NCBI GenBank assembly: GCA_005223125.1
Contig: NJBH01000044.1
Span: 1-25,026, forward strand
DNA length: 25,026 bases
Direction of reading: 5' to 3'
Source: Promethearchaeota archaeon Loki_b32
Lineage (GTDB): Archaea; Asgardarchaeota; Lokiarchaeia; Sigyniarchaeales; SOKP01
Shown: piece by piece, positions 1 to 25,026 of the stretch
How positions within the stretch are numbered: the stretch's first letter is position 1
Layout of the letters: every line of letters begins with the position of its first letter
The notes under the pieces: generated by a model
What the model was told of the DNA's origin: nothing
The model's input: the letters and a program-made list of their open reading frames with translations, nothing else
Database searches by the model: none
Program-made: the position numbers and the translations under genes

Positions 1-83
1 TCGGACCATTAAATAATGATCAAATGAAAGAAATCGATAAAATACTAGGAGAAAGAAACTTTGTATATACTATGAATGAATAA
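1..83 (+). CDS. 3' end of a gene running in from the window edge, probably an aldo/keto reductase
   Basis: Frame from nt 3 reads GPLNNDQMKEIDKILGERNFVYTMNE-stop, resembling the AKR C-terminal helix (GPL..eqm.eId.il). A poly-T run follows at 110-122. Confidence 0.6.
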   Translation, partial: GPLNNDQMKEIDKILGERNFVYTMNE

Positions 84-116
84 TTTCTAATTAACTAAAT
101 TTAAAGAGCTTTTTTT
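1..116 (+). repeat. Left arm of terminal inverted repeat (pairs with 24911-25026)
   Basis: Manual alignment of 1-116 with the reverse complement of 24911-25026 gives 109/116 identity; positions 2-46 are identical. Confidence 0.95.
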
Positions 117-1403
117 TTTTTTAAGCAAAGGAAGTAATTGAGGTCCATTTGGCAAAATCAATATTTTAGCGTCTTTTCCGTGTTTTTTTAGAGCTAAGTT
201 AATAGTGTTTTCAACGGAACTAGCGTATTTTAGTCCCACATTCCCAAATTCCTTTTCTTTTAATTCAGACACAACATATATATCAGCCTTCATCATAACT
301 CTGGTTAACACTTGAATTCCCCATTTGTCTAAAACTTCGATTTCCTTATTCATTACTTTTTCGTAGATTTCTTTCGGTTTTATTCCTAAATTTAGTAAAT
401 CCCTAAAAGTATCCTTACCGATACCATCTATACATTCATTTACAGCGATTATTGTCCCCTTTTTTTTCACACCCATTTCACCTATTAACATACTTTTTAC
501 AGCCAGATACAAGTCGAGATCTAGGGGATACCCTCCATTTCCGCAAACGACTATGTCAAATGGCTCTGAAATCTCTTTAAATGCGTGCTCTAATTGATAA
601 TCCACAAGTTGCTCATGAACTCGTTCTAAATCTCCTGCTGCTATTTTGGTAATTTTGTGTTGTACGTTTATACACACGTTTACAATAAAATCTACTCCAA
701 CTTTTTTAGCAATCTCTAACATATTTTTATGCAAAGGATTTTTTTTGTAAATTCCAAACCTAGCATAAGGAGAATCTATCATCTCTGCAGAATGGTTACC
801 TAAAATAGTTTCCTGACCTACAATTCCTGGAACTATTGATTTCCGTCCTCCTGAAAATCCTGCAAATAGATGAGGTTCGACGTATCCAGTCAAGATTTTG
901 ATATCACTATTATAATAATTTTTATTGTTATAGATAGGAACTCCATTACTAGATTTGCCTATATATATTTGCGATTCTTTGTCTGTAGCAACATGATCTA
1001 TAACTTCTAATCTATTCTTAAGTTCATTTCCAAGCATTCTTTCTAGTTCATCATTTTTAGAGGTTCGATGTAATCCTGTTGCGACTAAAATACAAATTTG
1101 CTCATCTTCGACTCCATATTCATTTATATCTTTAATAAGTCCTTCAAGTATGATATAAGAGGGAATTGGGCGAGTACTATCAGATACTACGATGCAAATC
1201 TTATCTAAATCACTTTTCTGGTAAATTATTTGCTTTAAGGGGGGCGTCCCTAATGGTTTTTTAATGGCATTTCTCACAGCATTTATAGGATTCTCAATGA
1301 TATTTTGTTTTTCAGGTCTAAATATTGTTACATTCCAAGACGGATCAAGACTAATTTCTAATCCAATTTTTCCATAGTCGAATTTCATATAATTATTTAC
1401 CAA
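87..1403 (-). CDS. larA: Nickel-pincer-dependent lactate racemase family protein (LarA/LarAH)
   Basis: Motifs SDSTRP, ATGLHR, EPHLFAGFSGGRKS, GNH, GGYPLDLDLYLAVKS and terminal ILPNG; 438 aa is typical for the family. Confidence 0.92.
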   Translation of the reverse strand: MVNNYMKFDYGKIGLEISLDPSWNVTIFRPEKQNIIENPINAVRNAIKKPLGTPPLKQIIYQKSDLDKICIVVSDSTRPIPSYIILEGLIKDINEYGVEDEQICILVATGLHRTSKNDELERMLGNELKNRLEVIDHVATDKESQIYIGKSSNGVPIYNNKNYYNSDIKILTGYVEPHLFAGFSGGRKSIVPGIVGQETILGNHSAEMIDSPYARFGIYKKNPLHKNMLEIAKKVGVDFIVNVCINVQHKITKIAAGDLERVHEQLVDYQLEHAFKEISEPFDIVVCGNGGYPLDLDLYLAVKSMLIGEMGVKKKGTIIAVNECIDGIGKDTFRDLLNLGIKPKEIYEKVMNKEIEVLDKWGIQVLTRVMMKADIYVVSELKEKEFGNVGLKYASSVENTINLALKKHGKDAKILILPNGPQLLPLLKKKKSSLNLVN

Positions 1404-1668
1404 TTTTATGTATTAATTCTCTAGCCTTTTCAAAAATTTCGTATGTGGGCACTCCTGTTGGGCATTCAGATAAACAAACGCCACATAAAGTACATGCATG
1501 TAAAATATCATTAATTGAATTTCTCTTATCCAATGTTAGATCTCCATCAACCAATCCATTTAAAAGACTTAAACGACCACGGGGGCTGTAAGCCTTTGAC
1601 TTATAATGCTTTCGGCTAAAATAACTAGGAAGACAGAAACCACAACGCATACAATTTAAATCTAACAA
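1393..1668 (-). CDS. 4Fe-4S dicluster protein (GlcF/HdrC-like Fe-S domain), possibly a degraded fragment
   Basis: CMRCGFC, SPRGR and CTLCGVCLSECP motifs. The first motif lacks its fourth Cys. TTG start; overlaps the larA start. Confidence 0.7.
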   Translation of the reverse strand: MLDLNCMRCGFCLPSYFSRKHYKSKAYSPRGRLSLLNGLVDGDLTLDKRNSINDILHACTLCGVCLSECPTGVPTYEIFEKARELIHKIGK

Positions 1669-1750
1669 TCGATTTTTCGGGATTAATCCCTTTTAGGTGT
1701 TAACAAAATTTTTTTTCTTTTACTTATTTCGTAAAAATTTAGACTGATAT

Positions 1751-1765
1751 TATTTAAACTTTTGT
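1751..1765 (-). promoter_or_regulatory. Putative archaeal BRE-TATA promoter for the Fe-S/larA unit
   Basis: Minus strand reads ACAAAAG-TTTAAATA. Confidence 0.45.
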
Positions 1766-1825
1766 ATCTATTATTTTTTTATCTCATAACCTATCAATCT
1801 TTGTGTAGCATGGTGTCTCTGCTCA

Positions 1826-1841
1826 GTGCGACATGAAGCTG
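1826..1841 (+). mobile_element. First 16 nt of an outer group II intron, serving as target (IBS2+IBS1) of the inner intron
   Basis: GTGCGACATGAAGCTG fits the group IIB 5' consensus GUGCGAC..GAAG and is immediately followed by a second GTGCGACATGA. Confidence 0.65.
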
Positions 1842-2375
1842 GTGCGACATGATGTTATACAATTGAATACGGGACCTTGAGTATTACTGAATGGTATGCT
1901 TATCAATGGATAAGCCCTCAAGAAACCGACATCGAGTTGGACGAGTGTGGAAGCCCATGGGTGCGCCACTGGTAACGGTGGGGTACTAAGCGTTGGGAAA
2001 TGTACCGACAGAGGAGAATGCACTCCTGCTGCGGGCTAATAAAAGACCTCTATGGTAATTGAATGAACTCATGATAAACCTCGTAATGTCGCAGAAGCGG
2101 AATGCATTGATACGCCTTGCCAAAATGGCAATATTGCTAGTAGACATTGGTCGGCTTTCAATGTCTTTCCAATCATAGAGCAGTCGGGGGAAAGTGAATA
2201 CCTAAGGAGGTTGTTGAAAGTCAATTGTACGAAACATGGTAAGCCCTATGGATTCCATGAAGTATTTCATGGTAACCTGACCGTAAGGGAGGGGGATGAT
2301 TCAGAGGGTAAAGGATGCTGGAAAAAGCGAATGCCACGCTGTAATGGTATGGATAGGGGCTATTATGATGAAAAC
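1842..2375 (+). mobile_element. Group IIB intron, 5' portion only (domains I-III); no DV/DVI or RT ORF seen; 3' limit approximate
   Basis: GTGCG start. DI closing stems 1852-1856/2233-2237 and 1858-1866/2221-2229. GUAA-capped hairpin CCACTG-GTAA-CGGTGG. EBS1 hairpin 2142-2166. AACATGGTAAGCCC DI/DII junction. DII with CC-GTAA-GG. J2/3 AAAGGA. DIII-type GCTGGAAAAAGCGAATGCC..CTGTAATGG..GGATAGGGG. GC visibly higher than the flanks. Confidence 0.88.
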
Positions 2376-2399
2376 TCTAGTAGAGGATACCCAATCTGA

Positions 2400-2660
2400 A
2401 AGAATGCTGGCTTTCTATGCAGGTATAGACGAGAAAAAGGCTTTCTCAAAATTCATTACCATTGTATTGTCGTGGGTGCAGCAATAGATAGCACGACAAA
2501 CAGAAAAAGAAAAAGTAGGCGATAATGGTGCCATTGACCCAATCCGATGAACTAGAAGAGAAGAGAGTCTTAAACTCGCCCGTTAATGCTCTCTCCAAAA
2601 TGCTAAGGGAGAATAATTGAGAAGACGGGATTCTTGAGAGACCCAATATTCTTTTCAAGG
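2400..2660 (+). pseudogene. Possible heavily degraded IS5-family DDE transposase fragment
   Basis: Across frameshifts and stops it reads RREKGFLKIH / ITIV...QQ*IARQTEKEKVGDN / KRVL, resembling 'kGwlKlHiavD...qIla...TdekvgD'. Weak similarity only. Confidence 0.3.
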
Positions 2661-2871
2661 ATGAACGTTCATTATTGAAATTATATATCTCTTGAAGTTG
2701 ATAAGAATTGATCCATATTTTGTATAAAAGAAAGCCCAATATCCATCAAACTCAGCTTACAGACTTTATAAGTTAAGGTTATAATTTTTACTTTTATTAA
2801 AAATAATTATCTTGATAATTCGTCAGTGAGATTTCCCAATTCTAGATTTTATAATTTGTAGGATACAATAA

Positions 2872-5235
2872 TTAGCCCATCAACACTTTAACATCATATT
2901 TTTTGCCATCTTTGAATACCGGTAAGAGATTATTTTCCTGTATTATATTATCTACTTTAACTAGTTTTATTCCTTTAGATCGATGCTCTGGATTTTGAAC
3001 TTGAATATCATAAATTGCATTCCTGAAGTATCGAGTGACTCTGAATTTATCCCATTTTTTTGGAATACATGGGTTTATCTTTAAACCATGAAAATCTGAT
3101 CGTATTCCAAGAATCCAATCTGTTGCAGCTTTCATTGTCCATGATGCTGTTCCTGTAAGCCATGAATTTTTCGCAGCTCCGAATTTTGGATGATCATTAC
3201 CTGTAATCATTTGAGAATAGATATAGGGTTCAGTTTGATGTATTTCTGCAATTTTATTTTTACTAGTTGGTGCAATTTTTTTAAAATATTCATATGCAAT
3301 ATCACCTCGTCCTAAAATACATTCAGCAATTTCTGCCCAAGGATTAGAATGACAAAAAATTGAAGCATTTTCTTTAAGACCAGGGGGGAAGGTGCTTATT
3401 CCTTTCAATTTTGGGTAAAATCGTGTATAGGGAGGGTATAATAATTTAATTCCAAATTTAGTTACTAGGTATTTCCTAACAGAATCCATACATTGAAAAC
3501 TCCTGTCTACTGGGGCAACTTTACTAAAGACAGCCCATGATTGAGTATTTAGGAAAATTTTCCCTTCTTCATTACTTTTACTCCCTATTACTTCTCCATC
3601 ATCAGTATAGGCACGAATATACCATTGACCATCCCACGCGTATTTATTAATATGATCTTTTATTTTTTTAGCTAAATTATTGTATTTCTCAACATCAGCC
3701 TTAAAATTTAATTCATTTGCGATATTACTTATATCAGATAATGCTTTATGGAACTGCATGGCAACCATGACACTTTCACCATTTTGATTTGGTCCATGTA
3801 GCTGAAGCGTATCATTCCAATCGGCAGTACCTATCAATGGGAATCCATGTGGGCCTATATGATTAATTGTGAATTCTATTGCTCTCTTAAGATGATCATA
3901 TAAACTATCTTTAGAACCTTCTACATAATCCACCTCATGTTTCAAAATTGACCAGTCTCCTGTTTCTTTTAAATAATTACTAACAGCATATATCATCCAT
4001 AAATGATCATCACTAAAGAATTTCATACGTGGATTAACATAATCTGGATAATCACCCTTACCTGTTAGAGGGAAATAAATATGATATACCTTTCCATCTT
4101 CAAATTGGATTTTAGCTAATTCTAATAAACGCTTACGAACTAATTTTGGAAGAGAATGACAAACTGCGAGTGTATCTTGATTACTATCACGAAAACCTAT
4201 CCCTCTACCTATACCTGTTTCATAAAAAGAAACATAACGAGCCCAATCAAAAGTAGTTTTACATTGATACGGATTCCAAATATTTATGATGGAATTGAAA
4301 TCTTCATCTGGAGTTTCTACAATATTTTTTTTAAGATAATTATCCCAAGTCTCTTTTAATTTTAAAAACTCTATTTCAACATTATCAAATTTCTTATATT
4401 TATGAATCAATTGCTTTGCTTGGGATTTTTCTTTTACAATTCCTAATATAAATACAATTCTTTTTGTTTCATGAGGATTTAATGTCATCGAGTTGTAAGT
4501 AGCAGCAATAGGATTTCCCCCAAGAGCTTGAGAATTTTTGCATTTACCATTTTCTACACTTACGGGGTTTTCTTCAGAACGATAGAGACCAATAAAGGAT
4601 TCTCGATCACAATCATAACCTATAACTTTACCATTCGATGCAAAAAAGGCTATGTATGAGGATAAATCAAAAAGATGATAGAATATCGCATTTACTATGT
4701 GATCATATTTTGCAACAGCAACATTTTGAATATATTGGAGATCCCTTTGATCTGCTATAGCACTCCAAAGACAAAATTCAGCATATGAAAATATACCTAA
4801 TTCTTTTTTTCCTGAAGAATTATTTTGTAGAGTTAAAGACCAAATCTCCAAATTGTCTTCCAGTGGTACAAAATAAAGAATTTTAGCCTTAACTCCTTTA
4901 TATGATGAACTTATTTTAGTGTAACCTAAACCATGTCGACATTCATAATTATCAAGTTTTTTAATTACAGGTTGCCAAGTAGGAGTCCAGTATTCTGAAG
5001 TCTGATTATCTCTAATATAAATATATCTCCCTGGTCTGTCTATAGGTAAATTATTATATCTATATCGAAGAATTCTTTGATCTCGTGGATCTATATAAAA
5101 ACTATATCCTCCCCCAGTATTAGAAACCATAGCACAATACTTTCCATTACTTAAATAATTAATCCATGGAAGAGGAGTATCTGGTCGTGTAATTACATAC
5201 TCTTTGTTCTTATTATCAAAATATCCGTATTGCAT
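2872..5235 (-). CDS. GH94 glycoside phosphorylase (cellobiose/chitobiose/cellodextrin phosphorylase-like; substrate uncertain)
   Basis: MQYGYFD..EYVITRPDTPLPWINYL, GRGIGFRDSNQD, catalytic ADWND, PPGLKENASIFCHSNPW, SWLTGTASW. Confidence 0.93.
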   Translation of the reverse strand: MQYGYFDNKNKEYVITRPDTPLPWINYLSNGKYCAMVSNTGGGYSFYIDPRDQRILRYRYNNLPIDRPGRYIYIRDNQTSEYWTPTWQPVIKKLDNYECRHGLGYTKISSSYKGVKAKILYFVPLEDNLEIWSLTLQNNSSGKKELGIFSYAEFCLWSAIADQRDLQYIQNVAVAKYDHIVNAIFYHLFDLSSYIAFFASNGKVIGYDCDRESFIGLYRSEENPVSVENGKCKNSQALGGNPIAATYNSMTLNPHETKRIVFILGIVKEKSQAKQLIHKYKKFDNVEIEFLKLKETWDNYLKKNIVETPDEDFNSIINIWNPYQCKTTFDWARYVSFYETGIGRGIGFRDSNQDTLAVCHSLPKLVRKRLLELAKIQFEDGKVYHIYFPLTGKGDYPDYVNPRMKFFSDDHLWMIYAVSNYLKETGDWSILKHEVDYVEGSKDSLYDHLKRAIEFTINHIGPHGFPLIGTADWNDTLQLHGPNQNGESVMVAMQFHKALSDISNIANELNFKADVEKYNNLAKKIKDHINKYAWDGQWYIRAYTDDGEVIGSKSNEEGKIFLNTQSWAVFSKVAPVDRSFQCMDSVRKYLVTKFGIKLLYPPYTRFYPKLKGISTFPPGLKENASIFCHSNPWAEIAECILGRGDIAYEYFKKIAPTSKNKIAEIHQTEPYIYSQMITGNDHPKFGAAKNSWLTGTASWTMKAATDWILGIRSDFHGLKINPCIPKKWDKFRVTRYFRNAIYDIQVQNPEHRSKGIKLVKVDNIIQENNLLPVFKDGKKYDVKVLMG

Positions 5236-5282
5236 TTATCATACCTATATCATTCTTAATCAATTAAATTTAAAATAGCCAT

Positions 5283-5474
5283 TCAAGTTATTTTAACATC
5301 TATAAACATTTCATTAATCCCTGAAGGAGGAAATGGAATGATATTTCCTTCGATTTGTTTTTCATTTATATATAACATTGATCTGTTACCCGTGCCAATG
5401 CGTTCTACAGAAATATGATACTTTACTCCTCGAAAAATCCGAGTTGCTTTAAATCCAGACCAATTTTTAGGAAT
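5283..5474 (-). pseudogene. C-terminal 63-aa remnant of a cellobiose phosphorylase paralog
   Basis: Reads IPKNWSGFKATRIFRGVKYHISVERIGTGNRSMLYINEKQIEGNIIPFPPSGINEMFIDVKIT-stop; 44/63 identical to the C-terminus of the 14630-17083 protein. Confidence 0.92.
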
Positions 5475-5659
5475 GCCTCATAAGGGATATTTAATTCTCT
5501 TGATAATATTTCAATAACGCGTGGTCGACAAAAACCACCCTGACATCTGCCCATGCCAGGTCTACAGCGAAATTTCACACCATCAAGAGTAACAGCACCA
5601 ACAGATGCATGAATTGCATTGATAATTTCTTTTTCAGGGATTGTCTCACATCGACAAAT
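5475..5659 (-). pseudogene. BFD-like [2Fe-2S] domain fragment of a GlpA/LhgO-type FAD oxidoreductase (middle part of chimeric ORF 5423-5740)
   Basis: ICRCETI...TLDGVKFRCRPGMGRCQGGFCRPRVIEILSRELNIPYE. Confidence 0.85.
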
Positions 5660-5740
5660 GTCTTCTAGTTCATGTAAATCAACGATTTCTTCCCCAACTT
5701 GCTTCAACAAAGCAATTTTTTCATTTAAAGTTAAGGACAT
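5660..5740 (-). pseudogene. N-terminal 27-aa fragment of archaeal tyrosyl-tRNA synthetase (start of chimeric ORF 5423-5740)
   Basis: MSLTLNEKIALLKQVGEEIVDLHELED matches the archaeal/eukaryotic TyrRS N-terminus pattern (eer..li..vgEEi....EL..l). Confidence 0.65.
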
Positions 5741-6052
5741 ATTCTTATTCAGTAAATACTTTATAAATTAGTAAATATATAAATTGATAAAACCTTTTCT
5801 GATTTTGACATTCCCAAAATTCAAATTTTTAAAACAAAGTAAATATTCTTATTTTTTCCTCTATTTTCTAATAAAATTGATGTTATCATGAAATTGTTTA
5901 AACAATACCCAATGCCATTCCTTAGAGACACAAATTTATGATTTTCCATTTTAATTTTTAAATTAGAAATTAAGATAAGAGCTAAATTTTAAATTTTCTA
6001 ACATTTTTAGATAAATGAATCAAAAGAAATAAAAATATGAAGTTAAATAAGG

Positions 6053-6376
6053 ATGCGGGATTTTAAAATCAACAAGTATATTACAATTAAATTGGAGAAT
6101 GGAAAAACGAATATCTATGTAACTGATAAACTATTCCGCCAATGTAAATACTTGTTATTAGAAATTCCTAAAAGTGAAATGTCTGATTTTGATGAGATCG
6201 AATCGATTGATGAAGCAGCTGAAAGATTAAACCATATTATGGAAAATGAATTCAGTCCTGAAATCCCTCCAGAAGTGGAATTTTGGGCGCATAGCAGCAA
6301 TTTACAAGCTTGGTTTGAGAATAACTATGATACTCGCATCCTTCATTCGAATCTGGCATTTCCCTTGTTGAAAAGG
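6053..6376 (+). pseudogene. Lokiarchaeal expanded-family N-terminal domain (usually precedes leucine-rich repeats), truncated and fused
   Basis: FKINKYITIKLENGKTNIYV..FRQCKYLLL, SIDEAAERL, PEVEFWAHSSNLQAWFENNYDTRILHSNLAFPLLK. Confidence 0.75.
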
Positions 6377-6556
6377 TTCAGACCAGGAAAAAGTAAATTT
6401 GCTGATGTAATTCTCCAACTTTTAAATTCTTTAGGAATAGATGAATTTTATGTGGTTGATGCTCATGCTCCAACAATAATTAATGAGTGCTTATGTAAGG
6501 CAATAAATATAGATTCAATGAAGCTTTTAGCAGATTATATAAAATCTAAGGGAGCT
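6371..6556 (+). pseudogene. Internal fragment of ribose-phosphate pyrophosphokinase, fused in frame
   Basis: KRFRPGK...LLNSLGIDEFYVVDAHAP...IDSMKLLADYIK matches PRPP synthetase 'dkrF.pGe...ll...g.d....vD.H....lla.y'. Confidence 0.7.
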
Positions 6557-7278
6557 TCTTCTTGCAAGTTTCCCCATATTCTCTAATACATATATTGATA
6601 GTTTTTGGGTTTTCTCTAACATTTGTTAAGACATTTTCTCCTACACTTCTTTCTATATTATGTATAAGTGGTTTTATCTCATCTATAGCATCTTTAGTCT
6701 CTTTTTCATCATATAATGAATGAATTTTCTCCAAGGCATCTAGATAATTTCTATCATTATATATCATGAGTTTTTTCTTAATAGAATCTAATATTTCAAG
6801 CTTTACATTAATGGTTAGCCTTTTATTATCTATTCTATTTCCTTGATTTAATTTTGTAAATTCTTTAATGATTTCCTGTCTTTTTTTTAAAATGTCTGAA
6901 GTAATCAGATTTTCGACAAGTTCACCCCTAAAATATTTTGAATTATTTCGAAAATACTTTTTCAAAAAGAAAGGAAATATTTTGTACATTTCTAATATTT
7001 TCTGTCTGATTACCTATTTTTTTTTTTAACATTATTATATCTTTTATATTAACTAGATTATTGATGATTCCTTCTCTTCTTATTGAATCATTCAAGTTGA
7101 CAATTTGGTTTTCTAGTTGTAACTTTTCTTAATAATTTAGAATAAATATGTTCTGTGAGATTTTAAAACACTATTTTCTAAATTTAGTTTTCAGAATAAA
7201 TTAGAAAGAATTTCAAAATAAATTAGAAGAAGTGCTCCTCAATAAAAAATAAATATATTTATTTCTATTTACTTCCAT
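6546..7278 (-). pseudogene. Degraded hypothetical protein (includes ORF 6546-6989)
   Basis: 147-aa Lys/Ile/Asn-rich ORF. Coding-like frames continue upstream through a poly-A run and stops to an ATG at 7278. No family recognised. Confidence 0.35.
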
Positions 7279-7551
7279 GAATTTTCATATAATAAAATTT
7301 TGTCAAAAAATTATTGAATTAAATATATAAAAGAACTTAATCTCAATGTCAATTTGGCTGAAAATGAATGAATCTGTCGGTTAATTGAAGATTAAAAAAT
7401 TAATAAATAGGAAGTTATGATTAATAAAAATCAAAAAAGTAAAGAAATAGAGATATTTTCTAAAGTTAGACCAATAAAGAGTACTTCTTCAGAATATGCC
7501 ATATCTTTTTGGGTATTAACCTCAGAGTGAAGAATTAATGTTGTTTGTTTT

Positions 7552-8736
7552 TTACTCTGGTATTACTTCATTTAAGCATTTTATAGCATTTAAAGTTCTG
7601 GGGTATCCCACATAAGGTAATAATTGTGTAATCACACTTAGTAGTATTTTTTTATCGTTACCTACATTCACATTGCCCTGAATATGTCCTTTTATTTGAG
7701 GTTCAGTTCCACCCAAAGCTATAAGCATAGAAAGGGTCAAAAGTTCTCTTGTTTTTATATCAAATCCGTTTCTGGTATAATAATCACCAAAACAATTTGC
7801 TGATAAATATTTTTGGATATGAAGTTGATTTTCAGGTGATTCTTTATACATTCTATCAATCATCTCCCCGAAGATTTCTTTTTGCAATTCTAATCCCTTT
7901 TCAAACCTAGTCTCAGGTGTAGTTGTAGATTGACGTTCTAATGGTAATTTTATTCCTCTGCTTTGCAATATTTCATTTGTGACATGGATAAAATCAAAAA
8001 CTTTTGCAATCCCTACATACGGCACAGACTGATATACAATTTCCTTAATTTCGACAGGCGTTATACCAACGTTTAGAGCGGCACTAAGCATCACTTTATA
8101 TTCACTTAAAGCCTGACTTGCAATGGTTGACGCTAAAATCATCATTACCCTTGTCCGTGTATCTAAGTCTCCATAACTGATTACTTCATCGAAAGCAAAA
8201 TTGTCAAAAACTTCAATCAGCTCCGGGTCCGTTATTTGTAGCGTTGATTTATGATTGGGAAACAATTCCTCGTGGTTTCTGATTGCAGCTTCTGTCAGAT
8301 TCACTTTTTTAGTTTTAGAACTTTCAGATTGACAACTGCTATATTCTTCGTCGGTTACTGGTGCCAACCATTCCACAGCACCTTGCTTCGTGTTGTTGGT
8401 AACAACGATATGGGTGAAACTGCTGTCATGCGCAGCGCCATGCCAGTGTTCAACATGAGATGGGATAACTACCACGTCGCCTTTAATAAGTAACCTTGTT
8501 GGTTTGCCTCTTTCCTGGTAATAGCCTTTGCCATCGGTAACGAGCAGTATTTGTCCTGCCGGATGTTTATGCCAGTTGGTTCTGCAACCCGGCTCGAATA
8601 CTACATTACCTATCGCATAACTCCCAGTTTCATCCTGCGGAACCAGGATATTCACCCATGCAGTTCCGGTGAAGTAATCAGCAGATGCTTTTTCACCTTT
8701 CGGGAAAATTGCATTTTGATTTTCTATAGTATTCAT
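7552..8736 (-). CDS. Cupin domain plus carboxymuconolactone decarboxylase (CMD/AhpD-like) fusion protein
   Basis: Cupin motifs FEPGCRTNWHKHPAGQIL and HWHGA; two CMD repeats (FAFDEV...LDTRTR...PYVG and CFGDYYTR...TRELL...PYVGYPR). Confidence 0.9.
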   Translation of the reverse strand: MNTIENQNAIFPKGEKASADYFTGTAWVNILVPQDETGSYAIGNVVFEPGCRTNWHKHPAGQILLVTDGKGYYQERGKPTRLLIKGDVVVIPSHVEHWHGAAHDSSFTHIVVTNNTKQGAVEWLAPVTDEEYSSCQSESSKTKKVNLTEAAIRNHEELFPNHKSTLQITDPELIEVFDNFAFDEVISYGDLDTRTRVMMILASTIASQALSEYKVMLSAALNVGITPVEIKEIVYQSVPYVGIAKVFDFIHVTNEILQSRGIKLPLERQSTTTPETRFEKGLELQKEIFGEMIDRMYKESPENQLHIQKYLSANCFGDYYTRNGFDIKTRELLTLSMLIALGGTEPQIKGHIQGNVNVGNDKKILLSVITQLLPYVGYPRTLNAIKCLNEVIPE

Positions 8737-8754
8737 AATATCTCTCTTTACTTT

Positions 8755-9756
<1,002 letters not shown>

Positions 9757-9824
9757 TTAATTTTGTTTTCCTTTATTATTAAATTATAAAAAATTTCAAT
9801 TTAAATTTAGCTCTTATTTTCTTA

Positions 9825-10940
9825 CTATAATGGTTTCAATACCTTCCTAGCATCTTTAAGCAGTTCGGTGATTTTTATTCTCTGTGGACATACTGTTTCA
9901 CATTCCTTACAATCGTTACAATCGTCTGCCTTACCATACCGAGCACCTACTGCGTCATATAAAATATTTTGCCATCCACCTGCAGTGAACATCTTACGGT
10001 TATTATATAAACCAATGTAAGCTGGAATTGCTAGATTTTTAAGACAGACTTTTTGACATGCTCCACAATAGGTACATTTGTTTGGAGCTTTTCTGTTAAG
10101 AATATTTTGTGCTTTTTCAATCAATATTTGTTCTTCATTATTGAGCTGAGTGAGCTGATCAAAAGTATTCATATTATCCATTAATTGCTCAATGGTGCTC
10201 ATTCCAGATAAAATCATGAAGACATTATCCAAAGAAGCAACCCAACGCAATGCCCATGCTGCAGCACTTATTTTTGGGTTACATTTCTTAAACATCGCTT
10301 CGATTTCTTCTGGAACATTAGCTAATACTCCACCTTTCAAAGGTTCCATAACAATAACTTGCTTATTATGCTCCAAAACGGTTTCATAGCATTTTCTAAT
10401 TTCAATACCATCATTTATCCAATCAATATAGTTTACAATTAATTGAACATATTCCATCTCAGGATGATTGGAGAGAATATAATCCAAAGTTTCAGCCGTA
10501 TCATGGAACGAAAAACCTATATGTTTAACTTTTCCTACTTCTTTCATCTTTTTTAAAAATTCAAACCCTCCAAATTTCTCACTTGAATCCACCGTAGTAG
10601 AACTTAATGCATGAAGCCAATAATAATCAAAATACTCCAATCCACAACGACCCAACTGTTCACTAAAATATTTCTGATAATCCTCATATTTCTGAATCAA
10701 CCAAACCGGCATTTTATCTGTAACTGTATATGCACTTCGCGGATAACGTTTTACTAAGGCTTCTCTTATGGCAATTTCACTCTTGCCTTGATGGTAGACA
10801 TAACTTGTATCAAAAAATATATACCCCCTATCTAAATAAGCATCCACCATTTTTTTAAAAATATCGATATTTACACTACCATATTCGTTCCCAATCAATG
10901 GTAGTCTCAATGTTCCAAAACCTAATTTTTTTTGTACCAT
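9825..10940 (-). CDS. Aldo/keto reductase with C-terminal 4Fe-4S dicluster domain
   Basis: LGFGTLRLP, FDTSYVY, DYYWLH, IGFSFH, MEPLKGG, CTYCGACQKVC and CNDCKECETVCPQ. Start placed at ATG 10940, downstream of an AGGTGA SD, rather than 10973. Confidence 0.92.
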   Translation of the reverse strand: MVQKKLGFGTLRLPLIGNEYGSVNIDIFKKMVDAYLDRGYIFFDTSYVYHQGKSEIAIREALVKRYPRSAYTVTDKMPVWLIQKYEDYQKYFSEQLGRCGLEYFDYYWLHALSSTTVDSSEKFGGFEFLKKMKEVGKVKHIGFSFHDTAETLDYILSNHPEMEYVQLIVNYIDWINDGIEIRKCYETVLEHNKQVIVMEPLKGGVLANVPEEIEAMFKKCNPKISAAAWALRWVASLDNVFMILSGMSTIEQLMDNMNTFDQLTQLNNEEQILIEKAQNILNRKAPNKCTYCGACQKVCLKNLAIPAYIGLYNNRKMFTAGGWQNILYDAVGARYGKADDCNDCKECETVCPQRIKITELLKDARKVLKPL

Positions 10941-10964
10941 CTTATTTTCACCTTTTCTTGATTC

Positions 10965-11159
10965 ACTCCACACTCAATCCATTCAAGATTGCCTTTTATT
11001 AACTCGTCAAGCACAACCGAATAAATTCCATTTCTTTTGATGCTTCCCCCTCCATACACTAATAAGACTTTATTACCCCCATTTTCTCTGATTGCAGAAG
11101 CTAGGTTTTTAATTTGATCTTTTCCAAAATAAACTTTTTCCTAACTTTCTGTATTTCAT
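10965..11159 (-). pseudogene. Chimeric remnant: AKR-type start (MKYRKLGK) joined to a frameshifted N-terminal fragment of an iron-containing (butanol) alcohol dehydrogenase
   Basis: After MKYRKLGK the sequence reads KVYFGKDQIKNLASAIRENG / GNKVLLVYGG / GSIKRNGIYSVVLDELIKGNLEWIECG, with two frameshifts in G runs. Confidence 0.85.
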
Positions 11160-11305
11160 TTTTTATATCCTTACTATTTGTGTAAGTATATTATATTAAA
11201 TAAAAATCAAGGAATTTTATAATTTATATTTTTAGTATAAAACAGTTATTTTTTATAAAAACTAAATATTCTTAATCGTGTTTTTTCTAAATACAGCTTT
11301 TTTTA

Positions 11306-11524
11306 TTATATCATTTCAAGTTTATACAGCCACTTTGATACCTTATTCAGCGCATTTTTTACGTCTCTACCTCGAACTTCAAAACCGTCAAGAATAGTTG
11401 ACATTAGGCAAAGTGTCTTGATGTTTTCAACGCTTCTTCCCAAATAGCTTCCTTTGTAAGTGCAAAATGGTATAATTGTTTTTTCAGAAAAATCATATTC
11501 CGACAAAAACGTTACAACCGGCAT
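11306..11524 (-). pseudogene. Flavodoxin, C-terminal fragment (5' truncated)
   Basis: MPVVTFLSEYDFSEKTIIPFCTYKGSYLGRS...ILDGFEVRG; the N-terminal FMN-binding loop is absent. Confidence 0.85.
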
Positions 11525-11723
11525 GCGTAAACAAAAAACATATATAATAGACGAACTTAAACAAAAATTAGATAACTACAATCGTTCTAACTAATTAGCC
11601 TTGCTAATTATTCCTTTTTTCCTCAAATTTTAGTATCTATTGTATTTAAAATATCTTACTTATCATATTTCTAAGTTATTCTGAAAAATTTGTAACTTTT
11701 CAAAATAACTTAAAATTTTTTTT

Positions 11724-11870
11724 AATTTATTTTGGAATTTTCTAAATTATTTTGAAAAGTTACACTAGTGATTTCTTTCTATGAGAGAATTGTAATCGAA
11801 CTCTGTCCCTTCTTTTTTCAGATTCTAAATCGATCTTTTGTTTCTTCCCGAAGTTCTATGAAAACAATAA
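11724..11870 (-). pseudogene. Possible frameshifted small ribbon-helix-helix/antitoxin-like protein
   Basis: IELREETKDRF / NLKKEGTEFDYNSLIEEI with one frameshift; resembles archaeal 'tI.vseetk.rL..lK..gesyd.vi' proteins. Confidence 0.35.
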
Positions 11871-11871
11871 A

Positions 11872-12075
11872 TTAAAATATTCTGAACTAATGTTAGATGG
11901 ATTACAAGTAAATCCTTTAGGAAATGCTATCATGGGTATTATCGCTTGTCGCTACTTCTCCCTTCCAGATCCCGTTTTTATGGATAGATCTTTCGGTAAA
12001 AAAGTACGAGAGTATTTAGTTCTTATTAAAAAAAATATAGGATTACCTCCAAAAACAAAGCAACTTAAAATCTAA
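11872..12075 (+). pseudogene. C-terminal fragment of an SGNH/GDSL hydrolase-like protein
   Basis: ELMLDGLQVNPLGNAIMG resembles block V DGlHpn..G..ima, with the catalytic His replaced by Gln; no N-terminal blocks. Confidence 0.5.
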
Positions 12076-12080
12076 TATTA

Positions 12081-14111
12081 TTAATTGATGTATTCGATTT
12101 TACATTTAAGCCGAATATCTCTTGAGGAACTACCAATTAAAATATTGAATTCTCCTTCTTCTGTTTTCCAACTTCTACTATTCTCATCAAAGAACGAAAG
12201 ATCTCTTTTTCCGATGGTAAACATGACATTAGATTTTTCACCAGGTTTAAGTTTGATTTTTTTGAACCCTTTTAATTCTTTGATAGGTCTTTCTATACTA
12301 GATACAATATCTTGAATATATAATTGCACTACTTCTGCACCAGAACAATCACCAGAGTTAATTATATCAACTGTAATAGTAACTAATTCATCACCAGATA
12401 TTTTTTCTCCATCCAGTCTTAAATTCTCATAAACAAAAGTAGTGTAGGATAATCCGTAACCAAAAGGAAAGAGGGGTTCAATATTTTTAGAATCAAAATA
12501 ACGATAACCTACAAAAATCCCCTCATCATAGTATACGTTCTCATCTCCAGGATAAGTTCGCTCAGACACATGTGCTGGGGAATCAGAGAGATATTTTGGA
12601 AATGTTATGGGAAGTTTACCTGATGGATTAACTTCCCCAAAGATCAAGGCGGAAAGTGCATTTCCTACTTCCATGCCGCCATACCACGCGTACATCACTA
12701 CGGGAACCTTTTCCATCCACTCGATCATGGACACCGGACTTCCTGCAACCATGATTACTATTGTATTCGAGTTTTCATCAACGGTTTTTTCAATAAGATC
12801 AATCTGTTCTTGAGGCAGTTTAAATATATCCTTGTCATATCCTTCAGCATCCATTCCTTTTATATGCTTGAGTCCAGCAAAAATAAGAGCTACATCCGCA
12901 TTAGCTGGAGTATCAGTTATCTCGATTTTCCCTTCGCATTTTGTTTGTAATCCTTTAAGGGGTGTAATCTCATAAGGGGGAAAATTAGTGGAACTCCCAC
13001 CTCCTAAGTAAGTTTGTAAATTCGCATTTGGTCCTATAACCGCAATTTTACTCAATTTCTCCATGTTTAGAGGAAGAAGATTTCCTTCATTCTTTAATAG
13101 CACTAGCCCTTCTTCAGCAATTTCACAAGCCAAGTTTTGATGTTCTTTAGTATTTCTACTCCCTTGAGGTAAAGTACTCTCGTCATCAAATAAACCAGTC
13201 AAAAACATTACCCTCAACAAACGTTTGATGTTGTCATTAAGTATTTCTTCTGTGAATTTGCCTTCATCAAAAGCATTTTTCATTTTGATAGGGAGATATT
13301 TCTTTTGCATTGGCATTTCTAGTGATAAACCAGCATTAATACAACTTTCTGTGCTAGATGTAAGATCTGTAGCGTTCCAATCTGAAACGACGAAACCTAT
13401 AAATCCCCATTTTTTCATCAATATTTCCCTTAGTAGATGGTGGTGTTCAGAACCATATATTCCGTTTATTTTATTATAACTACTCATGATTGACCAGGCA
13501 TCTGCTTCTTGAACAGCTGCTTTAAATGCAGGAAAATATATTTCTTGCAGAGCTCTTTCGCTAACTTCAGCATTAATAGTAAATCGGTTGATTTCCTGAT
13601 TATTGCAGATAAAGTGTTTTACACATGCCGCAATTCTTTGACTTTGAATGCCTTTTACAACTGGGATAACAAGTTTTTTATTCAAATATGGATCTTCTGT
13701 TTGATATTCAAACGTTCGCCCACACATAGGCGTTCTATGAATGTTAATTCCTGGGGCGAGTAACATCTGAGCTCCAACATCCCTTACTTCTTGTGCTATA
13801 GCAATTCCAAATTTCTCAGATAACTTAGGATTCCAAGTAGAAGCTCTACAAATAGCTGAAGGAAAATAGGTAGCCTGTGTCTTACCTTGAATATCTACCC
13901 GAACACCATGAGGGCCATCATGCATTGCAAATGATTTTATCCCTAACCTTCTTATTGGTTTGGTATACCACATCCAGCTTCCTGCACTGAGTTTGAACTT
14001 TTCTTTTAAAGTTAACCGACTCAATAGATCCTCTACTCTTTCTTCAACACTGAAATTACTATTCATATAAGGAAGGTTTAATAATTCCTCTTTAGAAAGT
14101 TCTTCTCTCAT
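12081..14111 (-). CDS. GH3 beta-glucosidase (cytoplasmic, with C-terminal FnIII-like domain)
   Basis: DGPHGVR, APGINIHRTP.CGRTFEY..EDP, KHF, nucleophile VVSDW, EGYD, GKLPITFP, YDEGIFVGYRYFD, PFGYGLSYTTF, EVVQLY. Confidence 0.95.
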   Translation of the reverse strand: MREELSKEELLNLPYMNSNFSVEERVEDLLSRLTLKEKFKLSAGSWMWYTKPIRRLGIKSFAMHDGPHGVRVDIQGKTQATYFPSAICRASTWNPKLSEKFGIAIAQEVRDVGAQMLLAPGINIHRTPMCGRTFEYQTEDPYLNKKLVIPVVKGIQSQRIAACVKHFICNNQEINRFTINAEVSERALQEIYFPAFKAAVQEADAWSIMSSYNKINGIYGSEHHHLLREILMKKWGFIGFVVSDWNATDLTSSTESCINAGLSLEMPMQKKYLPIKMKNAFDEGKFTEEILNDNIKRLLRVMFLTGLFDDESTLPQGSRNTKEHQNLACEIAEEGLVLLKNEGNLLPLNMEKLSKIAVIGPNANLQTYLGGGSSTNFPPYEITPLKGLQTKCEGKIEITDTPANADVALIFAGLKHIKGMDAEGYDKDIFKLPQEQIDLIEKTVDENSNTIVIMVAGSPVSMIEWMEKVPVVMYAWYGGMEVGNALSALIFGEVNPSGKLPITFPKYLSDSPAHVSERTYPGDENVYYDEGIFVGYRYFDSKNIEPLFPFGYGLSYTTFVYENLRLDGEKISGDELVTITVDIINSGDCSGAEVVQLYIQDIVSSIERPIKELKGFKKIKLKPGEKSNVMFTIGKRDLSFFDENSRSWKTEEGEFNILIGSSSRDIRLKCKIEYIN

Positions 14112-14154
14112 TTATGCAATCCTCTTTTATTTTAATTTCATACAAATTAATTCG

Positions 14155-14262
14155 TTACTTTTTATTAATAATATCTTTTAAAATGAGGTCTTTAGTTTTA
14201 CCAATTAGAATGTTTGTATCTTCTCCTCGTTTTTTAATTTCTTCATAAGGAACTTTTAACAT
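14155..14262 (-). pseudogene. C-terminal tail remnant of a GlpA/LhgO-type BFD-domain oxidoreductase
   Basis: LKVPYEEIKKRGEDTNILIGKTKDLILKDIINKK-stop matches the tail that follows the BFD domain (elgip.eei.k.g.gs.il.g.tK). It overlaps the LNIPYE end of the 5475-5659 fragment. Confidence 0.6.
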
Positions 14263-14280
14263 TTATTTTATTTAATATCT

Positions 14281-14637
14281 ATGATGACTAGTTTAAATAA
14301 ATTTTTCCGTTTAACGGAAGATCAAGTTTAACATGCCTGTAAAGTTTTATCGCGGGCTTTTTATGATAATCCAGGCTTTGTTTACCTCATTCCAGATGAT
14401 TCTGAAAGAAAAGAAAAATTGAAGTATGTCTTTGAATATATAATTCGTTATGATGTTTTATATGGAGAAGTATATCCACCATCTTCTGATCTTGAAGGAA
14501 TTGCTGGATGGATTCCTTCTGAATATGCACATAAAACATATGAGAGGCAAATTCGGAGTGGCGGAAGGAAAGTTGTTGCTAAACTTGGCATGGAATTTCA
14601 TAAAAGATCGAAGAATCTTGAAGAATTAATCAATTGA
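14281..14637 (+). pseudogene. GNAT family N-acetyltransferase, N-terminal half with a premature stop
   Basis: MMTSLNKFFRLTEDQV*HACKVLSRAFYDNP...YGEVY..SSDLEGIAGWIP; ends where it meets the GH94 stop, before the acetyl-CoA-binding motif. Confidence 0.75.
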
Positions 14638-17083
14638 TTTTAACACTAATAAAAATTTCCTTAATCTTTGGAGGAGGTGGTGGAATAAAATTTCCATCAA
14701 TTTGTTTATTATTTACATATACTATAGAATTATTACCTTTACCAACCCGTTCTACAGAAATAGAATATTTCACACCTCGAAAAATTCGAGTAGCTTGAAA
14801 ACCTGACCAACTTTTAGGAATTATTGGTGAGATATATAATCCCTTGTACGTAGGACGGATACCAAGAATCCAATTTGTTATAGCAATAAAATTCCAAGTT
14901 GCTGTACCTGTTAACCAAGAGTTTTTAGCTTCTCCAAAAGTTGAAGCATCTTTTCCAGCGATCATTTGAGCGTAAATGTATGGTTCACAGCGGTGAACTT
15001 CGCTAATAGTTTCTCGTGCTGATGGATTGATACGAGTATAATAATCGTGAGCCTGATCACCATGTCCAACCATCGCTTCAGCGATCATAATCCAAGGATT
15101 ACTATGACAAAATATAGAACCATTTTCTTTGTATCCCGGCGGATAAGATGAGATTTCACCTAAATGTATGTAGTATTGAGAATATGGTGGTTGACAAAGC
15201 ATAATACCATGAGGGGTAGCTAATTTACTTTTTACAGAATTGAGCGCTTTTTCTGCAAAGCCTTCTTCTATACCAACTCCTGCCATAATACAATATCCTT
15301 GTGGTTCAATGAATATTTGACCTTCTTCACATTCATGAGATCCAATTTTATTTCCAAAATTATCATAAGCTCGAACAAACCATTCTCCGTCCCAGCCATA
15401 TTTCAAGATTGCGGAATTCATATTTTCTGCCCATTCGAGATATAATTTAGTCTCGTCCAATGAATTTTTTTGCTTAAGGATTTTAATAAATTCTTTTAGG
15501 GCAGCAATAAATAATCCTGCGATAAAGACAGATTCTGCAACTTTACCCTCCTTATTTTTTGTGGTTTGAAACGATTGATCAGGATTATCTGAAAAGCAAT
15601 TTAGATTCAAGCAATCATTCCAATCCGCACGACCAATTAGAGGTAAATCATGTGGTCCTAATCTATCATGTATATATTGTAAACTACACTGCAAATGATT
15701 GAAAAGAGGTTGTTCAGTTCCAGGTTCATTATTGAATTGTACTAGCTCGTCTAGAATGTTCAAATCTCCTGTTTCTTTTAAATAAGCAGAAACACTTAAA
15801 ACTAACCAAAGTGGATCATCATTAAATTCACTACCTATATCATGATTACCTTTTTTGGTTAGTGGTTGGTATTGATGATAAGCACCGCCTGTTATAAGTT
15901 GTGTAGCGGCTAAATCTAAAATACGTTTTTTAGCTTCTATTGGAACCAAATGCATAAAACCTAACATATCTTGATTTGAATCCCGAAAACCTATTCCTCT
16001 ACTAATTCCAGATTCAAAAAATGAAGCAGATCTTGATAATTTGAATGTTATCATATTTTGATATGGATTCCAAATATTTACCATTCTGTTAGTATGAATA
16101 TCAGGTGTATTTACATGAAATATATTTAATAAATTGTTCCAATAATTATTTAGAGATGCAAAAGCCTTTTCTACATTTATTGGATTTAAATATTTTGAAA
16201 TTACTTCTTTAACAGTTTTCTTATTAATTTTCTGTGTTCCAATAGGATCAAATCTATTGTCAATATTGTTTTCGTGGTAGCCAAGAATAAAAATAATCTG
16301 TTTTGATTCATTAGGATTTAGAATAAGATTAATATGATGAGACCCTATAGGTGACCAGCCAAAGGCATAAGAATTTGAGGATTGTCCACTTTCTACTACA
16401 ATTGGGTTTTCCCAACCCCTATATGACCCTAAAAAGTTTTCTCGTTGTGTATCAAAACCTTCAAGAGAATCTGAACAAGCAAAAAAAGCAAAATGATTTC
16501 TTCTCTCACGATATTCTGTTTTATGATAAATAACTCCATCTTCAATCTCAATTTCACCAGTATTAAAATTTCTTTGAAAATTTGTAGAATCATCAATAGC
16601 ATTCCATAAACAAAACTCAATACAAGAGAAGATTGATAAATCAACAGGATTTTTACGGTGATTTTTAATTGAAAGCTGCCAAATTTCTAAATTATCACCT
16701 AAAGGTACTATATAACGAATTTTAGCTTCAATCTTTTTATAAAAAGAACTAATTATAGTATATCCTAAACCATGTCTGCACTTGTATTGTTCTAATTTAC
16801 TTCGAGTTGGTTGCCAAGTTGGAGACCAAAATTCTTTTTTTTTATTTTCTCGAATATATAAATAGCGTCCACCAAAATCAGTAGGAACATTATTATAACG
16901 ATATCGAGTTAATCTTCGTAATCGAGCATCCTTATAAAAAGAATATCCCCCAGCAGTGTTGGAGATGATACCAAAATATGACTCGCACCCTAAGTAATTA
17001 ATCCATGGAAGAGGAGTATCTGGTCTTGTAATAACATATTCCTTGTTTTCATCATCAAAATATCCATATTTCAAAATATTCAC
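14630..17083 (-). CDS. cbpA: Cellobiose phosphorylase (GH94)
   Basis: Close match to Thermotoga/Clostridium CBP motifs: YKDARLRRLTRYRYNNVP, DDSTNFQRN, YHKTEYRERRNH, GRADWNDCLNLNCFS..PDQSFQT, GEISSYPPGYKENG. The true start may be TTG at 17074, after an AGGTGA SD. Confidence 0.93.
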   Translation of the reverse strand: MNILKYGYFDDENKEYVITRPDTPLPWINYLGCESYFGIISNTAGGYSFYKDARLRRLTRYRYNNVPTDFGGRYLYIRENKKKEFWSPTWQPTRSKLEQYKCRHGLGYTIISSFYKKIEAKIRYIVPLGDNLEIWQLSIKNHRKNPVDLSIFSCIEFCLWNAIDDSTNFQRNFNTGEIEIEDGVIYHKTEYRERRNHFAFFACSDSLEGFDTQRENFLGSYRGWENPIVVESGQSSNSYAFGWSPIGSHHINLILNPNESKQIIFILGYHENNIDNRFDPIGTQKINKKTVKEVISKYLNPINVEKAFASLNNYWNNLLNIFHVNTPDIHTNRMVNIWNPYQNMITFKLSRSASFFESGISRGIGFRDSNQDMLGFMHLVPIEAKKRILDLAATQLITGGAYHQYQPLTKKGNHDIGSEFNDDPLWLVLSVSAYLKETGDLNILDELVQFNNEPGTEQPLFNHLQCSLQYIHDRLGPHDLPLIGRADWNDCLNLNCFSDNPDQSFQTTKNKEGKVAESVFIAGLFIAALKEFIKILKQKNSLDETKLYLEWAENMNSAILKYGWDGEWFVRAYDNFGNKIGSHECEEGQIFIEPQGYCIMAGVGIEEGFAEKALNSVKSKLATPHGIMLCQPPYSQYYIHLGEISSYPPGYKENGSIFCHSNPWIMIAEAMVGHGDQAHDYYTRINPSARETISEVHRCEPYIYAQMIAGKDASTFGEAKNSWLTGTATWNFIAITNWILGIRPTYKGLYISPIIPKSWSGFQATRIFRGVKYSISVERVGKGNNSIVYVNNKQIDGNFIPPPPPKIKEIFISVKIN

Positions 17084-17182
17084 CTAAATAAAGTTTAACT
17101 TAGAAAAAATGAGAGAATTTTATTGTTTTAATGGAACTCTTTTAATAGAATTTTAAATTTACATTTGAGACCTCAGTCCCAT

Positions 17183-17983
17183 TTAATCTAATTCCCATTT
17201 CCGATAAATGCTTGGGCAACAAGCTAATAGATTTTTAGTGTATGGATGATCAGGATTGAGAAAAACCTCTTCCGTTAGACCTTGCTCCACGATACTCCCT
17301 TCTTTCATAATTAGTACCCGTTCTGATATGTATTGCGCTTGTCCTATATCATGTGAAATAAATATTATTGATATACCTTCCGTATTAGTTGTTCCTTCTT
17401 TTAATTCTTTGAAAAGGTTTAAAATATCTGCCCGGGAGCTCGAATCAATCATACTTGTTGGTTCATCTGCGATTATTAATTTAGGTTTAAATAGTAACGC
17501 TCTTGCAATTAAAACACGCTGTAATTGACCTCCCGAAATTTGGTGTGGAAATCTTCCTAAAATGTCGTCTGTATTAAGCCCTACAATACTTAACGCAGAT
17601 TCAAGAGCTTTTCTTTTATTGGTAATACCCTTTAAACTATATTTAAACACTTGATTTAACATATGATCAATTCTATAAAAATAATTAAAGGAACTATAAG
17701 GGTCTTGAAAGATCCCTTGAACATTTTTATAATAATCTTTCGTTGGGATATCATGGATTTCTTTCCCTTCATAAAATATTTCTCCTTCAGTTGGTTGAAT
17801 AAATCTTAAAATTAAATTAGCAATGGTTGTTTTTCCACTTCCACTTTCACCAACAAGAGAAAGAATCTCTCCAGAATATAACTTAAATGAAGCATTTTCA
17901 ACTGCTATTGTCTCTTTGGTTCTTATAAGACCAGAGGTATATTTTTTTGTAAGATTTTGAATTTTTAGTATTTCCTTCTTCAT
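17183..17983 (-). CDS. Opp/Dpp-family ABC transporter ATP-binding protein (OppF-like)
   Basis: GESGSGKT, FQDP, ISGGQLQR, ADEPT, SHD, HPYT. Confidence 0.95.
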   Translation of the reverse strand: MKKEILKIQNLTKKYTSGLIRTKETIAVENASFKLYSGEILSLVGESGSGKTTIANLILRFIQPTEGEIFYEGKEIHDIPTKDYYKNVQGIFQDPYSSFNYFYRIDHMLNQVFKYSLKGITNKRKALESALSIVGLNTDDILGRFPHQISGGQLQRVLIARALLFKPKLIIADEPTSMIDSSSRADILNLFKELKEGTTNTEGISIIFISHDIGQAQYISERVLIMKEGSIVEQGLTEEVFLNPDHPYTKNLLACCPSIYRKWELD

Positions 17984-17985
17984 TA

Positions 17986-18984
17986 TTAATCACCAACCTC
18001 CTCATATAACCAGCATGCTACTGGATTACTCTCTGTTCTTGGAATGAAAAATGGGGGATAATTTTCCTTGCATTTTTCTAATCTACTTGAACAGCGTGGA
18101 TAAAATCTACAACCTTTAGGAGGATTCTTCAAATCTGGAGGGATTCCTGGAATTCCCTCTAATTTTGTCTCAGCAGACCCATCAGGGTTAAAACATGCTA
18201 TTGAAAACATCAACATTTTAGTATATGGATGTTGAGGATTATTAATGATATCATCCATACTTGCTTTTTCAACAATTCTTCCCGCATACATTATCACACA
18301 TTTATTGCATATTTGTGCTAAGACGGGAATATCATGAGATATAAATAATATCGTCTCAACGATTCCGATTTTCTTTAGATGTATAAATGTTTCTATTAAA
18401 AGTTTTTGAGTAGTAACATCTAATGCACTTGTCGGTTCGTCTACAATTAAGATAAGTGGATTCCATAGAGTAGATATGCCTACAACGACACGTTGTTTCA
18501 TTCCTCCACTAAGTTCATGTGGATATTTATCCATAACTGATTTTTCTAAACCTAATTTTTTAAAGTGTTCGGCTACTTGGTTTAAAACTTTTTCTTTATT
18601 TTTAGGTTTTGTTCCTACGCGTTCCCTCATTGCATCTAATATAAAATTTCTAATCTTTTTAACTGGATTTAATGAATTCTGGGAAGCTTGAGGTACATAT
18701 CCCATCACTTTACAGAGAATTTCTTTTCTTATAACCTCGTCATCTACTCCATACATTGAAAGATCATTAACATAAACTTGTCCTCCCTCATGTTGCAATA
18801 ACTGTATCGGTCTTCCTGTTATTAATTCTGCTAAAGACGTTTTTCCACATCCAGATTCACCTGCTATTCCCATAATATCCCCCTTATTAACAGATAATAA
18901 TACTCCATCAACAGCATGAACAATTCCAAATGATCCTCTATAATAACCTTTAAGATCTTCTATTTTAATTACTTCTTCTGTCAT
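17986..18984 (-). CDS. Opp/Dpp-family ABC transporter ATP-binding protein (OppD-like)
   Basis: GESGCGKT, LSGGMKQR, VDEPTSALD, HPYT, C-terminal GCRFYPRC..C..VACW. Confidence 0.95.
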   Translation of the reverse strand: MTEEVIKIEDLKGYYRGSFGIVHAVDGVLLSVNKGDIMGIAGESGCGKTSLAELITGRPIQLLQHEGGQVYVNDLSMYGVDDEVIRKEILCKVMGYVPQASQNSLNPVKKIRNFILDAMRERVGTKPKNKEKVLNQVAEHFKKLGLEKSVMDKYPHELSGGMKQRVVVGISTLWNPLILIVDEPTSALDVTTQKLLIETFIHLKKIGIVETILFISHDIPVLAQICNKCVIMYAGRIVEKASMDDIINNPQHPYTKMLMFSIACFNPDGSAETKLEGIPGIPPDLKNPPKGCRFYPRCSSRLEKCKENYPPFFIPRTESNPVACWLYEEVGD

Positions 18985-19013
18985 ATTTAAGTTTCTTTCT
19001 TTTTTTTAATATT

Positions 19014-19949
19014 TTATACTTTTCTTTGTTCGAAGGTTCTACTTAAACTTGATTGTATTATAAAGAATGATAGAACTATTAATATCAAGCAAATACCCGG
19101 AGGTAGCCACAACCAATAACTAAATGAAGGAAATATCCAACCATAATCTACTGCTTGATTTAATAATAAACCTAATGTTAACCAATTTTGTTGTCCCAAT
19201 CCAATCATTGCTATTCCTGCTTCAGCTATAATAGCACCACCTAAAAACATAATAAAAGCCAAAAGTATATAGGGTAGCACATTAGGTAAAACTTCTGTGA
19301 AAGCTACTCTCATATCTTTTAAGGCTGACATTTTTGAAACTTTTATAAAATTTCTTTCTTTTAATGTCAAAACTTGAGATCTAATAGAACGTGCAGCCCA
19401 AGGCCAACTGAATAATGCAATAACTAACATCGTTACCCACCATTCACGAATTTGTAAAATGGTTGATATTAATATGATGAACGCGTATGATGGAAAGACT
19501 AAAGCGATATTCGTAATAAAGGAAGTAGTAGCATCTACAGCTCCCCCTTTAAAGGGTCCAATTACGCCTAGAAACACAGCTATTCCAGTGCAAATTAAAC
19601 CAGTGATTAAACCAAATGCTAAAGAATTTCTAACAGCATGGAAAAGACGTGTTAAGTGATCCCTTCCCAATTGATCAGTACCTAACAAATGTTTAAGTGA
19701 AGGTTCAGCATAATTATCTAACAAAACATCGGGTGTTACCCAATATCGTTTATCAGGATCATTAAAGGGAGGTATCAATGTTAAAATTACAATTATGAGT
19801 ACAACAATAAAAAAAACTGTTATCAAAATAATTTGACGTTTATATCGATCCATAGCAGCATGATATTTCTCTTTTATGATCTCCTTTATACCTACTTTTT
19901 TTCCTAGTTCTTCTTGGTTTTTTAATTCTATTTGCATTTCTTTCGTCAT
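19014..19949 (-). CDS. Opp/Dpp-family ABC transporter permease (OppC-like)
   Basis: HLLGTDQLGRD, ARSIRSQVLTLKERNF, EVLPN, WLWLPPG and multiple hydrophobic segments. Confidence 0.93.
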   Translation of the reverse strand: MTKEMQIELKNQEELGKKVGIKEIIKEKYHAAMDRYKRQIILITVFFIVVLIIVILTLIPPFNDPDKRYWVTPDVLLDNYAEPSLKHLLGTDQLGRDHLTRLFHAVRNSLAFGLITGLICTGIAVFLGVIGPFKGGAVDATTSFITNIALVFPSYAFIILISTILQIREWWVTMLVIALFSWPWAARSIRSQVLTLKERNFIKVSKMSALKDMRVAFTEVLPNVLPYILLAFIMFLGGAIIAEAGIAMIGLGQQNWLTLGLLLNQAVDYGWIFPSFSYWLWLPPGICLILIVLSFFIIQSSLSRTFEQRKV

Positions 19950-19951
19950 AT

Positions 19952-21049
19952 TTATGCTTCTCCTTTACCTCCAACTCGTATTCTTGGATCAAGAATTCCA
20001 TAACACATATCTATAATATAATTTCCTATAACTACTACTAAAATAGTTACTATAAAAGTTCCAAGAATCAACGCATAATCCAGTGCTTGAAAAGCTCGAA
20101 TCATTAAATATCCTAAACCAGGAAATCTAAAGATTATTTCCGTAATCATTGTTGCTCCAATTAGCTCATTAAATCGTAAATTTAATCCAGTAAATTGTGG
20201 CAACATACTATTACGATATGCATATTTACGTAATGTATTATCCCTAAATCCTAATTTTCTTCCATATGATATGTAATCCTCAGCTTTTTCATAAACCATA
20301 AGTGCATGTGCTCCAGTAGCCCATCCTCCAATAGTTGTCATGAGTAAAACAATAAAAGGTAACCAATAATGATCAAATATCGTAGATATTACAGCCCAGT
20401 CCCATGCCCAAGGTGGTACAGATCGTCCCCATGGGAACCAGTTTAATTGAAGAACAAATATATCCAATAATACATAGCCCATCCAGAAAAATGGCGCTAC
20501 TTGTAACACCAAGAAAATATAATAGAATACTTTATCTTTTTTACTTTGAGTATACCCAGTACGGGCTCCAATCCCATTTCCAATGAAGAAAGAAAGTACT
20601 AAAGCTGGAACAACTAACATCAAAGTATAGGGAAGTGCCTGTAAAACTATATTTACTACAGGTTCAAAGCTTCTCGTCATAGATTGTCCTAAATCAAATT
20701 CAAAAAAGAAACTTTTTAAGAAATTAGCATATTGAACAATCAAAGGATAATTTAACCCTAAATATTCTTCCAAGTCCTTTATATGCTCTTGCCATGCTTC
20801 CGGATCGGTTCCAAGTGGTGGTTGATAAATATATTTTAAAGGATTTACCGGTACCAGTCTTGGTATTAGAAAAGCTATTGAGATTGCAATGAAAAAAACA
20901 ACAAAATAGAAAATTGCTTTTTTTATTGCCATATGTAGGAAGGAATTTGAAATGACTTTTTTAATAGTACTCTTTTCGCTTGATTTAGAGAGAGTTTCTT
21001 GTTCTTTATTTTCTTTTTTCTCTGTTATTCCCATTTCTGTTAGCTTCAT
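19952..21049 (-). CDS. Opp/Dpp-family ABC transporter permease (OppB-like)
   Basis: PLIVQY, DLGQS, LPYT, YAYRNSMLP, TEIIFRFPGLG, LDPRIR. Confidence 0.93.
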   Translation of the reverse strand: MKLTEMGITEKKENKEQETLSKSSEKSTIKKVISNSFLHMAIKKAIFYFVVFFIAISIAFLIPRLVPVNPLKYIYQPPLGTDPEAWQEHIKDLEEYLGLNYPLIVQYANFLKSFFFEFDLGQSMTRSFEPVVNIVLQALPYTLMLVVPALVLSFFIGNGIGARTGYTQSKKDKVFYYIFLVLQVAPFFWMGYVLLDIFVLQLNWFPWGRSVPPWAWDWAVISTIFDHYWLPFIVLLMTTIGGWATGAHALMVYEKAEDYISYGRKLGFRDNTLRKYAYRNSMLPQFTGLNLRFNELIGATMITEIIFRFPGLGYLMIRAFQALDYALILGTFIVTILVVVIGNYIIDMCYGILDPRIRVGGKGEA

Positions 21050-21172
21050 TATAGTGTCATATATAAAGAAGTTTGTTTGTATTTTATATTTACCTTAATG
21101 ATTTAAATATTTAATCGTCATAATAAAAGAAAAAAAAAAGTTATTTATTTTTTAAATTATATGCGTATATAT

Positions 21173-23134
21173 CTATTCCCTCTTTTTTTTTAATCTTCTC
21201 CCTGTTAGTACTGTAATAGAAATGATCCCAATCAATACAAAGAATTCTAAACCAAACCATGGAATCGGTTGTGATGGTTTTCTGCCTGTGGTTTTTAAGT
21301 TCAACATTAATCTTGTTTTAACTGCAAACATATCCGTTGCCCAAGATGTACAAGCCTGTTGGAATTTATTCGCTTCACTAGCCCAACCTGTCCAATGATA
21401 TTCACTAAAAGCATACCAATATCCATTAACAAAACAAGGAATTTCTGGAACTTCTTCTGCTAAAATTTCTTGCAATATATCCACATTAGTTGCATAAAGT
21501 GTTTCACTTGCACTTTCAAGCGTCTGCCATAAATCATCAAATGTTGAATTATCCCAGTTAGTTGCATTAACCCAAGTACTGTGTCTTCCTCTCAGGCTTT
21601 TAAGAAAAACATGAGCAGGGTTTTCTATACGGGATCCAGTACAATACGTAGCAAAGTCATAGTCATTATTTTCTATCAAACCTATCCAAACAAGGTCAAA
21701 ATCAACTTGTTTGGATGTAATAGTAATTCCCAAGTTATCGGTAATATCTGCACAAACCATATCTTGAAATATAATAGCATCACTCCAACCAATAGGAACA
21801 ATTGATTCGTAAGGTCCAACTGCGACTCCATTATATGTCCAACCTGCCGCTACACTACCTGTCATACCAGGAATGCTCTCTAATAATGCAACAGCTTTAG
21901 TAACATCCTCAGATTTTTGATATGTTGTAGTAACAGATGCATCATAATATGGTGCATGTGCTGCACTATTATTATCAATAAATCCAGGTTTTGCTTGTGT
22001 CCAATACCCAGAAGCGGCTGCCATAGGAATAGGTACATAATTAATAGCCCATGCTAAAGCTTGTCTGAATTCTTTTACACCTAAAGGTGAATCTGCAAGA
22101 AGATGATTAGGCGCAAGATTCATAAGACTACTTACAGCGGAGATGTAAGGCGCTTCATGACCATACCAAGTACTAACATAGTATCCGGGGTCTCCCTCGT
22201 CAGCGCCTTCCCAAATATCCCAAATATGATGATAATAACCAGCATATAAATCAACATCTCCTTGGATAAAGGCGAAATCTTGTTCGGTATTAGTAGCAAA
22301 TGTAGTATGTCCTATATATTTTGGGGGTTCTTCATCTGCGTTAGGGATATCTTGGTAAATGATTCCTTCACCCCACCAATCCTCTCCTCTATACTGATAT
22401 GCACAAGTTGTTTCTAATGCATCTCGATAAACAGGAGCATAAGGACCAGAAATCACTTTCCATTCGTCCGGAACATTATCAGAGTCAAACCAATCATTTT
22501 GAAAGGTTACTAATTCTCCCACATCACCTACAACATCAGTACCATGTTCAGCTACAATTTCAGTCCATACATGTTTAGGTACAATTGGAATATTTCTCGT
22601 AATCCACCATTCAACTTGCCTACTAAAGTTATAACCAGCTTTAATGTCAAATCGAACAGTATCCGCATCTACTTTATTAAAGGATTCGAATCTCGCCTCA
22701 AAATCAGCAGTATATCTACCTTGTGCTTGAGCAAGTTCATAACTATAAACTACATCATCAGCATCAAGAGCTTCACCATCAGACCATTCAGCATTAGTAT
22801 TTAGCTCAATAGTAATACTATCACCAGTTGCACTCCATGAATAGCTAGTACCTATACATGGGATGAGTTCTACTTTTACATCATTCCAACCAAATAAAGA
22901 TTCATACATACAATCTGTACCTGGGTGCACTTCAGTACTCCATGGGAGAAATTCATCTGGAAGCACATAAGCTCCTACCATCCACACAGTTTCATGTCGA
23001 GGAGGTTCTGTACCACGTATTGAGGGAAGACCTGTTGTAGAAGGCTTCGGATTCGCTAGGGTTAAAGGGATCATTGCTGCCGTTAAAAATAACAAAAACA
23101 TCATTGCGATTGGAAATTTTTTGCCAAATTTCAT
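21173..23134 (-). CDS. Family-5 extracellular solute-binding protein, likely for cellobiose/beta-glucosides; signal peptide and C-terminal membrane anchor
   Basis: N-terminal signal sequence, YESLF, WSDGEALDADDVVYS, IVPKHVW, SGPY, FRQALAWAIN, PIGWSD, WTGW; tail IPWF-TM-RRLKKKRE. The substrate is inferred from gene context. Confidence 0.9.
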   Translation of the reverse strand: MKFGKKFPIAMMFLLFLTAAMIPLTLANPKPSTTGLPSIRGTEPPRHETVWMVGAYVLPDEFLPWSTEVHPGTDCMYESLFGWNDVKVELIPCIGTSYSWSATGDSITIELNTNAEWSDGEALDADDVVYSYELAQAQGRYTADFEARFESFNKVDADTVRFDIKAGYNFSRQVEWWITRNIPIVPKHVWTEIVAEHGTDVVGDVGELVTFQNDWFDSDNVPDEWKVISGPYAPVYRDALETTCAYQYRGEDWWGEGIIYQDIPNADEEPPKYIGHTTFATNTEQDFAFIQGDVDLYAGYYHHIWDIWEGADEGDPGYYVSTWYGHEAPYISAVSSLMNLAPNHLLADSPLGVKEFRQALAWAINYVPIPMAAASGYWTQAKPGFIDNNSAAHAPYYDASVTTTYQKSEDVTKAVALLESIPGMTGSVAAGWTYNGVAVGPYESIVPIGWSDAIIFQDMVCADITDNLGITITSKQVDFDLVWIGLIENNDYDFATYCTGSRIENPAHVFLKSLRGRHSTWVNATNWDNSTFDDLWQTLESASETLYATNVDILQEILAEEVPEIPCFVNGYWYAFSEYHWTGWASEANKFQQACTSWATDMFAVKTRLMLNLKTTGRKPSQPIPWFGLEFFVLIGIISITVLTGRRLKKKRE

Positions 23135-23227
23135 TATTTATTTCCCAAATTATTTTTTTTTAAATTGGATTCTGTTGAAAAAATATGTTTTTTAAACACT
23201 TCATTTTTTCAATTTTTTTTTAAAAGA

Positions 23228-23242
23228 TATACTAAAAGTATA
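23228..23242. promoter_or_regulatory. Palindromic operator TATACT-N3-AGTATA (TrmB-type TACT-N3-AGTA)
   Basis: Perfect 6-bp arms, about 30 nt downstream of the ABC operon TATA box. Confidence 0.6.
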
Positions 23243-23272
23243 GTATATTGATTCTATACTCTTCTTTTTTTT

Positions 23273-23288
23273 TATATAAACTTTTCGG
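23273..23288 (-). promoter_or_regulatory. Archaeal BRE-TATA promoter of the ABC-cbp operon
   Basis: Minus strand reads CCGAAAAG-TTTATATA, a consensus BRE plus TATA box. Confidence 0.7.
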
Positions 23289-23469
23289 TTTCGTCTCTAA
23301 TAAATAGATATAGTTTTACTAAAGTAATAAAGCTGAAGATGTCATTTTATAGGAAACTTATAAATATAAATTTAAAACTTTAAATATTATCTTTAATGTA
23401 AAAAATACTATATTTATAGATAAAATTATTTTTTTATTAGAAAAATTCATTTATAATTAGAGGTAAAAT

Positions 23470-24867
23470 ATGGAATATGGAATAACACCGGATGATGCCT
23501 CAAAAATAATTTTAGAATCCTATAAAGATATTACGATGGTTTTAAAGGCTGCTGGATCTTCGAAACGTCTTGTTATATTGGCATATCTCTTGAAAGGATC
23601 TAAAAGTTTTTCTTTTATGTTGGATCGCCTAAAAATCAAGCGTACTACGATAAATCATCATCTCGATCTACTTATAAGATCAAAATTAATTGAAAAAGAA
23701 GAATGGGGAAGATATCAAATAACTGAAGCTGGTATCGAGTTTATTGTAAGTATAATTAAAGCATATAAACTTATTAGTGATAATACTCAAAATGAACAAG
23801 AAAAAATGTTGAATAAATGGCCAGAATGGCCAGATTTTTTAAAAGAACCTAGAATAATTAACGAGAATAAGGTTAGTAATCCAGCTTTGTACGAAGGGGG
23901 TTGGAATTCCTATATATCAACAATCACGGGAGTTCTAAATTTTTTGGGAGATCAACACGATTATGTTTACATAAGCGGTATTACTGGTTATTGCTTTCTT
24001 GTAAGCATACCTGGAATAGTTAGAACATTCCTGATTAAGGAAAACAATCCAGCTGATGTATGGCAAGAAATCAATGGAGGTACTGAATCATTTGGCTGGC
24101 AATTAAAAAAATGGGAACAAAGGAGAAATAGCCCAGGGAAATGGAATTTAATAGGGGAAGATGTTGAATTAGCATTAAAAGTATTCAATCAAGTTAAAGA
24201 AATTATAGATAATGATACGCCAGTGATATTATATGGTATCCGCGGTGCAGGTTTCGGGATAATTAATGGTTATAGAAATGATAGTTATCTTGTAAGCAGT
24301 TATTATCGAAAAGAAGGGCGGAATGAAGTCCCCGTTCGATTTGATCAACTTAGAATACTTGATAAGTTTATATATTACTATTTCGGAAAAAAAAAGGAAA
24401 AAGAAGAAACAGAAGTTATAGAAAAAAAAGCTTTGGTTCGAGCTTTAAAATTTGCTAAAGGAACAACATATTCCAATGGAGGATACTATGTTGGTCCTCA
24501 AGCATATGATTTCTGGATATATATGCTAGAAAAAGGAAAAGAAGAAAATATAGATAAATTTGGAAATAGCGTTTTGGGAATTTATTATTTTGATGCAAAA
24601 GATGTAACATTTGAGTATTTAGATCGGTTAGCTCGCAAATATAAAAACACCCCACAGGGAGTCAATTTAAAGGAAGCAAGTAAAAATTATAGAGATGCTA
24701 AAATGCATTTAGAAAAGTTTACTGTCCTCTTTCCATACTTCGAACCAGAAAATAGCAGTCTTACACTGGATAAAAGGAAGAAAGGTGCAGAAATTCTTAA
24801 AAATGTCAAGATAAGTGAAATAGAAGCAATCAACAATTTAGAAAAATCGATAGAAAAATGGGCATAA
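23470..24867 (+). CDS. ArsR-like winged-helix transcriptional regulator with a large C-terminal domain (BtrH/papain-like fold suspected)
   Basis: LKAAGSSKRLVILAYL...KRTTINHHLDLLIRSKLIEK..GRYQIT..G wHTH. The C-terminal part has GITGYCF, PVIL, FGIINGY and G..AYDFW patterns. Confidence 0.8.
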   Translation: MEYGITPDDASKIILESYKDITMVLKAAGSSKRLVILAYLLKGSKSFSFMLDRLKIKRTTINHHLDLLIRSKLIEKEEWGRYQITEAGIEFIVSIIKAYKLISDNTQNEQEKMLNKWPEWPDFLKEPRIINENKVSNPALYEGGWNSYISTITGVLNFLGDQHDYVYISGITGYCFLVSIPGIVRTFLIKENNPADVWQEINGGTESFGWQLKKWEQRRNSPGKWNLIGEDVELALKVFNQVKEIIDNDTPVILYGIRGAGFGIINGYRNDSYLVSSYYRKEGRNEVPVRFDQLRILDKFIYYYFGKKKEKEETEVIEKKALVRALKFAKGTTYSNGGYYVGPQAYDFWIYMLEKGKEENIDKFGNSVLGIYYFDAKDVTFEYLDRLARKYKNTPQGVNLKEASKNYRDAKMHLEKFTVLFPYFEPENSSLTLDKRKKGAEILKNVKISEIEAINNLEKSIEKWA

Positions 24868-24910
24868 TTATTTTGGATTATCTATTTTTGTTATGTTTAT
24901 AGATTAAAAT

Positions 24911-25026
24911 AAAAAAAGCTCTTTAAATTTAGATAATTTGAAATCATTCATTCATATTATATACAAAATTTCTTTCTCCCAGTATTTTATCGATTTCTTT
25001 CATTTGATCATTATTTAATGGTCCGT
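24911..25026 (-). repeat. Right arm of terminal inverted repeat (pairs with 1-116)
   Basis: Reverse complement matches 1-116 with 7 mismatches. Confidence 0.95.
24944..25026 (-). CDS. 3' end of a paralogous gene running in from the window edge, probably an aldo/keto reductase
   Basis: Reads GPLNNDQMKEIDKILGERNFVYNMNE-stop. Confidence 0.6.
   Translation of the reverse strand, partial: GPLNNDQMKEIDKILGERNFVYNMNE

Follow-up and report, generated by a model that had tools for sequence, protein, structure and literature searches.

Homing of group II introns into other introns and mobile elements is established in Methanosarcina, Thermosynechococcus and Trichodesmium. In Thermosynechococcus elongatus, the ORF-less introns of the TeI3 (F3) family home into TeI4 (PMC2882425), and for the Tr.e.I7/I8 pair of Trichodesmium sequential splicing has been demonstrated in vivo (Pfreundt & Hess 2015, PMC4649490). 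Large insertions are also on record for the IIB1 introns of the groEL clade, in which subdomain Ia is described as 300-700 nt inserted at the base of domain I (Michel et al. 2007, as summarised in PMC12584367).

The window analysed here comprises 25,026 nt of contig NJBH01000044.1 of Promethearchaeota archaeon Loki_b32. A first-pass annotation, made from the letters alone, had placed in it a group II intron of an Asgard-like archaeon, with guide sequences directed at the 5' end of another group II intron. The host is indeed an Asgard archaeon, and the proposed target is borne out by a second insertion (L031), free targets, an empty site and the fit of EBS3. The inner intron, referred to here as B, has another intron's sequence, matched by its guides, as its 5' exon, as in a twintron. 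It carries a real and well-supported specificity for homing behind the first 16 nt of an intron (+16 homing), preserved in a dead fragment.

B lies on the forward strand, flanked by two minus-strand genes, one larA-like (87-1403) and the other GH94 (2872-5235), so no host gene is interrupted. The copy is dead, lacking the catalytic domain V and the branch-point domain VI: homology to ORF-less relatives, which extends beyond the range 1842-2375 first proposed as a search query, ends at 2667, about 150 nt short of the intron 3' end. The break after this position is spanned by a contig from a public run covering 2419-2802. B is present as a single copy in its own assembly (G000; 4.1 Mb, 95.5% complete, in which repeats may be unassembled), and neither a domain V nor a reverse transcriptase (RT) was found there. 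In full-length relatives, domains V and VI are found with scores of 52-58 bits. The Rfam model D1-D4-7, of the kind proposed earlier as a check on the fold, matches B below threshold and its relatives above it.

B is a group II intron by its GUGYG 5' end (at 1842) and by a domain I-III fold with covarying stems; it is of IIB type by the pairing of EBS1 and EBS2 with the 5' exon and by EBS3 in the coordination loop. Self-splicing and retrohoming by a full-length copy are putative. The RT of a sister intron has the domains RVT_N, RVT_1 and GIIM and 6ME0 as its nearest solved structure (E 2e-73); by these features B, whose surviving domain IV holds no ORF, would belong to the CL lineage. An ORF-less domain IV of about 450 nt is kept across subtypes (2360-2667 in the window; L003, L042, L048-L050). 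That of the window is 89-95% identical to domain IV of the C-type intron in L042, domain I only 73-81%, which suggests either recombination or constraint.

Domain I closes on the second of the two starts, as had been noted for 1852-1866 with 2221-2237, but the register 1852-1856/2233-2237 is replaced by a better one, in which 1848-1851 pair with 2235-2238 (compensatory pairs CATG/CATG, CAAG/CTTG and CGTG/CACG) and 1855-1866 with 2221-2232. Minimum free energy folds of the whole region did not recover the full intron structure. A minus-strand ORF at 2446-2739 is of low complexity. Downstream, 2872-23134 is a sugar-utilisation locus with two GH94 phosphorylases, a GH3 enzyme, aldo-keto reductases and an Opp-type binding protein, and a weak Rfam match to SraG at 23812-23921 (minus strand; E 0.55, far under the gathering score) is most likely due to chance.

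Table 1. Features of the locus, with window coordinates, and target sites of related introns, with the loci in which they are occupied.
Feature	Position or locus	Strand	Evidence or remark
Left end/leader of IS-like element, 5' exon of the outer intron	1679-1825	+	Repeated in many genomes of the class
Start of the outer group II intron (16 nt), serving B as 5' exon (homing site)	1826-1841	+	Missing from the empty site
IBS2 (exon -15 to -9; outer intron positions 2-8, most of GUGYG)	1827-1833	+	Covariation register
IBS1 (outer intron positions 11-16)	1836-1841	+	6/6 with EBS1, one G-U
Inner intron B (domains I, II, III and most of ORF-less IV; truncated, V/VI gone)	1842-2667	+	Homology to the complete ORF-less inner intron of L003 and to L042
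5' strands of stems I(i) and I(ii)	1848-1866	+	Partners 2235-2238 and 2221-2232; comparative table, duplex energies
EBS2, 7 nt	2087-2093	+	Watson-Crick in 14-21 of 21 relatives at each position
Homing site (2119/2120) of related C introns in domain I of B	2104-2120	+	13/15 match to guides of the L003 inner intron
d3 hairpin with EBS1 (CGGCTT) at 2152-2157	2142-2166	+	95% of EBS1-IBS1 cells paired; two-sided changes at all 6 pairs
EBS3 (A)	2192	+	Base follows that of the 3' exon in full-length relatives
Intron target: domain I after EBS2 stem	L003, L042		
Intron targets: two more domain I sites	L091, L094		
Intron targets: domain I/II junction and RT PQG motif	L049		
Intron target: base of domain IV	L002/L051		
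Intron target: YADD	L015		
Intron targets: two domain V sites	L021, L105		
Intron target: domain V-VI junction	L052		
Non-intron target: ISH3/IS4-like element	L004/L088/L101/L115, L005/L053, L031		Three sites within ~45 nt, three specificities
Non-intron target: transposase gene	L114		
Non-intron target: other coding gene	L102		

The motifs on which the first-pass annotation was built (starts at 1826 and 1842, the hairpin at 2142-2166 with CGGCTT at 2152-2157, the octamer at 2086-2093, and the hexamers ATGTTA and TGCTCA) are all present at their positions. The positions of EBS1 and EBS2 are backed by covariation in 14-25 relatives, confirming EBS1 where it had been placed. The guide-equivalent sequences differ widely among these relatives, each still matching its own 5' flank. 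When 25 introns were compared with their own exons, a mean of 11.6 of 14 positions paired, against 6.4 for permuted flanks (maximum 8.6 in 20,000); in a 14-row alignment, 91.6% of the cells were paired, against 57.6% after shuffling (0/500) and 33-53% when the guide register was slid along. EBS2 had been read as eight pairs over ATGTCGCA at 2086-2093. The covarying part is 2087-2093, pairing with 1833-1827, and the eighth pair is incidental, since the conserved A2086 finds a partner in only 4 of 14 relatives.

The resulting EBS2 is a continuous 7-bp duplex from -9 to -15 and the EBS2a-equivalent position shows no covariation, differing from the 5-bp EBS2 and separate EBS2a pairing with exon -14 by which IIB1/IIB2 introns are recognised (PMC8643678). 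Exon -14 and EBS2 position 2092 form a Watson-Crick pair in every one of 21 introns. In IIB1/IIB2 introns, -14 is where IBS2a lies; in the B family it is read in register, with no separate EBS2a. The EBS3 residue, A2192, predicts that the lost 3' exon began with T (outer intron position +17), the base seen in matching intron starts. A 14/14 match, with G-U allowed, has a probability of about 2.4e-7 per fixed site at the composition of B's own genome.

That the 16 nt in front of B are inserted DNA follows from an empty site in a genome of the same genus (L074 in G103). The orthologous locus is 94-96% identical to the window up to exactly 1825, where the match stops; past this point the G103 sequence runs on into the leader of a multi-copy IS-like element. 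Intact copies of this element encode a 436-aa DDE-type ORF that resembles a DDE transposase (Atlas 0.95), its match to ISH6 being weak. The inserted 1826-1841 are identical to the start of a free, RT-encoding intron (L100), including the T that comes next, and differ by one base from the start of the L003 inner intron. Sixteen nucleotides are too short to identify the outer intron; its IS flank argues for a further subtype. Neither the bases before 1826 (TGCTCA) nor the outer flank of L031 fits the guides of B, indicating that the outer introns were of other specificities. A Logan contig, which may derive from the source sample, spans 1650-1866 with two differences and makes an assembly error an unlikely origin of the double start.

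The two starts, 16 nt apart, are identical at 13 of 16 positions. Such a period and identity would be expected if the intron's own 5' end had been duplicated locally in tandem and had later diverged, but a duplication leaves unexplained why EBS1 matches 6/6 in the first unit and no more than 4/6 in the second. The IS flank is unmatched by the guides of B, so B could not have homed there itself, and the B copy in L042 has no duplicate. Above all, metagenome contig SDBT01156448.1 (L031) contains the first ~80 nt of B, with two differences, behind a different outer start (GTGTGACATGAAGTCG) that ends in AAGTCG and is identical to the start of another intron, at a genomic/IS site that differs from the window's. 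L031 ends before the EBS loops, so its guides are deduced from 5' identity; judged by sequence, it is a second, independent +16 insertion. Because an independent event excludes a local duplication, that explanation is largely refuted by L031 and retains hardly any probability.

Clear +16 insertions number two. Searches for further double starts gave none in genome contigs, only chance matches in 400 genomes of the phylum, and a chance match or nothing in viral contigs; three of four metagenome matches were unrelated tandem repeats, and a contig covering 1828-1959 was too weak to count as a third insertion, with only 14 nt on the outer side. Full-length copies of B with a 3' flank resuming the outer intron, which the first-pass annotation had suggested looking for, were not found, this part being deleted both in the window copy and in L031. 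A search for a domain VI end followed by intron position +17 returned one-mismatch matches only, no more than the control. The sequencing runs listed as holding the region include no RNA data. Among the relatives, L002/L051, L003, L091, L094 and L105 form complete twintrons, in which the 3' flank resumes the outer intron. Uninterrupted introns starting with the target, likewise suggested, do exist: 15/15 matches to the guides of B are present at the starts of L100, the inner and outer introns of L003, the inner intron of L002, and L114. In 161 genomes of the class, the 17-nt target pattern has three exact matches, each of them an intron start.

The recommended homolog search, which found B once in its own genome, located homologs in 25 of the 161 class genomes. 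Among relatives whose domain I is 75-86% identical, the targets comprise other sites in introns, IS elements, a coding gene and further DNA (Table 1), including an A-rich TATA-like motif; by our tally, in which sampling was not random, roughly 11 of 27 distinct target sites lie in introns and 5 in IS elements. Homing to +16, first attributed to the lineage, thus holds for B and not for its relatives at large. Grouping the intron-targeting members as one clade was rejected, as the label needs three changes on the domain I tree (midpoint root, long branches).

Given this diversity, the true target of B might be some other sequence, a host gene or an IS, that resembles intron starts, and the +16 insertions would then be incidental. 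Close relatives do target transposase genes and other non-intron DNA (L114, 86% identical to B in domain I, sits at L114:108 in a transposase-like frame, with a putative catalytic Asp motif a few codons further on), and two clear insertions are few. Both, however, are at intron +16 with all three guides matched, while two chance 14/14 sites elsewhere in G000 are unoccupied. Homologous copies at unrelated non-intron sites, named beforehand as counter-evidence, were seen for relatives and none was found for B, and we regard this reading as improbable. The address itself is narrower than first described: intron 5' ends are near-invariant at positions 2-9 only, positions 11-16 vary, and 3 of 28 sampled intron starts are full 15/15 targets, many others reaching 13-14/15. 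B addresses a subset of its close kin, not group II introns at large.

Two further features of the relatives may be recorded. A clade with U-rich guides (support 98/95; L008, L009, L010, L012-L014, L016, L019, L027 and the outer introns of L002, L091, L092 and L094) sits ~8-10 nt downstream of TATA-box-like motifs in intergenic DNA and is possibly a lineage specialised on archaeal promoters. Non-canonical intron 5' ends (TCGTG, TTGCG) occur in L018/L050, L030/L048 and L042:389; in L018/L050 and L030/L048, the EBS1 register puts the splice site at the T.

The start of B itself matches its EBS2 in full and its EBS1 at 4 of 6 positions (5 of 6 in L042), its own hexamer being ATGTTA. All three B copies have an A at +16. 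In the window this residue, A1857, faces C2230 unpaired where the sister intron has a G-C pair, which weakens stem I(ii) to -8.5 kcal/mol, against -12.8 to -14.9 kcal/mol (isolated duplex); most other introns with A16 have a compensating T. The idea that B avoids self-insertion is upheld as far as the mismatch of its own start to EBS1 goes. As a selected trait, the +16 change is suggestive; the case for adaptation was not retained, for the IS-targeting L088 has the same A-C apposition and L007 shares the hexamer of B.

These data also bear on whether B inserted into an older copy of itself, in a self-homing event like that of the lycophyte cox1i1149 intron. The perfect fit of EBS2 to B's own start speaks for this, as does the target hexamer in the inner intron of the sister L002, which the ancestor of B probably had too. 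The A at +16 in all three B copies speaks against it, and so do the outer introns, lying in two IS sites that the guides of B do not match and hence of different specificities; self-homing is very improbable.

Domain I of B is in turn a target for related C introns. In L042, whose B copy has the same EBS2 and is 96% identical over 277 nt, a C intron occupies the site equivalent to 2119/2120, and a C intron is inserted there in the outer intron of L003 too. C-type intron starts are 14-15/15 targets for B. Insertion of C into B is observed directly in L042, and insertion of B into C is not among the observed cases. The B copy of L042, on a contig of 1.5 kb that may be misbinned, begins with TTGCG directly behind the 3' end of another intron, without the 16-nt exon, which would fit a tandem insertion at the junction by an intron with EBS3 = A (mechanism in PMC12584367). 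It is conceivable, if rather doubtful, that Asgard CL introns form a web of mutual parasites, in which B inserts into the 5' ends of C and C into domain I of B, each renewing the other's sites; B would have escaped its own guides through the stem-weakening change at +16, and decayed +16 insertions would have become the "subdomain Ia" insertions of other IIB introns.

For the locus as a whole, it is highly probable that B homed by its guides to nucleotides 16/17 of an outer intron residing in an IS-like element, followed by a later deletion. We infer the retrohoming route, the order of events, mobilisation in trans and immunity to self-insertion as follows. The IS-like element next to the larA-like gene would have been invaded by the outer group II intron, which would itself then have received B at the junction of its nucleotides 16 and 17, by ordinary EBS/IBS-guided retrohoming, the guides reading intron positions 2-8 (EBS2), 11-16 (EBS1) and 17 (EBS3). 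EBS1 pairs 6/6 with AAGCTG and AAGTCG alike, the G-U pair moving; by such wobble, its two Gs would allow B to home into the starts of its closest relatives wherever these had landed, while B's own start, mismatched at +16, would be spared. The RT was most likely supplied in trans, because the surviving domain IV matches ORF-less relatives. A later deletion would have removed the last ~150 nt of B, the remainder of the outer intron and the transposase; what is gone from the window comprises domains V and VI of B, the transposase and all of the outer intron except 1826-1841. The earlier deduction that the outer intron could splice only after excision of the inner one is moot for this dead copy and cannot be assumed in general, since the groEL clade tolerates insertions of 300-700 nt a few nucleotides away (PMC12584367).

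Compared with known systems, the B family resembles TeI3 in general behaviour: TeI3 belongs to the CL-lineage IIB introns, as the B family probably does, and in both EBS changes diversify families and some members have as their target a conserved position within an IS or another intron; ORF-less members are moved in trans in TeI3 and probably so in the B family (PMC2882425). The best solved relative of the family's RT, 6ME0, is itself the structure of an intron from T. elongatus (PMC8643678). The insertion point of TeI3 is in domain IV of the outer intron, where the ORF starts; that of B lies within the ribozyme, 16 nt from its start, and the GUGYG splice-site consensus is read as IBS2. The nests of Methanosarcina acetivorans (Dai & Zimmerly 2003), as summarised in PMC4424553, are likewise archaeal and intergenic, arose by repeated site-specific homing into group II introns, and share with B the "perpetual homing site" and erosion by deletion. 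Going by the title of the original paper, their targets are intron ORFs, whereas the B family also uses the RNA 5' end, domain I sites, the domain I/II junction, the base of domain IV, domain V and RT motifs. In the Trichodesmium Tr.e.I7/I8 twintron the inner intron also lies in domain I of its host, but this is a single locus, ~150 nt into the host intron and within a real gene, neither 5'-terminal nor at several independent loci (PMC4649490). Subdomain Ia of the groEL clade, set apart here by its description in PMC12584367, lies in an internal loop (around positions 11-13) and is not described there as an intron, whereas the site of B is 3 bp into stem I(ii); more speculatively, decayed +16 insertions might be the source of the domain I insertions of that clade.

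Our literature search, which was incomplete, found no reports of introns that take the first 16 nt of another intron as homing site; with respect to the systems above, what is new is a target at the 5' terminus, a host among the Asgard archaea and, possibly, a pair of introns that target each other. B homes by the 5' splice-site region, the sequence best conserved in its own class, and this address moves along with related introns. If the roughly ten other targets that this Asgard family has inside introns are added, twintron homing extends from ORFs to nearly all ribozyme domains, in the archaeal group closest to eukaryotes. B may also be a natural example of how a single guide nucleotide separates self from non-self, and it suggests where large insertions at the base of domain I could have come from.
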